Notes under the pieces: model-generated | Database searches by the model: none | Seen by the model: only the letters and a program-made list of their open reading frames with translations | Told to the model about the DNA's origin: nothing | In this document: one piece after another, positions 1 through 29,572 of the stretch | Layout of the letters: each line of letters begins with the position of its first letter | Position numbering within the stretch: position 1 is the stretch's first letter | Translations under genes and position numbers: made by a program | DNA from: Promethearchaeota archaeon | GTDB lineage: Archaea; Asgardarchaeota; Lokiarchaeia; Sigyniarchaeales; SOKP01 | Assembly (NCBI GenBank): GCA_013375475.1 | Contig: JABXKD010000046.1 | Location: 1-29,572, forward strand | DNA length: 29,572 bases | Reading direction: 5' to 3'

Positions 1-337
1 GATCATCTTTTAGGAATAAATGCAATACATAACAGCTATAGATCCCATCGTATTTTTCATCGTTAAAGGGCATATCTAATACTGATCCTTGAAAGAACTG
101 AGTTTTTGGGTTGAAATTTTTCGCGAGTTCAATAGCTGATGCAGAAATTTCAATTCCAGTTACATCAAGATTAGCATCTGTAAATATTTTCGTATTTCTA
201 CCATACCCTGCGCCTGGAACTAAGATTTTGTTAACATTATGCCTTTTAAAAAGCTCAAGAGCGTAAATTGCAGTCCGACTTGGTTTATCTCCCCAAATTT
301 TACCTCCGTCTAAAAATCTTTTTTCCCAGTAATCCAT
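1..337 (-). CDS. Class I SAM-dependent methyltransferase (partial, runs off the window start)
   Basis: Hand translation from ATG at 337: MDYWEKRFLDGGKIWGDKPS...KILVPGAGYGRNT...VTGIEIS...FFQGSVLDMPFNDEKYDGIYSCYVLHLF. Glycine-rich motif I and downstream motifs are present and the frame is open to the window edge. Not in the ORF track. Confidence 0.9.
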   Translation of the reverse strand, partial: MDYWEKRFLDGGKIWGDKPSRTAIYALELFKRHNVNKILVPGAGYGRNTKIFTDANLDVTGIEISASAIELAKNFNPKTQFFQGSVLDMPFNDEKYDGIYSCYVLHLFLKDD

Positions 338-474
338 AAAACCTACTCATCTTTTTTATTCAAAATTATAAAAATGATTAATCCTAAATTATATTGTTTG
401 TAATTTGAAATACATGTTTAAATTCAATTAATAAGTGAAAACTCACCAATATTATTTAAAGGTAAAATAGCACT

Positions 475-1581
475 ATGAAAAAAATTGGACTTATAGCAAA
501 TCCAATCGCAGGAATGGGAGGTAGTGTAGGCTTAAAGGGAACAGATGGTGATATTTTTAAAAAAGCTATAGAAATGGGAGCAACCCCAATTACACCAAAG
601 AGAGTAAAAGATTTCTTGGGTAATTTAAAAAATCTAAACAATTTTTTATTTATTGTAGCTCCAGGTAAGATGGGTGAAGACTATGTTAAAAATCTAAGTT
701 TCAAATTTAAAATTATAGGAGATATTGATGAGAACACAACGGCAGAGGACACAAAAAGAATTGCGAAACTTATGGTTGAAGCTGGTGTTGATTTACTAGT
801 TTTCTGTGGTGGTGATGGAACAGCAAGAGATCTTTTTGACGCAATTAAATTGAAGATTCCTGTGGTGGCAATCCCTTCAGGAGTAAAAATGTTCAGTTCC
901 ATTTTTGCTATGAATCCTAAAGCTGCGGCTCAAATCGCTGATAAGTTCATAGAAGAAACGACCGCCACACAAGAAAAAGAAGTTCTGGATATCGACGAAG
1001 ATGCTTTTAGAGATAATCGATTGGTTTCAAAATTATATGGTTATCTTTTAGTTCCAAAAGTCCAAAATCTAATCCAAAGCTCGAAAAATAGTTCTAGGAT
1101 TGGAAGGACTATTGAAGATAATAAATACGAAATAGCTCAACAGATAATTGAAAAAATGGAAGAAGAAACGTTATATCTTTTAGGACCAGGTACGACTGTT
1201 AAATCGATTACAGACCAGTTAAATTTGGAAAAATCGTTGCTTGGCGTTGATGCTATTTATAACAAATCTCTCGTTGGTGAAGATATAAATGAAAGTGGTA
1301 TACTTGGCTTATTGGATAAATATCAAAAAGCCGTAATCGTAGTAAGTCCTATTGGGGGTCAGGGCTTCGTCTTTGGTAGAGGTAACAAACAGTTTACTCC
1401 TAGAATCTTAAAACGAATAGGAAAGAATAATATCTTAATCATCGGGACGGAAGATAAAATAAAGGGTTTATCATGTTTGAGGGTTGACACGGGGGACGAG
1501 GATACTGATAATCTACTAAAGGGACTCACAAAAGTAATTATAGGATATAGAGAAGAATTAATCTGCAATATTAAATGTTAA
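475..1581 (+). CDS. ATP-NAD kinase family protein (AcoX-like)
   Basis: 368 aa. N-terminal LIANPIAGMGG, GGDGTARD kinase motif, IPSGVKMFS and SPIGGQGFVFGRGN are typical of this family. Confidence 0.85.
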   Translation: MKKIGLIANPIAGMGGSVGLKGTDGDIFKKAIEMGATPITPKRVKDFLGNLKNLNNFLFIVAPGKMGEDYVKNLSFKFKIIGDIDENTTAEDTKRIAKLMVEAGVDLLVFCGGDGTARDLFDAIKLKIPVVAIPSGVKMFSSIFAMNPKAAAQIADKFIEETTATQEKEVLDIDEDAFRDNRLVSKLYGYLLVPKVQNLIQSSKNSSRIGRTIEDNKYEIAQQIIEKMEEETLYLLGPGTTVKSITDQLNLEKSLLGVDAIYNKSLVGEDINESGILGLLDKYQKAVIVVSPIGGQGFVFGRGNKQFTPRILKRIGKNNILIIGTEDKIKGLSCLRVDTGDEDTDNLLKGLTKVIIGYREELICNIKC

Positions 1582-1711
1582 AGCAAATTCATTTCTGAGA
1601 AATTGTCTGAAAGAGAAAAAATTAAACCTACTATCGAAGACAATTAACATCTGAAGTTACTCTTTTTTTATTAATTTGATCCGTAGGAGATTATACTTCA
1701 ACTACTATTAC

Positions 1712-1903
1712 TTATCGTCTTTCAGTGATTACAGCTATATCTGAGATAGCTACATTAATTATATTGTTATTTTTATCTTCTATTTTTAAAATATCTGAGT
1801 CATCAAGGGAAATAATTTTCCCACTAAACTCTTTTTCTATACCTCTAATATAAATATAAACATAATTGTTAGTTAATGTTTCAAAAATTTTTCTTGGTAT
1901 CAT
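1712..1903 (-). CDS. Small hypothetical protein, possible Sm/LSm-like fold
   Basis: 63 aa ORF filling an intergenic gap. The pattern VYIYIRG..KEFSGKIISLDD..ILKIED...INVAISDIAVI resembles Sm1/Sm2 beta strands. Confidence 0.6.
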   Translation of the reverse strand: MIPRKIFETLTNNYVYIYIRGIEKEFSGKIISLDDSDILKIEDKNNNIINVAISDIAVITERR

Positions 1904-2019
1904 ACATATCCCATTCTTTAACTTTTAGCCATTAATTCTTTAGTTATAATAATTATAAAAAAGAAATAAAATTATATTAAATTATAGATCGTTAATTATC
2001 AAAATAATAAGGGAATCTT

Positions 2020-2577
2020 ATGGAAAATGAAAGTCTATTAAAAAATATTAATATCATAGTTGGGTTGATTATAATAGTATTATCGATAATTACTTTATTC
2101 TATGGCGTAATTACTTTGATTACTTTGATCATACTTATTTCTATTGCGTTCTTATTTGCAGGAATTGGACGAGCCTATAATGCAATCACTAATGATTCGT
2201 TAACAAAAGCAAGTAAATTCATGAAATATTTCAGTGGGCTACTCTCAATCATTATTAGTATAGCAGCTATATTCATTGCTCTCTTTAATCCAGGTCTAGC
2301 CATTCTAATGTTCAGCAATTTATTTGGCTATCTTTTAATCTTTATAGGTGTAGCTAGGATATCTGTGGGTTATTTGATGGAGTCTTATACAACATTGTAT
2401 CGAACAGTGTTGATTCTTGTTGGTATTATTACCTTTATTTTTTCGTTTATAATTCTAATGTTTCCTATTTTCGGCTATTTTGTCATAGTAATGCTGATTT
2501 CTGCCTCTCTACTCTTAAATGGAATAACTAGACTATCATTTGGATTAGCTTTAAAAAGAATTAAATCAAAAAACTAA
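2020..2577 (+). CDS. HdeD/DUF308-like membrane protein
   Basis: 185 aa with about 6 hydrophobic segments and repeated G-(I/V)-x-R helix ends (AGIGR, IGVAR, NGITR). Confidence 0.7.
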   Translation: MENESLLKNINIIVGLIIIVLSIITLFYGVITLITLIILISIAFLFAGIGRAYNAITNDSLTKASKFMKYFSGLLSIIISIAAIFIALFNPGLAILMFSNLFGYLLIFIGVARISVGYLMESYTTLYRTVLILVGIITFIFSFIILMFPIFGYFVIVMLISASLLLNGITRLSFGLALKRIKSKN

Positions 2578-2710
2578 AGTGTTGAGATTAGATTTATTTT
2601 AAGAAGATTTAAACCTTTTTTCTTTCTATTTTACATCTAAATGAATTGAAAATGTCTTCCTTTTTGAATATTATACTGTAAATTAAATTTTTATGAAATA
2701 AAAAAATTGA

Positions 2711-4588
2711 TTATTGAATATTAAGTTCTTTGAGTTTTTCTTTTGTTGGCCAACCAGTCTCCCAATCCCAACCTCGGATCTTATAGTAGTTCTCCAAACT
2801 GCCTTCCATGTCCAGCTTTATACCCTCTGTTTTGCCAGATTTCATTTCTGCTAGAACGTGTTGAGGTAATTTATCGTCTTCTTTAGTTGTCCCGAGTTTA
2901 CAGCTTATAAGCCTTTTAAGAGCGTTTATTCTTTCTCCTACAAGCATCAGAGATTTTCTGTTGTAATCGAAGTTTGTAGAAGCGTTAATGTACTTAATAA
3001 TGTGTTCGAGCGGGGGATTAATGAAATTGCAGTTGGCGGCTGAATCATCGATGGCTCTTAAGTCTTGTAAATTTGCGACGCCCTTTTCTCTACCCTTGAT
3101 TGTAGTTCTATCTCCCGGTTTTACCCGAATTTTTGGATATTTTAAAAGCATTAATTCGGCTCCAAACCAATCGCACTTTTCGTGGTTCGCTCCCATATAA
3201 CAGGTCATATAACTCAATGCTTGTCCGGAAAATGCTCTTGGATCGTGCATTGGTATTTCTAATCCTTTCACATGGGCTGCTAATTCTGGATCAACATTAA
3301 ACTCTTTTGCCATTGCTTTTACTCCATCAGCGAGAATTTTACCAATACCTTCTCTGATTGCAATTTTATCAAGTAATTTTAATACTACATCTCCGTTTCC
3401 CCATTTTATTTCTCCAATACTAATATCGTTTAAGTGTTGCTTAATGTTCTCAATTCCTAAATTATTTTCAACTAAATAAATTAAGAATGCGATCGAAACT
3501 CCACTTGAGATTGTATCAAAACCGTAGACATTGCACATGTGATTGGAAAGAATTACTTTCTTTGAATCAAAGACGCCACATAAAGGACCGAAAGCAGCTA
3601 CTGATTCGTATTCAGGACCGTCTACTTTAATTTCTTTACCATCGTTCTCTACAATGGTTGTTTTACCACACCTCATAGTACATCCGGCACAACCGTAATC
3701 TAAAACGGGATATTCTTCTCGTAACGTTTTTCCTGTAAGTTTATCGGCAAAAAATTCGTTTCTAGTGAAGTAATACCCGGGAGTATCGCCCAGAGCCATT
3801 CCCATATCTAGATAACAATTCGTTCCATACAGCGTGAAAAGAAATGGGACCAATGTTTTAAGTAGGTCTTTGCGCTTAACGTCTTCTTCTTGTTTTAACA
3901 TTTCTTTGCCTATAGCATTGTCTGCGATTTGAACTCTATTAGTTCCGTGAACTGCTAATGCTTTCAAGTTTTTTGACCCCATAATAGCGCCCATACCAGA
4001 TCGTCCTATAGCGCGTCCTTCGTCGTTAATAATTCCCGCGTATTTCACGAGATTTTCACCGGCGATTCCTATCGTAGCAATCCGAGCTTTATCGTTGTTA
4101 AGTTCGGATTTCAAAATTGATTGACTTTCGTAAGTATCTTTACCCCAGATCGTATTAGCGTCCTTAAATTCAATGGTTTCGTCGTGAATGTAGAGATAGG
4201 TCGGATTTTTAGATTTTCCGGTAATCACTATAGCATCAAAACCGCTATTTCGTAGAGAAATTGGGAAGTAACCTCCAGAAGTGCCTTCGCCCCAAATTCC
4301 TGTGAGAGGAGAGATCGCAGTTACCGAATATCGTCCTGAAGATGGCCTGTTTGTTCCTGTTACTGGTCCAGTAGCAAATATTAGCGGATTTATCTCAGCA
4401 TAAGGATCATTTTTCAAAGTTCCGTAATCGGTTTCCGATAACAGATCGTATGTTATTTTAGCGCTCAAACCCGTGCCTCCAAGGTAATCTTTCGCGATTT
4501 GAGGATCTAACTCTTTCACATCAACTTTTTCGTCAGTTAAGTTAACATATACTATTTTTCCATTATATCCAATTAAGTTTTCACTCAT
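2711..4588 (-). CDS. aor: Aldehyde:ferredoxin oxidoreductase family (tungsten/molybdopterin) enzyme
   Basis: 625 aa. Motifs YLGGTGL, SPLTGIWGEG, GRSGMGAIMGSKNLKA, GCAGCTMRC, DGPEYES, GFDTISSG, KGLEIPMHDPR, YYKIRGWD. Confidence 0.93.
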   Translation of the reverse strand: MSENLIGYNGKIVYVNLTDEKVDVKELDPQIAKDYLGGTGLSAKITYDLLSETDYGTLKNDPYAEINPLIFATGPVTGTNRPSSGRYSVTAISPLTGIWGEGTSGGYFPISLRNSGFDAIVITGKSKNPTYLYIHDETIEFKDANTIWGKDTYESQSILKSELNNDKARIATIGIAGENLVKYAGIINDEGRAIGRSGMGAIMGSKNLKALAVHGTNRVQIADNAIGKEMLKQEEDVKRKDLLKTLVPFLFTLYGTNCYLDMGMALGDTPGYYFTRNEFFADKLTGKTLREEYPVLDYGCAGCTMRCGKTTIVENDGKEIKVDGPEYESVAAFGPLCGVFDSKKVILSNHMCNVYGFDTISSGVSIAFLIYLVENNLGIENIKQHLNDISIGEIKWGNGDVVLKLLDKIAIREGIGKILADGVKAMAKEFNVDPELAAHVKGLEIPMHDPRAFSGQALSYMTCYMGANHEKCDWFGAELMLLKYPKIRVKPGDRTTIKGREKGVANLQDLRAIDDSAANCNFINPPLEHIIKYINASTNFDYNRKSLMLVGERINALKRLISCKLGTTKEDDKLPQHVLAEMKSGKTEGIKLDMEGSLENYYKIRGWDWETGWPTKEKLKELNIQ

Positions 4589-4597
4589 TTTTATCCC

Positions 4598-5896
4598 TCA
4601 AAAATCTATATCTTGCCCATCCCAGGCATATTCAAAAATGGTCTTGAACAGTTTTTCGCTCATCGTTCGGAAAGAGGTTAGAGCTACAGCATCGTCAGCA
4701 GCATAATTAGTCAGTAAATCGAGCTTGTTATAATATTCTTCTTGAGTAATTACAGGATCCTTCAAATCCTTTACACGTACTGGTGCGTCAAGAGATTCAA
4801 TAAAATCTCTTATAGCTTGAAGAAATTCAGTAAGCAATTCTTTTCTACTCTTATTTTCTTCTTGAATATTAAAAATAGGACATAGTAATTTCCACCTATC
4901 AGTTACTTTTGCTTGGAAGGCAATAGAATAAACTGTGAACAATCCTACGCTAAGTCCGTGATGAACATTAAAAATTTTCCCAAAACTATGGCCTAGCGAA
5001 TGATCAATTCCGGGTGTCGTGTTGCCAAATCCTACTCCAGCCATCAAAGAAGCCATTTGCATGTGTTCTCTCGCTTCTATATCTTTCGCACCGTATTTAT
5101 ACGCTCGCGGTAAATATTTCAGGATTTCTTTTATCGCGGTTGTATTCATCGCATCAACATACGGGCTACCCCAATTTGACACAAAACTTCCAATAGCGTG
5201 TGAGAAAGCATCCAAACCTGTAGCCATAGTCAGAAATGGAGGCATATCCTTTACAAAATCTGTAAATAAAATAGTTATATCAGCAGTTAACTCATCACTA
5301 AGTACTTCAAGCTTTTTTGGAGGATCTCGATCAGTGTCGGTAATTACGGCAACTTGGGTTACCTCTGAACCAGTCCCTGATGTTGTGGGGATCGCTATAA
5401 AATACTTAAATTTCTTTCGTAATCCTACGCAGCCAAAATACGGTAAAATCATGAAAAGATTTACTTCCGGTTTTTCGTATTTGACCATTACCATCTTTGT
5501 TGTATCCATTACGCTCCCGCCCCCGATTGCAATTAACACTTGTGGCTTAAATTCCTCGCAAATCTTAGCTCCTTCGTAGATTGTTGGGATAGGTACCTCT
5601 GGCTCTGCACCAGACCATATTTTGTATTCCATATTGATATTATCAAGGTAATCTGTTATATATTTAGCAAATTTTTGAGTAAAAGAATCCGTTATGATCA
5701 GCGCTCGTCTTTCTTCTAGATCTATTGTTGCCTCTAATAAGTTAGCTACTCGAAGTAAAGACGCTTTTCCTTGATAGATTTTAGATGAAATGTAGGTTGA
5801 CATGCCTCCTCTTAAAGCTCTGCCACCCATTAATCCCATCATATCTTTAATTATTGTCGCTTCATACCAAGCTAATTTTTTTTCTACCATTTTCAT
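4598..5896 (-). CDS. Iron-containing alcohol dehydrogenase
   Basis: 432 aa. Motifs AIGGGSVMD, IPTTSGTGSEVT, GLDAFSHA, HSLGH and HHGL metal ligands. Ends 9 nt upstream of the aor start, so probably an operon. Confidence 0.92.
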   Translation of the reverse strand: MKMVEKKLAWYEATIIKDMMGLMGGRALRGGMSTYISSKIYQGKASLLRVANLLEATIDLEERRALIITDSFTQKFAKYITDYLDNINMEYKIWSGAEPEVPIPTIYEGAKICEEFKPQVLIAIGGGSVMDTTKMVMVKYEKPEVNLFMILPYFGCVGLRKKFKYFIAIPTTSGTGSEVTQVAVITDTDRDPPKKLEVLSDELTADITILFTDFVKDMPPFLTMATGLDAFSHAIGSFVSNWGSPYVDAMNTTAIKEILKYLPRAYKYGAKDIEAREHMQMASLMAGVGFGNTTPGIDHSLGHSFGKIFNVHHGLSVGLFTVYSIAFQAKVTDRWKLLCPIFNIQEENKSRKELLTEFLQAIRDFIESLDAPVRVKDLKDPVITQEEYYNKLDLLTNYAADDAVALTSFRTMSEKLFKTIFEYAWDGQDIDF

Positions 5897-6102
5897 CTAA
5901 ACTCCTTGAAGAGTCTTTTTTTTTTTGTAAAAAGTTAAATTTTCAAAATAAATTTTTGAATCTTTTTATTTATAATTTATTGGATATAAACTCGAATATA
6001 TAGTTATGGAGCAAATAGAGGCCTTTGACATAAATGTAAATATAAATAAATCAAAATTTGTAGGGGGATTAAAAGAAAACGATTAAATCCTTAAAAAGAG
6101 CC

Positions 6103-7050
6103 TTAGACACGCTTAAAGGAGGTTAATTTTTCAAGGAATTCGAGTTGGCGTAGAAATAATCTATCTCGCTTTTTCAATACCTCTCCCTCACTTTTTCCGT
6201 GATAATCGTACAAGCCTTTTCCCGTTTTTGCTCCAAGTTCATTACTATCTATTTTCTCTTGAATTATAGGTAATACCCCACCCTTTGACTTCATAATAAC
6301 GGAAACTAGATCAAGTCCAGTAAAGTCTTGAGATTGAGCGATACCTACAATAGGTAATCTAATTCCTAAAGTCGTTTTAATAGCAAGATCAATCTGTTCT
6401 GGCGTAGCAATGTTCCTAGCGAGTAATTCGTACATAGCACCATTCAAAGCCATCTGAATGCGGTTTACTATATACCCCGGAAGGAACTTATCAATTACAA
6501 TTGGTTTTTTTCCAATTTTTTTTAATAAATTTACCGAAAATTCCACTGTTTCAGGTGATGTTTTACTACTTGGTACGACTTCTACAAGGGGGATAATATG
6601 TGGTGGAGCGAACCAATGATGAGCAATAATACGCTGTCGATTTTTAGCACCTTTAGTAATTTTGAAAATGTCCAAAGTTGAGGTATTACTTGCCAGTATC
6701 GCATTCTCAGGACAAAATTCAGATAGTTGGTCAAATAACTGCTTCTTTAATTCGGGAATTTCGCTGACTGCTTCTACTACGAACATTTTTTCATCTGCAG
6801 CTTCCTTAAGTTCAGTTTTGAGGTGTATTCTTTCGATTATAGGAGGGATTTTGTCATTTTGCACTCTATTGAATTCAGCTAATACCCCCAGATTAGACTT
6901 GATCAACTCTAAAGCATGGTCGAGTTTCTTTTGATGAGTATCTACGAGATCTACTTCAAACCCTGTTTGAGCGTAGACTTGGGCTATTGAATGCCCCATA
7001 GTCCCTGCTCCTATTATTAAGACACTTTTCAAATCTTTTATCTCTACCAA
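6103..7050 (-). CDS. 3-hydroxyacyl-CoA dehydrogenase family protein
   Basis: IIGAGTMG Rossmann motif, VEAVSE, LASNTS, HWFAPPH..PLVE, GYIVNR, LGAKTGKGLY. The ORF track starts at 7101, but the in-frame TTG at 7050 is a more plausible start. Start uncertain. Confidence 0.9.
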   Translation of the reverse strand: MVEIKDLKSVLIIGAGTMGHSIAQVYAQTGFEVDLVDTHQKKLDHALELIKSNLGVLAEFNRVQNDKIPPIIERIHLKTELKEAADEKMFVVEAVSEIPELKKQLFDQLSEFCPENAILASNTSTLDIFKITKGAKNRQRIIAHHWFAPPHIIPLVEVVPSSKTSPETVEFSVNLLKKIGKKPIVIDKFLPGYIVNRIQMALNGAMYELLARNIATPEQIDLAIKTTLGIRLPIVGIAQSQDFTGLDLVSVIMKSKGGVLPIIQEKIDSNELGAKTGKGLYDYHGKSEGEVLKKRDRLFLRQLEFLEKLTSFKRV

Positions 7051-7143
7051 TCTAAATCGCAAATTTAAGTTTAATTTAATTAAGTTATTATATGATCTCA
7101 TTCAAAATAAAATTATCAAAACCAATTTAAACAATGATTATCG

Positions 7144-7956
7144 ATGAGAGAAGAAATCAAAATTATTTCTATAATAGGCGTGGGTTATTTAGGCAAACAA
7201 ATAGCTGAAAAATCAGCATTAAAAGAATATACAATTCGTCTTTATGATACAGACAAGGAGGATTTAGAAAATTTCTCCAGAGAATTAAAGAGAGACAAAA
7301 AAACACCAGGTGAAATAACTTCACATGAAACTATAGAAGATGCTGTAAAGGATGCAGACTTAGTAATCGAAGCAGTTCCAGAAAGATTAGAACTAAAAAG
7401 GGATATCTTTAAGATAATTGATGAAACAGCTCAACCTAATGCTATTATCGCTACGAATAGTTCATCAATCCCTGTCTCAAAATTAGAGGATGTGGTAGAT
7501 CGAAAAGATAAATTGCTAAATATTCATTTTTACGACCTTTTTGCTATGCCAATGGCAGATATTATGAGAGGAACGGAAACTACTGATAAAACTTTTGAAA
7601 TAGGTAAAAAATGGATTGAAAATATTGAGATCACCCCTCTCATAGTCAAAAAAGAATGCTACGGATTTGTGTTTAATAGAGTATGGCGCGCTATTAAGAA
7701 AGAATGTTTGAAGATCTGGGCAGGAGGATACGCTGATTTAGAAGAAGTTGATAAAGCGTGGAGAATATTTCAGAGTATGGGAACAGCTCCCTTCGAATTC
7801 ATGGATAAAATCGGATTGGATGTAATTTACGATATTGAAATGTCCTACTATAAGAATAGTGGCTTAGCAGACGATAAACCACCTCAAGCTTTAAAAGATC
7901 TAGTTGATAATGGTAATCTTGGACAAAAAACGAAGAAAGGATTTTATACCTATTAA
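7144..7956 (+). CDS. 3-hydroxyacyl-CoA dehydrogenase family protein (second, divergently transcribed)
   Basis: 270 aa. IIGVGYLG, IEAVPE, IATNSSS, NIHFY, GFVFNR, MDKIGLD, LGQKTKKGFY. Confidence 0.9.
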   Translation: MREEIKIISIIGVGYLGKQIAEKSALKEYTIRLYDTDKEDLENFSRELKRDKKTPGEITSHETIEDAVKDADLVIEAVPERLELKRDIFKIIDETAQPNAIIATNSSSIPVSKLEDVVDRKDKLLNIHFYDLFAMPMADIMRGTETTDKTFEIGKKWIENIEITPLIVKKECYGFVFNRVWRAIKKECLKIWAGGYADLEEVDKAWRIFQSMGTAPFEFMDKIGLDVIYDIEMSYYKNSGLADDKPPQALKDLVDNGNLGQKTKKGFYTY

Positions 7957-7987
7957 TTACATTTTACCTTTTTTAAAAAAATAAAAT

Positions 7988-8055
7988 ACCCCAACCTTAG
8001 CAAGGTTGTCCCCATGTATCAACGATTTTTATACATGAGTCATCCATTAAGGGGT
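7988..8055 (-). promoter_or_regulatory. SECIS element (eukaryote-like, 3' UTR) for the selenoprotein at 8055-8564
   Basis: The minus strand after the stop reads ACCCC-UUAAUGG-AUGA-CUCAUGUAU-AAAAAUCGUUG-AUACAUGGG-GA-CAACCUUGCUAAGGUU-GGGGU. This gives an AUGA/GA core (8043-8040 and 8010-8009), a 9-bp upper stem with one G-U, an A-run opening the apical loop, and a lower ACCCC/GGGGU stem. Confidence 0.85.
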
Positions 8056-8564
8056 TATAACTTTTCGTCAATTATGGTAGTCATCATTTTTATCGAAGGC
8101 CTATCCGTCTTATCTTTTCCAATGTAAGTCCATACGATTTTTCTATCCTTGTTTATCAGAAACTTGCTAGGAACTGCTTGTTTAATGTTTAACGATCCTC
8201 CTCCGCCGGGAGCAAACCAATAAACATCGTAATCTTTAGCTATTTTTGCTCCGCGATCAGAGATGATATCGACATTAAAATTGTTTTCTTCCTTAAATTT
8301 TCTTAGTAGTCTTTCACTATCACTTGTGATTGATATTAACTTAATGTTCCTGCTCTCAAATTCTTCGATGTTTTCTGTTAGTAGATGCAAATGCTTTTTA
8401 CAGTGACTTCACCAATTTCCCCGAAAGAAATCAATTAGAACTCCGTCGTACTCTTCAAGTAAGTTTTCCAAGTTCATTTCTTTTCCATAAACATCTGTAG
8501 TGTCAAAGATAGGTGCTATCGAACTCACTGGTAAACCGTCAGGCCTAGGCGGTTCTTCGTTCAT
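8055..8564 (-). CDS. Peroxiredoxin-like (AhpC/TSA, thioredoxin fold) selenoprotein, Sec at codon 52 (UxxC)
   Basis: ATG at 8564 reads MNEEPPRPDGLPVSSIAPIFDTTDVYGKEMNLENLLEEYDGVLIDFFRGNW[TGA 8411-8409]SHCKKHLHLLTENIEEF... and continues in frame into the listed 8055-8390 ORF, 169 aa in total. The TGA replaces the first Cys of the family FxRGxWCxxC motif. Confidence 0.92.
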
Positions 8565-8686
8565 ATTATTCAATAAAATAATTAAGAATTTAAAGTGATT
8601 GGCTAAGAAGTATTAGATATTAAAGAAAGAAAAATTATTGCTCGAGTATTTTGAACGTTTAAAAAAGAAAAAGAAAATTTATGAAT

Positions 8687-9640
8687 TTAGATAAAATGTG
8701 TCCACGGGATATCTGGTATCGTTATATTCAAATTAATAAGAATTGTAGCATATATTGTGTTAAATGAGAATTTCAGCTGTAAAGTGGCATCTGTAGTTGC
8801 TAATTCATATATGTAATTATCTATTACAAGTGTTACCGTTCTATCGAGGTTATTTGTAAATGAATGAAAAGTCTCAAAAGTTTTTGCTCCTTCTCCTACT
8901 TTAAGCCCTAATGGGAGTGCTGATGTATTGGTACTAGCCTGTACAATAAGCTCTGTTCCAACATAAGCATTATAAATAGCGTAAAAACCTTGATTATCGA
9001 GATCAAAAGTAATGTTAAAACTAATTGTATCGTCGCTAAAGTCCAAGGGTGACCCCCCATCATCATAAGCCGGGGGAGTCATGGGATGAAAACTAAACCC
9101 TAAGTTCATTCCGCTATAGATTATACTACCAAGATAGCCTAATATAACAAGGCTCATAATTATTCCTAACGCTTTGAAAAGTTTACTAAGCTTAACTTTC
9201 GCGCGATATTCCTTACCTTTTCGTAGTTCTATTGCTTCGATTAAGTATTGTAAGGCTCTAATTCCAGATGAGCCTAAGAACATCCAAGCGATTGTTTGTA
9301 GACCTAACTGTACCTCAAGCGGAGGTACATTTATCGAATACATACCTAATTGAACTCCTGGTGTAAAACCCCCGAAAAAATAAAACATGTAAACTCCCGA
9401 GTATATCGTTGATCCAAATGCCATTAAACGATTTGCTGATGTGTCTTTTGGAAACGCGTGCCGTAACATGGCAAAAACGGTTCCAATTATTCCAATAATG
9501 ATAATAGATATTTTAAATTCTTGAGTAAATGTCATTAATCCAAACATATCGATTAATTCAAAAAGAATTAACGGTAGCGCGATGTAGAATATCCCATTTA
9601 ATATCCCATGTAAAACCATTTTAGTTCCTTGAATAGCCAT
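8687..9640 (-). CDS. Hypothetical membrane protein (about 5 TM helices plus C-terminal beta-rich domain)
   Basis: 317 aa ORF with a hydrophobic N-terminal half and an Asn/Thr-rich C-terminal region. No family recognised. Confidence 0.75.
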   Translation of the reverse strand: MAIQGTKMVLHGILNGIFYIALPLILFELIDMFGLMTFTQEFKISIIIIGIIGTVFAMLRHAFPKDTSANRLMAFGSTIYSGVYMFYFFGGFTPGVQLGMYSINVPPLEVQLGLQTIAWMFLGSSGIRALQYLIEAIELRKGKEYRAKVKLSKLFKALGIIMSLVILGYLGSIIYSGMNLGFSFHPMTPPAYDDGGSPLDFSDDTISFNITFDLDNQGFYAIYNAYVGTELIVQASTNTSALPLGLKVGEGAKTFETFHSFTNNLDRTVTLVIDNYIYELATTDATLQLKFSFNTIYATILINLNITIPDIPWTHFI

Positions 9641-9783
9641 AGGGTATAACCTTTTTTTCTAGTAGAAATTGTTATGATAAAATTACTATTAAAGATTTCA
9701 TAACATTTCGACTACTTAAATTTCTCTTATTGTAATTATAAGAACAATCTTCTTTATTAAAATGTAGGTTGGTTTTCTTTTCT

Positions 9784-10050
9784 CTAATATGTAAGAATTT
9801 TACGGGTATCCTCCCAACCGTAAGCAATTTTAATATAATCAGCACCTTCTTTCTGAAGTATGCCTTGACCTAGATATTTACCTCCCAGTACCTCATAAAA
9901 TTTCCAATTGGGATTATCCTTTAAGACCCAGATGACCATACTGTTTATATTATGTTCATGTAATCTTTCTACAATCAACTTCACTAACCTTACGCCAATT
10001 CCTCTTCGCTGGTATTCCTTAAGCACATAAATGGCCATTAATTCCCCAAT
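9784..10050 (-). pseudogene. GNAT N-acetyltransferase, 5'-truncated fragment
   Basis: IGELMAIYVLKEYQRRGIG (acetyl-CoA binding motif A) and WVLKDN...FYEVLGG are present. The upstream frame is closed by TAA at 10104-10102 with no recognisable N-terminal half. Confidence 0.65.
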
Positions 10051-10324
10051 AGACGAACCAATTGTATTTGGGGAAAAAAATAATTTTAGAACTCCAAAGT
10101 TTTATGATTATAATCAATTTCTGAAGTTAATTGAAAATGTAAAATAATTGAAGAATGTCGTTTTAATTGAACTTTACATTAAATTCAAATAAGAATGATT
10201 TTTAATCAATTACCTATAATGGTATAAACTTTATACTTTTTAAGAATAAAAGCTGAGTTTCATGATTAAACGTACGTTCTCTGATAATATCCTAATATTA
10301 TTGAGATGATGTAGAAATTCTATT

Positions 10325-10531
10325 CTATTTTTTTATCAAAAAAATTGCAGCTATAAAGATAGGAATAAAAAAGGGGAGAGTTACCGTAAATGCTAAAATA
10401 ATATATGAAATGTCACTTTGGGCTTGAGCTACTTCTAAAGCAGATGAGAATGTGTTTAGATAAAACAAGATTAACACTATAATCGGGATAAACCTAATTT
10501 TTTTTCTATTTTTATTATTATTATTTTCCAT
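10325..10531 (-). CDS. Small hypothetical membrane protein (2 TM)
   Basis: 68 aa with a basic N-terminus and two hydrophobic segments. Starts 19 nt downstream of the CruF-like gene on the same strand. Confidence 0.55.
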   Translation of the reverse strand: MENNNNKNRKKIRFIPIIVLILFYLNTFSSALEVAQAQSDISYIILAFTVTLPFFIPIFIAAIFLIKK

Positions 10532-10550
10532 ATTAAATCACTTTCCTTCG

Positions 10551-11429
10551 TTATACCAATCCGATGGGTATTAAATTTATTCCTTTAAATAAAAGATCAA
10601 TAGTAAGCTGTGAGACTATTAAAAATGCAAAACATATAGCTAAAGCAACAGGAATTAGATAAAAAAATATTCCCGCAGATTTTTTAATTCCCTTCTGTTC
10701 AATTTTTTTATCGTTTAAAACAAATCCATATAGTATTGCAAATAACGCTATGACCATAAACCATCCAAAAAAGTTTATGAATGGTATCGAAAAGATTGAA
10801 AATCTTTCGCTAAAATCTAATAACCAAACCCATAAACCAAGCGAATCCGAATAGATTGAATTAGAACCTTGATTTATCATTACAGGATCGATAAACATAT
10901 CAAGAGAAGTTGCCATAATTCCTGCTATAATTGCGTGAAATATATAATTACGATTACGAAAAATGGTTTGGGCAACATTCACGCAACAGTAAGCTAAGAT
11001 ATACCACCCCAAACAGGTGTAGAGAGGTATCTCTAAAAACCATAACCCTCCTTTAGTAAAATAGTAAGTTTCTTGAGGAACTACACCGAACCTACCAGTT
11101 AAAATCCAAAAACATTCTTGAAACCCTGTAAAAATTATCGAGCCATACAAAAAACAAGTGCTTTTAACCAATCCATCAGTCTTAAGGCTGTGATAAAAAA
11201 CTAACGCTAAAAGCAAAATTACTAAGGCATCTGTAATGATTAATTCGAATAGAACATTTTCTGATGTGTAAGGACCACGAGTACTGGGAACACTCAATAA
11301 ATCAGGATACATATGGTGCAATATTGTTGTAAATGTTATGAAAATAACCATAACTATCGTCGTGAAAATAAAGAATTTATGTTTGTACTCTAACTTACTT
11401 CCAACTTGATTGGATTTATCCCGTTCCAT
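10551..11429 (-). CDS. CruF-like (carotenoid 1,2-hydratase family) membrane protein
   Basis: 292 aa. Motifs EIPLYTCLGWY, DMFIDPV, GLWVW and IPFINFFGWF match the CruF/DUF422 family pattern. Confidence 0.75.
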   Translation of the reverse strand: MERDKSNQVGSKLEYKHKFFIFTTIVMVIFITFTTILHHMYPDLLSVPSTRGPYTSENVLFELIITDALVILLLALVFYHSLKTDGLVKSTCFLYGSIIFTGFQECFWILTGRFGVVPQETYYFTKGGLWFLEIPLYTCLGWYILAYCCVNVAQTIFRNRNYIFHAIIAGIMATSLDMFIDPVMINQGSNSIYSDSLGLWVWLLDFSERFSIFSIPFINFFGWFMVIALFAILYGFVLNDKKIEQKGIKKSAGIFFYLIPVALAICFAFLIVSQLTIDLLFKGINLIPIGLV

Positions 11430-11545
11430 AAATTATAATTAAGTTCAACTTCTATTTAAAAGAAATCATCTGTTATTTTAATATACTTTTAAGGATTACA
11501 AACAATCTTAAATCTCAATTTTGGACCAAAAATTCTGCTGATCTC

Positions 11546-12463
11546 TTATTTGACTAATAATTCTAAATTTCTTTTTAATCTTGGTAGGTATTCCATCCCA
11601 TAAGAAGTATCAAACATTTTTATCTTAAAACTCAATGACGATACTAAATCTTCAGTAAAATCTCCATTAAGTAACATGCTTGTTTCTTCCTCGGATACAT
11701 CTTCAAATCGGTCAGCCCTTTTTATCTCTTCTTTATTTCCCGGACATAAATATTGACATTTCATACAACCCATTATAGAATGATGAATACTCCGATCCAT
11801 CCATTCTGGAAATTCTCCATCAATTTCATTGTAGAGGGGTAGGCATTTACTAGCATCAATTACAAAAGGGTCTCCTCTAATAGCTTTTGTAGGACAATTT
11901 TCTATGCAAAAAGTACAATTTTCGCAATGATCCATCATTTTAAGGCTATGCCAAGAATCGCTGTCCATTTTATAATTGGTATAATAGGCATGTAGCGTTA
12001 AAAAACTACCCATTCCATCGATATAACAAATATTGTTCCTGCCATATGTCCCAAGTCCACTCCTGACAGCTAATAATTTTAAATGAAGTTGGTCTCTTGT
12101 TTTTACAATGTTATATCCTGGCTTTTGAATAATTGTGTTTAATACGAGATCTTCTAGGTCTTCATCCAAAAGACCATCATCATAATAGGGAGGAGGTATC
12201 ATTATGTCGTATACTCTTCCTTGTAGATGAAAATTTGCATACATCATTCTTGTTGAAGTTGCGAGAACTATAAGAGATTTTGCATCAGGTAAAGTTTCAG
12301 GTATAGCAAATTTCTTGTTACTTAAATAATATCGATACGTTTCATGATTGCTAAGAACTCCTTCTCGATTCAAACTATCAAAATCTTCTTGTAAATCATC
12401 AAGATGTTCAACAGAAACAGATTTGTAATAATATCTGATCCCTTTAATACTTGGATAATTCAT
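11546..12463 (-). CDS. Epoxyqueuosine reductase (QueG)-like double 4Fe-4S protein
   Basis: 305 aa. LKLLAVRSGLGTYGRNN, GMGSF, CENCTFCIENCPT and C...GCMKCQYLCPGN. Confidence 0.8.
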   Translation of the reverse strand: MNYPSIKGIRYYYKSVSVEHLDDLQEDFDSLNREGVLSNHETYRYYLSNKKFAIPETLPDAKSLIVLATSTRMMYANFHLQGRVYDIMIPPPYYDDGLLDEDLEDLVLNTIIQKPGYNIVKTRDQLHLKLLAVRSGLGTYGRNNICYIDGMGSFLTLHAYYTNYKMDSDSWHSLKMMDHCENCTFCIENCPTKAIRGDPFVIDASKCLPLYNEIDGEFPEWMDRSIHHSIMGCMKCQYLCPGNKEEIKRADRFEDVSEEETSMLLNGDFTEDLVSSLSFKIKMFDTSYGMEYLPRLKRNLELLVK

Positions 12464-12597
12464 TGATAAAAAATTTAAAATAATTATTTACGCATTTTAG
12501 GCTTAGTAAACTTATATAGATTTCTGTAATATAATTTATCTGAAGTTCGAACTACATACATTATCTTACTTTATTAAGAAGGATAAAAATTATAAAT

Positions 12598-13767
12598 TCA
12601 ATCTTCCGAAAGTAGATTGTCTCTACTTCGAAATGGTTTTACAAATGCCCATCGCCAAATGATAAATATAAGTGAGAATACGATTGCCGATAAAAGAGGC
12701 AGTATCTGTGGAGGGAAATATTGTAAGATTAATCCACCAAGAATTGGGGTTATTATCTGGGCAACACTATTTAACGAATTGTTTACGCCGAGTATACTAC
12801 CAGTTTCTTCCCTTTTAACAACTTTCGTCAATTTACTTGTGAGAATGGGGCGAGTTACGCCTGTTCCAAAAGCTAAAAAGGAAATGGGAATAAATACGAT
12901 CCAAAAGTTAGTAGTAAATATAAGAAACGCCATTGTGAAAAACAATGCAAAAATGCCTACTTTCAGTGTCGTATTTTCGCTTACCCTCTTCAATATTGGG
13001 TTAATAAGAACGCTTTGAAATAGGACTCTAAGAACACCTATCCAAGCCATATAAAAAGTGAGTTGTTGGGGTGTCACATTGAGCTGGTTTGTGGTATAGA
13101 GAGCAAATGTTGAAATGAAGAGAAAAAATCCGAAGCTATAAATGAAGAATGTTATTAATATTCCTCGAGTTTCAGCTGATTTAAAGAAACGTTTAGCTTC
13201 GTTAATGGGTATGATATCTCCAAGCTTTAAACTAATTTTGTCCTCTTTGTGTGTTATTGATTCGGGTAAGAAAATTAATACTAAAATAATAGAGAGAAGA
13301 CTAACTCCAGCTGCAAAGAAAAAGGGAGCTGAAAAGCTAATTAGTAATAACACACCTCCAATCATAGGCCCAAAAATTAAACCCGCACCAAAAACTGCAC
13401 TTGAATAACCATATGTTTTAGTTCTTTGTTGAGGTGTCGTAACATCACTAATATAAGCTTGAGTAACCGTCATGTTACTTCCCAGAAGCCCATCTACAAG
13501 GCGCGCAGCGATAAGTATCCAAACATTAGTAGCTATTCCAAGCAGAAAAAATCCTACAAGAGTGCTCGTTTGACTGAATAATAACAATGGCTTTCTTCCG
13601 AATCGGTCGCTAAGTTTCCCGGTAATTGGACTGGCAAAAAGTTGACATAAACTAAAAATACTCAAGATTAATCCCACTTGTAACTCATTCAAACCTAAAT
13701 TTAGTCCTAAAATGGGAATTAATGGCATCACACTACTGAATCCTAAAATTTCGGTAAATTGAATCAT
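12598..13767 (-). CDS. MFS transporter, TetA/DHA1-like (true start probably upstream of 13767)
   Basis: Motif A GKLSDRFGRKP, ARLVDGL, QAYISDVT and GLIFGPMIGG. The frame stays open upstream to 13833 and includes the start of TM1 (KRLLIIF-MIQF). Confidence 0.9.
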   Translation of the reverse strand: MIQFTEILGFSSVMPLIPILGLNLGLNELQVGLILSIFSLCQLFASPITGKLSDRFGRKPLLLFSQTSTLVGFFLLGIATNVWILIAARLVDGLLGSNMTVTQAYISDVTTPQQRTKTYGYSSAVFGAGLIFGPMIGGVLLLISFSAPFFFAAGVSLLSIILVLIFLPESITHKEDKISLKLGDIIPINEAKRFFKSAETRGILITFFIYSFGFFLFISTFALYTTNQLNVTPQQLTFYMAWIGVLRVLFQSVLINPILKRVSENTTLKVGIFALFFTMAFLIFTTNFWIVFIPISFLAFGTGVTRPILTSKLTKVVKREETGSILGVNNSLNSVAQIITPILGGLILQYFPPQILPLLSAIVFSLIFIIWRWAFVKPFRSRDNLLSED

Positions 13768-13952
13768 AAAAATAATTAGAAGGCGTTTGTTGAATTTTTC
13801 CTTTGGAGCTGCTGGTATCGAACTAATAAGCTTTCACATCTAATATTAAAATCTAAAATTAGCTTTTATAGGGGAGAGATGTAAATAAATTAAGTTTTAT
13901 GTAAATATAATATCAATTTTTGGAATTTTTTTAAGGATTTAGTAGTATGAAG

Positions 13953-13964
13953 TAAAATTATATA
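13953..13964 (+). promoter_or_regulatory. Putative archaeal BRE/TATA promoter of the HEPN-MNT operon
   Basis: AAAA-TTATATA with the TATA box about 25-30 nt upstream of ATG 13988, consistent with a leaderless transcript. The AT-rich background lowers specificity. Confidence 0.4.
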
Positions 13965-13987
13965 GTTAAAAAATAATCTTATATTAT

Positions 13988-14371
13988 ATGCATAAAGATG
14001 AAGTAGAGCTTTTTCTTAAGCGAGCTAAAAATTTTCTAGATGGTGCGAAAGAGAGATTTCAAAAAGAAGATTGGGATTTAACATGTTTTATGGCAGAACA
14101 ATCTGTTCAACTAATAACGAAGGCATTTATCCTTGAAAAAGGAGGAGAATTACCCAAAACTCATTCAATTAGGAAATTATTTGCATTGCTGTATCAATTA
14201 ACAGAAAAAAATGTGTTTAAATATGATAGGAAAGCTTTACTCTTTCTCGAAAGTGCTTACTTGAATTCTCGATATTTTAGTTTTATGTATGAGAAAGAAG
14301 ATGCTGAAGAAGCTCTAATTATTGCAGAAGATATAAAGAAAGTTGTAAAAAATGTTAGAATTAATGAATAA
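13988..14371 (+). CDS. HEPN domain protein (HEPN-MNT toxin-antitoxin-type module)
   Basis: 127 aa. CFMAEQSVQL..KA, PKTHSIRKL and YLNSRY are typical of archaeal HEPN proteins paired with MNTs. Confidence 0.88.
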   Translation: MHKDEVELFLKRAKNFLDGAKERFQKEDWDLTCFMAEQSVQLITKAFILEKGGELPKTHSIRKLFALLYQLTEKNVFKYDRKALLFLESAYLNSRYFSFMYEKEDAEEALIIAEDIKKVVKNVRINE

Positions 14372-14696
14372 AACTCAAGAAATGATTAAAAATCATAAAA
14401 AATACTTGAAAATTATCTACAAGAATATTATGCTTGTTTTAAAAGAATCTCAAGTATATTTATTTGGGAGTATAATTGAAGGAAATTTAGTAACCGCTAG
14501 CGATATTGATATTCTAATTATCGCGGATGTTCCTAAGAAACATTTAAAAAGGGCAGAAATTGTAGCAAATATAGAAGAAAAATCAGGATTACCACTTAGT
14601 CATCCGTTTGAATTTCATTTATTAACACAAGAAGAATTAGATAAGTGGATTGAGATTTATAAGATCAAATTTGAGGATATCTCTTCATATATTTAG
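14352..14696 (+). CDS. Minimal nucleotidyltransferase (MNT)
   Basis: 114 aa. VYLFGS(x10)DIDILII catalytic motif. Overlaps the HEPN stop. An alternative start is ATG 14364. Confidence 0.88.
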   Translation: MLELMNKTQEMIKNHKKYLKIIYKNIMLVLKESQVYLFGSIIEGNLVTASDIDILIIADVPKKHLKRAEIVANIEEKSGLPLSHPFEFHLLTQEELDKWIEIYKIKFEDISSYI

Positions 14697-14822
14697 ATAA
14701 TCTCTTATAGCTGCTATTCTCTTCTGAATTAAAAAATTTAATTAAAAACAGTTTTATACTTAAATGACTTAAAATATAATGGAATCAAATTAGAGTAAAA
14801 AGAATTTGCGGGGTTTTAAAAT

Positions 14823-16526
14823 ATGCCAAGAGTTATAGATCTAGTTGTTGAGGCAATCACTCAAGCAGGAATAGACCACGCTTTTTGCCTACCGGGGGGT
14901 TATACTCAATTTTTAATAGAAGCGCTCTATCAAAACAAGGATAAAATTAACGTAATCGTTACCCGTCACGAAGGGGGTGCTTCTGCGATGGCAGATATTT
15001 ATGGAAGGATTACTAAAAAACCTGGACTTTTATTAGGTCAAGGATTATGGATAGCCACAAACGGAGCATTCGGTATAGTAGAAGCCTTTCTTGCCGGTTC
15101 TCCGATGCTGATAATAACAGATATTTCAGATTGGAATAACTTGAATCTTCACGGGCCTTATCAATGCGGATCAGGGGCATATGGTTCCGTTGATCTGCCA
15201 AATATATTTCGTTCGATGACAAAATTTACTACCTTTGCAACCTCACCTAAAGACGTGGTTTACGGTGTACAACTTGCGATAAAACATGCAATTTCTGGAA
15301 GACCAGGTCCAGCAGCAGTAATCACCAAAATGACTTCCATTGGAGGATTTATTGATGATATTACTAGTTTAGATCCACCAATATATCCAACAAAAGGATA
15401 TCTTCGCGTGAGTCCACCTAGCATAGCAAAATCTGATGCTGAGAAGATGGCAGATTATTTAATCAACGCAGAGAATCCTATCTTAATATGCGGGAGGGGA
15501 ATTCATGTTTCAAGTGCTTATGAAGAAGTACAAGAACTTGCCGAACTGATCGGAATGCCCGTTGCTACAAGTTATATGGGAAAAAGTAGTATTGCAGAAA
15601 CTCACGACCTCGCTTTAGGTGTAATGGCCAGTCGGGGACAGAAGTTAGCGACAGATCTTATAGGTAAAGCAGATACCATTCTTGCCGTAGGAACTTGTCT
15701 TGCTCCCGATAATACCAATGGTTGTAGTAAAGAGTTTATCGATGTTGAAAATCAGAAATTACTACATATTGATATCGATTCCCGCAATGCAGCCTGGACA
15801 TATCCAGCAACTCTAGGTGCTACATCGGATGCAAAATTAGGTTTAAGGGCGATAATTAACACTATTAAAGCAAAAAATCCACAAATTGATGTACAAAAGA
15901 GGATTTCAGCTATACTGGAATTAAAGGCTAAACCCGAAAATGAGTTTTTCACCAATAAATGGTCTGATTCAACTAAAGTCCCTATAGAACCCGAAAGGAT
16001 CGTAAAAGAACTCAATGAACTAGTTAGAGAAGAAGATCTACTTGTTTTGGATGCCGGTAACAACAGAATATGGTTCTGTAAAATGTTCAAATCAAAAAAA
16101 GCCGGACAGGTAATTGGTCCTGGTGGTGCTGCTGGAATGGCTTGGGGTCCTAGTGCTTCGGTGGCTGCTCAGCTACTAAATAAGCAGGGAAAGGTTGTTA
16201 GTGTGGTTGGAGATGGCGGTATGATGATGTCTCTTTATAACTTTGAAACTGTGAAGCAATATAACATACCTCTCATGTACGTAGTGTTTAATAATCAAAG
16301 CTTAGGAAATGTACGAGATTTCTTTTCTAGAAAAAATAGACCTCTTGCAGAGTACCCTGAAACAAATTTTGCCAAAATCGCAAATTCAATGGGTGTGGAA
16401 GGAATTCGTGTTGAAGAACTAGATGATCTTCGACCTGCCCTTGAAAAAGGTTTTAAAAATGATAAACCTATGTTAGTTGATGTTGTCACTAGTCGTGCCT
16501 CGCATCTGAGGGTTAGAACTTCATAA
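14823..16526 (+). CDS. Thiamine pyrophosphate-dependent enzyme (acetolactate synthase large subunit-like)
   Basis: 567 aa. TRHEGGASAMAD, GRPGP, PVATSYMGKS and the GDGG...NNQSLG TPP-binding motif. Substrate uncertain. Confidence 0.9.
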   Translation: MPRVIDLVVEAITQAGIDHAFCLPGGYTQFLIEALYQNKDKINVIVTRHEGGASAMADIYGRITKKPGLLLGQGLWIATNGAFGIVEAFLAGSPMLIITDISDWNNLNLHGPYQCGSGAYGSVDLPNIFRSMTKFTTFATSPKDVVYGVQLAIKHAISGRPGPAAVITKMTSIGGFIDDITSLDPPIYPTKGYLRVSPPSIAKSDAEKMADYLINAENPILICGRGIHVSSAYEEVQELAELIGMPVATSYMGKSSIAETHDLALGVMASRGQKLATDLIGKADTILAVGTCLAPDNTNGCSKEFIDVENQKLLHIDIDSRNAAWTYPATLGATSDAKLGLRAIINTIKAKNPQIDVQKRISAILELKAKPENEFFTNKWSDSTKVPIEPERIVKELNELVREEDLLVLDAGNNRIWFCKMFKSKKAGQVIGPGGAAGMAWGPSASVAAQLLNKQGKVVSVVGDGGMMMSLYNFETVKQYNIPLMYVVFNNQSLGNVRDFFSRKNRPLAEYPETNFAKIANSMGVEGIRVEELDDLRPALEKGFKNDKPMLVDVVTSRASHLRVRTS

Positions 16527-16650
16527 TAACACTATAAATAAACTCTTTTTTTCTTTTCTCTTTTTGTATAATACTTTAAATTAATTAATAAATAATAAAG
16601 GTCTAATACAATTTTTAAAAGTCTTATTTCTCAGAAAAATTAGAAACTCT

Positions 16651-17031
16651 CTAAATACTTTTTCTTGCTATTCCTTTAAAGGATGAAAATTGATTGAATA
16701 TTTTGGAATCTCCTTCAATTTTAGCAAAAATATTCACTGGTGATGCTGCTTTCGGTTTCTCATCTTTACTTGCGGGAGTAGGTCCAAAAAAAATGCAGAA
16801 TCCATTCCCATCAGGCCAATATCCAACATCTCCGACCTCACAATCAACTTGTGCATTTTCTTTTCCGATAGCAACGGGGATTTCTCCATACAGCTCCTCG
16901 CCCCATCTTGCGAGGTTTAGATCGAACGGTAATTTATCCCATATCGCTTCACATGTCTCGGGATTTTTGTCAGTAAGCAGTTTAGCTTTGATTTGGCCAA
17001 TTTTTTCATTTTCAATTATTATGTAATCCAT
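16651..17031 (-). CDS. Cyclophilin-like fold protein (TM1367/DUF369 family)
   Basis: 126 aa. P.T...I...LP, RWGEELY, GDVGYWPDG..FCIFFGPTP, ASPVN. Confidence 0.85.
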   Translation of the reverse strand: MDYIIIENEKIGQIKAKLLTDKNPETCEAIWDKLPFDLNLARWGEELYGEIPVAIGKENAQVDCEVGDVGYWPDGNGFCIFFGPTPASKDEKPKAASPVNIFAKIEGDSKIFNQFSSFKGIARKSI

Positions 17032-17161
17032 AGAGCACTCACTAAAATAAATTATTTTACATTAAATAAATATCATTCATTTTTAAACAGAGTTTTAATA
17101 ATCAATCAGATTATTAAACATTTTCAATAAAATGAAGAAAAAGAAGTAAATAAAACTAAAT

Positions 17162-17890
17162 TTAAAATAGAAGCTCTTCGCCTACTCTAATTTCGTGGTA
17201 TTTTTCAGGATATTTTACTTTTAAAAGATCAACATAATTAGTACAATGGCATGCTCCAATAAATTTCAATGAATCTAAACGCGAAAACATTCTGATATTG
17301 TGGAACCCTCCTATAATTGCTTCAATATTTACTCGATTTGAAAAAGCATCGAAGATTTCATTCAAGCCAGGATGGCAACATCCAACAAGCAGGATTCCCT
17401 TTTCTTCGCGTGTTTTTAATAGCATTGCTTGCTCCTTCAAATAATTTCCCAATTGTCCAGTTAAATATATGTTCTGTTCAATCTCAGTTACTTCGCTAAC
17501 ACCATAAACTTTAGCTAAGGGATATTTTCTATTGTATGTAATTTGATTTTCTATTGGAACATAGATTTCTAAGTCATTATTTTTTTCATAAATACTTTCT
17601 AAACCTTTGGAATGCTCTAAGTGATTATGTGAAATAACTACTTTTGAGATTTCAGTAACATCAATACCTAATTGGCTTAGGTTATGAAGTAGAATATCTC
17701 CATCACTACCTGTATCAAAAAGAATATAACTACCTGTTTCTACATTATAAATTAAGGCAGCAAATCCAAAAGAAGAGATAAATCCTTCAAGACTTTCACC
17801 CTGATTGAAGAGAATGTTAACATAAAAATTTTCTAAATCTAAATATCTATCCGCAATCTGCATTATAATAATAAATTTGAAAAAATCCAT
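17162..17890 (-). CDS. MBL-fold metallo-hydrolase (COG1237-like)
   Basis: ILFDTG, ISHNHLEH, VGCCHPG, IGGFH and CHCT motifs. Start codon uncertain. Confidence 0.82.
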   Translation of the reverse strand: MDFFKFIIIMQIADRYLDLENFYVNILFNQGESLEGFISSFGFAALIYNVETGSYILFDTGSDGDILLHNLSQLGIDVTEISKVVISHNHLEHSKGLESIYEKNNDLEIYVPIENQITYNRKYPLAKVYGVSEVTEIEQNIYLTGQLGNYLKEQAMLLKTREEKGILLVGCCHPGLNEIFDAFSNRVNIEAIIGGFHNIRMFSRLDSLKFIGACHCTNYVDLLKVKYPEKYHEIRVGEELLF

Positions 17891-18025
17891 TAGTAGTTTT
17901 TTAATACGAACTGTAAATAGAATCTTAGACTCTTTTTGAATACTACCTCAATCTTCCTGTTTTCTTCTATTTTAAAAAATTTTTAATTAGAAGCTTTAAG
18001 TATATTTACAAAGGTTGAAAAGATA

Positions 18026-18469
18026 ATGGTTCAAAAAAATTCAGAAAAATTGCCGAGTAATTCAATAGAAGCTCAAGGTTTATTAATAAAAGAGTTTTAC
18101 AAAAAATTCGGAAAAGAAGCACTACCTATTATAGAAACGGTTTGTGGAAAACAAGGTCGTGCCTTAGGCTTAAAAATAATGAAAAAGTTACCAGATAATA
18201 AATTGACAACAGTAGCACGGGCTTTTTCAAAGAGTTATAATCCTAATTTTGTTAAGATTATTTCTATTTCAGACGAAAATTTTCATATTCAAGGTACCAT
18301 GTGCCCTTTTGGTCTTGAGAATACATCTAGGGCGTTATGTGAAGCCGTTATGGCAATCGATCGTGAGTATTTTCGCGAAGCAGTGAGCGATAAGATCGAA
18401 CTTAAGATTCTTAACACTGTTGCGGCAGGAGATTTACACTGTGATACAATTTACACTCTTAAAGAATAA
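18026..18469 (+). CDS. ATC-hydrolase/V4R-like small ligand-binding domain protein
   Basis: 147 aa. CPFG...LC......D and T.AAGD.HCD cysteine pattern. Confidence 0.6.
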   Translation: MVQKNSEKLPSNSIEAQGLLIKEFYKKFGKEALPIIETVCGKQGRALGLKIMKKLPDNKLTTVARAFSKSYNPNFVKIISISDENFHIQGTMCPFGLENTSRALCEAVMAIDREYFREAVSDKIELKILNTVAAGDLHCDTIYTLKE

Positions 18470-18527
18470 CGTGCATATATAGGATTAAAAACAAAGAAGT
18501 AATAAATAAAAATAAAATTATGAATGG

Positions 18528-18626
18528 TTATTGAGTTTCTCCATACTTCTCTTTCCAGATTTGATCGTTAATTTGTAATTCCCTTCTCTGGACTTTCCCA
18601 ACAATAGATTTAGGGTTTTCATTCAT
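18528..18626 (-). pseudogene. Remnant 3' end of an acyl-CoA ligase paralogue
   Basis: 18528-18620 matches 21608-21700 at 83 of 93 nt by hand count, with the first 33 nt identical. Encodes MNENPKSIVGKVQRRELQINDQIWKEKYGETQ* versus EIPKSMVGKVQRRELQINDPIWKEKYGETQ*. Confidence 0.85.
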
Positions 18627-18654
18627 AATTTCGTTTTAAATTTGGTTTGGTGAG

Positions 18655-18717
18655 ATGTGGCTAACCTTCTAAAAGTAAATATCATTTATATTTTCAATTT
18701 ACTTTTTCCAAACACAT
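18655..18717 (-). promoter_or_regulatory. Candidate non-canonical SECIS element in the 3' UTR of 18724-19191
   Basis: The minus strand reads AUGUG-UUUG-GA-AAAAGUAAAU-UGAAAAUAUAAAUGAU-AUUUACUUUU-A-GA-AGGUUAGC-CACAU. This gives a perfect 10-bp upper stem flanked by GA on both sides (one extra A), AAAA in the loop, and a 5-bp lower stem. The 5' core is UGGA rather than AUGA. Confidence 0.6.
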
Positions 18718-18723
18718 TTTTTA

Positions 18724-19191
18724 TTATATTTTCTCTAATATTTCAAATATTTTTTCATTTTTAGGAATATCTTGCATGCTATCTCCATAATAAGCGAATT
18801 GAATAATACCTTGCTTATCAACGATTAACATTCCAGGCATCCTTCCTCCTTTGGATAACTTTATCTCTTGATTCAGCATTTTTGGCACTTTTTTTGAGGG
18901 ATCATAGAAAATTGGATATTTTCGAGCATATTTTTCTTCTAGCTTCTTCGCATTTTTTTCAGAATCTGCTAAGATCGGATATATATAGGTTTCCAATTCT
19001 TCGAATTTTTCATAATCTTTTCTTAAATGTGCTGCGTGCCATCTACAGTAAGGTCAATTGATATTTCGAAACAATACGACGACAACTTTCTTCTTGCCTT
19101 CGAGAGCTCTTATATTTATTGTTTCTCCTCTCGAATTTGGTAATGAAAACTCTTGGATTTTCTCACCAACGATTTGAAATTTATCTTTCAT
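18724..19191 (-). CDS. Peroxiredoxin-like (AhpC/TSA) selenoprotein, Sec at codon 46 (UxxC)
   Basis: ATG at 19191 reads MKDKFQIVGEKIQEFSLPNSRGETINIRALEGKKKVVVVLFRNIN[TGA 19056-19054]PYCRWHAAHLRKDYEKFEEL... in frame with the listed 18724-18996 ORF, 155 aa in total. The TGA sits at the first Cys of a CPYC-type motif. Confidence 0.92.
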
Positions 19192-19408
19192 TTAATCTCA
19201 CAGATTATTGTTTTTCAAAATATTTTATAGTAGAATATAATAAATAAATGCTTCTTATAAGTTATAGATTTAGGAAAAAGGAAAACATCTCCCTTGTAAG
19301 AAATTAATTCACTATAGAACAATTGATTTACTTAGTGTTAATTTATAAAACAATTATTCAATATTAGGATAGAGATAAAAAAATAGATAAGAATTATTTC
19401 TGTATTAA

Positions 19409-20206
19409 TTAAACTCCTTTCCAAACGGGTTTTCTTTTTTCTGAGAAGGCTCTTGGACCTTCGATGAAATCGTGAGACTGACTAAATTTTCCATACAGTG
19501 GGAAAATCGTTGTAAAAGCTGTTCTTAGTGTCATCTCGAGACCGTCGTTTGCCATCTGTTTTATCGCTCGAATAGCTAATGGCGACCCTTGCATAATAAC
19601 ATTCGCCATTTTCTCTGCCTCAATCATTAATTGGTCTAATGGAACCACCTTATTCACAAACCCAAGTTTTACTCCTTCTTGAGCCGAAATACGCTTATAA
19701 GTAAAAAGGATTTCCATCGCTATACGATAAGGTATTTGTCTTACCAATCTATGAACCCCTCCTTCAGTAGGAACTCTTCCTACTAACGGTTCAGGTAAAG
19801 AAAACACCGCGTGCTCAGCAGCGATAATAAGATCGGCACCTAACGCAAGTTCGAAACCTCCACCAAAAGCAAAACCGTTCACTGCAGCGATGACGGGTTT
19901 TGTTATGTTGGGATTAAAAGTTAAACCCCCGGTAACAGCCTTGTATTTAAGTTTACCAAAAGCTTCTCTTTGCTCTTCGATACTAGCAGTAGCCCCCCAT
20001 TTTAAATCAAATCCTGCCGAAAATGCTTTATCTCCTACTCCAGTTACGATAGCAATCCACGCATCTGAGTCATTTTCAAACTCACTAAACACGTCTTCCA
20101 ATTCGATGCTTACATATGGGTTCAGTGCGTTTCTTACTTCTGGTCTGTTTATTCGAACAATCGTAAGATGTTCTTTCTTTTCTACAATTATGTATTTATA
20201 ATCCAA
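19409..20206 (-). CDS. Enoyl-CoA hydratase/isomerase (crotonase family)
   Basis: 265 aa. INRPEVRNAL, FSAGFDLK, KPVIAAVNGFAFGGGFELAL, FSLPE, EGPRAFSEKRKPVW. Confidence 0.93.
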   Translation of the reverse strand: MDYKYIIVEKKEHLTIVRINRPEVRNALNPYVSIELEDVFSEFENDSDAWIAIVTGVGDKAFSAGFDLKWGATASIEEQREAFGKLKYKAVTGGLTFNPNITKPVIAAVNGFAFGGGFELALGADLIIAAEHAVFSLPEPLVGRVPTEGGVHRLVRQIPYRIAMEILFTYKRISAQEGVKLGFVNKVVPLDQLMIEAEKMANVIMQGSPLAIRAIKQMANDGLEMTLRTAFTTIFPLYGKFSQSHDFIEGPRAFSEKRKPVWKGV

Positions 20207-20349
20207 TTTAGTTCACAACCTTTTTTTACTAGTATAATATTTATATTTCCTTCCAAATAGGGTTACTCCTTCTTCTTACAATAAATTATAATATTGAATA
20301 ACAATTTTTTTATATAACTTACTATAATAATCTGTTAGAATTTAGGGTA

Positions 20350-21531
20350 TTGAAAAATATGACCATTCAAGAGTTAGAAGCTTTATTTAAAAAAATGCTG
20401 AAGGACCAAGAGGAAGTAACTAAAAAAGATGAAATCTATCTTGAAGATATTAAAGATTTTTCACTGAAACTGAATTTGGAAATCTTAGATCTTAGAGCTT
20501 ATCAAATTTTCGAAAAAGATAACTATTCTTATAAATTTGGTGAGGTATTAGACAAGCCAGATATGACGATAACTATTAGCGATCCTGCTCCCGCTCGTAA
20601 ATTTCTAAGTGGAGAAAAAGTATTCTATATACCTGTACATCAAGTGGAATATAAGGGAATGATCGAATTTGATTATGTCACCTCATTTGAGCAAATAACT
20701 ACCGATGAGGGGAAAAAAAAAAAAGAAATTACAAAAGCACCTTTTGCTGTTGCCCGATTTGACGAGGACAAAACTTATCATCCTTTTTTCTTAGGAAAAT
20801 TGCCTATGTTCCGAACATATAGAGAGGATGATTCTAATGCAACTGTAAAAAATTATGGATCGTATGTTCCAATAAATCAATCGCTTGGGACATATGAGAA
20901 TCAAGTCATACCATATAAGGTATTCAAACACTTTATTGATAAAGCGGACGGCATCGTCGTGGAAGATATCTGCGGATGTAGATTAAAAAATGAATGTAAA
21001 CACCACGATGTTTCCATTGGTTGTATGCATATTGGAAGCGAAACTAAGAATATTGATCTAGAAGATTTAGAATGGGGTATGAATGAAAATGTTCCCGGAC
21101 GATTTACAACGAAGGAAGAAGCATTAGAAAGAGTAAGGCTTGCTATTGAAGATGGATTAATCCCTTTACTGGGAAGGATAAATCCTACAGGCCATCTGAT
21201 GTCCATGTGTTTCTGCTGCTCATGCTGTTGTGTTAACGGAAGGTCTATTACCTACGGTCCTTCCACTCCAAAAATGTTTAGGCGAATTGAGGGATTAACT
21301 GTTGAAGTAGATCCTGAAGTGTGTGTTGGATGTGGGGATTGTCTCGAAGTGTGCGTCTTTAAGGGGATGGAGATGATCGACGACAAAGCACGGGTAAACC
21401 AGAAGAGATGCTTAGGGTGTGGAAGGTGTGAAACGGTCTGCCCAAATGGGGCAATTTCGATCGAGTTTGATGATTCTACAAGAGTTGAAGGTTTAATTGA
21501 CAAACTCGAAACATATGTAGACGTAAGCTAA
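20350..21531 (+). CDS. 4Fe-4S binding protein with Cys-rich middle domain and putative N-terminal SCP2-like domain
   Basis: C-terminal CVGCGDCLEVC and CLGCGRCETVCP ferredoxin motifs, plus CGCR..C and MCFCCSCCC. The N-terminal G.VLDKPDMTITIS......FLSGE is SCP2-like. Start may be ATG 20359. Confidence 0.82.
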   Translation: MKNMTIQELEALFKKMLKDQEEVTKKDEIYLEDIKDFSLKLNLEILDLRAYQIFEKDNYSYKFGEVLDKPDMTITISDPAPARKFLSGEKVFYIPVHQVEYKGMIEFDYVTSFEQITTDEGKKKKEITKAPFAVARFDEDKTYHPFFLGKLPMFRTYREDDSNATVKNYGSYVPINQSLGTYENQVIPYKVFKHFIDKADGIVVEDICGCRLKNECKHHDVSIGCMHIGSETKNIDLEDLEWGMNENVPGRFTTKEEALERVRLAIEDGLIPLLGRINPTGHLMSMCFCCSCCCVNGRSITYGPSTPKMFRRIEGLTVEVDPEVCVGCGDCLEVCVFKGMEMIDDKARVNQKRCLGCGRCETVCPNGAISIEFDDSTRVEGLIDKLETYVDVS

Positions 21532-21607
21532 TTCTCTAAGAAGTCTCCTATAAGCTCAATGGTTCATCTTTTTATTTCTAATAACATAATTACAAAAAAA
21601 AAAGGAA

Positions 21608-23368
21608 TTATTGAGTTTCTCCATACTTCTCTTTCCAGATAGGATCGTTTATTTGTAATTCCCTTCTTTGTACTTTACCAACCATAGATTTTGGGATCTC
21701 TTCAATAATATCTATTAGTTTTGGGCATTTGTAATGCGTAATATTTTCTTTACTCCACGCGATAAGCTCATCTGAAGTAATTTTACCCACTGATTCGTCA
21801 TGTAGTTGAACCCATGCTTTTACTATTTCTCCTGTCTCAACATCTGGTAGCCCAGCAACAGCTACTTCCATTACAGCAGAGTGGGATCCTAATAAATCTT
21901 CTACTTCTTTTGGAAAAACGGAATAACCTTTATACTTAATCATCTGTTTCTTTCTATCCCTAATAACCATTTGTCCATTTTTGTCCATATACCCAATATC
22001 CCCTGTTAAACACCAGATTCGCCCTTCAAACTCCTTTAGAGTTTCTGACGTAGCTTCAGGTCTATTTAAATAACCTTTCATTACCTGTGGACCGCATACA
22101 CAGATTTCTCCAGTATTTTCTATTCCATAACCCTTTATTTGTCCTTTATTGAAATCCTCTGAATCGAATATTGCCCATTCAGTACCAGGTAATGGTAAAC
22201 CAATAGTGCCAGGGGTATCAGTTCCATCAAATGGACCTATACTTACAGCAGTCGTACATTCAGTAAGGCCATAAGCCTCAACAAGAGTTCCATTACTGAC
22301 AGCTTCAAACGCATCCTTTACGGGTTTATGAAGCGGTCCCGCGCCACTAACACACAAACGAAACATATTTTCCAATTTAGGTTCGGGATTTTCTTTCAAA
22401 TAACGAGTTAAACCAATGAATAGATTTTCAACTCCCGGTAAAATAACTCCCCCTTCAGGACCAACCTCTATAATCATATCTACAACTTCTTTTAAGTCAA
22501 GTTCTCTTTTTGCGTAAAGTATGTTAAAGTCTCCTCCTTCTATTACCACATTTTGAACAATCGTCATTCCAAAAGCGTGGAATATAGGTAAAATGCCGAC
22601 ACATGCCATAGGATGGGAAGCGTCAGGCATCCATATTACGTTTTGCTTAGCGTTCGTCACACAATTATAGTGTGTGATAATGGCTGGTTTGGGAACGCCT
22701 GTAGTTCCTCCCGTCATTAAGTAAACAGCAGTATCGTTTAAAGGATCGATTTCGACTTCCGGAATGTCAATTTCACCACGTTTTTGGCATACATCAAGGA
22801 AATTAATAGCCCCAGGAACTTCTCCTTTAGGAATTGTTCCATCCGCAATTAATTGTTCTTTAACAGCAGGAGGAATAGCTGCTAAATCGACGATACATGT
22901 CGAAATAACAAATTCAAACTTATATTTTTCTTGTATAGGTTTAATTAAACCATACATAACATCCATACAAATAAGTCCCTTTGGTTTTACTTGTTCGAGT
23001 ACATGGAGAATTTCTAAAGGTTTATATGTGGGGTTAATCGGGATTACGATTCCTCCTAATTTAACAGTCGCAAAATAGCCCATTGTAAATTGGAAACAAT
23101 TTGGTAGCAAAATTGCCACAACATCCCCTTTTTTTACTCCTAGTCGTGATAAAGATGTAGCGAGAGAATCCGTATATTTTCGCAATACTCTATAATTCAT
23201 AGATGTTTTTGAGAAGTACATAGCCTTATTTTTAGCAAATTCATCAGTTTTTTGATCGAACCAATCTCCTAAACTAATAACTGGAAACTCTGGATGCTTT
23301 GGGACGCCATCCTGGTATTTCTTAAACCATGGTTTCTTATCGTCAACATACCACTTAGGTACTGTCAT
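21608..23368 (-). CDS. Long-chain fatty acid-CoA ligase (AMP-forming, FadD-like)
   Basis: 586 aa. MTGGTTGVPK, EAYGLTE, GPQVMKGY, TGDIG, DRKKQMIK, PKSMVGKV. Confidence 0.93.
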   Translation of the reverse strand: MTVPKWYVDDKKPWFKKYQDGVPKHPEFPVISLGDWFDQKTDEFAKNKAMYFSKTSMNYRVLRKYTDSLATSLSRLGVKKGDVVAILLPNCFQFTMGYFATVKLGGIVIPINPTYKPLEILHVLEQVKPKGLICMDVMYGLIKPIQEKYKFEFVISTCIVDLAAIPPAVKEQLIADGTIPKGEVPGAINFLDVCQKRGEIDIPEVEIDPLNDTAVYLMTGGTTGVPKPAIITHYNCVTNAKQNVIWMPDASHPMACVGILPIFHAFGMTIVQNVVIEGGDFNILYAKRELDLKEVVDMIIEVGPEGGVILPGVENLFIGLTRYLKENPEPKLENMFRLCVSGAGPLHKPVKDAFEAVSNGTLVEAYGLTECTTAVSIGPFDGTDTPGTIGLPLPGTEWAIFDSEDFNKGQIKGYGIENTGEICVCGPQVMKGYLNRPEATSETLKEFEGRIWCLTGDIGYMDKNGQMVIRDRKKQMIKYKGYSVFPKEVEDLLGSHSAVMEVAVAGLPDVETGEIVKAWVQLHDESVGKITSDELIAWSKENITHYKCPKLIDIIEEIPKSMVGKVQRRELQINDPIWKEKYGETQ

Positions 23369-23474
23369 TTTTAAAAGCTTTTTAAAATTAGAATTTTTAA
23401 ATTAATGTGCATATATTTGATTCTGAGCTATATAAATCTATTTTTAAAACTGAAAAAAGAGCTCAAACAACTCT

Positions 23475-24926
23475 TTAAAGTTCTTCCAATAAAATTCTGT
23501 CTTTTTCTATGATTTGCTTATTATAATAGGAATCTTTGGAAAGTTTTACCTTTTTGACGAAGAAAAATGCGATGAGATAAAAAACACCTATAGAAATGAA
23601 TAGAATAACAATCACATCTGGATTTTTTTCGTTTGGGCCAGACAGAATGCTCCCTACAAACATCGAAGCGAAAGCAGGTCCCATCGATCGTACGAATGAT
23701 GCTAAACCATAATAGGATCCAGAGATTTTAGACATTGCTTCATCAATATTATCTGAATTACCATTTCCAGCGGCTTCGTGAACAAGTGAGGCTGTTATTG
23801 GTATACTAAACAGAGGGAATGCATACATAGACCCTAACACTATACTCCATGTAAAAATGTATATTATCAATTTAACACCAAACTGAAGCTCAAAAAAGAA
23901 AAATACTTCCGCAAATGAAGCTATAATAGCGAGTAATATACAAATTGAGTAGGATTTAAGGATATGATTTCTTTTTAGAATTCTTTTCCACAAAAAGAAC
24001 CAGAAAAATTTCCCAAAAATGGAAATTAGAATATAAATAAAAAACTGTGACTCTTGAAATTCCATCTTATACGTTTGAAAGGGAAATACTAATAATCCTA
24101 ATATTTTTCCGCTAACACCAATAAAAAATCCTGATATCATCAATTTAACGAAGTTTATATCTTTTGCAGGAATTGACATACGCATAAATGCTTCCTTAAT
24201 CTTAACTCTCTCGTAATTCAGATTAGAATTATTATGATAGAAGCTTTCATCAACTGAAATAAAAATTATTATTACAGTAATCAAACCAAAAATTGTAAAG
24301 ATGATTCCTACTAAAGGAATGTATAGTAAAAGAATTTCTCCAGATGGTTGCCACCATTCCACATTTCCAGGATCACTTAATAAACTCTCAATGATTGAAG
24401 GAAGGAGTAGAGCTAAGACTGAAGCGATAATAGAAAAAGCAGATCTAAGTGAGGCAACTTTTTCTCGGTTCTTTAGCGTTTGTGATTGCTCAGGGAGCAT
24501 GGAAATATAAACATTGAATATAAGTGCTCTAAAGATTGTCCGAACCATAGTTACACTCCAGAAAAAAATTGTAGTGGGGATGTATAAGGAATTATCTTGG
24601 GGACAAAGTGGTGGAAACCATATCAAAACCGTAGTAATACACCAGACAGGCAAACCAATCAACAAAAATGGGCGTCTTTTTCCTAATTTTCCTGGCTTTT
24701 TATTATCTATGATAACTCCAAATATAATGGCAGCAATAGCACCAACGATTAGTTGCGAGGTGACTCCTATTGATACCAGAAGGGCATTTAGGTTAACTGT
24801 ATAAACATAAAATTGGAATAAGAATATCCCTGTAAACATATTAGGAAGAGTAAAACCCAAATCTCCGAGAGAATATCCAAATAATCGTTTTCCATGCAGC
24901 TCTCGGGGAGGTGTGATTGTACTCAT
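23475..24926 (-). CDS. MFS transporter, GPH/MelB-like family
   Basis: GYSLGDLG, D...GKLGKRRPFLL, SGSYYG and about 12 TM segments. The ORF track start is 24956, but ATG of MSTITPP (24926) is more plausible. Confidence 0.85.
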   Translation of the reverse strand: MSTITPPRELHGKRLFGYSLGDLGFTLPNMFTGIFLFQFYVYTVNLNALLVSIGVTSQLIVGAIAAIIFGVIIDNKKPGKLGKRRPFLLIGLPVWCITTVLIWFPPLCPQDNSLYIPTTIFFWSVTMVRTIFRALIFNVYISMLPEQSQTLKNREKVASLRSAFSIIASVLALLLPSIIESLLSDPGNVEWWQPSGEILLLYIPLVGIIFTIFGLITVIIIFISVDESFYHNNSNLNYERVKIKEAFMRMSIPAKDINFVKLMISGFFIGVSGKILGLLVFPFQTYKMEFQESQFFIYILISIFGKFFWFFLWKRILKRNHILKSYSICILLAIIASFAEVFFFFELQFGVKLIIYIFTWSIVLGSMYAFPLFSIPITASLVHEAAGNGNSDNIDEAMSKISGSYYGLASFVRSMGPAFASMFVGSILSGPNEKNPDVIVILFISIGVFYLIAFFFVKKVKLSKDSYYNKQIIEKDRILLEEL

Positions 24927-25064
24927 ATTAAAAACAAGTTTGGTGTTTGGTATCAAAAAGGTGTATAACTGATATAGTTTGCGTTAAGACTTTTTTTTAT
25001 GATATTAGAACGAAAATAGAATCACTACCGTATTATTTTTTAATATAAAAAGTAATTAGTAACT

Positions 25065-26285
25065 TCAATTACTTCTAAAAGCACCACAACAACTTTTGAA
25101 TTTGTTTCCGCTACCACAAGGACATAACTCATTTCTCCCAAATTTGGGAAATTTAAATGGATAAGGCTCTGTTAAGTTATTTTCTTTTTTAAAATTGTCA
25201 GCAATAATTTTAAAACGAGGAAGGGTTCTTGTATAAAAAATCCTCCAACCTTGACTTAGGCTACTTAAGTGCTTTGAATGATTTGGTGCTCCATATCTGA
25301 ATTTTTGGCAATCACCATGACAGAAACTAAGATAAGGACATAAATTACATTCATCATTCCAATTTGCTTTTTGATTTCCAAAAGAACAATAGCGTTGAGA
25401 TTCAAGTAGTTCCTCCCACGAATTATCCAGAATATTTCCTAGTAGGAGATTATCTTGAACAAAAAAATCACATGGATAGACGCCTCCATCGTGTTCTACA
25501 ACAAAATATTGAACGCAGTTATCTTGCATATAACAAACATTATAACGACCGTATACTAAATACTCTATAATAGAATCGAATAATCTAATGGATACTTTTT
25601 TGACATCTTGCTTGATCCATTCATTGAATAATTCAGTAAGGAAGGTACCCCATTCTCTGCCAGTTATGGAAAAAGGTCTCAAATCACCTTTGTCATCAAA
25701 CTCTACACAAGGAATGTATTGATGAAAGTAAAATTGATTCTCTCGAAGATAGGTATAAATTTCCTTTGCTTTTTTTACAGTTTGATTATTAATTAATGAA
25801 AGTATATTAAATTCTACCCCATATTGCTTGAGATTTTCTATCCCTCGCATAACTAAAGCATGAGTTGGCTTCTGACCAATGGTTTTTCTATAGTAATCGT
25901 GAAGATATTCTGGGCCATCTAAGCTTACTCCAAGTAGGAATTTGTATTCTCCAAAAAACTTAGCCATTTCTTCTGTAATCATTGTTGCGTTAGTTTGAAT
26001 TCCATTACTAATTGATGAACCCGGTGGAGCGTATTTCAGTTGGAATTCTATAACTTTCTTAAAGAAATCTAATCCCATTAAAGTAGGTTCTCCACCTTGC
26101 CACCCAAATGCGTATTGACCATTCTGATTAGTACCCATATAACTTTTTACCATGGTTTCTAATGTTTCGTCAGACATTCGAGGAATTGAACTCTCTTTCT
26201 CTAAATGATCAATGTAAAAACAATACTCACATCTGAGATTGCAATCTGCTGATGCTGGTTTTATTAGTAAGGAAAATGGTTTCAT
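25065..26285 (-). CDS. Anaerobic sulfatase maturase-like radical SAM/SPASM protein with C-terminal SEC-C motif
   Basis: KPASADCNLRCEYCFY, WQGGEPTL, VSLDGP, SPASM Cys (CYMQDNC, YPCDF, CNLC...CHGDC) and GRNELCPCGSGNKFKSCC. Confidence 0.92.
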   Translation of the reverse strand: MKPFSLLIKPASADCNLRCEYCFYIDHLEKESSIPRMSDETLETMVKSYMGTNQNGQYAFGWQGGEPTLMGLDFFKKVIEFQLKYAPPGSSISNGIQTNATMITEEMAKFFGEYKFLLGVSLDGPEYLHDYYRKTIGQKPTHALVMRGIENLKQYGVEFNILSLINNQTVKKAKEIYTYLRENQFYFHQYIPCVEFDDKGDLRPFSITGREWGTFLTELFNEWIKQDVKKVSIRLFDSIIEYLVYGRYNVCYMQDNCVQYFVVEHDGGVYPCDFFVQDNLLLGNILDNSWEELLESQRYCSFGNQKANWNDECNLCPYLSFCHGDCQKFRYGAPNHSKHLSSLSQGWRIFYTRTLPRFKIIADNFKKENNLTEPYPFKFPKFGRNELCPCGSGNKFKSCCGAFRSN

Positions 26286-26361
26286 AAAACTTTATAAAAA
26301 TCGAGAATGATTTAATCTATAATATAAATATATTTTACATAAATTAAAATTACTTTAATAG

Positions 26362-27702
26362 GTGAGTGAAGTTAATAAAGATTTAGTTCCAAAAGAACTG
26401 ACTAAAAAATACTCTCAAAAAGAAATTCGCGAAAAGGAGAAGAGTTTTATAGTTCCTGCCGTTGGTCATTACTTTAAAGAACCATTACTTATAGTAGGGG
26501 GACATGAATCAACCTTAGTAGATGAAAACGGAAAAGAATTTCTTGATCTTTTCTCAGGTATATCTACAACTATTACGGGATATAATCATCCAAAATTTGT
26601 TGAAACATTGAAGTGGCAAGCGGAAAATTTAGTATATACTAGTAATTTGTATTCTACAGTACCATACGCTGTACTCGCCGAAAAATTGGCAGGAATAGCT
26701 CCAGATGGTTTAAAAAAATCTTTTCTTCTAAGTAGCGGTTCGGAAGCTAACGAAGCTGCCCTTTTTATGGCAAAAAAGTATAAAAATAGTCCCTATATAA
26801 TAGCTTGTACGCGAGCATATCATGGTCGAACTACTTTAGCTCGCGAAATCTCTAGCGCAGGGTGGAGAACTGTTCCTGAAAGTCATCCGTCTGGAGTTCG
26901 ATTTACACCTTACGGGTATTGTTATAGATGCTTATTTGGAAAATCATATCCTGAGTGCGATATGGAATGTGCTCATTATCTACGAGAAGTTATAAAGACA
27001 CAAACTAATAATTCTATTGCTGCCTTCATAGTTGAACCCATTCAAGGTGTTGGTGGCATCATCCAAGCTCCTAATGAGTTTTTTAAAATCACTCATGAAA
27101 TAGTTAAGGAATTCGATGGTTTATTTATCTCAGATGAAGTTCAGACCGGTTTTGGACGAACAGGAACAAAGTGGTGGGGGATACAACACAGTAATGTGAA
27201 TCCAGATATTATAACAATGGCAAAAAGCTTTGCTAGCGGAGTTCCTATAGCAGGGTTCATAACTCGTCCGGAATATGCCGCGGAATACACACAAACTGAT
27301 TCCTTTACAACATTTGGAGGTAATCCACTATCATGTTCAGCTGCTATAGCGGTTATAGATATAATTCAAGAAGAAAACTATCTTGAGAAAGCAGCTTCGC
27401 TAGGAGAATATCTTAAAAAGCAACTTATTACACTTAAAGAAGATCATGAACTTATAGGTGAGGTAAGAGGACAGGGAATAATGCTGGGTGTAGAACTCGT
27501 AAAAAATGAAACTACTAAAGAACCGGCTTCAGAAGAGATGATATTAGTTATGGAAGAGTGTAAGAATAATGGCCTACTTATCGGAAAAGGAGGCTTAGAT
27601 GGTAACGTTATTCGTATACAACCACCACTTGCTTTGAAGCGAGAAGAAACTAACAGAGCTTGTAATATTCTTGACAAAGCATTAACTAAAGTAGAGAAAT
27701 AA
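26362..27702 (+). CDS. Class III PLP aminotransferase (AGXT2/beta-alanine/4-aminobutyrate type)
   Basis: 446 aa. SGSEANE, YHGRT, EPIQGVGG, DEVQTGFGRTG, MAK (PLP lysine), TFGGNP. Confidence 0.92.
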   Translation: MSEVNKDLVPKELTKKYSQKEIREKEKSFIVPAVGHYFKEPLLIVGGHESTLVDENGKEFLDLFSGISTTITGYNHPKFVETLKWQAENLVYTSNLYSTVPYAVLAEKLAGIAPDGLKKSFLLSSGSEANEAALFMAKKYKNSPYIIACTRAYHGRTTLAREISSAGWRTVPESHPSGVRFTPYGYCYRCLFGKSYPECDMECAHYLREVIKTQTNNSIAAFIVEPIQGVGGIIQAPNEFFKITHEIVKEFDGLFISDEVQTGFGRTGTKWWGIQHSNVNPDIITMAKSFASGVPIAGFITRPEYAAEYTQTDSFTTFGGNPLSCSAAIAVIDIIQEENYLEKAASLGEYLKKQLITLKEDHELIGEVRGQGIMLGVELVKNETTKEPASEEMILVMEECKNNGLLIGKGGLDGNVIRIQPPLALKREETNRACNILDKALTKVEK

Positions 27703-27735
27703 CATAATAAATAAAAAAATATAGTTGAAGTTAAG

Positions 27736-29211
27736 ATGGATAATTTAAAGAATTATATAAACGGAAATTTTGTGGATTCAAATAGTAATCAATTTAATGA
27801 TTTTATGAATCCAGCTTTGGATGAACCTATTGGAAAAGTTCCAATTTCAACGAAGGATGAAGTTGATGAAGTTGTAAAAGTAGCTAAAGAAGCTTTTAAA
27901 AAATGGAGAAAAGTTCCTGGAATCGAAAGAATCCAACCTTTCTTACGTTTATTAACAATATTTAAGGAGAATATTGAAGAATTAACTGAATTGATTGTAA
28001 TTAACCACGGTAAAGAATGGAATGCCGCTAAAGGAGAAATAATTAGAACTTATCAAATGATTGAAGCCTCACTTGCGGTACCTGAATATCAAAAGGGTCA
28101 ATATATGTCCAATATCGCTGAAGGAATTGATGAGTATACAATACTTGAACCTATGGGTGTTTTTATTATGATCCCTCCTTTTAATTTCCCCACATTAGTT
28201 CCATTCTGGTTTATGCCCTTCGCAGTTGCAGCCGGAAACGCTTACATTATTAAATCGAACGAGCAAGCTCCATTAGCAATGCAAAAGATTTTTAAACTTA
28301 TTGATAAGGCAGGTTTTCCACCAGGAGTTATTAATTTCATCCATGGAAATGTGGACACTGCAAATCATTTGATTGAACATCCTGATGTCGTAGGTGTGTC
28401 GAGTGTAGGATCAACTCCTGTAGCTCGCGAAATTTATAAAAAAGCAAGTAGTTTATGTAAGCGAGCTCAATGTCATGGAGGAGCTAATAACTTTTTGGTC
28501 ATTACTGAAAATGCAAATATTGAGAAAATAATGCCTAATTTAATGAATTCCTTTTTTGGAAACACTGGACAGCGTTGTTTATCTGGAGCAATAGCGATGA
28601 TCGTTGGAAAGCAGAGCTTTTACGAAACATTCAGAGAAAAATTCCTAGAGGAGATAAAAGCCCTCAAAGTAGGGTATGGGATGGATAAAGATTCTTTTAT
28701 GGGTCCTGTGATATCCAAGAAGTCACTGAATAATCTTAAGGAACAGATCGAGAATGGAATTGAGGGCGGTGCAAAGTTAATTTTAGATGGCCGAGATATA
28801 AGAGTGCCTGGATACGAAAAAGGGTATTTTCTAGGACCGTGTGTATTTGAAAAAGCTAAGCCAGGAATGAAATTATATGATGAAGAAGTATTTGGACCAG
28901 TAGCTTGCCTTGATCGTGTTGATAGTTTGGAAGAAGCCATAAAGATAATCAACGATAATCCAAAAGGAAATGCAGTTACAATTTATACTGAGAGTGGTGA
29001 AGAAGCACGTAAATTTAGAGGTGAAATTCATTCTATCCAAACTGGCATTAATATCGGTGTTGTAGCACCGCTTGCATGGTTTCCCTTTGCAGGCGCAAAA
29101 GATTCGTTCTTTGGTACGCTCAGAGCTCAAGGATATGAAGTTATAAAGTTTTTTACGCAAGAACGCGTGATAATTGAAAGATTTCACGGAAGTGGAATTC
29201 CCTGGGATTAA
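27736..29211 (+). CDS. mmsA: CoA-acylating (methyl)malonate-semialdehyde dehydrogenase
   Basis: 491 aa. PFNFP...PFW, VGSTPVA, RAQCHGGANN, GQRCL (catalytic Cys), EEVFGPV, GINIGVVAP...FPFAG.K.SFFG. Confidence 0.88.
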   Translation: MDNLKNYINGNFVDSNSNQFNDFMNPALDEPIGKVPISTKDEVDEVVKVAKEAFKKWRKVPGIERIQPFLRLLTIFKENIEELTELIVINHGKEWNAAKGEIIRTYQMIEASLAVPEYQKGQYMSNIAEGIDEYTILEPMGVFIMIPPFNFPTLVPFWFMPFAVAAGNAYIIKSNEQAPLAMQKIFKLIDKAGFPPGVINFIHGNVDTANHLIEHPDVVGVSSVGSTPVAREIYKKASSLCKRAQCHGGANNFLVITENANIEKIMPNLMNSFFGNTGQRCLSGAIAMIVGKQSFYETFREKFLEEIKALKVGYGMDKDSFMGPVISKKSLNNLKEQIENGIEGGAKLILDGRDIRVPGYEKGYFLGPCVFEKAKPGMKLYDEEVFGPVACLDRVDSLEEAIKIINDNPKGNAVTIYTESGEEARKFRGEIHSIQTGINIGVVAPLAWFPFAGAKDSFFGTLRAQGYEVIKFFTQERVIIERFHGSGIPWD

Positions 29212-29213
29212 AA

Positions 29214-29228
29214 TCTTCTTTTTTTTTT
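29214..29228 (+). terminator. Putative archaeal oligo-T terminator
   Basis: TCTTC followed by a 10-T run immediately after the mmsA stop, between convergent genes. Confidence 0.45.
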
Positions 29229-29240
29229 ACAAGGAGAGAA

Positions 29241-29570
29241 TTATTCTTTTACACGCAAAATTGCGCAAGCAGTTAAATTAGTATAGTATTTTGCTCTATT
29301 TCTTTTACTCATCTCCCGCTTAAGATCGTCATAATCAAAAGCTAAATCATCTAATTTTTTCTCAACTTTTACAATATCTTTTTCGAGAAAACGAATTTCT
29401 TCTTTTAGTTTATCGATTTTATCCAAACGCTCTTGCCGTCTTTGTTTATCTTCAATGCTTTTAATATTTAATAGTTGCCGTTCGGTTGGTTTTTTGCTTT
29501 CTTTTTTCTCTAATTTTAGTTTTAAGGTTTCTAATTTAAAAGTAAGAAGTCTCTTATTATAGGTGTAGAT
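29241..29570 (-). CDS. Coiled-coil hypothetical protein (3' part only, start lies outside the window)
   Basis: The frame of the listed 61 aa ORF stays open to the window end (IYTYNKRLLTFKLETLKLKLEKKESKKPTERQLLNIKSIEDKQRRQERLDKIDKL...). Rich in K/E/R with heptad-like leucines. Confidence 0.7.
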   Translation of the reverse strand: MYTYNKRLLTFKLETLKLKLEKKESKKPTERQLLNIKSIEDKQRRQERLDKIDKLKEEIRFLEKDIVKVEKKLDDLAFDYDDLKREMSKRNRAKYYTNLTACAILRVKE

Positions 29571-29572
29571 CT

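Follow-up and report, generated by a model that had tools for sequence, protein, structure and literature searches.

We predict, with a probability of about 0.92, that positions 8564..8055 on the negative strand of the window (the whole stretch of 29,572 nucleotides analysed here) hold the gene for a selenocysteine (Sec) encoding peroxiredoxin-like protein, PrxL, of a Lokiarchaeia-type Asgard archaeon. In brief, the gene carries one in-frame TGA, at codon 52, that is predicted to be read as Sec and to form the first position of a U-x-x-C redox box. The gene family and its recoding signal have both been known since 2016. Mariotti et al. (2016, PMC4989117) describe five selenoprotein families in Lokiarchaeota, PrxL among them, and distinguish PrxL.2, with Sec at the first box position (U-x-x-C), from PrxL.1, with Sec at both positions (U-x-x-U). 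The published PrxL proteins are characterised there by a box of the C-x-x-C type and no Cys elsewhere, and according to the same source the family had never been studied experimentally. The 3.92-Mb assembly to which the window belongs, as contig C229, has 288 contigs and a G+C content of 32.5%.

All features of the gene and of its 3'UTR given below are on the negative strand. The full coding sequence, 8055..8564, was delimited from its translation, Pfam matches, dN/dS values and an AlphaFold model. A frame of 169 codons runs from the ATG at 8564 to a TAA stop at 8057-8055, and when TGA is translated as U the TGA at 8411-8409 is the single in-frame stop. The motif around codon 52 is F-F-R-G-N-W-U-S-H-C, in which Cys55 (TGT, 8400..8402) is the predicted resolving partner in the redox box and the sole Cys of the protein. 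The original prediction of a 169 aa product starting at ATG 8564, with one TGA and the motif W-U-S-H-C, was accurate to the base. It had also described the 111 aa ORF as the C-terminal part only, and the ORF list made with translation table 11 indeed holds just the C-terminal 111 codons, 8055..8390. The read-through protein matches Pfam AhpC-TSA PF00578 with an E-value of 7.6e-23 (81.2 bits, cut-off 26) and Redoxin PF08534 with 6.1e-17 (62.2 bits), which agrees with the AhpC/TSA-type protein first proposed. Since these matches cover residues 15-158, the domain spans the TGA.

The TGA could be a true stop, in which case the gene has decayed, or yields only a short C-terminal protein of 111-116 residues with the upstream 51 codons not translated as part of it. 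The table 11 ORF fits such a reading. So do the closest named database homologues, many of which have exactly the truncated form: they are 93-120-residue proteins annotated as "peroxiredoxin/redoxin family protein" in Lokiarchaeota, Promethearchaeota and Thorarchaeota MAGs. Judged by these homologues, the host is probably a Lokiarchaeia-type Asgard archaeon. The truncated product would, however, be missing the first beta-strands of the fold as well as the redox box, and neither the Pfam domain across the TGA nor the covarying SECIS element that follows the gene is expected of a true stop.

The relatives of the gene bear most directly on this question. When 61 related genomes were searched in six frames, 31 of them gave matches, at 39 places in all. 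One or two in-frame TGA codons are present at 37 of these places; the other two cover only residues 72-169 and 77-161 and do not reach codon 52. Every match that spans codon 52 thus carries TGA there, and relatives that never have TGA at this site, which would have spoken against the original prediction, were not seen. Thirty loci were fetched; among the 27 whose redox box was readable, it is U-x-x-C in 22 and U-x-x-U in five. In the codon alignment, the Sec column is TGA in all 22 aligned orthologues from other genomes, while the fourth box position, the column of Cys55, is TGT in 11, TGC in eight and TGA in three. Synonymous sites among the aligned orthologues are near or beyond saturation, and the conservation of TGA, instead of another stop or a sense codon, in 22/22 therefore exceeds what is expected by chance.

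Selection acts on both sides of the TGA. Compared with the gene in the window, dN/dS of the upstream 51 codons ranges from 0.046 to 0.256 among the 12 pairs whose dS is finite (the other nine are saturated), and downstream of the TGA it is 0.015-0.069. Eight of the 30 loci, L050 and L052-L058, were left out of this table as partial or distant. As dN/dS is well below 1 on either side, the gene is coding and under constraint in both halves, a pattern not accounted for by a stop at codon 52. We consider a true stop at this codon very improbable.

MAG assemblies carry errors in general, and the TGA could in principle be an assembly or sequencing error for TGT or TGC. Nothing specific was found in favor of an error. 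A contig from another sequencing study (X3 record 12) bridges the TGA over 8101-8596 with no differing letters, and two overlapping X1 contigs contain the site as well. The contigs that bear the site come from runs of two further studies, and the best holder may be the source sample of the window. Neither TGT nor TGC at 8409-8411, either of which would have undermined the original prediction, was present in any contig compared, and no alternative letter was listed there. TGA is also found at this site in 30 other genomes. We give an error next to no probability. In addition, an RNA-library contig, X6, covers 8166-8423 and reaches just 12 nt past the TGA; it falls short of the 31-letter rule for bridging the TGA and, as such RNA libraries can contain DNA, it is no proof of transcription.

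Another reading is that UGA is decoded as a standard amino acid, genome-wide or locally, either as Trp or Gly (codes 4 and 25) or as near-cognate Cys, Trp or Arg. In all 39 full-length close homologues found in a collection of 5.8 billion proteins, the residue opposite Sec is W, just as a gene caller using code 4 prints TGA, and the fourth box position holds W or C. These W-bearing entries come from contigs of approximately 1-2 kb, and we regard the W as a probable gene-calling artefact, in which TGA was translated as Trp under another code. Among the 1641 frames in the genome studied here that have at least 300 codons, 207 terminate in TGA, which means that TGA has not been reassigned genome-wide. 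Furthermore, a W-x-x-C or W-x-x-W box would be without redox function, whereas distant homologues have C-x-x-C. A dedicated Sec pathway is kept in the genome, and the same SECIS shape follows the classic selenoprotein genes VhuD and selD. Decoding as a standard amino acid is, in our judgement, improbable, and we retain Sec as the reading of UGA52.

The 3'UTR contains a hairpin that corresponds to the lokiSECIS element. As defined by Mariotti et al. (2016, PMC4989117), in a lokiSECIS AUGA is followed by a 9-bp stem whose 11-nt loop has leading adenines and ends in an ultraconserved G, and GA comes after the stem. In the core found here, 8009..8043, ATGA occupies 8043-8040, the 9-bp stem is perfectly paired between 8039-8031 and 8019-8011, the 11-nt loop at 8030-8020 starts with AAAAA and ends with G, and GA is at 8010-8009. 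The core begins 11 nt after the stop codon and is located approximately 365 nt downstream of the UGA. The entire predicted structure, 7988..8055, includes a lower stem (8055-8051 with 7992-7988) with two hairpins inside it, that of the SECIS and a second, small one (8007-8002 with 7998-7993), the latter seen in the minimum free energy (MFE) fold and in alignment A1. The MFE of the 3'UTR is -20 kcal/mol, with a modest z of -2.07 against shuffles. A T-rich run, present in most rows of A1, lies 3' of the structure at 7970..7987 and is likely to mark the transcript end.

Alignment A1 comprises the 95 nt after the stop at 25 of the 30 fetched loci. Left out were L054, which lacks downstream sequence, L057, which is partial and shows an atypical 10/9 pattern, and L055, L056 and L058, more distant homologues from other genera in which no lokiSECIS was found within 110 nt of the stop. 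Compensatory changes, on both sides, were found in eight of the nine stem pairs, 90.7% of the cells are paired, and none of 500 column shuffles reached the covariation score of the stem. As a control, the 3' partner was slid by 1-3 columns, upon which pairing fell from 88% to 23-54%. The invariant columns are the GA of ATGA, the loop adenines A3-A5, the last G of the loop and the GAC after the stem. The first stem pair, beside ATGA, is C-G here and unpaired in 11 of the 25 relatives, as is expected if this pair extends the non-Watson-Crick core. In the second hairpin, both sides change in three of five pairs and the share of paired cells is 82.8%, while the GAC...ACC..GC..GGT columns of this region are largely invariant. 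The lower stem begins in the stop codon and closes both hairpins in single-sequence folds only; since the subgroups of A1 differ in the register of its 5' strand, it was omitted from the covariation count.

The Rfam SECIS families, eukaryotic and bacterial, gave no match in the window at gathering thresholds. The SECIS call therefore rests on the published description of lokiSECIS, a pattern scan and the covariation. The Rfam result agrees with Mariotti et al. (2016, PMC4989117), who report that standard SECIS tools miss lokiSECIS. A strict lokiSECIS pattern has just three matches in the 3.92-Mb genome, each shortly after a TGA-containing frame: the PrxL gene, a VhuD/MvhD-like gene with two TGA codons, and a small ORF on contig C224. 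Looser forms of the element follow a second VhuD-like gene and selD. A loose pattern, allowing 7-11 bp stems, 8-15 nt loops and up to two mismatches, was set aside as uninformative, with 355 matches in a genome as AT-rich as this one.

We tentatively put forward a further reading in two parts, which taken jointly we consider rather unlikely. The 3'UTR might form one composite three-helix element, in which the lower stem from the stop codon encloses the lokiSECIS and the second hairpin with the T-run directly after, and the orthologues might, within one genus, switch between selenenylsulfide chemistry (U-x-x-C, 19/22) and diselenide chemistry (U-x-x-U, 3/22), as far as can be judged from sequence. 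If the composite element were real, the context of the stop codon, Sec decoding and transcript termination would be physically coupled.

The original prediction pointed to a search of the genome for Sec machinery, and SepSecS, a PSTK-like kinase, EFsec, two selD genes and a tRNA-Sec were all found. SepSecS is encoded at C230:26741..25440 (-) and scores 473 bits, above the cut-off. The PSTK-like kinase belongs to Pfam family KTI12 and has selen_PSTK as its best NCBIfam match, with 168 bits, below the strict equivalog cut-off of 290.5. EFsec, an EF-Tu-like GTPase, has selB as its best match, with 227 bits, under the equivalog cut-off of 242, and carries the archaeal aSelB_III domain above the Pfam cut-off. 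The two selD genes are adjacent and each has an in-frame TGA. Bacterial SelA is absent from the genome.

The tRNA-Sec gene is located at C230:26970..26824 (-), immediately upstream of SepSecS. Its anticodon is TCA, the acceptor and T stems measure 9 bp and 4 bp, respectively, and the discriminator base is G. Compared with intronless relatives it is split twice, by approximately 28 nt after the anticodon loop and by 30 nt at the T loop; these are two putative introns that would have to be removed for function. The gene was located by blastn with five intronless tRNA-Sec genes of same-genus genomes. With the Rfam model RF01852, a tRNA-Sec of 89 nt scores above cut-off in 35 of the 61 related genomes, including 15 of the 36 of the same genus. 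On the genome studied here, the model had no match at E<=0.001, and its matches at E<=10 were all ordinary tRNAs. ARAGORN listed 24 tRNAs in the assembly without introns and 29 with introns, none of them Sec; with so few tRNAs in total, its miss of the tRNA-Sec is uninformative. Two tRNA-Sec pattern scanners returned noise or nothing, the list of GC islands was too long to use, and nothing relevant to tRNA-Sec came from scanning the initial 20 kb of the EFsec contig with Rfam by e-value. It should be noted that the tRNA-Sec of this genome is both doubly interrupted and beside SepSecS.

The Sec reading of UGA52 in the original prediction is thus supported by the machinery, the covarying SECIS, TGA in 22/22 orthologues and the Cys of distant homologues. 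Among the best 150 representatives from a library of 1.84 billion proteins, 136 distant homologues gave 171 aligned stretches, and 157 of these have C..C at positions 52 and 55. Likewise, Sec52 aligns with the first Cys of the C-x-x-C of ResA, with W-U-S-H-C opposite W-C-K-P-C. The best PDB sequence match is PrxQ 2ywn (7.9e-12), and in this alignment Thr is opposite Sec52, the peroxidatic Cys is opposite Cys55, and the Pro that defines Prx is opposite Arg48. The protein does not have the P-x-x-x-T/S-x-x-C motif of canonical Prx. Since Sec52 occupies the place of the first Cys of CxxC, and the peroxidatic Cys is opposite Cys55, the protein is better named Prx-like than a canonical AhpC. Codon 52 had been proposed as the position of the catalytic Cys; this holds for the first Cys of C-x-x-C proteins, but the peroxidatic Cys of true Prx aligns with Cys55.

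No NCBIfam family matched the protein above its cut-off. The best match is "SelL-related redox protein" NF040769 with 54.3 bits (cut-off 120), and ResA NF002854 and Bcp score 51.8 bits (cut-off 170) and 42.7 bits (cut-off 140), respectively. The AlphaFold model, built on alignment A2, has a Prx/thioredoxin fold with a pLDDT of 93.5 and a pTM of 0.90. Residue 52 is placed after strand 41-46 and directly before helix 53-64. The best PDB neighbors of the model are Bcp4, AhpE, BcpB and PrxQ, with TM scores of 0.77-0.83, and ResA gives 0.69-0.70. The translation starts with a hydrophilic stretch and has no hydrophobic anchor at its N-terminus, and a cytoplasmic location is therefore probable.

We suggest the following mechanism. 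SerRS, PSTK and SepSecS would in turn make Sec-tRNA(Sec), with selenophosphate provided by SelD, and the archaeal EFsec would bring Sec-tRNA(Sec) to UGA52 under the influence of the lokiSECIS in the 3'UTR. The product would be a 169-residue cytoplasmic Prx-like thiol oxidoreductase, in which Sec52 may serve as an exposed nucleophile at the N-terminal end of helix 53-64, in the place of the first Cys of C-x-x-C oxidoreductases. Sec52 would attack an oxidised substrate, a disulfide or a peroxide. A selenenylsulfide between Sec52 and Cys55 would form next, and a thiol reductant would resolve it and recycle the enzyme. The recoding steps are deduced from the parts found and from established archaeal and eukaryotic Sec decoding, and the protein chemistry from the fold, the alignment and known C-x-x-C enzymes of the thioredoxin fold.

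The gene resembles the Lokiarchaeota PrxL in its AhpC-TSA-type fold, with Sec at the first box position and no Cys outside the box; in a lokiSECIS near the stop with all published features (ATGA, 9-bp stem, 11-nt A-rich loop, G and GA); and in a host with archaeal PSTK, SepSecS and EFsec, a predicted Sec-containing SelD and an intron-bearing tRNA-Sec. Nothing substantive differs between the two when compared by published description, as opposed to sequence alignment. Every testable feature that defines PrxL was found, and the gene is therefore an instance of the described family and not a new one. One difference concerns the host: two putative tRNA-Sec introns are found here, whereas the tRNA-Sec of Lokiarchaeum is reported to have one, in the T loop (PMC4989117). 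Huang et al. (2024, PMC11227280), who surveyed more than 400 Asgard genomes, report a Prx-like protein in 43.2% of the Asgard archaea that use Sec, in most cases with type I eSECIS-like elements. A review from 2026 (PMC13188914) lists the "Prx-like thiol:disulfide oxidoreductase" (PF00578, UxxC/UxxU) as a high-confidence predicted selenoprotein family and counts 11 archaeal selenoprotein families.

The bacterial Prx-like oxidoreductase selenoproteins belong to the same Pfam family and share the same redox-box logic. Bacterial selenoprotein genes are decoded with SelA and SelB, and have the SECIS immediately 3' of the UGA within the coding region. In contrast, there is no SelA here and the SECIS is in the 3'UTR, some 365 nt from the UGA. 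With ResA/TlpA (PDB 1st9 and 4nmu) the protein shares a box in which W-C-x-x-C matches W-U-S-H-C residue for residue, and the folds are similar (the TM scores of 0.69-0.70 given above), but the ResA score is under the cut-off and there is no N-terminal anchor. PrxQ/BCP and AhpE (PDB 3hjp, 2ywn and 1xvw) are the nearest structural neighbors; unlike in these, Arg48 replaces the Pro and Sec52 the Thr of P-x-x-x-T/S-x-x-C. A SelL-related model is the best NCBIfam match, as noted, which relates the protein to selenoprotein L, a U-x-x-U protein, yet the score is well under the cut-off of that model. The recoding element shares with eukaryotic type I SECIS the core logic of ATGA...AA...GA in a hairpin of the 3'UTR, but its stem is shorter, with 9 bp, and it is not matched by the Rfam SECIS families at gathering thresholds.

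Existing knowledge is unchanged by this gene, as the family, the U-x-x-C/U-x-x-U box and the SECIS were described in 2016, and the practical value lies in a corrected annotation. The original prediction held that standard annotation would truncate the gene, and it is indeed stored as a fragment of approximately 116 residues, one more case of an Asgard selenoprotein gene truncated by routine annotation. The public full-length entries of PrxL type, for their part, appear to bear a false Trp at the Sec position. The gene is also a further well-supported case, with clean covariation, of a eukaryote-like SECIS in archaea; elements of this type have been taken as an argument that the eukaryotic Sec system originated in archaea.

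The genomic surroundings of the PrxL gene show no sign of an operon with other redox genes. On its 3' side, across a gap of 98 nt, is a convergent 3-hydroxyacyl-CoA dehydrogenase gene, 7144..7956 (+), and a second 3-hydroxyacyl-CoA dehydrogenase gene is located at 6103..7101 (-). The upstream neighbor, 8687..9640 (-), is without a Pfam match. Two further observations were made in the same genome. A conserved membrane-like ORF of 64 codons, with a TGA and a lokiSECIS, is found elsewhere in the genome, and the window itself contains a second Prx-like gene with TGA, which is accompanied by a conserved 3' structure of a different shape.

The public record of the Prx-like selenoprotein encoded in the window (PrxL) is distorted by gene calling. 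All 39 full-length homologues found in a collection of 5.8 billion proteins (matches P0002-P0042 and P0091) carry Trp at the Sec position or positions, apparently since metagenome gene callers working on short contigs read the TGA as W, and the other close matches are truncated after the TGA. Both kinds of entry are annotation artefacts that mask the selenoprotein. The stem of the PrxL SECIS (window 8012-8037) differs among strain variants that co-occur in a single metagenome, run X1. In one contig of this run position 8037 is changed together with 8012, and in another 8015 and 8016 are changed. By reading of the coordinates, the variants retain Watson-Crick or G-U pairing, and this would be natural compensatory variation inside a population.

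A second AhpC-TSA/Redoxin gene is encoded at window 19191..18724 on the negative strand (Pfam 1.9e-23). Its sole in-frame TGA, at 19056-19054 on the same strand, lies in an N-U-P-Y-C motif and is kept in 37 of 40 matches among relatives, spanning 13 of 17 genera. The TGA is missing from two full-length matches, which are probably Cys forms. No strict Lokiarchaeota-type SECIS (lokiSECIS, the exact form) was found for this gene. It is followed on the negative strand, at about 18713..18645, by a conserved long hairpin with GAAAA...ATGA in the loop and a closing stem GTTTGG/CCAAAC. The hairpin apparently covaries and may be a different form of SECIS.

Elsewhere in the genome, the strict lokiSECIS pattern had no match after any gene lacking a TGA. 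Elements of the lokiSECIS type are found 3' of two VhuD/MvhD-like genes, at C221:11178 and C282:10107, both on the positive strand and with two in-frame TGA codons each. Two tandem selD genes, encoding selenophosphate synthetase, are located on the negative strand at C155:1918-2715 and C155:3424-4218, with one in-frame TGA in each; a longer SECIS-like hairpin lies 3' of the downstream copy, at C155:1699. Huang 2024 (PMC11227280) reports several selD copies for Loki- and Thorarchaeia.

A strict lokiSECIS also follows a 64-codon ORF on the negative strand of contig C224 (4733..4542; fetched locus L070:1040-1234), the element (C224:4531..4497, negative strand) starting about 7-10 nt past the ORF end. 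The single in-frame TGA of this ORF sits in a G-G-G-U-P-x-x-C motif, and a hydrophobic segment is probably a single-pass membrane segment. Of 36 genomes of the same genus, 23 have a match that carries exactly one TGA; none of 24 genomes from other genera has one. According to the script output, the same SECIS shape lies downstream in nine of 12 fetched loci, in one of which the ORF itself was not recovered; in the remaining three, for which the script reported no SECIS, the frame continues past later TGA codons. The ORF matches no Pfam family. It corresponds to none of the selenoprotein families that the consulted passages of PMC4989117, PMC11227280 and PMC13188914 list for Asgard archaea, and a full-text literature search found nothing resembling it. 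It is a candidate for a new family of small selenoproteins.

The tRNA-Sec gene (C230:26970..26824, negative strand; locus L071), with SepSecS directly downstream, was undetected by both the Rfam model RF01852 and ARAGORN. It has anticodon TCA, a 9-bp acceptor stem, a 4-bp T stem and discriminator G. Compared with the 89-nt intronless tRNA-Sec of genomes from the same genus, it is interrupted twice: an insertion of about 28 nt follows the anticodon loop, and one of 30 nt lies in the T loop. The ten genomes of the genus whose PrxL is closest to that of the window (86-91% identity) likewise gave no RF01852 match above cut-off, which suggests that the tRNA-Sec introns are common to that subgroup.

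Upstream of PrxL in the window is a 317-codon ORF (8687..9640, negative strand) with no Pfam match. The PrxL region is also adjoined by two 3-hydroxyacyl-CoA dehydrogenase paralogues in divergent orientation, at 6103..7101 on the negative and 7144..7956 on the positive strand.

Follow-up and report, generated by a model that had tools for sequence, protein, structure and literature searches.

Background

Structures termed lokiSECIS were described in 2016 for the Lokiarchaeota genes PrxL, VhuU and HdrA-VhuD (Mariotti, PMC4989117), and PrxL is, according to the text of that paper, one of five lokiSECIS families. In 2024, 1224 such structures from more than 400 Asgard genomes were catalogued by Huang (PMC11227280, text), with type I referred to as 'eSECIS-like'; the model given in that text is composed of the core, the upper stem and the apical loop only. 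The texts of both papers indicate that SECIS versions of methanogen vhuD and hdrA also display AUGA_[G/A]A, and according to both texts no SBP2 homologue has been reported from Asgard archaea. Existing SECIS tools were reported to fail on Loki genes (Mariotti, PMC4989117, text), and in the only heterologous test found in print a lokiarchaeal SECIS was reported as non-functional in Methanococcus maripaludis (PMC11881835, text).

The window considered here, i.e. the whole stretch of 29,572 nucleotides that was analysed (contig JABXKD010000046.1 of assembly GCA_013375475.1), contains a structure at positions 8055-7988 of the minus strand which is very probably the SECIS of the Prx-like gene located at 8564-8055 and which falls in the lokiSECIS class. 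The element is a genuine member of this known class, carried by an Asgard (Promethearchaeota) metagenome-assembled genome (MAG), and not a new kind. An initial annotation, made from the sequence alone, had already held that the class was not new, in line with its description in 2016 (PMC4989117, text) and its cataloguing in 2024 (PMC11227280, text); the Asgard host that it proposed agreed with the related loci, which come from Asgard MAGs. As a single instance the element adds little, since PrxL lokiSECIS were known in 2016 and counted by hundreds in 2024, as the texts of these papers indicate. What is gained is a clean annotation, and the contig can be assigned to an Asgard archaeon that uses Sec.

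The Prx-like selenoprotein gene

The gene extends from 8564 to 8055 on the minus strand, with ATG at 8564-8562 and the stop codon TAA at 8057-8055; TTG at 8573, upstream, is also possible as a start. As anticipated in the initial annotation, it encodes a selenoprotein, more precisely one of Sec-type Prx-like nature with Pfam domains AhpC-TSA (E 8e-23) and Redoxin (E 6.4e-17). The in-frame UGA read as Sec is located at 8411-8409 (U55 counted from TTG 8573, context GNW-U-SHC) and replaces the first Cys of the W-C-x-x-C redox motif, which reads W-U-S-H-C here; more distant homologues display W-C-x-x-C at the Sec position. Under translation table 11 two fragments of 54 and 111 aa are obtained, which together are one selenoprotein gene.

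Orthologues were found at 40 loci, with 60-91% identity over the full length, including the portion past the UGA. TGA occupied the Sec position in 39 of them (36 UxxC and three UxxU), while the Sec-site region of the fortieth, L050, was missing at a contig end. Contigs from two metatranscriptome runs matched the coding region only (X6, 8166-8423; X20, 8296-8523), and none covered 7975-8165, which gives no indication of the position of the transcript end; contigs of this kind show neither ends nor strand, and DNA may occur in RNA libraries.

Genetic code and Sec machinery

TGA terminated 207 of the 1641 open frames that were 300 codons or longer, which rules out its use as a sense codon everywhere, and it also ended neighbouring genes in the window. 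Since TGA is otherwise an ordinary stop, the reading at 8411-8409 amounts to site-specific recoding and not to a changed code. Several other ORFs of the window that appeared to be read through with TGA taken as U were simply adjacent genes.

Four of the five Sec machinery genes were present: SepSecS (381 bits), a PSTK-like gene (162 bits, under the NCBIfam equivalog cut-off of 290), an EFSec/SelB-like gene and selD. The best selB match reached 227 bits versus 145 for EF-Tu, a value under the NCBIfam equivalog cut-off of 242, and selD was represented by two Sec-type genes with one TGA each. The Rfam model, ARAGORN and two custom pattern scans did not find tRNA-Sec in the 288-contig assembly. 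RF01852 gave no match at E<=0.001 on this genome and 18 weak ones at E<=10, of which the 16 inspected were ordinary tRNAs, often intron-bearing; ARAGORN produced 24 tRNA lines, none of them SeC, and the custom structure patterns gave no match in one scan and one irrelevant match in the other. The published Loki tRNA-Sec carries a T-loop intron of 31 nt, which may explain why tRNA-Sec was missed here.

Anatomy of the 3'-UTR element

The element spans 68 nt on the minus strand, and its outer limits are the ends of the lower helix, precisely those (7988-8055) assigned to it in the initial annotation. The 5' strand of this helix, ACCCC (8055-8051), begins with the final A of the stop codon and is followed by the 5' side of an internal loop, UUAAUGG (8050-8044), so that 11 nt (8054-8044) separate the stop TAA from AUGA. 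The AUGA core (8043-8040), 5' half of a putative G.A/A.G quartet, leads into the 5' arm of the main stem, CUCAUGUAU (8039-8031); the apical loop of 11 nt, AAAAAUCGUUG, occupies 8030-8020 and the 3' arm, AUACAUGGG, 8019-8011. This stem is uninterrupted and A/U-rich, with eight Watson-Crick pairs and one U.G among its nine pairs. It is followed by GA, the 3' half of the core (8010-8009), and by a C, the three bases lying at 8010-8008. The 3' strand then carries a mini-hairpin, AACCUU-GCU-AAGGUU (8007-7993), which separates GA-C from the GGGGU (7992-7988) that forms the 3' side of the lower helix and pairs with ACCCC. In the predicted fold, the mini-hairpin makes the element a three-way junction.

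The AUGA, the 9-bp stem, the AAAAA of the loop, the GA, the ACCCC/GGGGU helix and the 11-nt distance from the stop had all been listed in the initial annotation and were exact base for base; the distance from UGA to the downstream AUGA, there put at about 365 nt, was measured as 366 nt. RNAfold, proposed at that time as a check, returned the three-helix fold when run without constraints. Its energy was only modestly unusual: with flanks, z was -1.18 and 24 of 200 shuffles folded as well, and for the exact element alone z was -2.0 with six of 200 shuffles as good.

A U-tract, UUUUAUUUUUUU (7986-7975), lies right after the element, and T-rich runs were found 3' of the element in most orthologous loci. 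Oligo-T acts in archaeal transcription termination. The tract is likely an archaeal termination signal, in which case the transcript would include the SECIS.

Conservation and covariation

The element was retained in all 40 orthologous loci. Two alignments were considered, a plain MAFFT alignment of 41 sequences (A1) and a model-fitted alignment of 44 PrxL elements (A2). Among the 41 sequences, the A, G and A of AUGA were invariant and the U nearly so, with AGGA in L046 as sole exception; the G, the A and the next C after the stem were invariant, as were, in A1, the G two bases before AUGA and, in the apical loop, positions 3-5 (AAA) and the final G. Of the 40 orthologous loci, 39 had a loop of 11 nt, and L039 had one of 12 nt. 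The main stem was paired in 89.4% of cells of A1, versus 26-60% with the partner slid. Compensatory changes, i.e. changes on both sides, affected eight of its nine pairs, and none of 500 shuffles reached the observed covariation; the core-adjacent pair was non-standard in 21 of the 41 sequences. RNAalifold independently predicted the same main stem. The orthologue comparison recommended in the initial annotation thus turned out in its favour, the core being kept together with the UGA and covariation being displayed by eight of the nine stem pairs.

The lower helix was paired in 74% of cells of A2 and all six of its pairs displayed changes on both sides. The mini-hairpin, with five to six bp and a loop that usually reads N-G-C-R-A, was conserved in all 44 aligned PrxL elements; it was paired in 88.6% of cells, and one C-G pair was invariant (44/44). 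Strain variants in a DNA run touched four stem positions (8037, 8012, 8015 and 8016, placed on the stem by our own mapping), and pairing was kept each time. Taken together, conservation and covariation place the element far beyond chance.

Co-occurrence with UGA codons

A further 40 homologue loci of the phylum were scanned, filters off, with an RNA model trained on PrxL elements only (R1). The model matched directly downstream of the gene in 18 of the 19 evaluable TGA-bearing loci; one more TGA-bearing locus, L085, was not evaluable owing to a contig end. The exception was L086, a UGA-bearing homologue of 30% identity, which displayed neither an R1 match nor an AUGA stem obvious by eye. No match at E<=1 was found in the 20 TGA-free loci; this set is distant (24-31% identity) and belongs to other families, so that lineage and Sec use are confounded. 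These loci are a control for the RNA model only: picking the longest ORF sometimes missed the matched gene, and only three W/R-C-x-x-C motifs were displayed.

Within the window, the element scored 82.3 bits with R1 and the next best candidate 14.5. The genome itself contained at least five further matches, namely C224 (54 bits), C221 (54), C50 (46), C282 (39) and C66 (30), from a search in which 150 of 4188 first-look candidates were scored and whose SECIS list is not exhaustive. The genes upstream of C221 and C282 are FlpD/VhuD-like and contain two in-frame TGA apiece, and C224 is preceded by a small GGGU ORF with a single TGA; as for C50 and C66, one is located at a contig start, the other after an ORF with no convincing UGA. 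An equivalent of the mini-hairpin was present in all five. A strict pattern (AUGA, 9 nt, a loop of 11 nt with four or more A among its first five positions and a final G, the paired 9 nt, and GA or AA) was found at three sites of the 3.92-Mb genome, each of them where an ORF with an in-frame TGA ends; 20 first-order-Markov genomes gave 0.4 sites on average (range 0-2). R1 gave no match on the two selD loci, in line with the published description of the SPS SECIS as different.

Comparison with known SECIS classes

The features by which lokiSECIS are recognized in the published texts were encountered here without difference: AUGA lies directly 5' of a 9-bp stem with an 11-nt loop, the first five loop nucleotides are A-rich (AAAAA) and the last is G, and GA (AA in VhuU) comes right after the stem. 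The element is located just downstream of a UGA-bearing gene of a known selenoprotein family, 11 nt after the AhpC/TSA stop, homologous genes display compensatory changes in eight of nine pairs, and the genome is that of an Asgard archaeon of Lokiarchaeia type. The penultimate loop base is U, where A is given as occurring 'most often'.

Resemblance to eukaryotic SECIS type I (Rfam RF00031, SECIS_1) comprises the 3'-UTR location, the putative action at a distance and, at the level of sequence, an AUGA...GA core that is taken as a kink-turn together with unpaired adenosines starting the apical loop. The upper stem is shorter than in eukaryotic SECIS, a comparison made by Mariotti (PMC4989117, text), and the element has an additional hairpin on its 3' strand. 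No Rfam SECIS model matched at its gathering score in the whole window or at E<=10 in 7900-8150. The whole window gave no match to any Rfam family at gathering thresholds, and at E<=10 only noise-level matches to snoR38, Afu_254, rli43 and sR5 were obtained in 7900-8150. The designation 'eukaryote-type' used in the initial annotation applies to the AUGA/GA core and to the adenosines at the loop apex; it found no counterpart in the Rfam SECIS models, and the hairpin on the 3' side had been overlooked.

Like the euryarchaeal (methanogen) SECIS, the element belongs to the 3' UTR of a selenoprotein mRNA from an archaeon, whereas the GAA_A bulge and the G-C clamps are absent from its main stem. Recoding of UGA to Sec would be shared with bacterial systems, but bacterial SECIS form a hairpin just past the UGA (~16-37 nt 3' of it), inside the coding region, and none was predicted here: the 70 nt from the UGA contained no stable hairpin (MFE -6.4 kcal/mol, z = +1.22, worse than shuffles). 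In this respect the distinction from bacterial SECIS drawn in the initial annotation was borne out.

Sec insertion would be directed by the lokiSECIS element. The mRNA would run through the element as far as the U-tract, and the AUGA/GA bases would form a kink-turn-like core, with recognition possibly aided by the apical adenosines together with the conserved mini-hairpin. A putative factor and/or EFSec bound to Sec-tRNA(Sec) would be recruited from the 3' UTR and, in the manner of eukaryotes and methanogens, would supply Sec to the ribosome at the UGA located 366 nt further upstream.

Alternative explanations

A structure in a 3' UTR could merely terminate transcription or stabilize the mRNA, without any part in UGA decoding. 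The U-tract directly after the element would fit such a role, and a scan for the bacterial-terminator consensus flagged the mini-hairpin together with its T-tail (8008-7992), one of two sites versus 0.5 expected. A terminator, however, needs neither the invariant AUGA, GA-C, loop AAA and final loop G of the 41 sequences nor a fixed geometry of 9 bp and 11 nt. Nor would it be expected to be missing at 20 of 20 UGA-free loci and present at 18 of 19 UGA-bearing ones, or to end UGA-bearing ORFs in three of the five other matches of the same genome; this explanation is very improbable. Even less credit can be given to the reading of the UGA as a true stop of a truncated or split gene next to an irrelevant structure. 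Table 11 does yield separate ORFs of 54 and 111 aa, but the frame remains open across the UGA with 60-91% identity at 40 loci from many genomes, and the UGA stands exactly at the redox Cys position. Two metatranscriptome contigs also span it, although presence in an RNA library is no proof of transcription.

The AUGA/GA core is at the same time a kink-turn-like signature, so that the structure might be an L7Ae site serving translational regulation, or a C/D-box-like sRNA, instead of a SECIS. Translational control by L7Ae through archaeal kink-turns figures among the references of PMC11881835, and weak Rfam matches to C/D-box families were found nearby (snoR38, 15.2 bits, E 9.3; sR5, 10.5 bits, E 4.2). 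These scores are far under the gathering scores of 45 and 40 bits, and both matches rest on an AUGAUGA within the coding sequence, outside the element. A SECIS, moreover, predicts the observed tie to UGA genes of unrelated families (Prx-like, VhuD and a small ORF), and L7Ae binding can coexist with SECIS function. An exclusive L7Ae or sRNA role is hence quite unlikely, and assignment to the SECIS of the Prx-like gene was retained.

The junction hairpin and a second Prx-like gene

The mini-hairpin between GA and the lower helix is not mentioned in the texts of PMC4989117 and PMC11227280; their figures and supplements may show it. It invites comparison with the k-junction (PMC4005666, PMC10573300), a kink-turn whose non-bulged strand bears a third helix. 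In the predicted fold of the element, two helices likewise flank bases of G.A/A.G type, and the strand of the 3' GA carries an extra hairpin; nine unpaired nucleotides precede GA on the 5' strand instead of a 3-nt bulge, and the resemblance, drawn from predicted secondary structure, is an analogy only. It is conceivable, though rather doubtful, that the lokiarchaeial SECIS is such a three-way k-junction and not a two-helix, eukaryote-like kink-turn hairpin, with the junction hairpin also recognized by a SECIS-binding factor or EFSec. If this held true, Asgard archaea would use at least two SECIS architectures on one three-way scaffold.

The junction hairpin, a 3'-UTR structure devoid of the core (see below) and the small candidate selenoprotein may matter more than the element itself for the origin of eukaryotic Sec decoding. 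These by-products point to parts of the Asgard signal lying outside the published models of core, stem and loop, and could guide binding experiments on the missing SECIS-binding factor.

The window also includes a second Prx-like selenoprotein gene, of a UPYC family, which is associated with a different conserved 3'-UTR structure without AUGA/GA. Alignment A4 comprised 29 of 30 loci, L119 being excluded as it contains N. A counterpart of the mini-hairpin was found in this AUGA-less structure, with a different invariant loop, UAGCCAC.

Structure of the element and its gene

The open frame of the Prx-like gene (PrxL) ran on the minus strand from ATG 8564 (or TTG 8573) to the TAA at 8057-8055 and was interrupted by one TGA (8411-8409, minus strand), which gives GNW-U-SHC when read as selenocysteine (Sec). 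With this codon taken as Sec and counted from TTG 8573, the product comprised 172 residues and displayed Pfam matches to AhpC-TSA (E 8e-23) and Redoxin (E 6.4e-17). Two metatranscriptome contigs spanned the codon (X6 at 8166-8423 and X20 at 8296-8523); the presence of such RNA-library contigs is no proof of transcription and cannot reveal transcript ends.

Unconstrained RNAfold returned a three-helix fold for the element (minus strand, MFE -20 kcal/mol). Its lower helix paired ACCCC (8055-8051), starting with the third base of the stop codon, with GGGGU (7992-7988). Seven unpaired bases (8050-8044) preceded the AUGA (8043-8040), situated 366 nt downstream of the PrxL UGA. A main stem of 9 bp (8039-8031 with 8019-8011) followed, capped by the 11-nt apical loop AAAAAUCGUUG (8030-8020) and directly succeeded by GA-C (8010-8008). 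A mini-hairpin, AACCUU-GCU-AAGGUU (8007-7993), stood between GA-C and the lower helix, making a three-way junction, and a U-tract (7986-7975) lay directly 3' of the whole. The initial annotation had correctly described and placed the element on the minus strand, and all the parts it listed were recovered; it had overlooked the mini-hairpin. Relative to shuffled sequences, folding energies gave z = -1.18 with flanks and z = -2.0 for the exact element. The strict motif occurred three times in the 3.92-Mb genome against a mean of 0.4 in 20 simulated genomes of matched dinucleotide statistics, each time at the end of an ORF with an in-frame TGA.

Strain variants in DNA sequencing run X1 fell at positions 8037, 8012, 8015 and 8016 of the 8011-8039 stretch. 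Those assigned to stem pairs by our own mapping were all pair-preserving (C-G to U.G, U.G to U-A, U-A to U.G, G-C to G.U), and a further variant changed the apical loop to AUAAA, a form also found in some orthologues.

Assignment to a known class

The lokiSECIS was defined for PrxL, VhuU and HdrA-VhuD genes (Mariotti et al. 2016, PMC4989117). As described in the text of that source, it displays AUGA before a 9-bp stem, an 11-nt loop with adenines in positions 1-5 and an ultraconserved final G, GA after the stem, and a location near the stop codon. All these features were found here, which supports the reading as a SECIS put forward in the initial annotation. No match was obtained with eukaryotic SECIS as modelled by Rfam, the GAA_A loop of methanogen SECIS was absent, and folding of the sequence after the PrxL UGA revealed no hairpin of the type that follows the UGA in bacteria. 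The element is thus a well-conserved lokiSECIS of the ordinary kind, belonging to a Prx-like selenoprotein gene from an Asgard MAG, and adds a further member to a class already described. According to the text of Huang et al. 2024 (PMC11227280), 'eSECIS-like' structures accompany 1224 of 1439 Asgard selenoprotein genes, and five families, Prx-like among them, are widespread; their model is taken up again in a 2026 review (PMC13188914).

With eukaryotic and methanogen systems as a guide, the PrxL mRNA would include the element, in which AUGA and GA would build a kink-turn-like core. A binding factor, EFSec loaded with Sec-tRNA(Sec), or both would be recruited, allowing the UGA 366 nt upstream to be decoded as Sec. 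We infer in this way that the element directs Sec insertion. In the only functional test found in print, a lokiarchaeal SECIS was reported as non-functional in M. maripaludis (text of PMC11881835), and the texts of PMC4989117 and PMC11227280 know no SBP2 homologue in Asgard archaea.

Conservation and covariation among orthologues

Forty orthologous PrxL loci (60-91 % protein identity) were gathered from one genome per species. By record title, 29 were labelled Promethearchaeota/Promethearchaeia, six bore the names of other Asgard candidate phyla, four were 'uncultured archaeon' and one was a Nanopelagicaceae bacterium. NCBI taxonomy places Promethearchaeota among Archaea, in kingdom Promethearchaeati, which we take to be the Asgard group. 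The locus labelled 'Candidatus Nanopelagicaceae bacterium' (DATKTW010000172.1) carried an archaeal PrxL gene, 91 % identical, with a lokiSECIS, and is probably an Asgard contig placed in the wrong bin.

Thirty-nine loci had TGA at the Sec position (36 UxxC and three UxxU), and the fortieth, L050, was cut by a contig end. The element was present in all 40. A simple scan (AUGA, 9 bp, 11-nt loop, 9 bp, GA) matched 38, including L046, where AGGA replaces AUGA; the other two displayed a 12-nt loop (L039) or three stem mismatches (L018, located by eye). A plain MAFFT alignment of 41 sequences revealed no variation at bases 1, 3 and 4 of AUGA, at positions 3-5 and the terminal G of the apical loop, at the closing U-A pair or in GA-C. 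The main stem was paired in 89.4 % of cases, against 26-60 % when its 3' partner was slid by one to three columns, and RNAalifold predicted the same stem on its own. Covariation in orthologous UTRs, a check proposed in the initial annotation, was observed: changes on both sides occurred in eight of the nine main-stem pairs, and the covariation score was reached by none of 500 shuffles. The core-adjacent pair was non-standard in 21 of the 41 sequences, as would fit a non-Watson-Crick core region.

A covariance model (88 positions, 20 pairs) was built from this alignment and thus trained on PrxL elements only. A protein search of 301 genomes from the phylum gave PrxL matches (E<=1e-8) in 64. One or two TGA were present in all matches that reached 30 % identity and covered the N-terminal part, and the TGA-free matches were the 24 weakest (24-37 % identity), from other families. 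With filters off, the model was run on two sets of 20 loci, one TGA-bearing and the other drawn from the 24 without TGA. It matched directly downstream of the gene in 18 of 19 evaluable TGA-bearing loci (53-89 bits) and, at E<=1, in none of the 20 TGA-free loci, a co-occurrence rather than an independent-contrast test since the two sets also differ in lineage. L086 was the TGA-bearing locus devoid of a match, and in L085 the downstream region lay past the contig end. Three loci (L028, L029, L043) displayed a second match ~730 nt downstream, and four (L075, L076, L078, L094) displayed pairs ~700 nt apart on one strand, which suggests tandem Prx-like selenoprotein genes with a SECIS each.

Other elements and Sec machinery of the genome

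Among 150 scored out of 4188 first-look candidates, the model retrieved five further elements in the genome, on contigs C224 (54 bits), C221 (54), C50 (46, at the contig start), C282 (39) and C66 (30, E 1.6e-3). Those on C221 and C282 were located 3' of FlpD/VhuD-like genes that each contained two in-frame TGA, and on C221 a ferredoxin-domain HdrA-like gene came before, as in the published HdrA-VhuD arrangement. On C221 the VhuD-like frame continues past its two Sec codons into the SECIS (around locus position 1520-1530), where the UGA within the AUGA core is the first stop it meets. The C66 element (32126-32217, minus strand, 29.6 bits) displayed AUGA, a 9-bp stem, an 18-nt loop, GA, a GCGA mini-hairpin and a lower helix; the 298-aa ORF upstream had neither a Pfam match nor a convincing in-frame UGA.

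Among 1641 open frames with 300 codons or more, 207 ended in TGA, which is a normal stop in this genome. SepSecS was detected (381 bits), together with an elongation factor for which selB was the best family (227 bits, under the 242-bit cut-off; EF-Tu scored 145) and a PSTK-like kinase (162 bits, under the 290-bit cut-off). Two adjacent selD genes (C155:1918-4218, minus strand) each contained one in-frame TGA. Neither gave a model match, and both pair and absence fit published notes, in which multiple selD copies are frequent in Loki/Thor genomes and the SECIS of SPS is described as different.

No tRNA-Sec was found with the Rfam model, ARAGORN or structure-pattern scans. The Loki tRNA-Sec carries a 31-nt intron in its T-loop (text of PMC4989117); a similar intron would defeat these tools and may explain the miss. 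Many tRNA genes were ~100 nt long (e.g. C11:51805-51905, C49:1045-1148, C216:27906-28008) and appear to carry introns. ARAGORN listed only 24 tRNAs in this genome, rated 100 % complete.

On C224 (locus 4466-4733, minus strand), a small ORF (64 aa, one TGA) encoded one predicted hydrophobic membrane helix followed by GGGG-U-PSTC, and its 54-bit lokiSECIS-type element overlapped the ORF end. Of 16 other genomes from the genus, 10 contained the ORF with its TGA, and a model match lay at its end in 11 of 11 loci. It had no Pfam match, falls outside the seven selenoprotein families that the text of Huang et al. (PMC11227280) names for Asgard archaea, and is a candidate small membrane selenoprotein.

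The mini-hairpin and a structure without AUGA

The mini-hairpin and a second, core-less structure are the parts that deserve specialist attention. In a model-fitted alignment of 44 elements, hence biased towards the model, the mini-hairpin was paired at 88.6 % with one invariant C-G pair, and the lower helix at 74 % with changes on both sides at six of six pairs. When sequences were folded singly and unconstrained, 24 of 41 formed the complete set of three helices (main stem 31, mini-hairpin 30, lower-helix pairs 39). The five other elements of the genome aligned across the whole model, with GCAA, GCGA or UGCA as mini-hairpin loop. A k-junction is a k-turn with an added helix on the strand opposite the bulge (text of PMC10573300), which the element would resemble in topology only. 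A full-text literature search for SECIS with 'three-way junction' returned no Asgard SECIS paper as judged by titles and abstract openings, and the mini-hairpin is not mentioned in the texts of PMC4989117 or PMC11227280, figures and supplements aside.

A second AhpC/TSA gene (18724-19191, minus strand) contained an in-frame TGA in the motif NIN-U-PYC, and within the family 46 of 71 genomes had this gene with one TGA. The covariance model gave no match behind it. Its 3' UTR was predicted to fold into another three-way structure (about 18716-18643, minus strand), in which GUUUGG pairs with CCAAAC as the lower helix, a stem of 10 bp carries an A-rich loop of 16 nt, and a small hairpin has a loop, UAGCCAC, that is nearly invariant; an AUGA/GA core is absent. 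Across 29 of 30 returned loci (L119, which contains N, was dropped), it was paired at 93.5 % with changes on both sides in 13 of 19 pairs. It may represent a SECIS variant outside published models, and a motif search detected a single copy in the genome.

Follow-up and report, generated by a model that had tools for sequence, protein, structure and literature searches.

Prx-like selenoproteins of Asgard archaea

Peroxiredoxin-like (PrxL) selenoproteins are known in Lokiarchaeota and in other Asgard archaea (Mariotti et al. 2016, PMC4989117; Huang et al. 2024, PMC11227280). In the text of Mariotti et al. (2016, PMC4989117) the "Prx-like" proteins are described with a thioredoxin-type UxxC redox box, and the Loki PrxL as devoid of Cys outside this box. 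The PrxL elements presented in the main text of the Asgard literature (PMC4989117/PMC11227280) always consist of AUGA, a 9-bp stem, an 11-nt loop and GA, and the same Asgard selenoprotein papers, in their main text, know of no SBP2 in these organisms.

The window considered here, i.e., the whole stretch of 29,572 nucleotides that was analyzed, comes from contig JABXKD010000046.1 of a Promethearchaeota archaeon and contains two genes of this kind. The one under study is not new in itself, because its family is the PrxL selenoprotein already published for Asgard archaea; the present work deals mostly with the RNA element that follows it, which departs from the published form.

The gene and its product

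The gene is a 155-codon AhpC/TSA frame on the minus strand (19191..18724), in which the sole in-frame stop before the terminal TAA is the TGA at 19056-19054. Translation from ATG 19191 gives MKDKFQIVGEKIQEFSLPNSRGETINIRALEGKKKVVVVLFRNIN, followed by the TGA, by PYCRWH and by the rest of the protein down to TAA 18726-18724, and the motif around codon 46 is N-U-P-Y-C. An earlier note, made from the letters of the window, had described this frame as broken by the TGA only and continuing through PYC into a listed 90 aa ORF (18724..18996, minus strand, start codon TTG); this description was confirmed. The features of the two genes are as follows.

18724..19191, minus strand: Prx-like (AhpC/TSA fold) selenoprotein gene, 155 codons and TAA (PF00578, orthologues, dN/dS)
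19054..19056, minus strand: in-frame TGA, codon 46, predicted to be read as Sec, position 1 of U-P-Y-C (column conservation)
19045..19047, minus strand: Cys49 codon, second position of the redox box (aligned with the peroxidatic Cys of BCP-type peroxiredoxins)
8058..8564, minus strand: comparator, the other Prx-like selenoprotein gene, W-U-S-H-C, TGA at about 8409-8411
8003..8051, minus strand: comparator, canonical lokiSECIS of the 8058..8564 gene, AUGA, 9 bp, AAAAAUCGUUG, 9 bp, GA (covariance model R3, 60.2 bits)

The read-through protein matches Pfam AhpC-TSA (PF00578) with 83.2 bits against a gathering cut-off of 26 (E 1.9e-23), and the alignment spans the TGA, residues 8-132 corresponding to profile positions 1-123 of 124. 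The closest solved structures are BCP/PrxQ peroxiredoxins (3drn, E 2.3e-7; 2cx3, E 6e-6), and U-P-Y-C is aligned with S-P-V-C of Aeropyrum BCP 2cx3. The Sec position is located three residues before that of the peroxidatic Cys, where classical peroxiredoxins have Thr/Ser; the T/S-x-x-C peroxidatic motif of BCP/PrxQ is thus absent and, because Sec replaces the conserved Thr/Ser, the active site is better described as a thioredoxin-like UxxC than as T/SxxC. Accordingly, the proposal of a TGA at the catalytic site is valid for the redox box, but not for the classical peroxidatic-Cys position. By reading of the sequence, Cys49 is the sole Cys of the 155-aa protein. The best explanation is that the gene encodes a thioredoxin-fold, peroxiredoxin-like thiol oxidoreductase of an Asgard archaeon (Promethearchaeota, Lokiarchaeia-type), whose substrate, judged from the fold, is most likely a peroxide or a disulfide. 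Decoding of UGA46 as Sec would produce the U-P-Y-C box, in which Sec would attack and Cys49 would resolve.

The TGA of the second gene (8564..8058, minus strand; context G-N-W-TGA-S-H-C) shares the alignment column of TGA 19056-19054, as the earlier note had proposed. The sister family includes both UxxC and UxxU forms, with one TGA in 20 matches, two in 12 and three in one; the published PrxL.1 and PrxL.2 probably belong to it. The expanded family of Sec redox proteins envisaged for this organism proved to be modest: of the four AhpC/TSA genes in the genome, two have a TGA.

Decoding of UGA46

Within the family, an in-frame TGA was present in all 42 matches, which were found in 39 of 61 genomes, and in the 31 extracted orthologues it always occupied the same alignment column; both counts lie far beyond what chance would give. 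The tblastn search advised by the earlier note returned TGA in 81 of 85 segments across 80 named species loci, the other four being neighbouring paralogues or cut pieces. The second position of the redox box is less constant among the 81 Sec-bearing segments (Cys in 66, Ala in 12, Ser in two and Thr in one). Sampling of 301 genomes from the phylum gave 70 matches in 62 genomes, with one TGA in 62 matches, two in five and none in three; the site is covered by 68 matches, 67 of which have TGA, and two of the three TGA-less ones are fragments that fall short of it. No Cys codon was found at the Sec site among the orthologues, either in the 80 named loci or in the 301-genome sample.

Selection was analyzed on nine pairs with usable dS. 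On the 3′ side of the TGA, dN/dS was 0.047-0.135 in eight of them and 0.344 in the ninth; on the 5′ side it was 0.046-0.255 in eight, the remaining value of 0.957 belonging to a near-identical pair with a dS of 0.04. Both sides of the TGA are under purifying selection, and the relaxation downstream that would be expected of a decaying gene was not seen. A pseudogene, or two small ORFs of 45 aa and of 90 aa (from TTG 18996) with the TGA as a true stop, would agree with the behaviour of standard gene callers, which split or truncate the gene and list the 90-aa ORF alone. This reading is hardly tenable: it is contradicted by the selection on both sides and by the single Pfam domain that crosses the TGA, and it is refuted by the TGA column, which persists in at least six Asgard families, at protein identities of 49-88%.

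Most of the machinery for Sec synthesis and insertion was identified in the genome. Two selD genes, with a single TGA apiece, exceed the curated cut-off, and a SepSecS gene is present (380.9 bits); a PSTK-like gene (167.8 bits) and a SelB/EFSec-like gene (226.3 bits) are both under the curated bacterial or methanogen cut-off. Further UGA-containing genes with canonical SECIS are also found. Neither ARAGORN nor RF01852 found a tRNA-Sec in the 288-contig assembly, the best RF01852 score being 27 bits where the gathering score is 47; the top candidates were rejected as ordinary or intron-bearing tRNAs. A Loki tRNA-Sec with a 31-nt intron in the T loop is described by Mariotti et al. (2016, PMC4989117), and an intron of this kind may defeat the RF01852 model. 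The machinery whose absence would have spoken against a selenoprotein is represented by its protein genes; the tRNA was not found in the assembly.

The failure to find a tRNA-Sec, together with the fact that selenium in the product is deduced from sequence only, would suit a reading of UGA46 as a standard amino acid (Cys, Trp or Arg) through near-cognate decoding. Such decoding is very improbable here. UGA46 occupies the first position of a CxxC-type box. Sec and Cys regularly replace each other at such positions, yet Cys codons are absent from the orthologues; moreover, the SelD, SepSecS, PSTK-like and EFSec-like genes are kept along with the other UGA genes with canonical SECIS. Elsewhere, UGA serves as a normal terminator: it closes 207 of the 1641 long open frames in the genome and three of the 23 long ORFs in the window. 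On the basis of these comparisons, the locus is confirmed as a genuine selenoprotein gene, with Sec as the predicted residue at codon 46.

Search for a canonical SECIS

The covariance model R3, which represents the canonical element, matches all 20 loci of the window's second PrxL family, but 0 of 30 loci of the gene under study at E<=1. A pattern scan for canonical SECIS gave matches in three of 110 loci, all of them antisense to the gene. Under relaxed criteria, a search of 18300-19260 (minus strand) for hairpins flanked by AUGA/GUGA and GA produced no convincing candidate, and the 220 nt on the 3′ side of each of the 31 orthologues contained two 7-bp chance matches and nothing else. The loci do have a conserved structure of another type, which is located just after the stop codon and is composed of three helices; no other conserved structure was found within them. 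Its parts are listed below.

18634..18719, minus strand: three-helix element, candidate variant SECIS, 5 nt past the TAA (covariance model R2, covariation)
18708..18713, minus strand: P1 5′ strand GUUUGG, pairs with 18645-18650
18645..18650, minus strand: P1 3′ strand CCAAAC, partner of 18708..18713
18697..18706, minus strand: P2 5′ strand AAAAGUAAAU, pairs with 18671-18680
18681..18696, minus strand: P2 apical loop UGAAAAUAUAAAUGAU, A-rich, with 5′ UGA and 3′ AUGA
18671..18680, minus strand: P2 3′ strand AUUUACUUUU, partner of 18697..18706
18653..18667, minus strand: P3 hairpin AGGU-UAGCCAC-AUCU (loop conservation, compensatory stem pairs)

Structure and conservation of the three-helix element

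RNAalifold, applied to a plain MAFFT alignment, recovered the small P3 hairpin alone; because this alignment was not structure-aware, it was rebuilt through a seed model. With the 31 sequences the three helices comprise 22 pairs, with 95.6% of cells paired and 16 pairs compensatory, and with the 80 sequences 95.9% of cells are paired and 19 pairs are compensatory, both alignments having been fitted to the structure of the model, which favours it. None of 500 shuffles was as good in either set, and slid controls of the 31 sequences were 33-56% paired. In the set of 80, P1 is 98.9% paired with four compensatory pairs, and compensatory changes occur in 11 of 11 P2 pairs and in 4 of 4 stem pairs of P3. 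The window copy folds only modestly better than its shuffles (z -1.40; 17 of 200 as good), and its P3 stem is weak.

The most constant part of the element is the UAGCCA loop of P3, whose U, G, first C and A are found in 80 of 80 sequences and whose second and fifth letters in 78. It contains GCCA, the letters of the G-discriminator and CCA end of tRNA-Sec. A pairing of this GCCA with UGGC in the coding sequence close to the UGA (Trp-His codons) was considered and rejected, since the UPYA/UPYS subclade, without the Trp, keeps the loop.

In its own genome, model R2 finds the element with 63.8 bits (E 2.7e-10) as the sole match among the 150 scored out of about 9128 first-look candidates. Across the family, at least 75 matches were found in at least 71 of 121 genomes, with one or two per genome (38 first-look candidates scored in each). 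When loci were fetched by the RNA alone, a copy of the gene ended about 10 nt upstream in 30 of 30. Among the named loci the element is present in 77 of 80, and the other three, which include Promethearchaeum syntrophicum MK-D1 and Ca. Lokiarchaeum ossiferum, have a diverged element with the same layout; the TGA is present in the orthologues of these two cultured species. Where Sec paralogues stand in tandem, each is followed by a separate copy. In one tandem pair (G348), the Sec gene is followed by the element (56.3 bits), while for its neighbour with Asp in place of Sec no element was found at E<=1 with filters off; the element tracks the UGA, with a single non-Sec paralogue for comparison. 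Scanning of the whole window with Rfam at gathering thresholds gave no match, and the locus at E<=10 gave three chance-level ones (GNAS-AS1_3, TYMV_upPK and WT1-AS_5).

The 5′ strand of P2 occupies the place of the AUGA and 9-bp stem of lokiSECIS, but the canonical core is replaced. On the 5′ side of the main stem the window has UUUGGA instead of AUGA, the consensus being a fully base-paired n-n-G-A, and on the 3′ side the partner is U-C instead of GA/AA; in these nGA/UC pairs, G-C is found in 64 of 80 sequences and A-U in 63. In the window copy, P2 comprises 10 bp and its loop counts 16 nt, the last of which is U; the loop lengths of the 80 orthologues are mostly 12 nt (19), 15 (18), 16 (13), 13 (12) and 11 (5). 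Many of these loops are A-rich and end in ...UGAG. The UGA and AUGA at the two ends of the window loop could form tandem G.A pairs, and this holds for 31 of 80 copies, the window included, in which the apical loop has 5′ GA and 3′ RUGA. Neither half is present in 13 of 80, and a universal G.A core relocated to the apical loop was dropped as a finding; the relocated core is retained as a hypothesis. Also rejected as a core was the AUGA that often precedes P1, which is partly formed by the tandem stop TAA-TGA and is followed by no GA partner.

Role of the element

We consider it probable that UGA46 specifies Sec in a PrxL-type oxidoreductase and that the three-helix element at 18719..18634 acts as a family-specific variant of SECIS. 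It is taken as such because it shares the canonical layout, has the basal AUGA/GA core replaced and conserves the UAGCCA loop. Sec recoding would then be directed by the element on the 3′ side of the stop codon, and the Sec machinery would recognise it by features different from the usual basal core. Eukaryotic SECIS cannot do without the GA quartet, which makes an element that lacks it at this place unexpected in such a role.

A different function of the structure, i.e., in termination, stability or regulation, in the 3′ region of a true selenoprotein gene, with Sec inserted through another signal or a relaxed requirement, is unlikely, though it has some points in its favour. The base of the long hairpin lacks AUGA/GA, and the element closes the gene on its 3′ side, with T-rich sequence behind it, as would suit a terminator or a 3′-end structure. 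Public sequencing data touch on the same point: 20 of 24 listed runs, mostly of marine-sediment DNA, hold part of the stretch, and contigs of four RNA-library runs from three studies cover 18563-18939 only, which corresponds to the element and to the coding part on the 3′ side of the TGA. The lack of such contigs over 18940-19260 proves nothing, and those present amount at most to a hint, as neither transcription nor strand nor ends can be read from contigs and RNA libraries may contain DNA. Two of them, assembled from a single run, stop at 18634/18635, where the element has its edge, which is weak evidence for a 3′-end structure because contigs cannot show RNA ends. On the other side, no canonical SECIS or other conserved structure was found within these loci, and the element has in common with the canonical elements of the sister family both the layout and the apical-loop consensus (A-rich, ...UGAG). 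A separate copy accompanies each tandem Sec paralogue and none the single non-Sec one, and a mere terminator would not need a 6-nt loop conserved across several Asgard classes.

A more general reading, which is tentative and for us somewhat less likely than its opposite, is that this PrxL subfamily, in at least six Asgard families, uses a second SECIS class. It would consist of a three-way junction in which the long arm has no basal AUGA/GA core and, in many lineages including that of the window, carries an apical GA...RUGA (a circularly permuted core, or "k-loop"), while the short arm presents UAGCCA. If this were true, one cell would read two structurally different Sec insertion signals, and the UAGCCA loop, not a kink-turn, would be the handle for the archaeal SECIS-binding factor.

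As to practical consequences, selenoprotein finders based on AUGA...GA will miss this gene. The window offers a natural contrast, in that its two related Prx-like selenoprotein genes, separated by 10 kb, differ in having or lacking the canonical core, and the conservation of the element, in a diverged form, in the cultured MK-D1 and L. ossiferum gives a direct experimental handle on SECIS recognition. Should the element not be a SECIS, a widely conserved selenoprotein would be made without a recognisable one, which would be equally informative.

Comparison with known systems

With the BCP/PrxQ peroxiredoxins (3drn, 2cx3, 2ywn) the protein shares fold, length and the alignment of Cys49 with the peroxidatic Cys. 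With the PrxL proteins, as presented in the main text of the published reports, it has in common the AhpC/TSA fold, a UxxC box with Sec first (UxxU in relatives) and no Cys outside the box, as well as a signal structure just 3′ of the stop codon and an occurrence in Lokiarchaeia, Sifarchaeia/Borrarchaeales and Jordarchaeia-type genomes. However, the AUGA-9 bp-11 nt-GA form given in those texts fits the 8058..8564 gene of the window and not the 18724..19191 gene. No three-way junction, core-less element or UAGCCA loop was found in the published Asgard selenoprotein literature, as far as its main text is concerned; the supplementary tables of Mariotti 2016 and of Huang 2024 (Table S4 of the latter with SECIS calls per gene) may class such genes as SECIS-less or as a minor form.

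The SECIS of Methanococcales type, composed of a G+C-rich 10-bp stem, a GAA/A bulge and a short all-GC upper stem, is likewise placed in the 3′ UTR, but the element has a G+C of 24% and, by reading of its structure, neither the G+C-rich stem nor the bulge. With the eukaryotic SECIS (kink-turn AUGA_GA, bound by SBP2) it shares the 3′ UTR position and an A-rich apical region, whereas any G.A core would here cap the hairpin instead of sitting at its base. A likeness is also seen to the type I lokiSECIS (eSECIS-like). Both directly follow the stop codon of a UGA gene, and in both a lower stem and a second small hairpin flank a long arm of about 10 bp, whose apical loop is A-rich and often ends in ...UGAG; the canonical elements of this genome show this arrangement too. 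They differ at the base of the hairpin, where nGA is paired to UC and not to GA, and in the second hairpin, which varies in sequence among the canonical elements and has a conserved UAGCCA loop in the element described here.

The Gene and Its Protein Product

The minus-strand frame comprises 155 codons, from the ATG at 19191 to the TAA at 18726–18724, and its sole interruption is a TGA at 19056–19054 (codon 46), in the context F-R-N-I-N-U-P-Y-C-R-W-H; the mechanical ORF list gives just the downstream piece of 90 aa (18724..18996). The earlier note had described the gene in these terms, and re-reading of the frame and the ORF list bore the description out. The read-through protein matches the whole Pfam AhpC-TSA profile across the TGA (83.2 bits, cut-off 26, E 1.9e-23) and Redoxin with 65 bits; the nearest solved structures are BCP/PrxQ-type peroxiredoxins (3drn, E 2.3e-7; 2cx3, 6e-6; 2ywn, 1.8e-5). 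In the alignment to 2cx3, U-P-Y-C lies under S-P-V-C; Sec thus stands where the BCP/PrxQ-type enzymes have the conserved Ser/Thr, and Cys49, the sole Cys of the protein, where they have the peroxidatic Cys.

The protein shares a thioredoxin-type redox box and the lack of any Cys beyond it with Loki PrxL, for which this “Prx-like” arrangement is reported by Mariotti et al. 2016 (PMC4989117). Since the arrangement is published, the PrxL family of this gene is an already-known Asgard selenoprotein class; among Sec-using Asgard archaea, 43.2% have Prx-like selenoproteins according to Huang et al. 2024 (PMC11227280), and Sun et al. 2021 (PMC9723677) report a Prx selenoprotein from both Sifarchaeia and Jordarchaeia. 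The genome contains four AhpC/TSA genes, two of them with a TGA, both within the window. The surroundings offer no hint of function: upstream lies an enoyl-CoA hydratase, the wider neighbourhood is of acyl-CoA-type metabolism, and the convergent ORF downstream (147 aa, 18026–18469, plus strand) matches nothing in Pfam at E ≤ 1e-5.

Conservation of the TGA Codon

Homologues were found in 39 of the 61 genomes of the same taxonomic family (42 matches, 49–79% identity, open frames of 155–197 aa), and all 42 carry an in-frame TGA, one in 41 cases and two in the other. The TGA falls in the same alignment column in all 31 genes extracted from 30 loci, and 29 of the redox motifs read U-P-[Y/F/H]-C, with one each of U-P-Y-A and U-P-Y-S. 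Relatives are encoded in 132 stretches of named public assemblies, including cultured Promethearchaeum syntrophicum MK-D1 and Ca. Lokiarchaeum ossiferum; the best 80 are labelled Promethearchaeota/Promethearchaeia, Freyarchaeota, Jordarchaeia, Borrarchaeum and, in some cases, Hermod-, Thor-, Hod- or Odinarchaeota. These best 80 loci gave 85 tblastn segments, of which 81 have a stop at the site (66 UxxC, 12 UxxA, 2 UxxS, 1 UxxT), the remaining four being adjacent paralogues or cut pieces. Across 301 genomes sampled from the phylum, 70 matches in 62 genomes have one TGA (62), two (5) or none (3), the last being two fragments short of residue 46 and one full-length paralogue. No orthologue with a Cys codon at the site was found in the family genomes, the named assemblies or the 301 phylum genomes.

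The comparison of dN/dS on both sides of the TGA, proposed in the earlier note, was performed by the Nei-Gojobori method, with usable dS in 9 of 12 pairs. Values are low in eight of nine pairs both downstream (0.047–0.135; 0.344 in the ninth) and upstream (0.046–0.255; 0.957 in one near-identical pair with a dS of 0.04). The retention of the TGA in one column and the low dN/dS on both sides exclude a pseudogene as well as a pair of separate ORFs. Nor is TGA reassigned in this genome: it is an ordinary stop elsewhere, ending 207 of the 1641 open frames of at least 300 codons and 3 of the 23 long ORFs in the window, and it is also the terminal stop of three orthologues. The gene encodes a true PrxL selenoprotein, ordinary for its lineage; the hidden selenoprotein claimed in the earlier note is real and was correctly interpreted, though its class was already known.

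The codon aligned to the ATG start is ATT, ATA or ATC in many orthologues, in which either the true start lies elsewhere or a non-standard start is used.

Loci with a non-ATG aligned start
L022–L025, L027, L030, L033, L034, L037, L038, L042, L046–L048

Two variants of the redox box were observed. A subclade (L032:295-765, L049 and 12 of the 85 tblastn segments) has U-P-Y-A, or S or T in the last place, and no Cys at all, so that Sec is the only redox residue; this “1-Sec” form would have to be recycled by an external thiol. Some members (G007:C130:4094-4558, i.e., L161, and genes on G157:C4 and G148:C4) have U-M-H-U, a box with two TGAs that would imply a putative diselenide, and the U-M-H-U members keep the non-canonical 3′ element described below. 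Two contigs labelled as bacterial MAGs (L140 and L142; Deferrimicrobium, Nanopelagicaceae) bear the Asgard PrxL gene with its element, and are probably mis-binned Asgard contigs.

Sec Machinery

The assembly (3.92 Mb, 288 contigs, 32.5% G+C) contains two selD genes that both exceed the curated cut-off and have a TGA in frame, SepSecS (380.9 bits), a PSTK-like gene (167.8 bits, under the curated 290.5) and, on a 2.9-kb contig, a SelB/EFSec-like gene (226.3 bits, under 242.25). The Sec machinery, whose absence the earlier note named as a refutation, is thus present in its protein components, while tRNA-Sec was not found in the 288 contigs. According to Mariotti et al. 2016 (PMC4989117), the T loop of the Loki tRNA-Sec is interrupted by a 31-nt intron and the gene is located ~6 kb from EFsec, features that could explain why it was missed here.

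Canonical lokiSECIS Elements

The lokiSECIS published for PrxL, VhuU and HdrA-VhuD is described as AUGA, a 9-bp stem, an 11-nt loop that starts with adenines and ends with G, and GA. A strict genome scan identified three such elements.

Canonical elements in the genome
Window 8003–8051 (scan position 8043), minus strand: behind the other PrxL gene
C221:11170–11218 (scan position C221:11178): after two genes that, by eye, resemble UGA-containing HdrA and VhuD
C224:4491–4539 (scan position C224:4531), minus strand: 61.2 bits with R3

Pattern scans of the locus and of the sequence after its orthologues detected no canonical lokiSECIS behind the gene under study. At E ≤ 1, R3, a covariance model built from 11 canonical elements, picked up the other PrxL family in 20 of 20 loci and this one in 0 of 30; within the genome it matched five places, none behind this gene. 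The two weaker matches are C282:10099-10146 and C50:42-89 (both plus strand; 35.1 and 33.1 bits). When the pattern was relaxed and 110 loci of this family were scanned, three matches came up, none on the strand of the gene.

In each of the three canonical elements a lower stem closes the structure and a second small hairpin comes one C further on; by eye, the two selD 3′ UTRs (C155) have the same lower stem and second hairpin. The canonical elements of this genome are therefore three-way junctions too. No mention of this hairpin was found in the published element descriptions.

Directly before the C224 element lies a 64-codon ORF (C224:4542-4733, minus strand), whose product is hydrophobic near its N-terminus and has G-G-G-G-U-P-S-T-C at its C-terminus. 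Its homologues occur in 9 of 61 family genomes, all of one genus (8 of 11 genomes besides its own), with one TGA retained in every one; the ORF could encode a small membrane selenoprotein specific to that genus, unless the TGA is just its stop codon.

A Conserved Three-Helix 3′ Element

All orthologues share a non-canonical element of three helices around a junction, starting at the stop codon or at most ~10 bases from it. The consensus was drawn from 80 species (the best 80 of the 132 named loci).

The element and its consensus
18719..18634, minus strand: the window's own copy (covariance model R2)
P1, 5′ strand: G-AUUUGG, then one unpaired nucleotide
P2, 5′ strand: [nnGAAUAAAAU], then A-rich apical loop
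P2, 3′ strand: [AUUUUAUUCnn], then nA
P3: [AAGU-UAGCCAn-ACUU], then nn
P1, 3′ strand: CCAAAUC

A seed model of five sequences with a hand-drawn structure was used to realign 31 sequences, and rebuilt as R2. In this alignment 95.6% of the cells are paired and 16 of 22 pairs show compensatory changes, and in that of the 80 named-species sequences plus two spurious rows the values are 95.9% and 19 of 22, figures flattered by the fitting of both alignments to the structure; 0 of 500 shuffles was as good in either case, and sliding the partners by 1–3 columns in the 31 sequences left only 33–56% paired. Distant members (Frey-, Jord- and Borrarchaeum-labelled), when folded one at a time by MFE, arrive at these three helices without guidance; the MFE fold of the window's own copy has P1 and P2, with a weak P3 and a z of only -1.40. 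Four letters of the P3 loop UAGCCA are invariant (80/80).

R2 has one match in its own genome, at the gene under study (150 first-look candidates scored), and 75 matches in 71 of 121 family genomes, one or two per genome. When loci were retrieved with the RNA as the sole query, each of the 30 contained this PrxL gene, ending ~10 nt upstream. The element is present in 77 of the best 80 of 132 named loci; a second copy stands behind tandem paralogues in three loci, and tandem Sec paralogues have their own copy each. In MK-D1, L. ossiferum and one MAG, the three loci that were missed, the layout is kept but the letters differ (P1 UCAAAC/GUUUGA, P3 loop UGCCCA or UGCCCU). One natural control is provided by tandem paralogues in genome G348: the U-bearing copy has the element (56.3 bits), while no element was detected at E ≤ 1, with filters off, for the paralogue with Asp at the Sec position (G-L-M-D-L-F-C). 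Contigs from RNA libraries (four runs, three studies) cover 18563–18939, which includes the element together with coding sequence 3′ of the TGA; this is only a hint of expression, as such contigs cannot prove transcription.

Relationship to Known SECIS Elements

At the hairpin base, the 5′ half of the core is still n-G-A (G in 72 of 80, A in 67), but its 3′ partner is U-C (G-C in 64 of 80, A-U in 63, with covariation to A-U and G-C), so that the tandem G.A pairs defining a kink-turn are impossible there. An apical loop with 5′ GA and 3′ RUGA occurs in 31 of 80 copies, including the window's and the most distant classes, and could form a G.A/A.G core at the hairpin top with the helix-relative polarity of canonical SECIS; as a universal solution this is ruled out by the 13 of 80 copies having neither half.

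The three-helix element appears, on its layout, to be derived from lokiSECIS. Because it is the only conserved structure available, has this derived layout and co-occurs with UGA, it is rather likely to be the SECIS of this PrxL subfamily, one that functions in the absence of AUGA/GA at the base of the hairpin. Both UxxU and UxxC boxes, and with them the canonical element, occur in the other PrxL family, and the published PrxL.1 (UxxU) and PrxL.2 (UxxC) are most likely members of that one. Neither core-less nor junction-type Asgard SECIS elements were described in the literature searched, although supplementary tables, outside the search, may already list the element; in a 2026 review, eSECIS-like forms are still only type I and type II (PMC13188914). 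What the analysis adds is the non-canonical, strongly conserved 3′ element, the gene class itself being already known. Compared with the canonical elements of the genome, it keeps the lower stem and second-hairpin layout, and in many species the A-rich apical loop ending in ...UGAG, as in the sister-family canonical loop AAAAAAAUGAG; however, whereas the second-hairpin sequence is free in the canonical elements, its loop is fixed here as UAGCCA.
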